Made by a program: the position numbers and the translations under genes. DNA of 38,781 bases from Burkholderiales bacterium (lineage in GTDB: Bacteria; Vulcanimicrobiota; Xenobia; Xenobiales; Xenobiaceae). The notes below the pieces were generated by a model. The model was given only the letters and a program-made list of their open reading frames with translations, was not told the origin of the DNA and searched no databases. Below, one piece after another: positions 1 through 38,781 of the stretch. The first letter of the stretch is position 1. Each line of letters starts with the position of its first letter. The stretch is from assembly GCA_012799975.1 (NCBI GenBank), contig JAAZKF010000111.1:1-38781 (forward strand), given 5' to 3'.

Positions 1-170
1 ACCCCACCCACACCAGGGTGTGGGTGGGAGGGGCCCGTCTGCGTCGTCAGGCGCACCTCTGCGGTGCTCACGTAGTTTCCAACTACGCTCCGCTCCTCAG
101 AACGCACGCCTTCCTGGCATCCAGACTCGCCTCGATGGCCTCGGTTCTCACGCCAGGCGGCGGATTCAGG
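1..170 (+). mobile_element. MITE copy 1 (long class, left end cut by window edge)
   Basis: Near-identical to 4472-4649 and to the reverse complement of 12316-12530. Ends in CACGCCAGGCGGCGGATTCAGG at 170. Carries the CCCACCCACACC-AG-GGTGTGGGTGGG hairpin (3-28). Confidence 0.9.
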
Positions 171-172
171 CA

Positions 173-400
173 GACGGTCGAGATTTTTGCCGGGCCTTCT
201 TCGACTGATACAATCGAGAACACTACCACTCCGCCCTGGCCTGGCTGATCCCTGAGACCGTCCACTACGGCCGCGCCGACGAGCTCCTCGCCTCGCGCCA
301 AAGGCTGCTGACAGGCCTACACCGCCAACCCGAGCAGGTTCATCGGCGGACCACCTCGGGCCACCCAACTGCCTGAAGCCGTTTGGATCAATCCACCAAA
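173..400 (+). pseudogene. IS3-type transposase C-terminal remnant
   Basis: Manual translation: DGRDFCRAFFD*YNREHYHSALAWLIPETVHYGRADELLASRQRLL, then a frameshift near 312, then AYTANPSRFIGGPPRATQLPEAVWINPP. This resembles the FF.WYN.EH.HS...P..VHYG...AY..HPERF...LP.AVWINPP tail I recognise from IS3-annotated transposases. TGA at 206-208 occupies the Trp position. Confidence 0.75.
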
Positions 401-439
401 CGCCGCTTCAACTGGCGGTGCACTTCTTCCCCCGCCTGG

Positions 440-2164
440 TTACAGATCTGAAGTTCCCTTCTCGTCGGATTCAGCGGGTGCCAGCGGTGGTTCCGGTAAT
501 CGCCCGAAGAGGCAGAACCTCGTCGATTGATACAGAACAGGGCGGCCAGACCGGTGCAGGTCCACCACCAGGTCTTCAGGAGCCTTCCTCAGGTCCAGGC
601 AGAAAGCCTCGGTTTGCTTGGCCATGGGGGACGGTATGACGCCGAGGTAGTAACCCGGCATCTTCATCCCATCCGGGCGGTCCGCCAGGTAGTTCAAGCC
701 AGGAAGGTTGAACGCAACCAGCACCCCGTCCTTTCGGACCTCTTGCTGGATCATGCGGACCAGTTCGTTAATTTCCCGGACTTCAGATTCGGGGCCCCAC
801 ACCCGTCCCCGGACCGGGTCAAGAAGCACATAATGGCGCCTCTGCAATGTGCCACTGCGCAGACTGTCGCGAGCGGCCAGATGATAGGGGAGAATTCCGT
901 AGAATATGAAGGCCACGCTCAGGAAGATCCCTGCGCCGGTCACCGTCCACCGGTATCTCCCCCGAAGGCAGACCCATGCGAAAAGTAAGGCGGGGACGAG
1001 ATTGCGGAGTGCTCCCCAACTCAGCATATAAGAAGCCAGGAGCATCACCGTCGACAAGAGGTAAGCGGACTGGACCCGGGATTCGCGAAGACGGTCCGGC
1101 ACGAACCAAGGCAGCCAGAGAGGCACGGACAGGACGGCGATGCAGGGCCAGGCCAGGCCAAGCGGTGCACGGTTACTCTCGGGGACCAGGCTGCCCAGGG
1201 TCAGGAGCAGCCCGAAGGCTCCCAGGATGGGACGCGCTTGATGTAGAGGCATCACCGCCAGTCCAAGTAATCCGGCTCCCAGGGCCAGGATACCCGGCGG
1301 CACGGAGGGACAAGCGAACAAGGCGTTGCGATAAGCCATGAGACTGTTGGGATAAGCCAGAACGTCCATGGGGGCTGCAAGCTGCAGAACGGCCAGGAGC
1401 AGACCGGCCACGACGATCCCCTCAAGAAGCTCCGCCAGACGACGGGGCTGAAACGGCGGAGCCTCCGGCCTGCCCTGCCCCAGAACCAGCGTCGTGGTGA
1501 CCAGGCTCAAAGCCACCACGAAGGGTTCCTTGTGCCCCGAGACCAGGATCGCGTAGAAGGGTATCAGCGCAGCGACCGAGACCCACGCAGGCAGGGGAGC
1601 CGCGATGCGGGCCAGGGACATCGCGACCATGGCGATACCGAAGGGAGGTTTCAAAAGCCCGGCAACCCCGGCCAGGAAGCCCTGCCAGAAGGTGGCTCGG
1701 GCTCCGTCCCGATGGAGGATCAGGATCCAGCCGAGGACCAGGGGATAGACGTGATAGTCGCCGTAGGGGACATTCGCCACTGCCCAAGGACCCAGGAGAA
1801 ACTGGAGACCTCCCGCGGCCATCGCACCTGCTCTGCCCACCCTGAAGCGCATCGCCAGGAGAACTGTCAGCCCGACTGACAACGCATGGCACAGCCCGGC
1901 GACGAGGCGGACAGGATAGATCTCCATACCCCACCATGACAAGACGGGATGGTGCAGGAGGAACAGGTAGGGCCCGTAGGTAGAAAGGAAGTCCCGGTAG
2001 AGCACGCGTCCACGGGAATACTCTTCGAAGCCACGCAGCATGACGCCCTCCTCGGTGAGAAGGTTGTCCAGCCCGATGCTATAGTGGGCTATAATGGTTG
2101 CGTACACTGCTGTGGCCGCGGTGAGGGCCAGAGCGGCCCAGGGAACGGCGCGGCGCGTGGTCAT
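440..2164 (-). CDS. Polytopic membrane protein, probable GT-C fold (ArnT/PMT-like) glycosyltransferase
   Basis: Many hydrophobic segments and an N-terminal loop 'EEG...G.VLYRDF...YGP' typical of GT-C-like proteins. Start placed at MTTRRAV (2164); the ORF-track upstream extension looks non-coding. Confidence 0.6.
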   Translation of the reverse strand: MTTRRAVPWAALALTAATAVYATIIAHYSIGLDNLLTEEGVMLRGFEEYSRGRVLYRDFLSTYGPYLFLLHHPVLSWWGMEIYPVRLVAGLCHALSVGLTVLLAMRFRVGRAGAMAAGGLQFLLGPWAVANVPYGDYHVYPLVLGWILILHRDGARATFWQGFLAGVAGLLKPPFGIAMVAMSLARIAAPLPAWVSVAALIPFYAILVSGHKEPFVVALSLVTTTLVLGQGRPEAPPFQPRRLAELLEGIVVAGLLLAVLQLAAPMDVLAYPNSLMAYRNALFACPSVPPGILALGAGLLGLAVMPLHQARPILGAFGLLLTLGSLVPESNRAPLGLAWPCIAVLSVPLWLPWFVPDRLRESRVQSAYLLSTVMLLASYMLSWGALRNLVPALLFAWVCLRGRYRWTVTGAGIFLSVAFIFYGILPYHLAARDSLRSGTLQRRHYVLLDPVRGRVWGPESEVREINELVRMIQQEVRKDGVLVAFNLPGLNYLADRPDGMKMPGYYLGVIPSPMAKQTEAFCLDLRKAPEDLVVDLHRSGRPVLYQSTRFCLFGRLPEPPLAPAESDEKGTSDL

Positions 2165-2397
2165 TGTGGACACGGCGGCGGGCCTTCGGAGCCCTTCATT
2201 GCAATCCTGCCCTCTGTCAGCGATCGGACGATATGATCCACCCTCCGGATTGGCAGCCGGCCTGAATCCGGACCGAGCATCGTAGAGGCCATTGCTTAAC
2301 CCGCGCGGGTGCATCCCAGCGAGCGGCGAGGCAACCGACACGATATTCACACAGGCTGCTGACAGGGAACCACGCACCCCCGGCAAAGGGGCAGCGG

Positions 2398-3048
2398 ATG
2401 CAACTGGATTATTACGCCCACTCCTGTTTCGCCGTGACCGATGGCACGGGCCGCCGTATCCTGATCGACCCCTACGATCCCACGGTGGGCTATACCATGC
2501 CGAACCGGCCGGCGGAGGTGACCCTCGTCAGCCATGCCCACTTCGACCACGACTACCTGGCGGCCGTCCCAGGTCGCACCCGGGTCCTCCGTGGAGCCGG
2601 AGAGCACCGGTTTGAAGGCCTGACCATCCAGGGATTCACGGCCGACCACGATGAAGAGGGCGGAAGCCGGCTGGGTCACATCACCATCTTCCGCCTCGAG
2701 GTCGACGGGCGCTCGATCGTGCACCTTTCAGACCTGCAGGGCCCGCTGACCTCAGAGGTCCAGGCGCGCCTGCAGGGTGCCGACATCCTGCTCATTCCCT
2801 GCGGTGGGGGCGGCTACACCCTGGGCCCCCGGGAGGCCGCTGACCTGGTCCGCACGCTTCGCCCCCGTCAGGTGGTCCCGATGCACTATCGGACCCCCTT
2901 CCTGAACCGCAGCCGATTTCCCGATCTCCAACCGGTCGACCCTTTCCTGCAGGAATTCGAGTCCCGCCCACTGCGCGAATCCTCGTTGCGGCTCGGGGAC
3001 CTCGCGCCCGAAGGCCCGGAGATCGTGGCTCTCAGCCATATTTTTTGA
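2398..3048 (+). CDS. Metallo-beta-lactamase-fold hydrolase
   Basis: HSCF...ILIDPY, SHAHFDH (HxHxDH), HLSD and PMHY motifs. Confidence 0.9.
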   Translation: MQLDYYAHSCFAVTDGTGRRILIDPYDPTVGYTMPNRPAEVTLVSHAHFDHDYLAAVPGRTRVLRGAGEHRFEGLTIQGFTADHDEEGGSRLGHITIFRLEVDGRSIVHLSDLQGPLTSEVQARLQGADILLIPCGGGGYTLGPREAADLVRTLRPRQVVPMHYRTPFLNRSRFPDLQPVDPFLQEFESRPLRESSLRLGDLAPEGPEIVALSHIF

Positions 3049-3070
3049 AGCGGAGCCCCGGCCTCAAGGC

Positions 3071-4342
3071 TCAGTCCTCGGGCTTATGGGGGTCCACTAC
3101 ATGCGAGAACTCTTCGATGAAGCGCTCGGGGGTGATGCAACAGACGGCTGCCATCTGCCGCAGGCGATCCCGCGACTCGAAATCCTGGCGGGTCAAGCGG
3201 ATCATGTATTCCCGGGCGATCCGATAGGACAGCGAGCTGCAGTCTACGAAGCGGACCTTGGTGCGGCGGGTCTGCGGGCTGATCAAGTCGGCAAACCGCA
3301 ACGGCACGATCCGCTCACCCTGCACCGTGATCACTGCATTGGTGCCACCGTTCTCCAGGAACTCGACGGCCCCGTAGCCCAGGTTGCGGGTATAGTCGAT
3401 ATCGAAGGCGGTCGGGTCCACGCAACGCAACTCATACCCCAACTCCTGGTTGACGATCCGCAGTTTGATCCCGAATTCCTCCAGGCGACGGCGGATGGCG
3501 AACTTCAGGATATCTGAAAAGTTCAGTTCTCCCAGATGCAGATGCCCGTATTCGTCGCGTTCGAGGACCTCGAACTTGGAGAGGAACTTCTCGAGCTCTA
3601 CGGGATCGATCCTCTCCATGAAGCCTTCGGCGACGATGGCCACCCCGTGCTGGCGGCCCTCAGCCAGGCGTTTGATGATCGAACCGACGATCGTGTCGAC
3701 GATCAGGCTCAGGCCGACCTTCCCCGTGAACTCTTCCGGAATCAGGGTCAGGGTGGCCCCGGCCGATTTGCCGATCCCCAGGGCCAGGTGCCCGGCCTTG
3801 CGCCCCATGGCGACCACCACGAACCAACGCCCGGTGACCCGGGCATCCTGATAGTAGGTGGACACGATGCGGCTGCCCTCGGCGCGGGCCGTCTCGAAGC
3901 CGAAGGTGGGGATGCCAGCAGGCAGGGGCAGGTCGTTGTCGATGGTCTTGGGGATGTGGGCAAACTTCAGATCGTGCCCCATATGCCGGGAGTATTCGGC
4001 GATCCGGATGGCCGAATAGGCGGTGTCGTCGCCCCCCAGGGTAACCAGGTGGGTGATCTCCAACTCCCGCAAGGTCTCGACCGTATTGCGCAGCAGGCGC
4101 TCATCCCTGGTCGGGTTGGCTCGGGAGGTCCGCAGCAGGCTACCTCCGTGGAGGTGGATCCGACTGATCTTGGGGATGCTGAGGAACTCGATCTTCTTCT
4201 CGCCGTTCATCAGGTGCTGGTAGCCATCATAGATCCCGATCACCGAGTGGCCACGCTTGATGGCCTCGATCGTGACCGAACTGATGACCGAGTTGGTGCC
4301 CGGGGCAGGTCCTCCCCCGATGAGGATTCCATACTTGCGCAC
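3071..4342 (-). CDS. pfp: Pyrophosphate-dependent phosphofructokinase (diphosphate--fructose-6-phosphate 1-phosphotransferase)
   Basis: GGGPAPG, GGDD (the Asp indicates PPi preference), PKTIDND, MGRKAGHLA and LGYELR motifs. AGAGG SD-like sequence upstream. Confidence 0.9.
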   Translation of the reverse strand: MRKYGILIGGGPAPGTNSVISSVTIEAIKRGHSVIGIYDGYQHLMNGEKKIEFLSIPKISRIHLHGGSLLRTSRANPTRDERLLRNTVETLRELEITHLVTLGGDDTAYSAIRIAEYSRHMGHDLKFAHIPKTIDNDLPLPAGIPTFGFETARAEGSRIVSTYYQDARVTGRWFVVVAMGRKAGHLALGIGKSAGATLTLIPEEFTGKVGLSLIVDTIVGSIIKRLAEGRQHGVAIVAEGFMERIDPVELEKFLSKFEVLERDEYGHLHLGELNFSDILKFAIRRRLEEFGIKLRIVNQELGYELRCVDPTAFDIDYTRNLGYGAVEFLENGGTNAVITVQGERIVPLRFADLISPQTRRTKVRFVDCSSLSYRIAREYMIRLTRQDFESRDRLRQMAAVCCITPERFIEEFSHVVDPHKPED

Positions 4343-4471
4343 CGGATCACCTCTCTTCCTGGCCCGACGCCCCGGAACTCAGCAGAGGCGGGGTAACCTG
4401 TGAAAAAAAAGCGCTTCGCCTCGACAAGAAGGATCCCCTGCGCGGGAGGGGCCTTGAATTCGCCACCTAGC

Positions 4472-4649
4472 CCTGAATCCGCCGCCTACCGTGGCATTCG
4501 GCCGTCGAGGCGGGCCCGTCTGCGTCGTCAGGCGCACCTCTGCGGTGCTCACGTAGTTCCCAACTACGCTCCGCTCCTCGATGCACGCCTTCCTGGCATC
4601 CAGACCCGCCTCGATGGCCTCGGTTCTCACGCCAGGCGGCGGATTCAGG
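4472..4649 (+). mobile_element. MITE copy 2 (178 bp, medium class)
   Basis: 16-bp perfect TIRs CCTGAATCCGCCGCCT / AGGCGGCGGATTCAGG. Flanks are CTAGC (4467-4471) and CTGGC (4650-4654), a 4/5 direct repeat. Lies between divergent genes. Confidence 0.92.
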
Positions 4650-4769
4650 CTGGCCGCCCGACGTGGACAACTCGGCCCGGGTCTGCTACGATTCCGAACC
4701 GTGAGTGACTCGGAAGGATATAATCCCGGAACCGCAGCCTACAAATACGAGCAGTTGCAGACCCGCAGC

Positions 4770-5693
4770 ATGATCCGCTCGCTGCTGAGTCTTTTCGGCA
4801 GCCGACCGGACCCCACCCTGCTCTCCTTCGACCAGGTCCAGGCCCTGCTCCGCCCCGCCGCAGGGGTGTCGAGGGGAACCCGGATGATCCCCATCTCCCA
4901 TATCGTAGGCAGTGTGGGACGCTACCGGGACTTCGACCGGGCCTTCCTCCCCCTCAACCCGGCCTCTGAAGAACGCTGGAAGCGAATCGACGTGGCCATG
5001 CATGGTTCCAGCGGCCTTCCCCCCATCGACGTCTACCTGGTGGGCGAGGTCTATTTCGTTCGCGACGGGAACCACCGGGTCTCGGTGGCCAGGGCCAATG
5101 GCATGGAAGAGATCGAGGCCCGGGTGACCGAGATTCCGACCCGGGTGCCGTTGACCGCCGACCTGGACGTCGACGACCTGATCCGCAAAACGGAATACGC
5201 CCGATTCCAGGAAGAGACCGACCTGGACAAGTCCCGCCCCCAGGCCAACATCGACCTGACCGAGCCTGGTCGCTACGAACAGCTCCTCGAGCACATCGGA
5301 GTGCACCGCTACTATCTGGGCCTGGAGCGAGGTCATGAGGTCTCCATGCCCGAGGCCGCGCAGAGCTGGTATGACCACGTGTATCTCCCGGTGATCGAAT
5401 CGGTCCGCCAGAGCCGGGTCCTCGAAGAGTTCCCCCACCGGAGCGAGGCGGACCTCTACCTCTGGGTAGCCTGGCATCGCGAACGTCTCAAGAAGAAATA
5501 CGGGGTCCTGCCCCCGGACCAGGAGGTCGCCGCCGGTCTGGCGGAGCGTTTCAGCGAGCGCCCCCTGGCCCGCTTCCTGAAGATGCTGCGACGGATCCTC
5601 CAGGCTGCCGTGGCGGCGGCCCACGAGTCCCCCGCCCCTCCCGAGGCCGACAGACCATCGGACCCTGGCGAGGACCCGCCCGACCCGTCGTGA
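4770..5693 (+). CDS. ParB/sulfiredoxin-like N-terminal domain protein (DUF4032-associated type)
   Basis: IVGSVGRYRDFDRAFLP, LPPIDVY, YFVRDGNHRVSVA (ParB/Srx-like DGxHR) and ADLYLW. The ORF-track start at 4581 is inside the MITE; MIRSLL at 4770 is the more likely start. Confidence 0.75.
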   Translation: MIRSLLSLFGSRPDPTLLSFDQVQALLRPAAGVSRGTRMIPISHIVGSVGRYRDFDRAFLPLNPASEERWKRIDVAMHGSSGLPPIDVYLVGEVYFVRDGNHRVSVARANGMEEIEARVTEIPTRVPLTADLDVDDLIRKTEYARFQEETDLDKSRPQANIDLTEPGRYEQLLEHIGVHRYYLGLERGHEVSMPEAAQSWYDHVYLPVIESVRQSRVLEEFPHRSEADLYLWVAWHRERLKKKYGVLPPDQEVAAGLAERFSERPLARFLKMLRRILQAAVAAAHESPAPPEADRPSDPGEDPPDPS

Positions 5694-6976
5694 GCTCTCC
5701 GCTACGCCTGGCCATGACGGCCGCCCACGGGGGTTATGGTTCCGAACAGGTCCCCGTGGGTGGGGGGGCCGCCATCTGCGAGCGCCTGTGCAGAACCTGG
5801 GGAGCCCGTCAGGATGTGGAACTCACCCTCCTGGTGCCGGGCCCCTCGGTCCCGCCGGGTCTGCGCTCGCTCCGCGTCGATGTCCTGGAGGGACGGACTC
5901 CCTCCTCGCTCGGGACCCTGAGTTACGCCCGTTTCTGCCGACGCTTCGAGAAGGTCCTGACCCGAACGCTGATCCGCCTGGCCCCCGACGCGGTCCTGGT
6001 CCACGACATCGCCGAGGCCCCGGACTTCCAGGCCCTGCACCGTCAAGGCATCCCTTGCGTGCCGATCCTGCACGTCGACGTCGTGGACTTCTTCTGCCGG
6101 ATGTATCTGGGCGGATGGGTGCGCCCCCAGGCGGCTGAAGCCTTCATGCGGCGGCTGCGCCCATGGCCAATCCTCCCTGACCTCTTGCGTCTGGTCTTCG
6201 ACAAGCAGGCCGCAGCGGCCCTCTGTTGCCCCCACCTGGTGGTGCCCTCCCGGGGGATGGCCGAAATCCTGGAAAAGACCTATCCCGAGATGGCACCTGG
6301 CCAGGTCGTCGTAGTTCCCTGGGGAGCCCCCGATGAAGAGCCCTCCGAGGCCGCCCTCCAGGCAGCGCGCAGCCGGTGGTCCCGGCGACTGGAGATCCCC
6401 GCCGAGGCCCCCGTGATCCTGACCTTGTCCCGTCTCTCACCCGAAAAGGGCCAGGACCTGCTGCTGGAAGCCCTGGCCTGGGGCGAGCAGCAAGGAGAAA
6501 TCCCGCCAGGCCTGACCCTGGTCGTCTGTGGCCAGGTCGCCTTCATGCAGGGGCCTGCCTTCCTGGAACGACTCCACCGGTTGGCGCGGAACCTGAGCCA
6601 GGTCCGGGTCATCTTCCCCGGCCACCTGGGTGGAGCCGAGAAACGGATAGCCCTGGAGAGGGCCGACCTCTTCGTCTCCGCCAGTCGCCACGAGAGCTAC
6701 GGCCTGACCACGATGGAGGCCCTGGCGGCGGGAACCCCCGTCCTGGCCCTGGAGACCCCCGGAGCCCGCCAAGCCCTGAGCCCGGATTGCGGGCGCATCC
6801 TGGCGCGAGGGGGAGACCTCCGGGCCAGGCTCTGGGACGAGATCCGGGACATGCTGGCAGACCACGGGCGCCTGGAGGCCATGGGCAGGGCAGCCCGGGA
6901 GCGCGCTGCCGCTCATCCCTTCAGCCTGGCCGCCGAGCGGCTACGCCTGCTCCTAGCCGGACTGAAAGATTCCTGA
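5690..6976 (+). CDS. Glycosyltransferase family 4
   Basis: SRLSPEKGQDLLL and ESYGLTTMEALAAGTPV (EX7E) motifs. GTGA overlap with the upstream gene. Confidence 0.9.
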   Translation: MSSPLRLAMTAAHGGYGSEQVPVGGGAAICERLCRTWGARQDVELTLLVPGPSVPPGLRSLRVDVLEGRTPSSLGTLSYARFCRRFEKVLTRTLIRLAPDAVLVHDIAEAPDFQALHRQGIPCVPILHVDVVDFFCRMYLGGWVRPQAAEAFMRRLRPWPILPDLLRLVFDKQAAAALCCPHLVVPSRGMAEILEKTYPEMAPGQVVVVPWGAPDEEPSEAALQAARSRWSRRLEIPAEAPVILTLSRLSPEKGQDLLLEALAWGEQQGEIPPGLTLVVCGQVAFMQGPAFLERLHRLARNLSQVRVIFPGHLGGAEKRIALERADLFVSASRHESYGLTTMEALAAGTPVLALETPGARQALSPDCGRILARGGDLRARLWDEIRDMLADHGRLEAMGRAARERAAAHPFSLAAERLRLLLAGLKDS

Positions 6977-6984
6977 ACCCCGCC

Positions 6985-8433
6985 TCAGGGGATCTGGACC
7001 GCGGGCCCCAGGAACTCGTCCACTTCCAGGAGCCGGACCGGCCCCAAACCCAGGGCCTCCAACTGAGGAGTCACCACCCGAGCATCCCCCACCACCACCA
7101 AGGCCATTTCTTCCAGGGCCAGGGTTCGGGTGGCCGCGCGCGCGGTGGAAGCCGCATCCACTTCCAGGAGGCGAGCGACGTACTCCGAGAAGTAGGCGTC
7201 CGGCAACCCGTACAGTTGCATCTCGAGAACCTTGGCAGCCAGATCCGTGCAGGTCTCAAACTCGCCGGGGAAGCTGTAGGCAGCATAGCTGCGCGCCTTC
7301 AGCAGCTCGGGCTCGGGGATGGGCTCAAGGATGGCCTCCAACTCGGAGAGGATCTCCCCCAGGGCCGCCCCCGTCTTGTCGGCCTGCACCGAGGTGCTCA
7401 CCAGGAAGGGCCCCGGGGCCCGGCGCATGGCGAAGCTGGAGCTGGCACCGTAGGTGAAGCCGTTGCGCTCGCGCAGATTCTGGTTGAGCCGCGAGGTGAA
7501 GGAACCGCCCAGGACGGTGTTGAGAATCTGCAAGGGGAAGAAATCCGGGGTGACCCGTTCCACACCGACCTTCCCGACGCGCAGGACGGATTGGGGAGAA
7601 TCGGGTCTGTCGACCAGGAAGATCCCCCGCCCCCGCGCGGGAATCGCACGGGTCGGAGCGTCGGACAAAGCCGGTCCCGAGGCCTTCCAGGAGCCGAAGC
7701 GGGAACCCAGGAGCTTCAGGGCCTGCTCGGGTTCCACGTCTCCCGTCACGACAAACGAGGCCAGAGCCGGATGGCACAACTGACGGTGGAAGTCCAGCAG
7801 ATCCTGGCGGGTCAGCCCGGCGAACTGGGCGGCCGTGCCGGAAGACGAGGTCCCATAGCGATGGTGCTCTCCATAGACCGTCCGGAGGAAGGCGGCATTG
7901 GCCAGCGAGGTCGGGTCCATCCGCATCTGCAGGAAGCTGGTCAGGAAGCGGGCCTGCAGACGGTCGACTTCGGCCTGGGCGAAGCGCGGACGCAGGACCA
8001 TGTCGGCCATCAGGTCCAAAGCCGGTTCCAGGCGCGCCGTGGGTACCCCCAAGGCGACCACGGTTCCGTCAAAACTGCAGTTGGCCGAGAGGTCGGCTCC
8101 CAACATGTCCACCGCCTCGGCGAACTCCAGGGAATCGCGCGCCCCGGCTCCTTCATCCAGGCAGGCCGTGGTGAAAGAGGCCAGACCGGCCTTGCCTGCC
8201 GGATCCTGCATGGCCCCGGCCCGGAAGAGCAGATTGACCGAGACCAGGGGCACCTTCTTCCGTTGGACGAACCACACGGGGATCCCATTGGGCAACTGCC
8301 GCTTCACGATCGGCTGCATCTTCAGGCCGGGTGGCAGGCCCGGCCGGGGAGGCGTCGTCCGATCGGGGATCCCGGCCTCGAGCGGGAGCGCGGCCAACAA
8401 GGCCAGCAAAAGTATGAGAAGAGCCCTCTTCAT
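6985..8433 (-). CDS. M16B peptidase non-catalytic subunit (signal peptide)
   Basis: LPNG start, no HXXEH, GGSFTSRLNQNLRERNGFTY (R/Y motif). Overlaps the partner's stop codon. Confidence 0.88.
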   Translation of the reverse strand: MKRALLILLLALLAALPLEAGIPDRTTPPRPGLPPGLKMQPIVKRQLPNGIPVWFVQRKKVPLVSVNLLFRAGAMQDPAGKAGLASFTTACLDEGAGARDSLEFAEAVDMLGADLSANCSFDGTVVALGVPTARLEPALDLMADMVLRPRFAQAEVDRLQARFLTSFLQMRMDPTSLANAAFLRTVYGEHHRYGTSSSGTAAQFAGLTRQDLLDFHRQLCHPALASFVVTGDVEPEQALKLLGSRFGSWKASGPALSDAPTRAIPARGRGIFLVDRPDSPQSVLRVGKVGVERVTPDFFPLQILNTVLGGSFTSRLNQNLRERNGFTYGASSSFAMRRAPGPFLVSTSVQADKTGAALGEILSELEAILEPIPEPELLKARSYAAYSFPGEFETCTDLAAKVLEMQLYGLPDAYFSEYVARLLEVDAASTARAATRTLALEEMALVVVGDARVVTPQLEALGLGPVRLLEVDEFLGPAVQIP

Positions 8434-9776
8434 CGGGTGGCCTCCTGTTCCGGAATCACGTAGAGTTCCACCCGGCGGTCCGCCGGCAGGAAGCGGCGCA
8501 CCACTGAACGGAGGTCTTCGGGAGAGATGGCCCGATAGCGGGCCAGGTCCTCCTCGAAGTAGTCGGGGTTCCCCGTATACATGTAGTAGGCGTTCAACTG
8601 ATCTGCTTTGGAGGAGGCGCGCTCGATGGCCTGGAGATGGGCGGCTTCCAGACCATTCAGGGCCCGGTCTATCTCCTGGCGTTTCGGGGGTTCCTGGTGC
8701 AGGAGGGCGAGTTCCTCGTCGATGACCCGCTGGACCTCGTCCAGGGTATGCCCGGGCCGGGGGATGAACTGGATCACGAAGAGGGAGCCCAAACGTTGGC
8801 TGAGCTGGGAAGCCGAGACCTGCTGGGCGATCTGCAGTTCATGGACCAGTCGCCGGTATAGGCGCGAGTTCTTGCTCCCACACAGGACCGACGCCACCAG
8901 GTCCATCTCGGCGTCTCCGGGCGTCAGGATGGCCGGCGTATGCCAGACCAGGAGCCCCAAGGGAAGCTCGACCCGGTCGGTCAGGGTCTTTCGCCGCACT
9001 TCCTCGAGCCGGACGGGGGGGGCACTTACCGGTGCTACCGGAGCTCCGGATTGGACATCCGAAAACCACTTCTCCACCAGGGCCCGGGTCCGGACCGGGT
9101 CGATATCCCCCGCCACCACCAGACTGGCGTTGTTGGGTACATAGTAGGTGCGGAAGAAGTCGGTGACATCCTTGAAACCGGCGGCCGAGATATCCTCCAG
9201 CGATCCGATTACCGGCCAACTGTAGGGGTGGGACTCCGGATAGAGCAGCCCCGGCAACTCCAGCCAGACCTTGCCGTAGGGTCGGTTGAGGTAGCTCTGG
9301 CGCATCTCGTTCTTGACCACGTCCCGCTGGCCATCGACTATATCAGGCGAGACGGACTTCAACAGGTGGCCCATCCGGTCGGATTCCAGGAAGAGCGCGA
9401 GCTCCAGGGCGTTGGAGGGAAGCGAGATATAGTAGTTCGTCCGGTCCTGGGAGGTCGAGGCATTGTTGTTGCCCCCGACTCCCTCCAGAAGCGTATCGAA
9501 CTCGCCCTCCCGGACGTGCCCCGAGCCCTCGAACATCAGATGCTCGAAGAGATGGGCGAAGCCGGTCCTACCGGGCTTCTCGTTGGCCGACCCGACCAGG
9601 TACCACAGGTTGGTGTGAACCACCGGCACCGTGTGGTCCTCGTGCAGGATCACGTTCAGACCATTGGGCAAGGTGAATTGAATATAGTCGACCGAGAGCC
9701 TCTCCTGGGGTTCAGCCAGGACGGGCCCGACCAGTAGCCAGAGTACGGCCAGGACGGACAGGATCCTGCGAGTCAT
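8430..9776 (-). CDS. M16B zinc peptidase catalytic subunit (signal peptide)
   Basis: GFAHLFEHLMF (HXXEH), NNASTSQDRTNY and LESDRM motifs. GGAGG SD before MTRRILSV at 9776. Confidence 0.92.
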   Translation of the reverse strand: MTRRILSVLAVLWLLVGPVLAEPQERLSVDYIQFTLPNGLNVILHEDHTVPVVHTNLWYLVGSANEKPGRTGFAHLFEHLMFEGSGHVREGEFDTLLEGVGGNNNASTSQDRTNYYISLPSNALELALFLESDRMGHLLKSVSPDIVDGQRDVVKNEMRQSYLNRPYGKVWLELPGLLYPESHPYSWPVIGSLEDISAAGFKDVTDFFRTYYVPNNASLVVAGDIDPVRTRALVEKWFSDVQSGAPVAPVSAPPVRLEEVRRKTLTDRVELPLGLLVWHTPAILTPGDAEMDLVASVLCGSKNSRLYRRLVHELQIAQQVSASQLSQRLGSLFVIQFIPRPGHTLDEVQRVIDEELALLHQEPPKRQEIDRALNGLEAAHLQAIERASSKADQLNAYYMYTGNPDYFEEDLARYRAISPEDLRSVVRRFLPADRRVELYVIPEQEATR

Positions 9777-9984
9777 GCGCATCCTCCACAGACGAATCAG
9801 GCCTTGTTCGCCGCCTCCCGGGCGACTCCCCCACTCCGGGCTGCTTCGAAGAGCCGGGTTCCCGCCGCTCCGGCGACAACAAGGGAGTGTGGACTGGCAG
9901 CCCCTGCCCAGATGTGTTAACCTGCGGCGAGGGCCGCCGGTTCTACCCAGGGTTGGTCCACATCTTCCCGGGGAGGTCGCCGGC

Positions 9985-10902
9985 TTGAAACGCATTCTGG
10001 AGATTTCCGAACTCAGGGAGTTCTTCGGCTCCAATCCTCCCCAGGTTTCCTTCGAATTCTTCCCCCCCAAGACCGCCGAAGCCGAGGCCCGGCTCTGGAA
10101 GACCATCGTCCACCTCGAGCCACTGGCTCCGACCTTCGTCTCGGTCACCTATGGTGCGGGCGGCTCCACCCGGGAGCGGACCCACGGCACGGTTCGCCGA
10201 ATCCTGAACCAGACCGGGTTGACCCCGGCGGCACACCTGACTTGCGTGGGGGCTTCGCGCCAGGAGGTGGACCAGGTGGCCCGGGGCTACTGGGAGGCTG
10301 GAGTCCGCCACCTGGTAGCCCTCCGAGGGGATCCCCCGGCCGAGACGGGTGTGTATGTGCCACATCCCGAAGGTTACGCCCACACCAGCGACCTGGTCCG
10401 AGGGCTCAAGAACCTGGCAGACTTCGAGATATCGGTGGCCACCTTCCCCGAGGGGCACCCCGAGACCGTTTCGATCGACCTGGAGCTGGAGAATCTCAAG
10501 CGCAAGATCGACGCCGGAGCGACCCGGGCCATCACCCAGTATTTCTTCGACACCGACCTCTACTTCCGATTCCTCGACCGGGCCTCGGCGGCCGGCATCG
10601 ACATCCCGATCGTCCCGGGAATCCTGCCGGTCACCAGCGTAGCCAACCTGATCCGCTTCAGTCAGACCTGCGGTGCCACGGTACCCGAATGGCTCAACCG
10701 GCTCTTCGAGGGCCTGGACGACATCCCCCAAATCCGCAACCTGCTGGCCATGCAGGTGGCTGCCAGCCAGTGCCTGCTGCTGCGGCGCGCCGGGGTCGAG
10801 CACTTCCACTTCTTCACGATGAACCGAGCCGAGTTGACCTGGGCCCTGTGCCGGGTGCTGGGGCTGCAGACCTCCCCCATCCTCGACCAGGCCCTGGCTT
10901 GA
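9985..10902 (+). CDS. metF: 5,10-methylenetetrahydrofolate reductase
   Basis: SFEFFPPK, SVTYGAGGS, AAHLTCV, ALRGDPP, KIDAGA and ITQYFF motifs. GGAGG at 9972-9976 before TTG at 9985. Confidence 0.95.
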   Translation: MKRILEISELREFFGSNPPQVSFEFFPPKTAEAEARLWKTIVHLEPLAPTFVSVTYGAGGSTRERTHGTVRRILNQTGLTPAAHLTCVGASRQEVDQVARGYWEAGVRHLVALRGDPPAETGVYVPHPEGYAHTSDLVRGLKNLADFEISVATFPEGHPETVSIDLELENLKRKIDAGATRAITQYFFDTDLYFRFLDRASAAGIDIPIVPGILPVTSVANLIRFSQTCGATVPEWLNRLFEGLDDIPQIRNLLAMQVAASQCLLLRRAGVEHFHFFTMNRAELTWALCRVLGLQTSPILDQALA

Positions 10903-10918
10903 GGCTCCGCCCGGGACA

Positions 10919-10961
10919 CAATAAGGACGGCCCCGATACTTGACCGGGGCCGTCCTTATTG
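10919..10961. terminator. 17-bp perfect inverted repeat between convergent metF and ferredoxin genes; probable bidirectional terminator
   Basis: CAATAAGGACGGCCCCG / CGGGGCCGTCCTTATTG with a 9-nt loop. Confidence 0.75.
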
Positions 10962-11000
10962 GGGTATCGAGGCCGGTTTGAAGGCTCCGGCCCGAAGAGC

Positions 11001-11240
11001 CTACTTGTAGAAGGCCGCGTTCTTGGCCGCGAAGTGCTTCATTTCCTCGGGGAGGTCCTCCTCGGGGAAGATGGCTTCCACGGGGCAAACAGAGGTGCAG
11101 GCTCCGCAGTCGATGCACTCGTCGGGGTTGATGAAATACTGATCGGACTCCTCGGTGCCATGAATGGCTTCCACGGGGCAGACCTCGGTGCAGGCCGTGT
11201 CCTTGACTCCGATGCAGGGCTCAGCGATGACGTGGGGCAT
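11001..11240 (-). CDS. Dicluster (7Fe, FdxA-type) ferredoxin
   Basis: MPHVIAEPCIGVKDTACTEVCPVEAIH...CIDCGACTSVCPVEAIF, with C-X7-C-X3-CP plus CxxCxxCxxxCP. GGAGG SD upstream. Confidence 0.92.
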   Translation of the reverse strand: MPHVIAEPCIGVKDTACTEVCPVEAIHGTEESDQYFINPDECIDCGACTSVCPVEAIFPEEDLPEEMKHFAAKNAAFYK

Positions 11241-11378
11241 GGGATCCTCCTCTATGGGCGGAACAAATTGAATTTTTCCAGGATTTCGCCCTTCTACCAA
11301 AGCAGGCGACTCCAGGTCCAATATGCGCAGGATGCCATATCCCAGAATTTCTTGCAGTGACCCCTGTCCGGATCAACC

Positions 11379-12266
11379 TCACAGGTTGGCCAGGGCCTCG
11401 GGATCCAGCAGGACCAGTTGACGGCCCTGCCCCTGGATCAAGCCCTCGCGGCGGAAACGCATCAAAGCACGGCTCAAGCTTTCGCGAGCCCCACCCAGAA
11501 GGGAGGCCAGCTCGGCGGTGGACATGGTCAGCTCGACCCGGATCGCTCCGGATTCCAGCTCCGTGCCCGAACGAGCCAATTCCACCAGGTGCCGAGCCAG
11601 GCGCTGTTCCAGGCTGAGCAAGGCCATCTCCTCGATCCGAGCCTCCAGGGCCTCCACGCGCTGACTGAAGGAGGATAGCAGGTTCCAGGAGAGTTCGGGG
11701 GAGCGGGCCAGAAGCTCGCGCAGACGGCCCTGGGGGAGCACCAGCAAGGTGCTGCCTTCCAGACAGGTGGCATTCGAAGAATACTGGCCGTCGGGTCTGA
11801 AAAGCGAGGTCTCGCCCAGGGTCTGGCACGGCGTGACCACGGCCAGGGTCTGTTCGCGCCCACCCTCGCTGACCCGATAGACGCGAACCCTTCCCTTCAC
11901 CAGGACCGGGAGACCCAGGCAGCGGTCCCCCGGCGAGAAGAGGCTCTGGCCCGGCAGGAATCCCTTGAAGCGAGCGCTGGCCGCCAACTCGATCAGAACC
12001 TGCTCGGGAAGGTTCCTAAAGAGCGGGACCTGACGAAGCCATCCGCGGACCCGGGACCAGCGCTGGGAATCGACCATGGTGGGCGCCTGAGTAGTCGGAT
12101 CCCCCAACTCCCGTCGAATCCGCTCCAGATCGACCTCGCTGAACGAGCGCCAGCCACGTCGATCCCGCGCGACCCCACTGATGCGACCTTCGCGGAACCA
12201 GCGCAACAAAGTGTTCCGGCTGACGCCCAACCGACCCGCTGCCTCACTGCAGGAGTAGACTCGCAT
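11379..12266 (-). CDS. Crp/Fnr-family regulator with an extra N-terminal MerR/excisionase-type HTH
   Basis: N-terminus SEAAGRLGVSRNTLLRWFREGRI...RDRRGWRSF. cNMP barrel VPLF...KGRVRVY...GREQTL...LGE. C-terminal HTH ELASLLGGARESLSRAL. Confidence 0.85.
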   Translation of the reverse strand: MRVYSCSEAAGRLGVSRNTLLRWFREGRISGVARDRRGWRSFSEVDLERIRRELGDPTTQAPTMVDSQRWSRVRGWLRQVPLFRNLPEQVLIELAASARFKGFLPGQSLFSPGDRCLGLPVLVKGRVRVYRVSEGGREQTLAVVTPCQTLGETSLFRPDGQYSSNATCLEGSTLLVLPQGRLRELLARSPELSWNLLSSFSQRVEALEARIEEMALLSLEQRLARHLVELARSGTELESGAIRVELTMSTAELASLLGGARESLSRALMRFRREGLIQGQGRQLVLLDPEALANL

Positions 12267-12315
12267 GCCGCAAGTATATCCAGATATATCCAAGCGAGCA
12301 AGAGGTAGATCTCAT

Positions 12316-12530
12316 CCTGAATCCGCTGCCTGGCGTGAGAAGCGAGGCCATCGAGGCGGGTCTGGATGCCAGGAAGGCGTGCATCGAGGATGCGGAGCGT
12401 AGTTGGAAACCACGTGAGCACCGCAGAGGTGCGCCTGACGACGCAGGCGGGTGCCTCCCACCCACACCCTGGTGTGGGTGGGGTCTCAACGCCTCGACGG
12501 CCGAAGGCCACGACAGGCGGCGGATTCAGG
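12316..12530 (-). mobile_element. MITE copy 3 (215 bp, long class)
   Basis: TIRs with one mismatch. Perfect 5-bp TSD CTCAT at 12311-12315 and 12531-12535. Contains the extra 12-bp-stem hairpin (12457-12482). Confidence 0.95.
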
Positions 12531-12572
12531 CTCATGCGCTCCCCGCGCAGTCAGGAACCTACCCCATGATGA

Positions 12573-13484
12573 CTAGAAGAAGCGCCGGGCGCCCAGGTAG
12601 CGGGCCGAAAAGTATTCCTCTTCCAGGCTGCTGATCCGGACGAAGCCCACCGAGGAGGCGTGGATGAAGGCTCCCCGCCCCAGATAGACGCCGACATGCG
12701 AAGCTCCCGGAGCATAGGTCTCGAAAAAGACCAGATCGCCGGGTTGTTCCTGCCCGCGGGGAACCGAACGCCCCGCCATGAACTGCACGTCCGCAGTTCT
12801 GGGAAGCTGCACTCCGTGAAGGCCATACAGGTATTGGACGTAGCCCGAGCAATCGAAGCCCGACGGATCCTCCCCGCCCCAGACGTAGGGGACCCCCAGG
12901 TAGCGCCGTGCCGAGGTCAGAAGTGCGCGGATCGGACGCCCGCGACGAGAGGCCAGGCTGCTCCGTCCGGGGGTTGACCCTTTTCCCCCGGACACCTCGG
13001 GTTCCTCGGGCTCCTCGATTACCGGGGGCACATAGGCGGGGATCTCGATCATGCGGCCGTCGCTGCCGACCATGCGGTTGCGGAAGGGCGGAGTGCCGTG
13101 AACGGAGAGGACCCCTTGGGAACTGCGGACCCTGCCCTCGCCTGCAGAGGAGGCGGAGCGCAGCGGAGCCCGAGAGGTCGAAGACTTCGAGGCGTCCTCC
13201 TGGCCCGCGCCGCGCCCGGCGGTGGGTGTCTGGAGCGCGCCCTGCAAGCCTCGCCCGGGCGTCGGCAGGACCAGGATCATGCCTGGAACAAGCCCCTTGC
13301 CCTCCAGGATCTGCTTGGAGTTGCACTCCAAAACCGTGAAGGGGTCCAGCCCATGGGCTGCAGCGACCGACTCGACGGTGTCACCGGAGCGCACCTGATA
13401 GTAATTGTAGTCCGAGTGCGCCAGGGCTGGGTGCGCCAGAGCGCAACACAGCAGGAAGGCGCAGAACAAGGCGATTCTGGGCAT
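12573..13484 (-). CDS. LysM + NlpC/P60 cell-wall endopeptidase (signal peptide)
   Basis: YQVRSGDTVESVA (LysM), then YLGVPYVWGG...GFDCSG...LPRTA...PGDLVFF...HVGVY...FIHAS. Start at MPRIAL; the ORF-track start at 13571 is inside the MITE. Confidence 0.92.
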   Translation of the reverse strand: MPRIALFCAFLLCCALAHPALAHSDYNYYQVRSGDTVESVAAAHGLDPFTVLECNSKQILEGKGLVPGMILVLPTPGRGLQGALQTPTAGRGAGQEDASKSSTSRAPLRSASSAGEGRVRSSQGVLSVHGTPPFRNRMVGSDGRMIEIPAYVPPVIEEPEEPEVSGGKGSTPGRSSLASRRGRPIRALLTSARRYLGVPYVWGGEDPSGFDCSGYVQYLYGLHGVQLPRTADVQFMAGRSVPRGQEQPGDLVFFETYAPGASHVGVYLGRGAFIHASSVGFVRISSLEEEYFSARYLGARRFF

Positions 13485-13506
13485 GCCAACAAGACCTTCC
13501 GCGGGG

Positions 13507-13590
13507 CCTGAATCCGCCGCCTGGCGTGGCATTCGGCTGTCGATCCGGGCCTGGATGGCCTCGGTTCTCACGCCAGGCGGCGGATTCAGG
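13507..13590 (+). mobile_element. MITE copy 4 (84 bp, minimal class)
   Basis: 22-bp perfect TIR CCTGAATCCGCCGCCTGGCGTG / CACGCCAGGCGGCGGATTCAGG. Perfect TSD CGGGG at 13502-13506 and 13591-13595. Confidence 0.93.
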
Positions 13591-13649
13591 CGGGGTCGAA
13601 GGGCATTCGCCGGGCCGCAGGGGAATCCCCCCTCCCGATTTCAGCCTCC

Positions 13650-15248
13650 TCAGCGCCGCCCCAGCAGGCGGCGACGACGCAGGCGCCCCGGGCCCCAATG
13701 AGCAGTTGGAGCAGCGTGCGCCCGGGGCGCGTCGGCCGCCTCCTCGATCGCCTCACGGGCCAGCATCTCGTTGATCGAGCGCGCTGCTCGGCGCCCCTCG
13801 CCCATCGCCAGGATCACCGTCGCCGCTCCCAAGACGATATCACCTCCGGCGAAGACCCGCTCCAGGCTGGTGGACCCGGTCTCGGGATCGACCACGATAT
13901 TCCCTCGGGAGTTGACCTCCAGCCCCGGGGTCGTCGAGGTCAGGAGCGGATTGGAGTTGTTGCCGATGGCCACCAGGACGGCGTCGGCCGGAAGCTCGTA
14001 GGTGTCTCCTTCGATGGGGAGGGGGCGCCGACGCCCTGAAGAGTCGGGCTCACCCAGGGCATAGCGCTGAACGGTGACCGCTCGGACCCGGCCCGACCCA
14101 TCCCCCAGGACTTCCAGGGCATTCTCCAGGAAGCGGATTTCGATCCCTTCCTCCAGGGCGTGTTCGACCTCCTCGGCCCGCGCCGGCATCTCGGCCCGAC
14201 TGCGGCGATACAGGACGATTACTTCCTCGGCACCCAGGCGACGCGCCATGCGGCATGCATCCATGGCCACGTTGCCGCCGCCCAGGACCACGGTCCGCCG
14301 ACTGACGAACATCGGCGTGTCGCTACGCCCCGGATGGATTCCTCCCATCATGTTGGCCCGGGTCAGATACTCGTTGGCCGAGAAGACGCCCACCAGATCC
14401 TCGCCCGGCATCCCCGTGAAGACCGGAAGCCCGGCCCCGCTGCCGATGAAGATGGCATCAAAGCCATCCTTGTCCATCAGGTCCAGGAGCTTGCGGGTGC
14501 GCCCGACCACGAAGTTGGTCCGGAACTCGACGCCCATCCGACGCAGAAGGTCGATCTCGGCGTCCACGACCTCCTTGGGCAGGCGGAACTCCGGGATCCC
14601 ATAGCGCAGGACGCCGCCGAGCTTGTGGAAGGCCTCGAAGACGGTGACCTGGTGGCCCTCCCGACGACAATCCGCGGCCACCACCAGGCCGGCGGGCCCG
14701 GAGCCGATCACTGCGACCTTGCGTCCCGAGGGAGATTTTACCCGAGGCACGGGGGCCTGAGCCTGGTTTCGTTGCCAGTCGGCCAGGAAGCGCTCCACCT
14801 TGCCGATGGCCACCGCCCGACCCACATCCTTGAGGCTCTTGCCTACGGCGCATTCCTGCTGGCACTGCCGCTCCTGGGGGCAGACCCGGCCGCAGATCGC
14901 CGGCAGGAGACTGGTGCGCTTGATCACCTCGAGGGCCTCCGAGAAGTCACCCTCGGCCGTCAGCCGCAGGAACTCGGGGATGTCGATGGCCACCGGGCAC
15001 CCCTTGACGCAGGCCGGCTTCTTGCACTGGATGCAGCGCATGCTCTCCAAGACGGCCTGGGCAGGGGTCAGGGGCTTCTCCACCTCCTCCTGCAAGCGTG
15101 AGCGCTCGCCGGGGTCCAACACGGGAGGAGTCTGCACGGGAATCGCCAGGCGATCCTTCATCTTCAGGATTCCCTGGCTGCGCAGTTCCTCCAGCAGGCG
15201 GCGCGCGTCGGCTTCCAACTTGTTGGGGTCCTCGACGTAACGGGGCAT
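13650..15248 (-). CDS. nfnB: NfnB/SudA-like (GltD-like) Fe-S flavoprotein, large subunit of NADH-dependent reduced ferredoxin:NADP+ oxidoreductase
   Basis: RCIQCKKPACVKGCPV, ICGRVCPQERQC, GSGPAG, GGGNVAMD and FAGGDIVLGAATVILAMGEG motifs. Adjacent to an NfnA-like gene; no glutamate synthase large subunit nearby. Confidence 0.85.
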   Translation of the reverse strand: MPRYVEDPNKLEADARRLLEELRSQGILKMKDRLAIPVQTPPVLDPGERSRLQEEVEKPLTPAQAVLESMRCIQCKKPACVKGCPVAIDIPEFLRLTAEGDFSEALEVIKRTSLLPAICGRVCPQERQCQQECAVGKSLKDVGRAVAIGKVERFLADWQRNQAQAPVPRVKSPSGRKVAVIGSGPAGLVVAADCRREGHQVTVFEAFHKLGGVLRYGIPEFRLPKEVVDAEIDLLRRMGVEFRTNFVVGRTRKLLDLMDKDGFDAIFIGSGAGLPVFTGMPGEDLVGVFSANEYLTRANMMGGIHPGRSDTPMFVSRRTVVLGGGNVAMDACRMARRLGAEEVIVLYRRSRAEMPARAEEVEHALEEGIEIRFLENALEVLGDGSGRVRAVTVQRYALGEPDSSGRRRPLPIEGDTYELPADAVLVAIGNNSNPLLTSTTPGLEVNSRGNIVVDPETGSTSLERVFAGGDIVLGAATVILAMGEGRRAARSINEMLAREAIEEAADAPRAHAAPTAHWGPGRLRRRRLLGRR

Positions 15249-15270
15249 CAGGTTTCCTCCGAGCGGCTTC

Positions 15271-16293
15271 TCAAGCGTGGTGGTTCTTCTCGGCCAGGGC
15301 CTGCAGACGGCAGGCGTGGTCCCGGGCCTGCTTCTCCTGGTCGCGATAGGCGCCCAGACGAGCGATCATGTTGTCGAAATCGACCTGATGCCCGTCGAAT
15401 TCAGGCCCATCGACGCAGACGAAGCGGGTCTTGCCTCCCACGTTGACCCGACACCCGCCACACATCCCGGTGCCATCGACCATGATGGTGTTCAGGCTGA
15501 CCAGCGTTCGAACACCGTATGGCCTGGTAGTCTCGGCACAGAACTTCATCATGATGGGGGGACCGATGGCGATCACCAGGTCCGGGGGTTCGGGCCCCTC
15601 ACACAATTCCTTCAGTGGTTGGGTGACCAGGGCCTTGCGCCCGTAGGAACCATCGTCGGTAACCACGATGTATTCATCGACCAGGGCCCGCATTTCCGAT
15701 TCCAGGATCACCAGCTCCCGGGTCCGGGCCCCGGCGATCATCGTCAGATGATTTCCTGCCGCCTTCATTCCCTCGACTATCGGATAAAGCGGGGCGACCC
15801 CGATGCCGCCCCCGACTGCCAGCACCCGTCCATACTTCTCGATGTGGGTGGGCGTGCCCAGCGGCCCCACCAGTACGGGCAGGGTGTCTCCGACCTTCAG
15901 ACCGGCCAGTTCCCGGGTGGTCTTGCCGACCACCTGGAAGATCAGGGTTATCGACCCCTGCCGAGGATCCGCGTCCGCGATGGTGAGGGGAATCCGCTCG
16001 CCATACTCCACATCGGTCTGCAGGAGGATGAACTGTCCGGGCTTGCGCTCCTGGGCGATCAGGGGGGCGCGGACACGCATGCGCATGACATTTTCGGCCA
16101 GGGTCTCGACCGAAAGGATCTCGAACTCCGACGGAACCGATTCCAGGCTCCCCTCCGGCAGGTCCGCCACGGCCCCTGAACCATTGTTCGCGGGATCGGA
16201 AGAATCCTCGCTGAGAAGCCTCAGCCTTCTGCGCCGGGAAGGAGACAGACTGCCCTCTCCCAGGACGCGTGAGCTCTCGAAATCATTGTTCAT
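15271..16293 (-). CDS. nfnA: NfnA/SudB-like (PyrK-like) FAD/[2Fe-2S] subunit
   Basis: PGQF, ERIPLTIAD, GPLG, GGGIG, IGPPIMM and MVDGTGMCGGCRV...CVDGPEFDG motifs. GGAGG SD before MNNDF. Confidence 0.88.
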   Translation of the reverse strand: MNNDFESSRVLGEGSLSPSRRRRLRLLSEDSSDPANNGSGAVADLPEGSLESVPSEFEILSVETLAENVMRMRVRAPLIAQERKPGQFILLQTDVEYGERIPLTIADADPRQGSITLIFQVVGKTTRELAGLKVGDTLPVLVGPLGTPTHIEKYGRVLAVGGGIGVAPLYPIVEGMKAAGNHLTMIAGARTRELVILESEMRALVDEYIVVTDDGSYGRKALVTQPLKELCEGPEPPDLVIAIGPPIMMKFCAETTRPYGVRTLVSLNTIMVDGTGMCGGCRVNVGGKTRFVCVDGPEFDGHQVDFDNMIARLGAYRDQEKQARDHACRLQALAEKNHHA

Positions 16294-16411
16294 ACTCTCC
16301 TCCAAAGCGGACGGCCCCGACCTCCTGGGGAGCCGGGACCGGCAACACCCAAACACCCCGACCCTAATCAGGCAGGCCCGGGGCTGCACTGCGCTGGATC
16401 ATCTTCGTGGT

Positions 16412-17386
16412 TCAGTAATGGTCGGTTTCGGGCCAGGGCTCTGCCGGAGCAGAAGAGTCCCGATTTTCCTCCGTTGTCGGGGGCACCGAAGGGACGGCTG
16501 CGGTCGCCAGGGCTACCATGAGGTCCTGCCTCCCTCCCGAGGGGATCAAGGTCAAGATCCCCTGTCCTTGCAGGATCTTCTCGGTCTCCAACACCTCGAA
16601 GAGGGCCTTGGCTACCTCAGGTTCCCGGGAAATCTGGCGCAGGGCCTCCCCGACCACCTGGGGACGAATGGCTGCCGCCCGGGCGAACTCGACGGCTGCC
16701 TGGCGCTCGGCACCACCCCGGATCAAACTGACCTGGTTGGCACCATCCTGGGTGATGGCCGCGGTCACCTGGCGCAGGCGATTGACCACCTTCTCTTCGA
16801 TTTGTCGCATCATGTTCCGGTCACGGAAGTGGACCTTGCGGATGTACACCGAACCCAGGCGATAACCCCATTCGCTGGAATGTGCCGAGACCTCGGCACG
16901 CACCGTCCGGCTCATCTGGTGGCGATTCTCCATCATGTCGGCCAGGTGCAGGTTGGAAAGGCAGCGCACCGTGGCGTTACGGACATTGGAGTCCAGCGAG
17001 CCGCGAGGGTCGGTGTTGCGGAACAGGAAGGCCTCGGGGTCGCTGATATACATCTCATACCAGACGCCGATCCCCATCGGGGCCCCCTCTTCGGAGTTGA
17101 CCGGCAGGCTGCGCAGGTACTGCTGGTCCATCCGCATGTCTACCACGTGACAACGGCCCAGGAATCCGACCAGCCAGGCATTGGGGATGCCCAGGCGCAG
17201 GGGCAGGAAGTGCAGCCCGGGCTCGTCCAGCTTGCCGATGACCTTGCCGAAGAGCTCGAAAACCAGACATTGCCTCTCGTGCACCACGACCATGGGCACC
17301 AGTCGGGTGAAGGCGAAGAGGATGATCGGGACGATCATGAAGCAGACAAAAAAAGTGAAGAATGCGCTGAAGAGGAAGCTATCCAC
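16412..17386 (-). CDS. SPFH (band 7) domain membrane protein
   Basis: N-terminal TM helix, FGKVIGKLDEPGLHF, then a coiled region. Overlaps the paralog upstream. Confidence 0.8.
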   Translation of the reverse strand: MDSFLFSAFFTFFVCFMIVPIILFAFTRLVPMVVVHERQCLVFELFGKVIGKLDEPGLHFLPLRLGIPNAWLVGFLGRCHVVDMRMDQQYLRSLPVNSEEGAPMGIGVWYEMYISDPEAFLFRNTDPRGSLDSNVRNATVRCLSNLHLADMMENRHQMSRTVRAEVSAHSSEWGYRLGSVYIRKVHFRDRNMMRQIEEKVVNRLRQVTAAITQDGANQVSLIRGGAERQAAVEFARAAAIRPQVVGEALRQISREPEVAKALFEVLETEKILQGQGILTLIPSGGRQDLMVALATAAVPSVPPTTEENRDSSAPAEPWPETDHY

Positions 17387-18350
17387 GGTCGGCCTCCTGA
17401 ATCACGTGACGGGCCTTGGCATACAGGCCCAACCGGACGTTGCGCAGGTAGGCCAGCAGTCCCCCCTCCTGGCGCAGGCGCCGCAACTGCTCGGCCATCT
17501 GGATCAGGGGTTCAACCTCCGCCTGGGCTTTGAGGGTCTCGATCTCGACAGCCCGGCGCGACTGAACGATCTTCTGGTCCGCTGAAGCCTGGGCCAGACT
17601 TATATCGCTCGAGACATAGTTGTGCGCGGTGTTGATCGCGGCCAGAGCAGACTCGACCTCATTGGGCGGGTCGATCCCCGTGATCAAGGCCGCGTTCAGG
17701 GTGATACCGTAGCGGGCTGTCGACGGCGTGCACTCCATCTCCATATAATCGTTGATGTCGCGAAGATTCTTGCGCAGGTCGTTGATCGAGACCCCACTGA
17801 CGTTCTGGATAAGGGTTTCTGAAGAATCCCCGGTTTCCTGGGGAGGGGCCTCGAAATTCGCCAGGCGCTCGCGCAGGATCGAGTGAACGAAGCCCATCAC
17901 ATGGGCCACGGGATTCTTGACGCCGAAAAGGTAGGCGTAAAGGTTCTGTTCCGAGATAGTGTAGCGGATCTGCCCCGTGATCCCGGTATTCAATTGGTCC
18001 TTGGTGACGGCCTCGAGGACCTCGCCTTCCTGGTTGGCCAGGGGGTTTTCAGGATCAAAGCCGATGCTGGCCGTCTGGGTCGCGACCGAGACCTTGTAGA
18101 TCCGTTCCCAAGGCATGCGGAAATAGGGTCCTCCGGGTGGGATGACCCGAACCCGCGGATAAGCGTAGCGCTCTTGCTCCTCGGCGCTGAGATTTTCGGT
18201 GACGGTCAGGTTCTCGGCCAGGCGCTCTGCCCGACCGAAGATGGTCTTGACCGCTCTCTCGTTGGGCCCCACGGTGTAGATCCCTCCGAGAAGGTAGCGG
18301 ACCACGAACCAGGCCACCACCCCGACGAACATTCCCGCCAGGGTGCCCAT
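17379..18350 (-). CDS. SPFH (band 7) domain membrane protein
   Basis: TM helix, YTVGPNERAVKTIFG, GGPYFRMPW, AVTKDQ and ITGIDPP motifs. Confidence 0.82.
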   Translation of the reverse strand: MGTLAGMFVGVVAWFVVRYLLGGIYTVGPNERAVKTIFGRAERLAENLTVTENLSAEEQERYAYPRVRVIPPGGPYFRMPWERIYKVSVATQTASIGFDPENPLANQEGEVLEAVTKDQLNTGITGQIRYTISEQNLYAYLFGVKNPVAHVMGFVHSILRERLANFEAPPQETGDSSETLIQNVSGVSINDLRKNLRDINDYMEMECTPSTARYGITLNAALITGIDPPNEVESALAAINTAHNYVSSDISLAQASADQKIVQSRRAVEIETLKAQAEVEPLIQMAEQLRRLRQEGGLLAYLRNVRLGLYAKARHVIQEADRG

Positions 18351-18469
18351 GGCATATCCTCCCTTTCAAGAGACTCCAGGGCGGCGAATTCTGGATGGAT
18401 GGGCCGGGTTCCTGGATGTCTCGGGGACAAGAATAGCCTCCGCGATTTCATGATAGGATGGGTCTTGTC

Positions 18470-19147
18470 ATGACGGAGGAACCGAGCACCATCCTGGTCG
18501 TCGACGACGAGGAGTCGATCCTGGAACTGCTGGACCTGGGTCTGGGTCGCGAAGGATTCCGGGTTCTGGCGGCGCGTACCGGAGCCGAGGCTTTGGACTT
18601 GTTCCGCGCCGAGAACCCGGACCTGGTAGTCCTGGATTGGATGCTGCCCGAAGTGGATGGGCTGGAGGTCTGCCGGCGCCTGCGCGCCTCGAACCAGGTT
18701 CCAATCCTGATGCTGACGGCACGCAACGACGTGGATGACCGGGTCCGGGGCCTGGAGACCGGAGCCGACGACTACCTGCCCAAGCCCTTCAAGTTCAAGG
18801 AACTCCTGGCTCGGGTGCGAGCCTTGTTGCGCCGGGCCGGTAGCGATCCCGGGAATCGCCTGGGATTCGACGATGTGGTCCTGGACCGCCGCGAGAGGCG
18901 CGTCACCCGAGCTGGCCAACCGGTAGAACTGACAGTCAAGGAATTCGAGATCCTGGAGTACCTGCTGCGCCACCCCCGCCAGGTCCTCTCGCGCGAACAA
19001 ATCCTCAACCAGGTCTGGGGCTGGGACTACCCCGGGGGGGCCAACGTGGTCGAGGTCCACCTCAGCGCCTTGCGGGCCAAACTGGGCGACTCGGACCGCC
19101 GGTTGATCCGGACCGTCCGGGGGGTGGGATATGCCCTCGGCTCGTGA
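18470..19147 (+). CDS. OmpR-family response regulator
   Basis: VVDDE, LDWMLP, GADDYLPKPF and winged-helix IRTVRGVGY. Alternative start at 18458. Confidence 0.95.
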   Translation: MTEEPSTILVVDDEESILELLDLGLGREGFRVLAARTGAEALDLFRAENPDLVVLDWMLPEVDGLEVCRRLRASNQVPILMLTARNDVDDRVRGLETGADDYLPKPFKFKELLARVRALLRRAGSDPGNRLGFDDVVLDRRERRVTRAGQPVELTVKEFEILEYLLRHPRQVLSREQILNQVWGWDYPGGANVVEVHLSALRAKLGDSDRRLIRTVRGVGYALGS

Positions 19148-20660
19148 ACGGAGAATCCTGCTCCCCGACCTGCCCCTGGCCTGGTTGGTAGCGGCCGGCT
19201 ACATCACCTGTCTGGTCGCCACCATCCTGCTGCTGGCCCTGGTCCTGCACCAATTGCTGGCCCGCTACCTGTGGTTCTCCACCCAGATGCGTCTGGTCGG
19301 TCAGGCTCGCAGCGCACTGGCTCTTACCGAGGGTGGTCGGGAACAGCGTCTGGCCCTCTCCGACCTGGCCCGACGCGAGCCCCATGAGGTGGTGCGTCTC
19401 CTGGCGGAAGCCGGTCTGACCTCCCGAATCCTGGACCCGCAAGGCCGGACCGTGGCCCAAGCCGGCCCGGAAGTCAAAGGGATGCCTCTACCCTCCCCGG
19501 AGCATCTCATCCGCGCGCGGAGCGGACGGATGGGGCGCCGTATGGTCGGGACGGCCTGGCTCGCGGAGGCCCCCCGCCGGCGCATGCTCCTGGTCCTGAT
19601 GCCCCTGGGCCCCCCACGGAGCTCGCCCCCCTGGCTCCAACTGGGGGCTCCCTGGCGCTTCGCCGAGGAACTCAACACCGAACTGGGCAGGATGCTCCTG
19701 TGGACGGGGCTGGGGGCCCTGCTCCTGGGCCTGGGTACCAGCCTGGTGATCGGCAGGCTCCTGGCCCGGCCGCTCCAGCACCTGGCTGCCACCGCCCACC
19801 GGGTGGCCGGCGGGGATCTCCAGGCCCGGGCCGGGCTCCCCGCAGGACGCAACGAGATCTCTGCGGTCGCTGCGGCCTTTGACGAGATGGTCGCGCGCCT
19901 GGAGCAGAGCTTCGCGGCCCAGAAGCGCTTCGTAGCCGACGCCTCGCACGAGCTCAAGACCCCCCTGACCTCGATCTCAGGCATGGCTGAGCTTCTCGAG
20001 CAGGCGACTCCTGAAGAGCAGCGCCGAGCCCTGGGCATCCTGCAGAAAGAAGCCAACCGCATGGGGCGGCTCATCGAAGAACTCCTGGCCCTGTCCCAAG
20101 CCGAGGAAATGCCACGAACCGAGAACTGGAGGATTTTCGACGCCTCCGGGCTCTTGCATGAACTGGCCGGGAGCTCATCCCTGATCGACCCGTCCCACCC
20201 GATCGAGCTGGTGATCCATGACCCTTTATGGGTCCGAGCCGACCATGACGGTCTGGCACGCGTGCTGCAGAACCTGCTGGACAATGCTCGCAAGCACTCC
20301 CCGTCGGGAACGCCGGTGAAGATCGAGGGGAGGGCGCTGCCGGGTCAGGTGGAGATCCTCATGCGGGACCAGGGACCCGGGATCCCGGAGCAGGCACTGC
20401 CCCACGTCTTCGAGCGATTCTATCGGGCCGATCCCTCGCGAGCCCGCAGCACAGGAGGAAGCGGCCTGGGTCTGGCCATCGTCCGGGAGATACTCCAAGC
20501 CCACCAAGGGCAGGCGCACCTGCGCAACCACCCTGAAGGCGGCCTGGAGGTCCTGATCCGCCTGCCTTCAGCGGATCTTCAGGACCAGACCCTTCCTTCT
20601 TCAGCTGCCTCCTGCAAAATGAAGACACAACCCACCGACACCGTGGAGGTCGAAAGATGA
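19131..20660 (+). CDS. HAMP-domain sensor histidine kinase
   Basis: Two TM helices, HAMP, ASHELKTPL, NLLDNA, DQGPG, FERFYR and GSGLGL. Confidence 0.93.
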   Translation: MPSARERRILLPDLPLAWLVAAGYITCLVATILLLALVLHQLLARYLWFSTQMRLVGQARSALALTEGGREQRLALSDLARREPHEVVRLLAEAGLTSRILDPQGRTVAQAGPEVKGMPLPSPEHLIRARSGRMGRRMVGTAWLAEAPRRRMLLVLMPLGPPRSSPPWLQLGAPWRFAEELNTELGRMLLWTGLGALLLGLGTSLVIGRLLARPLQHLAATAHRVAGGDLQARAGLPAGRNEISAVAAAFDEMVARLEQSFAAQKRFVADASHELKTPLTSISGMAELLEQATPEEQRRALGILQKEANRMGRLIEELLALSQAEEMPRTENWRIFDASGLLHELAGSSSLIDPSHPIELVIHDPLWVRADHDGLARVLQNLLDNARKHSPSGTPVKIEGRALPGQVEILMRDQGPGIPEQALPHVFERFYRADPSRARSTGGSGLGLAIVREILQAHQGQAHLRNHPEGGLEVLIRLPSADLQDQTLPSSAASCKMKTQPTDTVEVER

Positions 20661-21238
20661 AGAACCTGAACCACTTCCTGCTGAGCGCCACCCTGGCCCT
20701 GAGTCTGGCGATGACCGGAATGGCCCTGGCCCAGGGGCCCGATTCCCGAGGGCCGGGGCCCAGGCGCCCGGGCTGTTGCCAAGTCAAACGGGGGGGCGGC
20801 CAAGGCCAGCAAGCCCCGCTGGCGCGGATGGCCCGCCATCTCAATCTCACCGACCAGCAGGTCCAGCAGATCGAGCCCATCATGAAGGAGTTCCGCGAGA
20901 AGGGGCAGGCCCATCGGCAGGCCCACCGCACCGCCTTCGAATCCATTCTCACGGCAGACCAGAAGGCCCGCCTGGCGCAGATGAAATCCGAGAACCGACG
21001 AGGTCCGCGCGGCTCGGGCTGGGCCCGGCTGGACCTGACCGACGAGCAGAAGGCCCGCCTGCAGTCGATGCGTGAAAAGGCCCAGGCCGAACGCCAGGCC
21101 GAAGTACAGACCCTGAAGGACCGGCTGGGAACCATCCTCACCGCCGAACAGAAGGAGAAGGCGGAGCAGTTCTTCAACCAACGCCCCCATCGGAAGGCTC
21201 CTTGCAGGAGGACTGACCCGAAATGCCCCAACTTCTGA
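20657..21238 (+). CDS. Spy/CpxP-like secreted protein (LTxxQ repeats)
   Basis: Signal peptide and four LTxxQ motifs (LTDQQ, LTADQ, LTDEQ, LTAEQ). ATGA overlap with the kinase. Confidence 0.85.
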   Translation: MKNLNHFLLSATLALSLAMTGMALAQGPDSRGPGPRRPGCCQVKRGGGQGQQAPLARMARHLNLTDQQVQQIEPIMKEFREKGQAHRQAHRTAFESILTADQKARLAQMKSENRRGPRGSGWARLDLTDEQKARLQSMREKAQAERQAEVQTLKDRLGTILTAEQKEKAEQFFNQRPHRKAPCRRTDPKCPNF

Positions 21239-21260
21239 TTGATCAGTACTGAAGACCTGT

Positions 21261-21288
21261 AGATGGGCCCTCCGCGGAGGGCCCATCT
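21261..21288. terminator. Perfect 28-bp palindrome after the Spy/CpxP gene (terminator or mRNA-stabilising hairpin)
   Basis: AGATGGGCCCTCCG / CGGAGGGCCCATCT; no clear U-tract. Confidence 0.55.
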
Positions 21289-21324
21289 CGTCCCTGCGGA
21301 ACTGCGAGCGTGGATTGCCCCCCA

Positions 21325-21364
21325 GGGCATGCCAGGCCTGGCCATCAAAAGGCCTGGCATGCCC
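21325..21364. repeat. 15-bp inverted repeat upstream of the PilZ gene
   Basis: GGGCATGCCAGGCCT / AGGCCTGGCATGCCC with a 10-nt loop. Confidence 0.7.
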
Positions 21365-21406
21365 CGAGAGAGAATCAGAAGGTCACCTTGGAGCGGAGGC
21401 GGACCG

Positions 21407-21799
21407 ATGAACGGCGTGCCCAGAGAACGGAGGAGACTCCCACGTTACGTCCTGCCGGGAGGAGTGCGCCCGGATGAAGACCACCTCGCCCCCCCTATCG
21501 AAATCCTGGACATCGGAGCGGGAGGCATCCGGTTTGAAACGGATCGCCGGATCCCCCCGGGACACCGGGTCCGCTTCTGGTTTGACTACTATATCATGGC
21601 TTTCAGGGTTCAATGCGAGGTGGCCTGGACCCGGCTGGGCCTGGATGGTGCCTGGGAACACGGCGCGCGCTTCGTCGACCTGAGCCGTTCCGAGACCGTC
21701 GTGGTGGAGCGCTACGTGCAAGAACTGCATCAGGTCCTCAAAGAACAGGGTCATCCCCTCCCGGAGGAATTCCTGGAGCACTCCGGAGACCCGGGCTGA
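21407..21799 (+). CDS. Stand-alone PilZ domain protein (putative c-di-GMP receptor)
   Basis: ERRRLPR (RxxxR), DIGAGG (D/NxSxxG variant) and VAW...GARFVDL. GGAGG SD before ATG at 21407. Confidence 0.85.
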   Translation: MNGVPRERRRLPRYVLPGGVRPDEDHLAPPIEILDIGAGGIRFETDRRIPPGHRVRFWFDYYIMAFRVQCEVAWTRLGLDGAWEHGARFVDLSRSETVVVERYVQELHQVLKEQGHPLPEEFLEHSGDPG

Positions 21800-21812
21800 G
21801 TCCACTGAGCCG

Positions 21813-22517
21813 ATGTGCGAGGCCCCCCCGCTTTTCAGATTTCAGGAGGCTTTTCAGTTGTCCAGGGCCTGGCCCGACCCTTCCGTTCCGGAAAAAATCC
21901 GCAAAAACACGGTGCGACTATTGCGCCCGTTCCGTCCGGACGGAGCGACGCTGCGCCTGATCCGTTGGGAGGATGAAAGCCTGGCGGTCAGCAAGGATTT
22001 CCTGGACAGCCCTCCGCTGTACCGTCGGACGGTAGGTCGTTTCCTGATCCGCCGCGAGGTTGGCGCCTATCGCCGACTTTCAGGGGTTCCAGGCCTGCCT
22101 CGCCTGCTGGCCCACCCGCACCCGGAAGTCCTGGTCCTGGAGCATATCCCGGGGACGGAGGTCCGACTCCTGGGGCCCGGAGAACTTCCGCCCGAGGCTT
22201 TGAGCCAACTGCGCCAGACCCTGGAGGAGATGCACCGGGCGGGCATCCTGCACATGGACCTGGGCCACGACAGCAACGGGGATTTCGGTCGGGATACCAA
22301 CATGATCTGGGCAGAGCACGGTCAGCTCTACCTGATCGACCTGGCCGGCGCCCTGATGATACCTCTGCCCCCCCCCCTCTTCCGGGCCCTGGCCCGTCAC
22401 GACCTGCTGGCCCTGACCAAGCTGCGCCGACGCTTCTTCGGAGGCACCGGGCCCGAGCCCGAGGAGGACCTCCCCCCCTGGGCCTGGAGGTTGTTCCGCT
22501 TCCTTCGGAAGGTCTAG
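21813..22517 (+). CDS. RIO/Kdo-kinase-like protein-kinase-fold enzyme
   Basis: VSKDF (Lys), RREVGAY (Glu), ILHMDL...N catalytic loop and LYLIDLA. The true start may be GTG at 21912. Confidence 0.7.
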   Translation: MCEAPPLFRFQEAFQLSRAWPDPSVPEKIRKNTVRLLRPFRPDGATLRLIRWEDESLAVSKDFLDSPPLYRRTVGRFLIRREVGAYRRLSGVPGLPRLLAHPHPEVLVLEHIPGTEVRLLGPGELPPEALSQLRQTLEEMHRAGILHMDLGHDSNGDFGRDTNMIWAEHGQLYLIDLAGALMIPLPPPLFRALARHDLLALTKLRRRFFGGTGPEPEEDLPPWAWRLFRFLRKV

Positions 22518-22534
22518 GAACCCGGCTGACCTCT

Positions 22535-22942
22535 TCAGATCCGGTGCATGTAGATGAAGAGCTCTTCCCTCTGGACCCGTATGGTGACCCCCAGCTTCTG
22601 CCCCTGGGCCTGAAGGTCCCGGCGCAGGGCCACCATGTTGGCTGTACTGCAGGCCGTGGTACGGGCGTGGATCAACAGGGCAAAACCGTCCGGTTGGGAG
22701 GTCTGCTCGATCCGCAGGATCTCCAGGCCCCGAGTCTCGAGCAGTGAATGGATGTGACCCACCAGCGAGGCCTGATAGGCCCCGTCCACCATGACCTGAT
22801 GGTCTCCTGCCACCACCCGGACCGGCGCCGGGGTCGGATTATCCATCTTCTCGTAACCGAAGACGGCCACCACGACGCGGCATCCCGACTCACACCGGGA
22901 GGGTTCGCATGAAAATCCGTTCGTCTGTAAGGTCTGATTCAT
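22535..22942 (-). CDS. ACT-domain protein (UPF0237-like)
   Basis: C-terminus GQKLGVTIRVQREELFIYMHRI resembles the UPF0237 tail. ATGA-coupled to mutS2. Confidence 0.7.
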   Translation of the reverse strand: MNQTLQTNGFSCEPSRCESGCRVVVAVFGYEKMDNPTPAPVRVVAGDHQVMVDGAYQASLVGHIHSLLETRGLEILRIEQTSQPDGFALLIHARTTACSTANMVALRRDLQAQGQKLGVTIRVQREELFIYMHRI

Positions 22943-25668
22943 TTCAGTCGCACCACCGTCACGCCCAGTCCTCCTTCATATATCTCACCCAACCGGTGCT
23001 CGGCCACCATCGGGTGTTTCTTGAGATAACGGGTCACTGCGGTCCGCAGTGCCCCGGTGCCCTTGCCGTGGATGATCTCCAACTTCTCGAGGTTGGCCAA
23101 CGAGGCCTCGTCGAGCCGATGATCCAATTCGAAGAGGGCCTCGTCCACCGTCATCCCGCGCAGGTCCACCCGGGTCGAGACCTCAGCCCGACGCGACTCG
23201 GGAAGGCGGACTACCTCCGAGCGGGGAGCCACCTGTTCCAGTTCATCGCAGTCCACCTTGACCCGGATGACTCCCACCTGGACCTCCACGCGCGACCCCG
23301 ACGAAGAGAGCACCGTCCCCTCCTGTCCGAAACGACGGACGTAGACGTGGGTCCCCGGCTCCATGGGCCGTAAATCCTGCGCGCGCTGCGGAGGTCGGGG
23401 GGCCAGACGGTCTACCCGCCTGGTCAACTCCTGAAGCTCGGCTTCCAAGGTCCGGGCTTCTACGCGAGCTTCCTGGTCCAGTTCATCCTGGGCGTGCCGC
23501 GCAACCGGGATTTCGGTCTCCGAACTGGTGGGCAGGAGCTCCTCGCCATCCTCGAGTTCCTCCTCCGTTGTCTGGTCGGGGAGGTCCGCCCGGTCTTCCT
23601 GAGGCCCTTCCGGAGGGGCGGGTTCCTCTTCAGAAGGAAGAGCGTCCTCTGCGGCCGGCGTCGGGTACCATCGTGCCGGTTCCGAGTCCGCCGGAGCATC
23701 GGGTCGGAAGCGGCGGACCGCCTCGCGGAGGGCCTCGGCCAGCTCGGCGGAGGCCACCGGGGAAAGTTCTGCCAGCAGTTCCAGATCCTCGGAACGGACC
23801 AGGGCTCCGGCCAGTTCGGCGGCCAGACGGCGGGCCTCTTCCAACGAATCCCTGCGGGCGCGTCCCAAAGAAGCCAGACGTTCGCGGAAGCTGCGCAACA
23901 TGCCATGCACCTGCGAGCGGGCTTCGGTCAGCAGTTCCCGAGCCTCGCGTCCCGCATCCCCCAGAAGCTGTTCGCGCTCGGTCTGGATCCCGGCCAGAAG
24001 CTCTTCATATTCCCGGCGCAGTTGCTCGGCCTGACTACGCTCGCCCTCCAGTATCTGGCCCAGGCGCTCAGCGGCGTCCCGCTCCTGCTCGAGCTCATCG
24101 AGAAGGCCCTCAACCTGGACGTGGTGACGGCCCAGATGCTCGCGAGCCCGCCGCTGCACCTCGAAGGGTAGCCCCAGACGGGCGGCGATCCGCAGAGCGT
24201 TGGAGCGACCCGGGATGCCCATGATGACCCGGTAGGTCGGTTCGAGGGTCTCGGAGTCGAACTCCACGGCGGCGTTGCTGATCCCAGCAGTTCGCGAAGC
24301 GAAGACCTTCAGTTCAGAGAGATGGGTGGTGACCACCGTCCGACAGCCATGCTCGTGCAGATATTCCAGAAGCGCCATGCCCAGGGCACTGCCCTCGGAC
24401 GGATCGGTGCCGGCTCCCAGTTCATCCAACAGCACCATGGTGCGCGGACCCGCCGCAGGCAGGATCCGGATGATCTGGGTCAGGTGCGAGGAGAAGGTCG
24501 ACAGGTTTTGGGCGATGCTCTGCTCGTCGCCGATATCCGCCCAGACCTGGTCGAGGAAAGGAAGGCGGGTCCCCGCTCGGGCCGGAACCGGCATGCCGGC
24601 CAGCGCCATCAGGGTGACCAGCCCCGTGGTCTTCAGCGAAACCGTCTTGCCCCCGGTGTTGGGCCCGGTGATGACCAGGGTCCGAACCTCGCCCGAAAGG
24701 TCCAGGGAGATCGGGACGACGTCCTCACCCGAGCGTTCCACCAGCAGCGGGTGACGTGCCTCCACCAGGTGCAATTCTCCCTCTTCGGTCAGATCGGGCA
24801 ACACACAGCCGACAGAGCGACTGTAGGCTGCCAGGGCCAGAAGGGCATCGAGATGCGCCAGTTCCTCGCCGGCCACCCGGAGTTCCTCGGCCTGGTGGGC
24901 CACCAGGCCGGAGAGGCGGGCCAGGATGGCCTCGACCTCCTTGGCCTCGGCCAAAGCGGCCGCACGCACGCGGTTTCCCATCTCCAGGATGGCCCATGGT
25001 TCCATGAATACCGTGGCGCCACTGGCCGACTGGTCGATCACCAGCCCGGGGAACTGCGAGCGGTGCTCCTGCTTGACGGGCACCACGAATCGACCGTCCC
25101 GCATGGTCACCAAGGGTTCCTGCAGCATGCGCGTGAATGCAGACGAGCGGATCAGCCGATTGAGATGGTCCTGGACGCGGGCCTGCAGGGTCGCCAACTC
25201 GCTGCGCAACTGGCGCAGGCGAGGCGAAGCCGAATCCAACACGCGGCCGTCCACCGACAAGGCCCGGAAGATCGCCTGTTCCAAGGCGGCGAAGGCGGGC
25301 AATCCCAGAGCTCGGTCCGCCAACAGGGGATGGTCGTCCTGGTGCTCGCGCAGGTAGCGCCCGGTCTTCCTGGAGGCGACCGTCAGGTCCCCCAGGGCCA
25401 GCAGATCCGCAGGCTGCAGGCTGCGTCCCTTCTCAGCGCCCTGCAGGGCCTCCCGACAATCGCGCAGGCCACCAGCGCCGATTCCCACTGCCTGATCGTG
25501 CAGCCTCAGGGCTTCACGCAGCTCCTCCTGTCGGCGTAGGGCCTCCTCCAGGGTGTCCGCCGGCTCGATCTGCAGCACCCGCTCGGATCCTGGTTCCCAA
25601 TGGGCATTGCGAGCCACGATGGCCAACACCTTGTCGAATTCCAGGACGCGTCGGGAGTGGGGATCCAT
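22939..25668 (-). CDS. mutS2: MutS2 ATPase/endonuclease
   Basis: VLEFDKV, QSASGATVFMEP, ITGPNTGGKT, IGDEQSIAQNLSTFSSH, LDELGAGTDP, a KOW-like segment and Smr domain IIHGKGTG. Start at MDPHS. Confidence 0.95.
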   Translation of the reverse strand: MDPHSRRVLEFDKVLAIVARNAHWEPGSERVLQIEPADTLEEALRRQEELREALRLHDQAVGIGAGGLRDCREALQGAEKGRSLQPADLLALGDLTVASRKTGRYLREHQDDHPLLADRALGLPAFAALEQAIFRALSVDGRVLDSASPRLRQLRSELATLQARVQDHLNRLIRSSAFTRMLQEPLVTMRDGRFVVPVKQEHRSQFPGLVIDQSASGATVFMEPWAILEMGNRVRAAALAEAKEVEAILARLSGLVAHQAEELRVAGEELAHLDALLALAAYSRSVGCVLPDLTEEGELHLVEARHPLLVERSGEDVVPISLDLSGEVRTLVITGPNTGGKTVSLKTTGLVTLMALAGMPVPARAGTRLPFLDQVWADIGDEQSIAQNLSTFSSHLTQIIRILPAAGPRTMVLLDELGAGTDPSEGSALGMALLEYLHEHGCRTVVTTHLSELKVFASRTAGISNAAVEFDSETLEPTYRVIMGIPGRSNALRIAARLGLPFEVQRRAREHLGRHHVQVEGLLDELEQERDAAERLGQILEGERSQAEQLRREYEELLAGIQTEREQLLGDAGREARELLTEARSQVHGMLRSFRERLASLGRARRDSLEEARRLAAELAGALVRSEDLELLAELSPVASAELAEALREAVRRFRPDAPADSEPARWYPTPAAEDALPSEEEPAPPEGPQEDRADLPDQTTEEELEDGEELLPTSSETEIPVARHAQDELDQEARVEARTLEAELQELTRRVDRLAPRPPQRAQDLRPMEPGTHVYVRRFGQEGTVLSSSGSRVEVQVGVIRVKVDCDELEQVAPRSEVVRLPESRRAEVSTRVDLRGMTVDEALFELDHRLDEASLANLEKLEIIHGKGTGALRTAVTRYLKKHPMVAEHRLGEIYEGGLGVTVVRLK

Positions 25669-25751
25669 GGCCGCGACTGGTTCGCAGCCGAGAAGGCACC
25701 TCCTGCGTTGTAGGCTTTCAGCGACCGTTTGCGAATAACTGCCCCAATAAC

Positions 25752-28292
25752 ATGACCACCAAGCGCTTCCTCCCACTGCGGACGCGGCTTCTGCTCTCGG
25801 TCGTCCCGCTTCTGCTCCTGTTCATGGCCTTCAATTTCGTGGTGATCCTGCATCACGAGACGCGGAACCTGACCCGCGAAACCGAGAAACGGGCATCATC
25901 CCTGGCGGCCGGCCTGTCGATCCTGTCGGCGGAGGCCATGCTGACCTTCTCGAACTACCTCCTGGACCAGAACACGGCCCGTTTCGGAAGCCTTCCCGAT
26001 GTAGCCTACTGCATGGTCCTGGGGCCCGATGGCGCCATCCGTGCCCACTCGCAGAGCTCAGAGGTGGGCCGCCGCTACCAGGACACGCTCACCCGGAGCG
26101 CCGTCTCCACAGCCATTGAACGCATCGAATACCAGGTATGGGAAGGCCGGAAGATACTGGACGTGGCCACCCCCATCCGGGTGGGCGATCGGCGCCTGGG
26201 AACGGTCCGGATCGGCCTGACGTTGGACGGCAGGGACCAGGTCCTGGAGCAGTCGCGACGCTACCTCGTAGGTCTGACCCTGGTCCTCCTGTCGGGAGCC
26301 CTGCTCTTCACCGCCTTCATCGCCCGCTGGTTCACCGACCCCCTCCTGAACCTGGCGGCGGTCTCGCGAGACTTGGCCCAGGGCAACCTGGATGCCCGCG
26401 CCGACACCGGCCGCCGCGACGAAATCGGATTTCTGGGGGAGGGCCTCAACCGGATGGCCCGGCGCCTCCAATCACAGGTGGAGCGTGAGAGGCTGGCCCG
26501 AGAAAAACTGCAGGAGAGGGTTCGGGACCTTCTGGACTTTGCCGACGGGGTCATGTCGGGGAACCTGCACGGCCAGGCCACTGTCGAGGACCTCGATGAG
26601 ATGGGGCAGTTGACCATGGCGGTCAACGAAATGGTCCGCCACCTGCGCAGCCTCCTGGAAGAGGAGCGGGCCAGCCGGGCCAACCTGGAACAGTCCAAAC
26701 AGGCTTTGGAACAAGCCCATGAGAAGCTCAAGGAGGTCGACCGACTCAAGAGCGAGTTCCTCAACACGGTAAGCCACGAGTTGCGCACCCCCCTGACCTC
26801 GATCAAGGCCTTTGCCGAGATCCTGCTGGAGAACCCGGCCGAAGACCCGGAAACCCAGATCGAGTTCCTGGGGATCATCAACAAAGAGGCCGACCGGCTC
26901 ACCCGGCTTATCAACAACCTGCTGGATCTCTCACGGATCGAGGCGGGCAAGATGAAGTGGGACTTCCAGGAGGTAGACCTGGACGAAGTCGTCTCCTGCG
27001 CCGCCGCCACCCTCCGAGGGGCTACCGAGAAGAAGGGTGTGCATCTGGAGGTCTCTCACCGCCCCGGGATGCTGGTCCGGGGCGATCGGGACAAGCTGAT
27101 CCAGGTATTGACGAACTTGCTCGGCAATGCGATCAAGTTCACCTCGGAAGGTGGAAGGATCCGCGTGGCCGCCTGGAAGGGCGAAGACCATCACGAGATG
27201 ACCGTCGAGGACACGGGCATCGGCATCCCCGAGAAGTTCCTGGAGGTGATCTTCGAGAAGTTCGGCCGCGTAGATTCGTCCGAAACCCGGGAGATCAAGG
27301 GAACCGGATTGGGGCTTTCGATTGCCCACAGCATCGTACAGGCCCACTCCGGCGAGATTTCCGTCGAGAGCACGGAAGGGCAGGGCAGCACCTTCCGGGT
27401 CGTCCTTCCCGCCTTGAAGCAGATGGAACGCCCCCGGATGGCCCTTCCCCACCGCCTGCTGAGTGAGCCGGGGACGGGCCGAACCGTCCTGGTCGTGGAT
27501 GATGAAGAGAATATCCGCCGCCTCCTTCGTTACATCCTGGAGGGCGAAGGATTCCGGGTCCTGGAGGCGCAGAACGGCCGACAGGCCATGGACATGGCGC
27601 TGGAAAACCATCCCGACGTGATCACCTTGGATATCATGCTGCCTGACAAGGACGGATTCGAAGTCCTGAAGGACCTCAAGGAGAATCCCGAACTCCAGGC
27701 CATTCCGGTGGTGATCCTGTCCATCATCGAGGACCGCGAGAAGGTCTTCCGCATGGGCGCGGCGGGATTCCTGTCCAAGCCGATCGACCGCGACGCCCTC
27801 TTGAACCGCATCCACGAGCTGACCGCCGGGATCAGCCTGAAGGATCGCGAGGTCCTCCTGGTTGACGATGACGAGGCCACGCTCCAAGCCCTGACGGCCA
27901 CCTTCCAAGCGCGGGGTTTCCGGGTCCGAACCGCCCGGGATGGAGAGAAGGCCTTGGGCGAAATCGCTCGGAAACACCCGGCCATCGTGGTGTTGGACCT
28001 GAACATGCCCCGGATGTCCGGGCACGAGGTGATCCGGGAGCTGAAGCGCAATTCCCAGACAGCCGCCATCCCCATCCTGGTCCTGACGGGGTCTCCGCCC
28101 GACGAGCACACCCACGCCCTGGGGATGGGCGCGGACGCACTGCTCACCAAACCTTTCTCACTGGACGAATTGACCGACCTGGTGCGCAACACCCTGGCCG
28201 AAGCGACGGTGGTAGGGGCAAGTTCTCCAGCCCCTCCCAGCCCACCCGCCCCGACGGCGGGTGCCGCCGCCACGGAACCGACGGAGGAGTAG
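25752..28292 (+). CDS. Hybrid sensor histidine kinase (TM-extracytoplasmic-TM, 2 HAMP, HisKA, HATPase, 2 REC)
   Basis: VSHELRTPL, NLLGNAIKF, DTGIG and GTGLGL, followed by two receiver domains (LDIMLP; LDLNMP). Confidence 0.93.
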   Translation: MTTKRFLPLRTRLLLSVVPLLLLFMAFNFVVILHHETRNLTRETEKRASSLAAGLSILSAEAMLTFSNYLLDQNTARFGSLPDVAYCMVLGPDGAIRAHSQSSEVGRRYQDTLTRSAVSTAIERIEYQVWEGRKILDVATPIRVGDRRLGTVRIGLTLDGRDQVLEQSRRYLVGLTLVLLSGALLFTAFIARWFTDPLLNLAAVSRDLAQGNLDARADTGRRDEIGFLGEGLNRMARRLQSQVERERLAREKLQERVRDLLDFADGVMSGNLHGQATVEDLDEMGQLTMAVNEMVRHLRSLLEEERASRANLEQSKQALEQAHEKLKEVDRLKSEFLNTVSHELRTPLTSIKAFAEILLENPAEDPETQIEFLGIINKEADRLTRLINNLLDLSRIEAGKMKWDFQEVDLDEVVSCAAATLRGATEKKGVHLEVSHRPGMLVRGDRDKLIQVLTNLLGNAIKFTSEGGRIRVAAWKGEDHHEMTVEDTGIGIPEKFLEVIFEKFGRVDSSETREIKGTGLGLSIAHSIVQAHSGEISVESTEGQGSTFRVVLPALKQMERPRMALPHRLLSEPGTGRTVLVVDDEENIRRLLRYILEGEGFRVLEAQNGRQAMDMALENHPDVITLDIMLPDKDGFEVLKDLKENPELQAIPVVILSIIEDREKVFRMGAAGFLSKPIDRDALLNRIHELTAGISLKDREVLLVDDDEATLQALTATFQARGFRVRTARDGEKALGEIARKHPAIVVLDLNMPRMSGHEVIRELKRNSQTAAIPILVLTGSPPDEHTHALGMGADALLTKPFSLDELTDLVRNTLAEATVVGASSPAPPSPPAPTAGAAATEPTEE

Positions 28293-28296
28293 CTGA

Positions 28297-28671
28297 ATGC
28301 CCAAGACCATCCTGGTGGCCGACGACGAACCCTATGTGCTCCGCTCCTTGGAGTTCATCCTGAAGAAAGAGGGGTATCGCGTCCTCACCGCTACCGACGG
28401 GCAAGATGCGTTGGAGAAAATCCGCCAGGAACTCCCCGACCTGGTCTTCCTGGACATCCAGATGCCCCGAATGGACGGGAACACGCTCTGTCAGACCCTC
28501 CGCAAGGAGCCCACGACCCGCGACCTGCGCATCATCATGATCACGGCCAAGGGCCAGGAGGCAGACCGCCTCCAGGCCTTGGAATCCGGGGCCGACGAGT
28601 TCATCACCAAACCCTACTCGCCCCGCAAACTGGTCGAACGCGTTCGGGAAATCCTGGGCCCGTCTGCCTGA
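28297..28671 (+). CDS. Single-domain response regulator
   Basis: VADDE, LDIQMPRMDG, ITA and TKP motifs. GGAG SD. Confidence 0.93.
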   Translation: MPKTILVADDEPYVLRSLEFILKKEGYRVLTATDGQDALEKIRQELPDLVFLDIQMPRMDGNTLCQTLRKEPTTRDLRIIMITAKGQEADRLQALESGADEFITKPYSPRKLVERVREILGPSA

Positions 28672-28809
28672 AACCTCCCCGACGCGACTCCCGCCTGACC
28701 GGATGGCAACAACTGCGTCACCCTACTCCCTCCGGCCGCTCCTAGAATCGGGGCACATAAATCCTGAACCCACCGTATTCAGGATGAATCCGGAGGTCTT
28801 GAAAGTCCG

Positions 28810-28968
28810 ATGCTGATCCCGTCCAACCATCTGCTGGCCATGCCCCTTGCCCGGATGGGGTGGGGCGCCCGGCCCTCCACGTGCATCCAGGCCCCTGCCG
28901 AGGTCTTCGGCCCTGCTCGTCCCGAAGACTTCCAGGGCCTGTACGGCGGACCGGTCTTCGGGGCCTGA
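28810..28968 (+). CDS. Putative 52-aa small protein (not in the ORF track)
   Basis: MLIPSNHLLAMPLARMGWGARPSTCIQAPAEVFGPARPEDFQGLYGGPVFGA. Most codons end in G/C. GGAGG at 28792-28796 gives a long 13-nt spacing. Confidence 0.35.
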   Translation: MLIPSNHLLAMPLARMGWGARPSTCIQAPAEVFGPARPEDFQGLYGGPVFGA

Positions 28969-29015
28969 ATCCTTGCCAGGGTTGGAGACCTCCCGGGGCG
29001 AAAAGTGCTTCGCCC

Positions 29016-30368
29016 ATGACCACAAGCCCAGTCCTGCTTCCGGATCCTGGCCTGCTTGAGCCCTTCAACGATTCCCTGAAGGGTGCAGGCTTCGTCCTTA
29101 CCGACCCTGGAGGGAAGGCCCTCCGCGTCGCCGCCAACCCTTGTGGAGGCTGGGACGATGAATGCCTGGTCGGCCCCCTTTGTCCCCATGGTTGGTCCGT
29201 ACGCCGGGCCCCGATCACGGTCTCGGGGGGGGTGGTGGGCTTTCTGGTCGAGCAACGCGCCCCCGACAGTCCAGCCCCCGACCTCTTCGAGGCGGTTCGG
29301 AGATTGTTGGCGGACGGGGCTCAGACCCGTCTGGACCTGGACAGCACGGTGGCCGAGCTGGTCGAGAAATACGAACTGCTCTCGGTCCTGTACGATTCGG
29401 CCGCCACCATCGTCAGCATCAGCAGCCTGGAAGAGGTCTCCCAACGCATCCTGGACGAGGCTGTTCAGACCCTGGAGGTGGAGTACGCCTCCTTGATGCT
29501 GATAGAAGAATCCGGCACCTCGCTGCGCGTGGCGGCGGCCCGAGGCCTCCGCGGCGACAGTGGCGGCAAGACCTCCATCGAACTGGGCGAAGGCATCGCG
29601 GGCTACGTGGCCCGACAAGGCAAGCCACTGCTGGTCGAAGACCTCTCTACCCACGAACTGGCCTGCCAGGCGACTCGGGAGGAATACCGACCCGGATCGC
29701 TGCTCTCGGTGCCCTTGAAGGTCAAGGACCGGGTCCTGGGGGTTCTCAACGTCCACAAGACCACCGGTCCTCCCTTCCGAACCGGGGACCTCAAACTGCT
29801 CTCGGCCCTGGCGGACCTGGCCGCGCTGTCGATCGAGAATGCCCGGACCTATCAGAATGCGATAACCGACCGGCTGACGAGCCTGTACAACTACGGATAT
29901 TTCAAAGAGCAGTTGGAGGCTTCGCTGGAGGCGGCACGAAAAGCGGGGGCCACCCTGTCTCTTGTGATGTTCGACATCGACCATTTCAAGAACTTCAACG
30001 ACAAGAATGGTCACGAACTGGGCAACATGGTCCTGGTGGGAGTGGCCGCCATCTGCCTGGCCAACTGCCGCCAGAAAACCGACCGGGTGCCGGATCTGGT
30101 GGCCCGCTACGGGGGTGAGGAATTCATCATCATGCTGCAAGGAGTCCCCCGCGACGATGCCTTCCGGGTAGCCGAACGCATCCGCAGGCTGGTGCAGGAC
30201 GAACCCTTCGAGGGAGCCGAGAACCAACCCGGAGGCCGGGTTACCATCAGCCTCGGGGTCGCCTCCTTCCCCGACGACGCCCTGACCAGCGATGCCTTGA
30301 TAAACCGGGCCGACGAGGCCCTCTACCGTGCCAAGAGGAGCGGTCGCAACAATGTCCAGCTCGCCTGA
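29016..30368 (+). CDS. GAF + GGDEF diguanylate cyclase
   Basis: GAF (GEGIAGYVA...SLLSVPL...GVLNV), DRLTSLYN, DIDHFK, RVPD I-site and RYGGEEF. Start uncertain. Confidence 0.92.
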   Translation: MTTSPVLLPDPGLLEPFNDSLKGAGFVLTDPGGKALRVAANPCGGWDDECLVGPLCPHGWSVRRAPITVSGGVVGFLVEQRAPDSPAPDLFEAVRRLLADGAQTRLDLDSTVAELVEKYELLSVLYDSAATIVSISSLEEVSQRILDEAVQTLEVEYASLMLIEESGTSLRVAAARGLRGDSGGKTSIELGEGIAGYVARQGKPLLVEDLSTHELACQATREEYRPGSLLSVPLKVKDRVLGVLNVHKTTGPPFRTGDLKLLSALADLAALSIENARTYQNAITDRLTSLYNYGYFKEQLEASLEAARKAGATLSLVMFDIDHFKNFNDKNGHELGNMVLVGVAAICLANCRQKTDRVPDLVARYGGEEFIIMLQGVPRDDAFRVAERIRRLVQDEPFEGAENQPGGRVTISLGVASFPDDALTSDALINRADEALYRAKRSGRNNVQLA

Positions 30369-31509
30369 GTCCCCCGACCAGGCTCTGCCCGAAATTCCCC
30401 GCTCGGCGCCCTTGTGGCCCCTGGTGATCGTGGCCTTCCTGGCCGGGCTCACGGGCATCTTCCTGATGCTTCCTCAAACCGCGCCCCCGCCGCCTCAGCG
30501 CGTCGCCTCGATCCCGGCGGAAGAATCCACCTCGTCGCCCGCGATTCCGGGGGCCTTCCAACTGATCCATGTGGGTGGGGCCGACTCCACCTTCGGCCAG
30601 ACCGCCCAGCTCCTGGCCAAGCAGATCCGGGACCTCAGCCAGGGCAGCTTGAAGGTGGAGGTCCTGTCCGACGGGAGGTTCCAGGGCCGGAAGTACGGCG
30701 AACTGGCCTTGATGCGCATGCTTCAGGAGGGTCGCTTCGCGTTGGCCTTCCTCTCGACGGCCCCGATGACCAACGTCGACCCCGCGCTGGCGGTCCTGGA
30801 TCTCCCATTCCTCATCGACTCCTATGAGCATGCCGACCGGGTCATGGACGGCCCCGTCGGTCGGGATCTGCTGGACACCTTGGAACCGGCGGGCCTGGTC
30901 GGGCTGGGCTTCCTGGAGACAGGCTTCCGCGTCCTGTCCTCTTCGGTGCCACTCCCCGATCTGAAGTCCCTGGAAGGTCGCCGGATCCGCGTCATGCAGA
31001 GTCCAATCCAGGTGAACTTCATCCGGGCCCTGGGAGCCGAACCGGTCCCCTCGGCAGTGGACCGCATCCACGAAATGGGAAGGCAGGGCTTCATCGACGC
31101 GGCCGATCGCTCCTATCCCACCTACTGGGATTTCAAACTGTACGAGGTCCACCGGCACCTCACCGAGACCAACCACGCCTACTCGTGCAAGGCGATGGTG
31201 GCCAATCTGCCATGGTGGAAGGGCCTGACCCCCGAGGTGCGCCAGGCGATCATGACCGCTGTCCGGGAAGCAGAGATGGGGCACCGTCTCCGTCAGCGCC
31301 AGGAAGAGGCCCGCGTGAAGAGCCTGGCTACGCGCGAGCGCATCACCATCCACACCCTGTCTGCCGCAGAACGCGAACGGTTCCGAACCCGTGTTCAGCC
31401 TCTGCTGGACACCTTCAAGCGGACCCACGGCCCGGCTCTGATCGAAAGGATCCGCGCCCAGGCAGTGGACCAGGACGTCCGCAGCATGGGGACCGACCAG
31501 GCCCCCTGA
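30352..31509 (+). CDS. TRAP-type solute-binding protein (DctP family) with N-terminal hydrophobic anchor/signal
   Basis: LDLPFL, GFLETGFR, LEGRRIRV and ALGAEPVP motifs. Overlaps the end of the cyclase gene. Confidence 0.85.
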   Translation: MSSSPESPDQALPEIPRSAPLWPLVIVAFLAGLTGIFLMLPQTAPPPPQRVASIPAEESTSSPAIPGAFQLIHVGGADSTFGQTAQLLAKQIRDLSQGSLKVEVLSDGRFQGRKYGELALMRMLQEGRFALAFLSTAPMTNVDPALAVLDLPFLIDSYEHADRVMDGPVGRDLLDTLEPAGLVGLGFLETGFRVLSSSVPLPDLKSLEGRRIRVMQSPIQVNFIRALGAEPVPSAVDRIHEMGRQGFIDAADRSYPTYWDFKLYEVHRHLTETNHAYSCKAMVANLPWWKGLTPEVRQAIMTAVREAEMGHRLRQRQEEARVKSLATRERITIHTLSAAERERFRTRVQPLLDTFKRTHGPALIERIRAQAVDQDVRSMGTDQAP

Positions 31510-31511
31510 AG

Positions 31512-31563
31512 GATGGCCCTCTACAACCGGAGGCTGCTGCCATTCGTGCTGTAGAGGGCCATC
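31512..31563. terminator. 14-bp inverted repeat between convergent genes
   Basis: GATGGCCCTCTACA / TGTAGAGGGCCATC with a 24-nt loop; no canonical U-tract. Confidence 0.5.
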
Positions 31564-31598
31564 AAAAACAAGTTCTACTCGGAAGTCGGCTCGGGGCT

Positions 31599-33218
31599 CT
31601 AGATATCTTCCTCCGGCCTCGGCTCGGTGCTCTCACGGGTGAAGGAGAGCCCGAAGAACAGGATCGCCAGGGCCAGGTATCCGGAGGAGAACTGGTAGGG
31701 GATTGCCCGCAGGAAAGGCTCTGGAATATTCCACGGCAAGTACATGTTGCCATCCGGATAGACCGAGTGGATCACGCCGAAGAAGGCCAGGCCCGCCAGG
31801 ATAACCAGGTAGACGGCTGCCTGGCGAAGTTTCCGGTCGATCAACAGGGCCACCCAGGCGCCCCAGAGCATGGAAGTCAGGATGAAACCATTGCCCAGGG
31901 CGATGGTGACCAGGTCGGCGTTCAGGAACTGCTCGGTCCTGGTGGCAAGTTCTTTTACCATGTTTGCGAACTTGGCGGCATAGCCCATCTGGATCTCCAC
32001 CACCCGCGCCAGGTTCGGGAATAAGGCCATGGCGACGGCCGGGCCGTGGATAGGGGGGCAGGTCTGGAAGGCCTGGACGACGATATCCAAAGCCACGAAG
32101 ATCAGGATCGGCGCCAACACCGCTTTGGGGATGGCCGCCACGATGAAGCCGATGAAGCCCAGCATGCCGCCCAGGCCCACGAAAAGGCCGGTCAGCAAGG
32201 TGTAGCCTGCCCGGCTGCCCATGGTCTTGTAGGCCGGCTGGCCGATGTAGGGGGTGGACTGGGCCACACCGCCGCAAATTCCGGCTACCAAAGTTGCGAT
32301 GGCCTCGGTCAGCAGTATGTCCCGGGTGTTGTAGTCGTCGCCGGCAACTCGGGCGCTTTCGGTGACGTTGATGCCGCCCACCACCGTCAGGATGGCGAAC
32401 GGAATGGCGATGGGCAGGAACATCAGGCCATCACGCAGGCCGTGCACGAACCCCAGGTTGGGGATGGGCAGGCCCATCGTCAGTTCCATCTTGGGCCAGA
32501 CGATCTCACCCCCCACCAGGCCGTAGGCGGCCAGGGGGTAGTACAGGGCCGTTCCGAGAACAACTGCCGCCAGGACGCCCGGGATGTTGAAGGGAAGGCG
32601 GATCCGGGCCACCAGGGTGTAGAGGATCAGACCCAATGAAATCAGGCCCACCAGCGGGGCGCCCATGACTTCCAACAGCGGTATGAAGCCGATCAAGGCC
32701 AAGCCAACCCCGGCCAGCGAACCCAACAGACCGGCCTGGGGGATGATGCGCTGCAGCCAGTTGCCGGCAAAGGAAAAGACGGTCTTGAAAATGCCGATGT
32801 AGACCATCACGGCCATGCCGACATACCAGGTCTGCATGGCGGCTGCCTGGTCATCCATGCCCTGGCCCTGATACATCTTGAAGGCCGGCCCCAGGACCGT
32901 GAAGGCCACGCCGATGGTCGAGGGGGTATCCAGTCCCAGCGGCATGGCGGTGACCTGCCGACCGGTCCGCTTGGCCAACTGGAAGGCCATCCAGGTGTAG
33001 ACCAGGTCGCCGAACAGCACACCGAAGGCCGTCCCGGGGAACATCCGGGTGAAGACGATGTCGGCGGGCATCTCGAAGGTCTGGATCAGGATCATGGCCA
33101 TGAACGACAAGACCGTGACGTTGTCGAACATCAGGCCGAAGAACCCGTTCAGGTCTCCGGGGACGAACCAGCGGTAGCGAAACCCCTCCTTCGGATCCAT
33201 GACAGCGGACTGGGACAT
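31599..33218 (-). CDS. NCS2/AzgA-like (xanthine/uracil-type) permease
   Basis: GDLNGFFGL..DN, TAMPLGLDTP, ESARVAGD and YIGQPAYK..G.RAGYT motifs, with many TM helices. Confidence 0.75.
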   Translation of the reverse strand: MSQSAVMDPKEGFRYRWFVPGDLNGFFGLMFDNVTVLSFMAMILIQTFEMPADIVFTRMFPGTAFGVLFGDLVYTWMAFQLAKRTGRQVTAMPLGLDTPSTIGVAFTVLGPAFKMYQGQGMDDQAAAMQTWYVGMAVMVYIGIFKTVFSFAGNWLQRIIPQAGLLGSLAGVGLALIGFIPLLEVMGAPLVGLISLGLILYTLVARIRLPFNIPGVLAAVVLGTALYYPLAAYGLVGGEIVWPKMELTMGLPIPNLGFVHGLRDGLMFLPIAIPFAILTVVGGINVTESARVAGDDYNTRDILLTEAIATLVAGICGGVAQSTPYIGQPAYKTMGSRAGYTLLTGLFVGLGGMLGFIGFIVAAIPKAVLAPILIFVALDIVVQAFQTCPPIHGPAVAMALFPNLARVVEIQMGYAAKFANMVKELATRTEQFLNADLVTIALGNGFILTSMLWGAWVALLIDRKLRQAAVYLVILAGLAFFGVIHSVYPDGNMYLPWNIPEPFLRAIPYQFSSGYLALAILFFGLSFTRESTEPRPEEDI

Positions 33219-33315
33219 GGGGCGGGCGAACCTCCAGGTGGTTCCTCCCGGTTCAATGTACCGGGAGATGGATGAGCCGCAACTTCTCGACCGAAGGGTG
33301 CGAACCTTTCCCGAA

Positions 33316-33351
33316 CCCGACCTTCGTGGTGAAGGCTCCGCGAAGGTCGGG
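33316..33351. repeat. Inverted repeat in the divergent promoter region
   Basis: CCCGACCTTCGTGG / CCGCGAAGGTCGGG (14 bp, one G-U pair on the + strand). Confidence 0.6.
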
Positions 33352-33399
33352 GCGAATCCCTCATGAAAGTCATGCCAACCTGGGAGGTCATCGGATCAC

Positions 33400-34149
33400 G
33401 TGAGAAGCTCGAACCCGGTCCTCGGGGAGAAAACCTTCATCCGCTTCGTGGAGGAGGGCCCCGCACCCAACACCAACACCATGACCCTGCCGGGGGTCAT
33501 CAACAAAACGGCCTTGCTGTTCCTGCTGCTGGTCGCCGCGGCCACGGTGACCTGGGTCCAGGCGGCCAATAACCCAGAGAGCGCCATACACCTGATTGCG
33601 GTCGGGTCCGTCCTGGGCTTCATCGTGGCCATGGTCACGGTCTTCAAGCCGGAGTGGTCTCCCTTCACTTCCCCCGTCTACGCCCTGTTGGAAGGGCTCG
33701 TCCTGGGCGGAATCTCGGCCTTCTTTGAGATGCTGTACCCGGGAATCATCATGCAGGCGGTGGGCTGCACCTTCGGCACCATGTTCTGCCTGTTGGCTGC
33801 CTACCGCTCGGGGCTGGTCCAGGCCACCGAGAACTTAAAGTTGATGGTGGTCTCGGCCACCGGCGGCATCGCACTGCTCTATCTGGTCAGCTTCGGACTG
33901 CGCCTCTTCACCAGCTACTCCATCCCCTTCATCCACGAGGGCGGCTTCTGGGGCATCGCCTTCAGTCTGTTCGTGGTGGCCATCGCCGCACTGAACCTGG
34001 TGTTGGATTTCGACTTCATCGAAAATGGTGTTGAAGCCGGTGCTCCCAAGTTCATGGAGTGGTACGCCGCCTTCGGCCTGATGGTGACCCTGATCTGGCT
34101 GTACCTGGAGATCCTCAAACTCCTGGGCAAGTCACGCAGCCGCAGCTGA
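33400..34149 (+). CDS. Bax inhibitor-1/YccA family membrane protein
   Basis: MRSSNP, MTLPGVINKT, YALLEG, LVLDFDFIE and EWYAAFGLMVTLIWLYLEIL motifs. GGAGG SD. Confidence 0.92.
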   Translation: MRSSNPVLGEKTFIRFVEEGPAPNTNTMTLPGVINKTALLFLLLVAAATVTWVQAANNPESAIHLIAVGSVLGFIVAMVTVFKPEWSPFTSPVYALLEGLVLGGISAFFEMLYPGIIMQAVGCTFGTMFCLLAAYRSGLVQATENLKLMVVSATGGIALLYLVSFGLRLFTSYSIPFIHEGGFWGIAFSLFVVAIAALNLVLDFDFIENGVEAGAPKFMEWYAAFGLMVTLIWLYLEILKLLGKSRSRS

Positions 34150-34181
34150 AGGGCAGAGCACGGATCCGCCAAGGGTCCTTG

Positions 34182-34220
34182 AGAGAAGAGCCCGGAGCGC
34201 CTGCCGGGCTCTTCTCTTTT
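34182..34220 (+). terminator. Rho-independent terminator
   Basis: AGAGAAGAGCCCGG / CCGGGCTCTTCTCT followed by TTT, between convergent genes. Confidence 0.75.
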
Positions 34221-35356
34221 CAGTTTCCGTGAACCACCGGGAGGTGGACGGTGAAGGTCGTCCCCTCCCCCGGGGTGCTCTGCACCTCGATCCGGCCTCC
34301 GTGAGCCTCGACGATCTCCAAGGCCACCGACAGGCCCAGACCGGTGCCCCCCAGTTCTGCTCCTGGCCCATCCAAGGTGCGATAGAAGCGTTCGAATATG
34401 CGGGGAAGGTCCTCCGAGGTGATCCCCACCCCGTCATCCTGGACCACGACCAGGACCTCCCGGTCCTGAAAAGCCGTGCGAACCAGAACCTTGCCTTCCC
34501 CACGCAGACCGGTGAAGCGGACGGCGTTATCGACCAGGTTGACCAGGGCGCGTTGCAGCAGGTCGAAGTCCAGAGTCAACCAGGGCAGGTCTTCGCCATG
34601 TTCGATCTGAAGTTCCACGCCCTTGTTGGCGGCCACCGGGCGAAACATCTCCAGCGCCGCTTCCACGATGGGTTCCAGTCGGCCACGAGTCCGGAATATG
34701 GTCGGAGCCTCTCCGGAGTGGGCCGTCTCTTCCAGGGACATGACCAGGCGGACCAGACGATTGGTCTCCTCATTGATGATCTGCAAGAAGCGATGGGTGA
34801 TCTCGTGGTCCCGATAGCTCCCCTCCAGGAGGGTCTCGACGAAACCCTTGATGGAGGTCAGCGGCACCGAGATACGCTGGATCATGTCCTCGATGATCTG
34901 GTCTAGACCCCGCTCGATCTTCTGGACCCCGGCCATGTCCCGTAGCACCGCGATGGCTCCCAGATTCCGCCCCCGACTGGTGCGCACCGGTGTCATCTGG
35001 ACCGCGAAGAGCCGATTCCCGGGGAAGACCATGACCTGCTCGCTGGGCACGGGGTCGCTGGACTTGACCAGGCCGATGAAGGCGCGGGTAAATTCGTCCA
35101 GAGGCAGGACCTCCAGAACGCTCCTCCCTATCGCTTCCTTGGGTTTCACGCCGAAGAGGCGACCAGCCAGGCGATTGAAGACGCGCAGGTCGCCGCTGCG
35201 ATCTATCCCCAGGCAGGGGTCCGAGAGATTCTCGATCAAGGCATCAGCAAGCTGTCCTTCAATGCGGGGAGGCAAGGACTCAGGACCTCCGCAGGACCAG
35301 GAGGGGACCAACAAGGGAGAGGCCACGCCCGATCCAGAAAGAGAATTTTCCCCCAA
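34220..35356 (-). CDS. Soluble PAS-DHp-HATPase PhoR/WalK-like protein lacking the H-box His (putative pseudokinase)
   Basis: PAS domain, then DMIQRISVPLTSIKGFVETLL where SHELRTPLTSIKG is expected. N, G1, F and G2 boxes intact. Start uncertain. Confidence 0.85.
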   Translation of the reverse strand: MGENSLSGSGVASPLLVPSWSCGGPESLPPRIEGQLADALIENLSDPCLGIDRSGDLRVFNRLAGRLFGVKPKEAIGRSVLEVLPLDEFTRAFIGLVKSSDPVPSEQVMVFPGNRLFAVQMTPVRTSRGRNLGAIAVLRDMAGVQKIERGLDQIIEDMIQRISVPLTSIKGFVETLLEGSYRDHEITHRFLQIINEETNRLVRLVMSLEETAHSGEAPTIFRTRGRLEPIVEAALEMFRPVAANKGVELQIEHGEDLPWLTLDFDLLQRALVNLVDNAVRFTGLRGEGKVLVRTAFQDREVLVVVQDDGVGITSEDLPRIFERFYRTLDGPGAELGGTGLGLSVALEIVEAHGGRIEVQSTPGEGTTFTVHLPVVHGN

Positions 35357-35365
35357 AAAAAGAAA

Positions 35366-36064
35366 TCAATCGGTCTGCTCTTCGAACTGGAACTTGTAGC
35401 CGATTCCGTGCACAGTCTTGAGTTGCCGAGGAGAAGAGGGTTCATCCTCGATCTTCTGACGCAGACGCCTCATGTGCACGTCGACCGTCCGCGTATCCCC
35501 CAAATAATCGTATCCCCAGAGCTGCTCGAGCAGAAAGTCGCGCGTGAAGACCTTGCCGGGATTGGTCGCCATCAACTTCAGCAGGTCGAACTCCTTGGGT
35601 TTGAGCTCTACCACCTGCCCGTTCTTGCGCACCTCGTGCTTGACCAGGTTGATGCTCAGGTTATCGAAGGTGATCTCGTCCTTCTCTTCCGAACGGGCAC
35701 TGGTCCGGCGCAGAACGGCCTTGACCCGGGCCACCAGCTCGCGGGGTGAGAACGGCTTGGGCACATAATCGTCAGCCCCCAGTTCCAAGCCCAGGATCTT
35801 GTCGATCTCCTCGCCCTTGGCGGTGGCCATGATGATGGGGGTCTTCATCTCACGCCGCAGGATCCGGGTGACCTCCAGACCGCCCTGTCCTGGCAGCATG
35901 ATGTCCAGGATGATCAGGTCGGGGCGGTCCTGGCGTGCAACGTTTACGGCTTCGATGCCATCATAGGCACAGATGACTTCGTACCCCTCCTTTTCGAGGT
36001 TGTACTTGATCAATTCGACGATGTTCCGTTCATCATCGACCACCAGAATCCGCTCTTTCGCCAT
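35366..36064 (-). CDS. PhoB/WalR-like OmpR-family response regulator
   Basis: VVDDE, LDIMLP, GADDYVPKPF, DTRTVDVHMRRLRQKIE and TVHGIGYKF. GGAGG SD. Confidence 0.95.
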   Translation of the reverse strand: MAKERILVVDDERNIVELIKYNLEKEGYEVICAYDGIEAVNVARQDRPDLIILDIMLPGQGGLEVTRILRREMKTPIIMATAKGEEIDKILGLELGADDYVPKPFSPRELVARVKAVLRRTSARSEEKDEITFDNLSINLVKHEVRKNGQVVELKPKEFDLLKLMATNPGKVFTRDFLLEQLWGYDYLGDTRTVDVHMRRLRQKIEDEPSSPRQLKTVHGIGYKFQFEEQTD

Positions 36065-36113
36065 CCAGCCCTCCCTTTTCCCGGCACACCTTCCCCAGCG
36101 ACGGGAAAACTGC

Positions 36114-36890
36114 TCAGGGCAGACAGATTCCTGCCGCCATGCGCCCCGTCACCTTCTGGTCTCTCCGGTAGGAATAAAACAAATCCTCGCGGCACGAGGT
36201 GCAGACCCTGCTGATACAGACCTGTGCCTCGGGCACCCCGACGTCCAGGAGGATTTCGAGGTTGGCACGCCAGAGATCGACGTTGAACCTATTCCCCTGG
36301 CCCCGCACCAGTTCCTCCCCGGGAAACCGGCGCAGGAAGGGGTCGGCCACATCCTCATGCACCTCAAAGCAGCACGGTCCGATGGCCGGGCCTATAGCCA
36401 CCTGAAGATCGGCCGCACATGAGCCGTATTCTGCAACCATCGCGCAGACGGTGGCCCGAGCCACGCCCTGGAGGGTTCCCCGCCAACCGGCATGCGCCAG
36501 GCCGACGACCTTGCGTACGGGATCGTGGAACATAATCGGGACGCAATCCGCGGTGGTGATCATCAGCGCGACCCCGGGCCGATCCGTGATGCAGGCATCA
36601 CCTATCCGCCTCGTAGGAGGCTGCGATTCCAACCGCACGACCTGGGCTCCGTGCACCATATTGAGAATGGGGACCAGCGGAAAACCCCACTCCCGCTCCA
36701 GGCGAAGCCGGTTCTCGTGGACCCGCCGGGGGTGGTCGCAGGTCGTCTGCCCGATGTTCAGGGCCTGGTAGGGCCCCTGGCTGACGCCTCCCAGGCGAGT
36801 CGAAAAACCGTGAGGCACAACCAGGTTGGGGAAGGTCAGGTAACGGGCCTGTCGACCCTTAAGGACAGCGGGCGCGAGGTCGTCGGACAT
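36114..36890 (-). CDS. pgeF: PgeF/YfiH family (purine nucleoside phosphorylase-like / peptidoglycan editing factor)
   Basis: HGFSTRLGGVS, TADCVP, HAGWRG, IGPAIGPCCFEV and CT.C..DLFYSYRR motifs. Start at MSDDL (36890). Confidence 0.92.
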   Translation of the reverse strand: MSDDLAPAVLKGRQARYLTFPNLVVPHGFSTRLGGVSQGPYQALNIGQTTCDHPRRVHENRLRLEREWGFPLVPILNMVHGAQVVRLESQPPTRRIGDACITDRPGVALMITTADCVPIMFHDPVRKVVGLAHAGWRGTLQGVARATVCAMVAEYGSCAADLQVAIGPAIGPCCFEVHEDVADPFLRRFPGEELVRGQGNRFNVDLWRANLEILLDVGVPEAQVCISRVCTSCREDLFYSYRRDQKVTGRMAAGICLP

Positions 36891-38578
36891 GGGTGGGAGG
36901 CGATTCGGGCTGCTCGCGCCCGGTCCTTCAAGAGCAGATCTACAGACCAGGGCGAGGCCAGGTGACCCCATGGCAGAGGCCAGGCAGAATCCCTTGGGGT
37001 GAAGGCTTCCCGGGCCACGTCGATCCCTTCCTCCTCCAAAGCCTGCATCCAGGCCCGGAAAGAGGGGTTCCGAAAAACCGAGGCGATGACCCTGGCAAAG
37101 CGGCGATCCCCTCGAGCCAACAGCCCCTGGAGCAAGGCCCAGCGGGGCGACTCGGCGTGCACCTGGACTCCGCCCTCTCCGCCCAGGGCCCGTTCGACCT
37201 TCTTCATCCGGGCCGAGACCATCTGGCGGGAGGCCATGGCCTCCCATTGGAACGGGGTGGCCGGCTTGGGCACGAATTGACCCATCGAAAGCGTGATGCG
37301 TCCCCCCGAGCGTCCCTCTTCGCACTGGATCCGACGTGTCCGGCGAACCAGCTCGACCAGGGCTTCCACGTGCTCGTCCTCCTCCTCGGGCAGGCCGATC
37401 ATGGAATACATCCGCAGATTCCGGACACCTTTGCGGAAGACCCGACAAGCTGCATCCAGATACTCGTCGCCGGTGAATCTTTTGTTGATCGCCCGGCGCA
37501 GACGGTCGGAGCCGACCTCGGGAGCCAGGGTCAGGGTCTGCGCTCCACCGCGAACCAGGGCCTCCAGAAGCGAATCCGGAAGGCGATCTGCCCGCAGCGA
37601 GGAGAAGGAGACCGACCCTCCACGGTCCAGAAGTCGTTGACAGAGATCGTCGATCTGGGGATGATTACCGACCGAGGCCGAAATCAGGCCCACTCGATCG
37701 GTCGATTCCAGCAGGTTCTCAACAACCTGCCAGAGGCGGTCCACCGGTTGCCACCGGACCCTGGGATAGGAGAATCCGACCGTGCAGAAGCGACACAGGT
37801 AGGGGCACCCCCGTGAGACCTCGACCAGTCCGGAACGCCCGAACTCGGTGTCGGGGGTCAGGATCTGCGAATAAGCCGGGGACTCTTGGAAGGCTGCCGG
37901 GGTCCGATGGCAGGGCTCGAGCCGGGGGGGTGCCCCGGGTGTCGCCACCAGCCCCGCAAAGCGCCCGTCTTGGTAGCGCGGTTCATAGAGCGAAGGGACG
38001 TAGAAGCCCGAGAGCTGGGCCAGGGCCTCCAGACGAGCGCGTCGGTCCCGCTGTGCCCCCCGGCGCAGAGATTCGATCAGGGGCCCGACCAGGCCTTCGG
38101 CCTCGCCCAGGGCGAAGAGGTCGACGAAATCGGCGAGGGGCTCGGGGTTGAGCAGGGTGATGGCCCCTCCCACCAGCACGAGGGGCTGGTCCGCGGTCCG
38201 CTCCTCGGAGAAGATTGGCAATCCCGCCAGATCCAGCATCAAGGCCAGATGGGGGTAGTCGTTCTCGTAGGACACACTGAAGGCGACCAGGTCGAAGTCG
38301 CCCACTGGTCTCTGGCTCTCCAGGGTGAAGAGCTGCCTGCCGCAGTCCCGATATTCGCGGAGTTCTTCCGGGTCGGGGAGGAAGAAGCGCTCGCATGTGA
38401 CTCCGGGGGTCCCATTGAGCATGGCATAGACGGCCTGCATCCCCAGGTTGGACATGCCCACGAAGTAGGTGTTGGGATAACCCAAGGCCACCCGCACATC
38501 CCCTCCCGAGGCGGGCCGTAGCAAGGCCGTCTCCGCAGCCAGGCGACGCTCGGCATTCTGGATCAGATGCCACGACAT
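36836..38578 (-). CDS. Radical SAM protein (YPNTYFVGMSNLG-type)
   Basis: VEVSRGCPYLCRFC (CxxxCxxC), TLAPEVGS, MIGLP and FVPKPATPFQW motifs. Confidence 0.9.
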   Translation of the reverse strand: MSWHLIQNAERRLAAETALLRPASGGDVRVALGYPNTYFVGMSNLGMQAVYAMLNGTPGVTCERFFLPDPEELREYRDCGRQLFTLESQRPVGDFDLVAFSVSYENDYPHLALMLDLAGLPIFSEERTADQPLVLVGGAITLLNPEPLADFVDLFALGEAEGLVGPLIESLRRGAQRDRRARLEALAQLSGFYVPSLYEPRYQDGRFAGLVATPGAPPRLEPCHRTPAAFQESPAYSQILTPDTEFGRSGLVEVSRGCPYLCRFCTVGFSYPRVRWQPVDRLWQVVENLLESTDRVGLISASVGNHPQIDDLCQRLLDRGGSVSFSSLRADRLPDSLLEALVRGGAQTLTLAPEVGSDRLRRAINKRFTGDEYLDAACRVFRKGVRNLRMYSMIGLPEEEDEHVEALVELVRRTRRIQCEEGRSGGRITLSMGQFVPKPATPFQWEAMASRQMVSARMKKVERALGGEGGVQVHAESPRWALLQGLLARGDRRFARVIASVFRNPSFRAWMQALEEEGIDVAREAFTPRDSAWPLPWGHLASPWSVDLLLKDRARAARIASHPCPTTSRPLSLRVDRPVT

Positions 38579-38648
38579 CGTGCTGAGAGTCTAGCAGATC
38601 CGAGAAGGACGCACACCAGAAATTCGCCCCGACCTAGCAGCCTGCACC

Positions 38649-38781
38649 CCTGAAACCGCCGCCTGGCGTGAGAACCGAGGCCATCGAGGCGGGTCTGGAT
38701 GCCAGGAAGGCGTGCATCGAGGAGCGGAGCGTAGTTGGAAACTACGTGAGCACCGCAGAGGTGCGCCTGACGACGCAGACG
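38649..38781 (-). mobile_element. MITE copy 5 (cut by window edge)
   Basis: Starts CCTGAAACCGCCGCCTGGCGTG (one TIR mismatch) and continues as the reverse complement of the copy 1/2 core. Confidence 0.92.

Follow-up and report, generated by a model that had tools for sequence, protein, structure and literature searches.

A high-copy MITE family in a fragmented bacterial MAG, very probably mobilised by an IS1380-type transposase

The repeat described here is very probably (we put it at about 0.9) a MITE moved in trans by an IS1380-type DDE transposase, which would recognise termini that the two elements share and cut the target with a stagger of 5 bp. It has every feature of a MITE that we looked for, that is, small size, TIRs, target duplications, dispersed copies, empty sites and an autonomous partner.

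Copies in the window and across the genome

The window, that is, the whole stretch of 38,781 nt that was analysed (contig C340 of the assembly), contains five copies that can be aligned end to end, with 93-100% identity between copies. The terminus consists of 16 bases, CCTGAATCCGCCGCCT, and matches the window at 10 places with up to three mismatches, where 1.12 would be expected; none of 100 shuffles had as many. Exact matches lie at 155-170 (-), 4472-4487 (+), 4634-4649 (-), 12515-12530 (-), 13507-13522 (+) and 13575-13590 (-), and those at 12316-12331 (+) and 38649-38664 (+) carry one mismatch. The copies at 1-170, 4472-4649 and 13507-13590 are oriented one way (-) and those at 12316-12530 and 38649-38781 the opposite way (+).

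The complete copy at 4472-4649 is of the 178-bp class, has a 16-bp perfect TIR and lacks a 36-bp palindrome, which makes up the difference between the 216-bp and 178-bp forms; it is flanked by the imperfect 5-mers CTAGC (4467-4471) and CTGGC (4650-4654). At 12316-12530 there is a complete copy of the long class, 215 bp in length, with the exact duplication CTCAT (12311-12315, 12531-12535), and at 13507-13590 a complete 84-bp deletion derivative reduced to the two ends, with a TIR that is perfect over 22 bp and with CGGGG duplicated exactly on its flanks (13502-13506, 13591-13595). The copy at 1-170, with its terminus at 155-170, is of the long (216-bp) class and is cut by the contig start inside the internal palindrome; its 93-nt arm (1-93) is 96% complementary to 12392-12484. 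Of the copy at 38649-38781 only 133 bp precede the contig end, and this 133-nt arm is 98% complementary to 4517-4649. An earlier note on this DNA had listed the same five copies in both orientations, with the same flanking 5-mers, had placed both ends of the window inside copies and had seen neither a copy inside an intact gene nor an intact transposase in the window. Its description holds throughout: all five copies are intergenic, and the window contig has no match to an IS1380-type transposase.

A degenerate solo terminus with three mismatches adjoins the 4472 copy at 4453-4468 (+) and is probably the remnant of an older insertion; the stretch that contains it is absent in the congeners G003 and G001. 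Another match with three mismatches, at 18379-18394, is without a partner terminus and looks like chance.

The assembly comprises 3.65 Mb in 452 contigs (65% G+C, N50 12.4 kb), is ~96% complete by marker genes and has no contig under ~1.5 kb. Genome-wide, the terminus CCTGAATCCGCCGCCT was found 223 times exactly and 390 times with up to two mismatches. Facing pairs within 600 bp number 69; a further 252 termini are unpaired, of which 144 are directed outwards at a contig end no more than 300 bp away. A BLAST search with the 215-bp copy gave 227 merged loci, which add up to 31.3 kb or 0.86% of the assembly. Moreover, 126 of the 904 contig ends, about one in seven, lie inside a copy, indicating that the repeat breaks the assembly; it accounts for the poor assembly of this genome. 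The suggestions of the earlier note that there might be hundreds of copies per genome and that they interrupt contigs are thus borne out, the first by the 227 loci and 390 termini and the second by the contig ends.

Complete copies span 43-332 bp, below the ~600 bp that bounds a MITE, and contain no transposase gene. The main size classes are 63, 92, 178-180 and 214-218 bp. Mean pairwise identity is 92.4% (maximum 98.6%) among the 38 copies of the 216-bp class, 93.9% among the eight of the 178-bp class, 88.7% among the six of 84-92 bp and 76.2% among the eight of 58-64 bp. The classes are nested forms of one sequence, each derived from the next larger by internal deletion, and all have the terminus CCTGAATCCGCCGCCT. 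Judging by the 63-bp class, about 30 bp per end may be enough for mobilisation. The TIRs, again as in other MITEs, are perfect over 16-22 bp and extend imperfectly to ~45 bp, and the predicted fold is a single long hairpin, with z -7.5 for the 215-bp copy (as RNA) and z -7.1 for the 178-bp copy (as DNA). The internal palindrome was also considered as a separate repeat and rejected, all 95 of its genomic hairpins being inside MITE copies (94 by an automatic test, 1 by eye).

Target duplications, empty sites and distribution

Duplications were counted at the 67 complete copies whose flanks were long enough. Of these, 23 have an exact direct repeat of 5 bp, or 37 if one mismatch is allowed, while repeats of 2, 3, 4, 6, 7, 8 and 9 bp were found at 3, 0, 3, 2, 0, 0 and 0 of the 67, respectively. 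As a control, the left flank of one copy was compared with the right flank of another, which gave 5 exact matches in 4422 comparisons (0.11%). In the long class (n = 36), 15 duplications are exact, 7 have one mismatch and 5 are shifted by one base. No two of the 23 exact duplications have the same 5-mer, nor is there a clear consensus. It counts against our explanation that 30 of the 67 complete copies have no recognisable duplication, one mismatch allowed, and that identity within the long class averages only 92.4%.

Six insertion sites were compared with the congeners G001, G002 and G003 and with the sister-genus genome G005. The element is absent at all six wherever both flanks were found, and at three of them a clean single 5-mer stands in its place. 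At window position 13507, G003 (contig C312) and G002 (C72) read ...ccgCAGGGtcg..., where the study genome has CGGGG-element-CGGGG. The site C279:14547 has a single TTGTA in G001, G002 and G003. At C285:5006, G003 has a single CTGGA and the study genome TTGGA twice, with one changed base. At the remaining sites the intergenic DNA has diverged too far for a clean junction: the 4472 copy is absent from the orthologous intergenic region in G003 (C187), G001 (C304) and G005 (C338), the 12316 copy from that in G001 (C304), and the element is likewise absent at C338:18460.

The earlier note had read the window copies as independent transposition events with 5-bp duplications, and had proposed to tabulate the flanks genome-wide and to look for empty orthologous sites with a single 5-mer. 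Both searches support this reading, with 5-bp duplications exact at 23 of the 67 copies, every other length from 2 to 9 bp at three or fewer, a control close to zero, and a single 5-mer at three of the six sites. The outcome that the note named as fatal to it, copies lacking 5-bp duplications together with a lack of empty sites, did not occur.

The 215-bp copy matches all three other genomes of the genus and the one genome of the sister genus. It has no match in 14 other genomes of the family, and a single weak one among 22 genomes from other families of the order and one family of the class. Exact 15-base termini number 238 in the study genome, 25 in G001, 28 in G002, 24 in G003, 6 in G005 and 0 in G004; a reversed control pattern had 0 matches in all six genomes. 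With 238 termini against 24-28, the family has expanded roughly ten-fold in the study species compared with its congeners.

The unique DNA of the window was found in 20 runs from 16 studies, which are biogas and bioreactor metagenomes. In Logan contigs from four runs of four studies (window 3500-14500), the left junction of the 12316 copy is bridged in all four and the right junction in three by a 31-letter criterion, indicating that at least this insertion is common to the studies; at the other two copies the contigs enter the element by only 16-27 letters. Among the 15 joints listed of 33, none removes one of the three copies precisely and those listed join copies, a result that is silent on polymorphism given that Logan contigs drop rare variants. 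The summed depth in bins that bear copies is far above that in unique bins, although this depth is not a copy number. Insertion sites of this kind may serve as markers to separate related populations in bioreactor metagenomes.

The IS1380-family partner and the alternatives

Two congeners, G001 and G003, hold elements of 2.23–2.26 kb that have the ends of the MITE and one transposase gene each. In G001 (locus L013), the termini at 846-860 (exact) and 3089-3103 (two mismatches) delimit an element of 2258 bp with one 529-aa gene, and GGACC is found on both flanks if the right end is taken one base shorter. In G003 (locus L014), termini at 1-15 and 2218-2232 enclose one 520-aa gene. The proteins score 230.4 bits (G001) and 209.7 bits (G003) against the NCBIfam IS1380 model NF033539, whose cut-off is 180, and 97.4 and 89.7 bits against Pfam PF13701 (DDE_Tnp_1_4; cut-off 34.7). 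Both elements have CCTGAATCC... at both ends, and members of the IS1380 family are known for inverted-repeat ends that begin with CC. The assignment to this family in the earlier note is thus supported by elements with the same termini and transposases above the model's cut-off, and the transposase gene between the same TIRs that it recommended looking for exists in the congeners.

Across the aligned gene region the DNA of the two ISs is only 65.7% identical, yet their termini are the same. Either end of the IS agrees with the MITE over 15 bases, and the one that follows the transposase gene over 18; both termini of the MITE are of this downstream type. Outside these 15-18 terminal bases MITE and IS show no similarity, so that the MITE did not arise from the ISs observed here by simple internal deletion.

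IS1380-type proteins with 44-53% identity are present in MAGs assigned by their labels to Syntrophobacterales, Syntrophorhabdus, Myxococcales, Aminicenans and Vallitaleaceae. These relatives have a similar terminus ~200-290 bp past the gene, as with CCCAAATCCACCGCC in loci L039 and L042, which marks the end motif as a property of this branch of IS1380. On annotated plasmids, the transposase matches only genes named 'IS1380 family transposase', at ~25% identity (95 records, all below 60% identity). A closer relative was seen on a 3.4-kb contig (locus L037), whose transposase is 90% identical to that of G001.

We propose that the transposase of the ~2.25-kb IS would bind the termini it shares with the MITE, that the MITE would be inserted at a 5-bp staggered cut, and that repair of the cut would leave the 5-bp target duplication. 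The ends, the duplications, the empty sites, the copy number and the full-length partner in congeners are all observed; mobilisation in trans, whether present or past, and a working transposase in the study organism are what we infer.

In the study assembly, no gene passes the NCBIfam IS1380 model. The best match, at the end of contig C29, covers only 69 residues and contains a TAG stop, and the transposase residues matched in the assembly are only 1-35, 370-432 and 398-464 of 529, the last carrying the TAG stop. Ends of the G001-type IS are present 12 times (left) and 9 times (right) at ~95-97% identity, 18 of them at contig ends, while nothing in the assembly matches IS positions 536-1569 and 1827-1976. 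The most likely explanation for finding only ends and fragments is that the IS is a repeat that was collapsed or not binned. The pattern of its ends fits a multi-copy IS collapsed in a short-read bin, and is not proof of an intact copy.

Some of these traces have a structure of their own. At C29:13691-13996 (locus L001, 1402-1707), a 107-bp hybrid, composed of ~75 bp from the left end of the IS and a MITE end, directly adjoins the transposase fragment 398-464 with the TAG stop; hybrid and fragment together look like a rearranged IS copy. Three 5' remnants of the IS, at C60:5470-5905, C338:1-430 and C167:2247-2694, all end near IS position 517-535, and in C338 a second IS left end comes after the remnant; they may represent a further deletion derivative or a nested insertion. 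An intact gene for a 431-aa DDE transposase (C168:838-2133; locus L002, 646-1941) was considered as the partner and rejected, there being no MITE terminus in L002; it is of another DDE type, with a weak score of only 28.3 bits against NF033539.

The alternative that survives best also starts from an IS1380-type transposase, which would have spread the family once and left no working enzyme behind, with the copies now fixed in the study species. We regard this as possible, if unlikely. It would agree with an assembly that holds transposase fragments only, one of them with a stop codon, with the common truncation of the three 5' remnants, with the mean identity of the long class (92.4%) and with a 12316 insertion common to four studies. 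However, the 18 contig ends that stop in IS ends ~95-97% identical to the intact G001 element are what a collapsed multi-copy IS would give, some long-class copies are up to 98.6% identical, and the absence of an intact gene concerns a fragmented MAG from which all contigs below ~1.5 kb are missing.

A different transposase that also duplicates 5 bp, with a merely coincidental match to IS1380 ends, is highly improbable. Tn3-family elements make 5-bp duplications too, and the TIMEs derived from them resemble the present family in being non-autonomous; moreover, just 15-18 terminal bases tie the MITE to the IS. Tn3-type repeats, however, are ~38 bp long and start with a run of G, unlike the MITE ends, and PF01526 (Tn3 transposase) has 0 matches in the ~96% complete assembly, from which repeats are often missing. 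Besides, coincidence fits poorly with 15-base termini kept identical on two ISs as diverged as those of G001 and G003, with a reversed pattern that is absent from all six genomes, and with the hybrid in which an IS left end is joined to a MITE end.

That the copies are REP-like or fixed structural or regulatory palindromes, never spread by transposition, is scarcely credible: their hairpin potential and intergenic placement would suit such a role, but REP and BIME sequences are short palindromes without target duplications, and this reading is contradicted by the 5-bp duplications, the precise empty sites and an insertion inside a gene at C279, while no Rfam family matches any copy in 4300-13800 (E up to 1) and a promoter and terminator scan of 12200-13700 found no promoter-like or terminator-like site.

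Relation to known elements and genomic context

The family resembles the IS1380-family elements IS1247, ISEcp1 and ISPme1 in the single transposase gene of its partner, the CC ends and the 5-bp duplications. IS1247 is listed with 5-bp direct repeats and inverted repeats of 16/13 bp in Table 2 of PMC3281130; at 1672 bp it is shorter than the partner IS (2.23-2.26 kb). In contrast to the ISs of this family, the window element is a non-coding derivative and shares only the terminal 15-18 bases with the partner IS.

Among bacterial MITEs, MITEPye1 of Paracoccus yeei, associated with IS1182, is described in PMC11578231 as small, with TIRs, direct repeats and a long hairpin, without a transposase gene and with a preference for intergenic DNA. 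The features that these descriptions of MITEPye1 and of the MaeMITEs of Microcystis have in common with the present family are small size, TIRs, direct repeats, hairpin and intergenic preference. MITEPye1 is given there as having 1-3 copies per chromosome (PMC11578231), and the window MITE differs from it in being much denser and in having an IS1380 rather than an IS1182 partner. For the Microcystis MITEs, copy numbers are in the hundreds in Table 1 of PMC2779907, a table that assigns them no family. Within the literature text searched for IS1380 together with MITEs or non-autonomous elements (supplementary tables and ISfinder names lie outside this scope), no MITE is assigned to IS1380, and a text search with a 12-base terminus brought up only unrelated papers.

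What sets the family apart is chiefly its density and its expansion in one species; its mechanism is ordinary. A bolder interpretation, which we think doubtful, is that it is the first high-copy MITE family tied to IS1380, that 15-18 terminal bases suffice to move foreign DNA, and that a ten-fold burst in a single uncultured species from anaerobic bioreactors may have rewired expression. If so, copies 22-23 bp upstream of start codons and one lying in frame within a gene would be where such rewiring might have occurred. What is known of how MITEs work is unchanged by this family. The repeat supplies ends that nature itself has validated for an IS1380-type transposase. This family is of wider importance, since its ISEcp1-like members recognise ends loosely and in this way move resistance genes (PMC9330008).

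In the window, a phosphofructokinase gene (3071-4342, minus strand) has the 4472 copy ~130 bp upstream of it. Upstream of a gene for a Crp-like regulator (11379-12293, -), at a distance of 23 bp, is the 12316 copy, which is also downstream of an NlpC/P60 gene. The 13507 copy has this NlpC/P60 gene on one side, being just upstream of its probable ATG (as read from the sequence), and on the other a gene whose product has Fer4_20 (dihydropyrimidine-dehydrogenase domain II) and pyridine-nucleotide-disulphide oxidoreductase domains. The 38649 copy lies ~70 bp past the start of the longest open frame in its vicinity. The interval between the regulator and NlpC/P60 genes (window 12294-12572) corresponds to ~2 kb with a 560-aa open frame in G002 (C72:7751-9839) and to ~2 kb in G003 (C186:163-2130), a stretch that is missing in the study genome and in G001.

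The copies tend to keep out of coding DNA. Genome-wide, with the element removed in silico, a long open frame with high GC3 (third-position GC) covers 15 of 59 copy sites versus 1608 of 2000 random positions. The figure of 15 is an upper bound, because stop-to-stop frames extend upstream of the true start codons. One copy, of 214 bp, is found inside a gene at C279:14547-14760 (locus L050, 748-961), the G001 ortholog of which encodes a 492-aa protein of the GDE_C (amylo-alpha-1,6-glucosidase) family. Element and duplication together lengthen the sequence by 219 bp (73 codons), and no stop interrupts the minus-strand frame within the element, so that this may be an in-frame insertion rather than a broken gene.

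Follow-up and report, generated by a model that had tools for sequence, protein, structure and literature searches.

The repeat at 12316–12530 raises the question of why a miniature transposon should carry so much internal pairing. The original prediction read it as a MITE with nested fold-back stems and suggested that these stems are selected at the level of RNA or single-stranded DNA, for example for RNase III processing or transcript stability. We asked which element moves this repeat, what it folds into, how widely its interior is kept, and at what stage of its life cycle the structure could matter.

Copies of the Repeat in the Window

The window, i.e., the whole stretch of DNA analysed (38,781 nucleotides), is contig C340 of a genome (G000) of 3.65 Mb in 452 contigs, with a G+C content of 65% and a completeness of 96%; repeats may be unassembled in it. 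The window contains five copies of the element, with the following features:

1..170, rod strand −: copy 1, long class, truncated by the contig start
4472..4649, rod strand −: copy 2, 178-bp class without the module; duplication CTAGC/CTGGC, one mismatch
12311..12315, +: left target duplication of copy 3, CTCAT
12316..12530, +, the rod-forming strand: copy 3, long class, 215 bp (family norm 214/216), slightly decayed
12316..12337, +: copy 3 terminal inverted repeat (TIR), A end; the first 18 nt of the family consensus are identical to the right end of the IS1380 element
12346..12360, +: copy 3 sub-terminal stem, 5′ arm; pairing more perfect in this genome than in relatives
12358..12455, +: conserved rod core, ~95 nt; helices with G·U pairs, between which lie internal loops (tandem G·A or A-rich); common to ERIC-type repeats
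12394..12422, +: core apex motif; tandem G·A, G·U, C-G, 4–6 bp stem, variable loop
12454..12489, +: optional 36-nt side module, 11–12 bp hairpin
12490..12502, +: copy 3 sub-terminal stem, 3′ arm
12509..12530, −: copy 3 TIR, B end, likewise of IS1380 right-end type
12531..12535, +: right target duplication of copy 3, CTCAT
13507..13590, −: copy 4, 84-bp coreless form; perfect CGGGG duplication; site empty in the relatives G002 and G003
38649..38781, +: copy 5, truncated by the contig end; absent from the count of the original prediction

The neighbours of copy 3 are an NlpC/P60-LysM gene and a Crp-like gene, each on the − strand. Genome-wide, the copy number is ~145, as judged from a count of ends (147 A-type and 143 B-type among 417 TIR-like matches).

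Another dispersed repeat (60–200 bp), unrelated to the MITE, has a copy at 2300–2360 of the window and, according to BLAST, others in C167, C187 and ~20 more contigs of the genome. At 13826–14290, contigs from an RNA library show loose ends (14257–14291) and a joint that skips 429 bases in an Fe-S oxidoreductase gene (13650–15248), which likely stems from other organisms with the same conserved motif.

The Repeat Is a MITE of the IS1380 Type

The repeat is a non-coding MITE of the IS1380 type, with two right-type ends and a 5-bp target duplication. Target duplications of the IS1380 family are 4–5 bp long. Among the 67 complete copies with both flanks, 23 have an exact 5-bp duplication and 14 more have one with a single mismatch; shuffled flanks match at 0.001. 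The perfect duplication claimed for copy 4 was confirmed, and its orthologous site is empty in two relatives. The site of copy 3 in G001 and G005 is too diverged for reading a junction.

A partner IS is present in the relative G001. It is 2258 bp long, has a 4-bp duplication and encodes a protein that reaches 230 bits with the IS1380 model NF033539 (cut-off 180); this model is also matched in G003 (210 bits against the same cut-off). The consensus end of the MITE is identical to the right end of this IS at 18 of 18 nt and matches the left end type over 15 nt; therefore, both MITE ends are of the right-end type. Loose use of right-end-like sequences by the IS1380 family is described in the available part of PMC9330008. 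The genome of the window carries ten right-type and 11 left-type ends of the G001-type IS, mostly at contig edges, together with two fragments of its transposase that have 96–98% nucleotide identity. An intact IS1380 transposase was not found among its assembled contigs (PF13701, 0 of 1 genome); PF13701 was present in three of the five relatives searched. The partner IS has no core, as a covariance model of the core matched none of three IS1380 loci (L016–L018). Long TIR pairs spanning 0.9–3 kb in this genome were considered as an autonomous partner and rejected, the translated ones (C342, C108) containing host genes and no transposase. The MITE was found in five of the 40 relatives searched, namely four of the same family and G021, which has it as the core only.

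Two unusual arrangements of the ends were observed. A 107-bp chimera (C29, 13691–13996) consists of an IS1380 left end and a MITE A end joined at a common 12-nt stretch, adjoining a transposase fragment. At C72 (14485–14561), an 11-nt piece of the TIR is repeated seven times head to tail, likely as a result of slippage.

The Size Classes Probably Form a Deletion Series

The division into three size classes of 84, 178 and 215 bp did not survive analysis of the whole genome. We detected 76 TIR pairs within 3.5 kb, of which 69 span at most 218 bp; their lengths are 213–218 bp (34 pairs), 199–209 bp (4), 178/180 bp (9, one of which, in C187, is spurious), 92 bp (4) and 63/64 bp (6), and the rest are scattered between 43 and 146 bp. 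Since lengths of 84 and 215 bp are rare in this set, they are not size classes of the family, and the lengths are better read as a deletion series from 43 to 218 bp than as three designed sizes. The pattern of the 36-nt module has 188 matches in the genome (both strands counted), none of which lies outside the element. The 92-bp class retains part of the module and is joined at a 6-nt repeat, AGACCC (overlap read by eye), and is therefore derived from the long form; its four copies, which are coreless, have one common junction, and two of them have perfect duplications. Among 46 copies, the module, the 2-nt block that distinguishes 214 from 216 bp and a two-base allele of the B end occur in mixed combinations, which points to repeated deletion or to exchange among copies.

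The consensus of this genome differs from the copies of the relatives mostly in the outer stems, and these differences are clustered, one-sided and mostly improve the match between the arms. Template switching is a mechanism that makes one arm match the other, and it is the likely cause of these changes.

The Core Is Predicted to Fold into a Rod on One Strand

Segment 12316–12530 is predicted to fold far beyond its shuffled counterparts (z of −7.5 and −8.5), and for the consensus without TIRs, z ranges from −8.1 to −9.7 on the better strand. All the stem sequences named in the original prediction are present (in copy 2, GGCCGTCGAGGCGGG at 4500–4514 and CCCGCCTCGATGGCC at 4605–4619), and the folding beyond chance was upheld; however, the nested stems had been written on the less stable strand, and on the other one, which is + at 12316–12530, the consensus is predicted to form a single unbranched rod with high pair probabilities. 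In its interior, the rod has five G·U pairs and several loops of tandem G·A, along with a single A·C mismatch. When TIRs are left out, the RNA z-scores of the two strands are −9.7 versus −5.4 for the 180-bp consensus, and −6.2 versus −1.2 for a copy from G005 (60 shuffles each). When calculated with DNA parameters, the core folds less strongly (z about −2 to −3).

The individual hairpins proposed earlier fared differently. The GCACC-tctgc-GGTGC hairpin occurs in four copies, but it is an alternative that competes with the rod, and the G021 homologue does not have it. The CGTAGTT-tcc-AACTACG hairpin is exact in copies 1 and 5, but copy 2 has one change and copy 3 one change that breaks a pair; in the apex of copy 3, one pair is broken, at 12411. 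The module hairpin does have 12-bp arms (12457–12468 and 12471–12482) and is also present in copy 1 and absent from copy 2, but the proposed 2-nt loop cannot close; the predicted hairpin has 11–12 bp and a 4-nt loop, and it stands at the side of the rod without disturbing it.

The suggestion of a structured non-coding RNA carried by the MITE found no counterpart in Rfam 15, which gave no matches in the window, none at E ≤ 10 for copy 2 and none at gathering score in 20 related loci. Comparison with the features of K-turns, SRP RNA, 6S RNA and DNA-binding sites led us to drop these readings, because the bulge is 0–1 nt long, Rfam is silent, and other families have an entirely different apical stem that still pairs.

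The Core Recurs in Other Lineages

The apex pattern was found in at least 122 metagenome loci, whose flanking G+C content ranges from 0.37 to 0.75 (109 loci measured). The arms and ends of these loci are unrelated in sequence, yet the rod fold is predicted for them; with a crude automatic method, a TIR was called in 19 of 70 metagenome rods. Among the matches listed, the motif strand is the more stable one in 102 of 118 loci with RNA parameters and in 106 of 118 with DNA parameters, and because both sets favour this strand, energy cannot tell RNA from DNA. A strand bias is also present in the mismatches. In 70 dereplicated rods (of 125, among the matches listed), placed in register on Watson-Crick pairs alone and scored outside the pattern-selected core, the ratio of G·T to A·C was 92:36 or 87:21, and that of A·G to C·T was 111:10.

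Covariation was scored in 22 of the 125 rods (among the matches listed), chosen for their CAAGG loop. Both sides change in 19 of the 31 pairs, and the score of 0.314 compares with 0.127 in shuffled alignments (0 of 500 reached it) and 0.056–0.103 in slid ones, where selection of the loci makes the apex columns invariant, the structure was taken from the element of this genome, and shuffling does not allow for kinship. RNAalifold recovered only ten apex pairs from the core alignment because MAFFT shifts some rows by one column. Across families, the loops are kept while the helices turn over. The core model matches 14 of 44 genomes of the class, and in some of these families a wholly different apical stem retains pairing, and the ends are different. 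Plasmids of Sphingobium, Shinella, Agrobacterium and other Alphaproteobacteria contain matches to one metagenome family; a direct DNA search of plasmids with the core of the window gave two short matches at chance level, and the exact core pattern has no match in viral contigs. The claim that the interior structure exceeds what transposase ends need was supported; the structure is also strand-specific and covaries across lineages. From these comparisons of sequence, we consider the core to be an uncatalogued, ERIC-related structure that appears to be under constraint at the level of the lineage.

The core also occurs in other shells. The copies of G021 have the core without IS1380 termini, and a 7–8 bp target duplication considered for them was rejected, since the motif flanking both copies is part of their outer stem. 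One TIR-less core (L006/L088, G021:C77) precedes a cluster of tRNA genes on the same strand by ~20 nt (tRNA read by eye). A second shell of ~181 bp around the same core (L324–L349, in G020, G024, G028, G034 and G038) has CCC ends and TTNAA-like 5-bp duplications; this AACCC-type shell may also be IS1380-like, although no partner transposase turned up next to its ends. For two other shells in the same class, no IS was found beside their matching ends.

Apex loci were also found in viral contigs. In 14 of 21 such loci (13 distinct; L294–L296, L299–L301, L303, L304, L306–L311), the rod directly follows the stop codon of an ORF of 400–420 aa with a common C-terminal motif. The rod strand is always antisense to this gene, and the arms differ between loci. 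All six ORFs scanned are HK97-type major capsid proteins, and the next gene encodes a head-tail connector in both cases tested. These clusters resemble gene transfer agents, and the rod may have been domesticated there or may mark a site that is targeted repeatedly.

The Core Layout Is Common to ERIC

The pattern of the ERIC core that was used for E. coli K-12 belongs to general background on these repeats. It is confirmed by the ERIC primers printed in the available part of PMC3867629. The 11 E. coli K-12 loci found by this pattern have the CAAGG loop, the apex and the AACG loop in the same order and with the same spacing as the core. Model R1, which was built without ERIC, detected nine of these 11 loci with filters off, in the right place and on the right strand, with 12–30 bits and a best E of 1.4e-5 in 43 kb, along with one extra match elsewhere. 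A filtered search of the whole E. coli genome with R1 missed those 11 loci, and all seven matches at E ≤ 1 carry the apex; two are ERIC-type elements and five belong to one family of ~150-bp rods with the same apex and bulge, which we take to be RSA. According to the part of PMC5172473 available, RSA has six copies of 150/151 bp in E. coli. The comparison with ERIC-type elements made in the original prediction is therefore closer than was claimed, because the core layout is common to both.

Inserted Copies Decay Regardless of Pairing

Decay was analysed in 46 complete copies of at least 170 bp, with C187, alleles present in at least four copies and a 6-column block left out, which gave 208 substitutions. 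Outside the TIR, 111 of 5036 paired site-copies (2.2%) and 53 of 2234 unpaired ones (2.4%) had changed (p = 0.67). Substitutions within this genome are thus random with respect to pairing, whereas across lineages the core covaries (0 of 500 shuffles). In the inner stems, G·U-type and A·C-type changes were equally frequent (22:22); in the TIR pairs, 20 G·U-type changes stand against six of A·C type, which runs against pure drift and is not fully explained. In 37 long copies the loss of folding energy was 9.4 versus 11.0 kcal/mol at random placement (p = 0.07; other strand, p = 0.19), a trend in modelled energies that leans towards weak selection on landed copies. Alleles found in two to three copies break pairs in 15 of 41 cases and singletons in 32 of 71 (p = 0.43), and therefore no selection on master copies was detected within this genome. 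Old copies have lost the apex.

Orientation was likewise random. Relative to neighbouring genes (orientation from a self-trained gene caller, 3291 genes), the rod strand was co-oriented in 116 cases and opposite in 102 (p = 0.38), and 40 complete contexts (25 tandem, 13 divergent, two convergent) match the background of spacer types. In 75 of 134 cases, the rod strand coincides with the G/T-rich strand (p = 0.19); within contigs, the skew measure is consistent (rho 0.62). Most copies are intergenic. In contigs of an unstranded RNA library, the depth is ~60–170 over the element versus 2–6 in its flanks, which is not above the expectation from copy number. Landed copies thus decay neutrally, regardless of pairing, and selection on inserted copies for RNase processing or transcript stability is not supported in this genome, substitutions that ignore pairing being an outcome that the original prediction itself had named as refuting its reading.

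Some individual copies deserve mention. One older copy occupies the same site in two species (L029 in G002:C79 and L059 in G003:C195) and retains the rod fold despite ~12 changes, one of which is a three-base change that keeps pairing. At C279 (14548–14760), a 214-bp copy plus its 5-bp duplication makes an insertion of 219 bp, in frame within a gene that by eye resembles a glycogen-debranching enzyme, adding 73 residues. Other copies extend the C-termini of an ispG-like (C87) and an RlmN-like (C436) gene (labels by eye), and each of the four size forms has open frames on its rod strand. RNA-library run X4 contains a full copy near-identical to 12316–12530 with A/T-rich flanks, unlike the 65% G+C of this genome, which may represent transfer to another host or replicon.

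The Rod Probably Acts during Mobilisation

We consider it probable that the element is an IS1380-mobilised MITE with a ~95-nt, ERIC-related, one-strand rod core that raises the chance of mobilisation. As judged from the ends, the IS1380 transposase would catalyse the move in trans. The core, predicted to fold on one strand into the ERIC-related rod, would be recognised as a folded single strand via its conserved G·A loops by a putative host or transposase factor at the mobilisation step; RNA would be somewhat likelier than single-stranded DNA as the recognised strand. Copies with an intact rod would seed the next burst, and landed copies drift; selection likely acts on mobile lineages, during spread rather than after landing. 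Because coreless forms also have target duplications, the core is not required for movement, unless these forms are later deletions, and it would be a booster. The size classes likely arise by repeated deletion and exchange among copies. Besides the folding-energy trend, the changes in TIR pairs and the alleles found in two to three copies, further observations speak against this reading: the partner IS lacks a core, the assembly of this genome contains no intact transposase, and the fixed place and orientation of the capsid-linked rods in 14 of 21 viral loci fit a role at the level of the host there.

A first alternative is that the rod is kept for a host function as a co-transcribed RNA, through RNase E/III cleavage, stability or attenuation, as is reported for ERIC in Yersinia; this is the reading of the original prediction. 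The one-strand signature rich in G·U and A-rich loops would suit an RNA, as would the position of the rods behind the major capsid gene in one orientation, the copy that still folds as a rod at the same site in G002 and G003, the folding-energy trend and the layout in common with ERIC, for which an orientation-dependent RNase E effect is reported in the accessible part of PMC2229807. Against this, paired and unpaired sites mutate equally in the 46 copies, neighbour orientation and spacer types match the background, and contig depth in the RNA library does not exceed the expectation from copy number, and we therefore regard a host function in this genome as unlikely.

Still less likely is that the core is itself a mobile unit, which another enzyme (HUH nuclease, reverse transcriptase or recombinase) inserts into palindromes and which only rides in the IS1380 shell. 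The same core does occur with unrelated arms and ends, and in G021 without IS1380 termini. However, neither a Y1 transposase nor a reverse transcriptase was found in the 96% complete genome, its core matches belong to the element, the duplications flank the IS1380-type ends and not the core, and no constant core boundary with a duplication of its own was seen.

It is very improbable that the structure is a neutral by-product, i.e., a fold-back of one IS end whose palindrome is maintained by template switching and copy exchange without selection: the two right-type ends, the clustered, one-sided, mostly arm-matching changes between this genome and its relatives and the drift of landed copies fit such a process, which likely explains the outer stems but not the core, where it is already largely refuted by the covariation and by a strand bias that a DNA-level process treating both strands alike would not produce, and where the loops are kept while helices turn over and ERIC, from another phylum, has a colinear layout.

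For the IS1380-mobilised MITE with a mobilisation-boosting core, which we prefer, the shell is an ordinary MITE and the core is what matters. A young family of ~145 copies allows a direct test of selection: landed copies drift, and the core is held across lineages. The question thus shifts from the benefit of each copy to its host to what reads the fold during spread.

Comparison with Known Systems

REP/REPIN-RAYT and IS200/IS605 hairpin elements differ from the repeat in several respects: Y1 (HUH) transposase was not found in this genome (PF01797, 0 of 1 genome, 96% complete), target duplications are present, and no replication-strand bias was seen (75 of 134 on the G/T-rich strand). For retro-elements, no reverse transcriptase was found (PF00078, 0 of 1 genome, in which repeats may be unassembled). 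The Rickettsia palindromic elements (RPE) resemble the repeat in the in-frame 219-bp insertion and the several C-terminal fusions; however, in-frame copies are the exception in this genome and most are intergenic. Chunjie, Nezha, Correia/NEMIS, RUP and YPAL, as described in the available parts of PMC10969869, PMC3184786 and PMC2229807, have in common with it the size range, terminal repeats, duplications, size variants and a stable fold; a core common to several families is not described for them in those parts of the literature. A search of literature that excludes most subscription journals found no report of a core common to several MITE families, and the MITE catalogue of PMC11602168, available in part, may include these families.

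The closest mobile relatives are IS1380 elements (ISEcp1, ISPme1) and their non-autonomous derivatives, as indicated by the 15–18 nt of end identity to the local IS1380, the 5-bp duplication and a partner protein above the NF033539 cut-off. Unlike these, the MITE has two ends of the right-end type, and its interior is no remnant of the local IS.

For the core, the closest relative is ERIC/IRU, a repeat known since 1990 that serves in strain typing. Both elements are predicted to form a single long rod whose apex is built alike (tandem G·A, G·U, C-G, short stem); the CAAGG and AACG loops occur in both, with nearly equal spacing, and both have open frames that fuse to genes (for ERIC, in the part of PMC2229807 available). 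ERIC/IRU is ~127 bp long with TA at both termini (PMC2229807 and PMC3184786, in the parts available) versus 178–216 bp, CC ends and a 5-bp duplication in the MITE, which is therefore not a member of ERIC. ERIC further has neither the 1-nt bulge nor the 2-bp helix below the apex and is found in a different phylum; no orientation effect of the MITE was seen in this genome. In Yersinia, ERIC is reported to destabilise upstream mRNA via RNase E depending on its orientation, and no DNA motifs other than the TIRs had been found in it, as stated in the accessible text of PMC2229807. The ~150-bp rods of E. coli, putatively RSA, have outer arms unrelated to those of the MITE.

A broader view, to which we give somewhat less than even weight, is that ERIC, the RSA-like family, the IS1380 MITE and many uncatalogued repeats form one cross-phylum superfamily built on a single core, whose folded RNA or single-stranded DNA, with its G·A loops read by a conserved cellular factor, would boost any shell that captures it and would sometimes be domesticated behind the capsid genes of phages or gene transfer agents. 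To this comparison, the present locus adds an IS1380 partner, tests of neutrality and a link to ERIC made by a model free of ERIC: the apex and loop layout of ERIC stands here in another phylum, in an IS1380 shell whose ends and target rule differ from those of ERIC.
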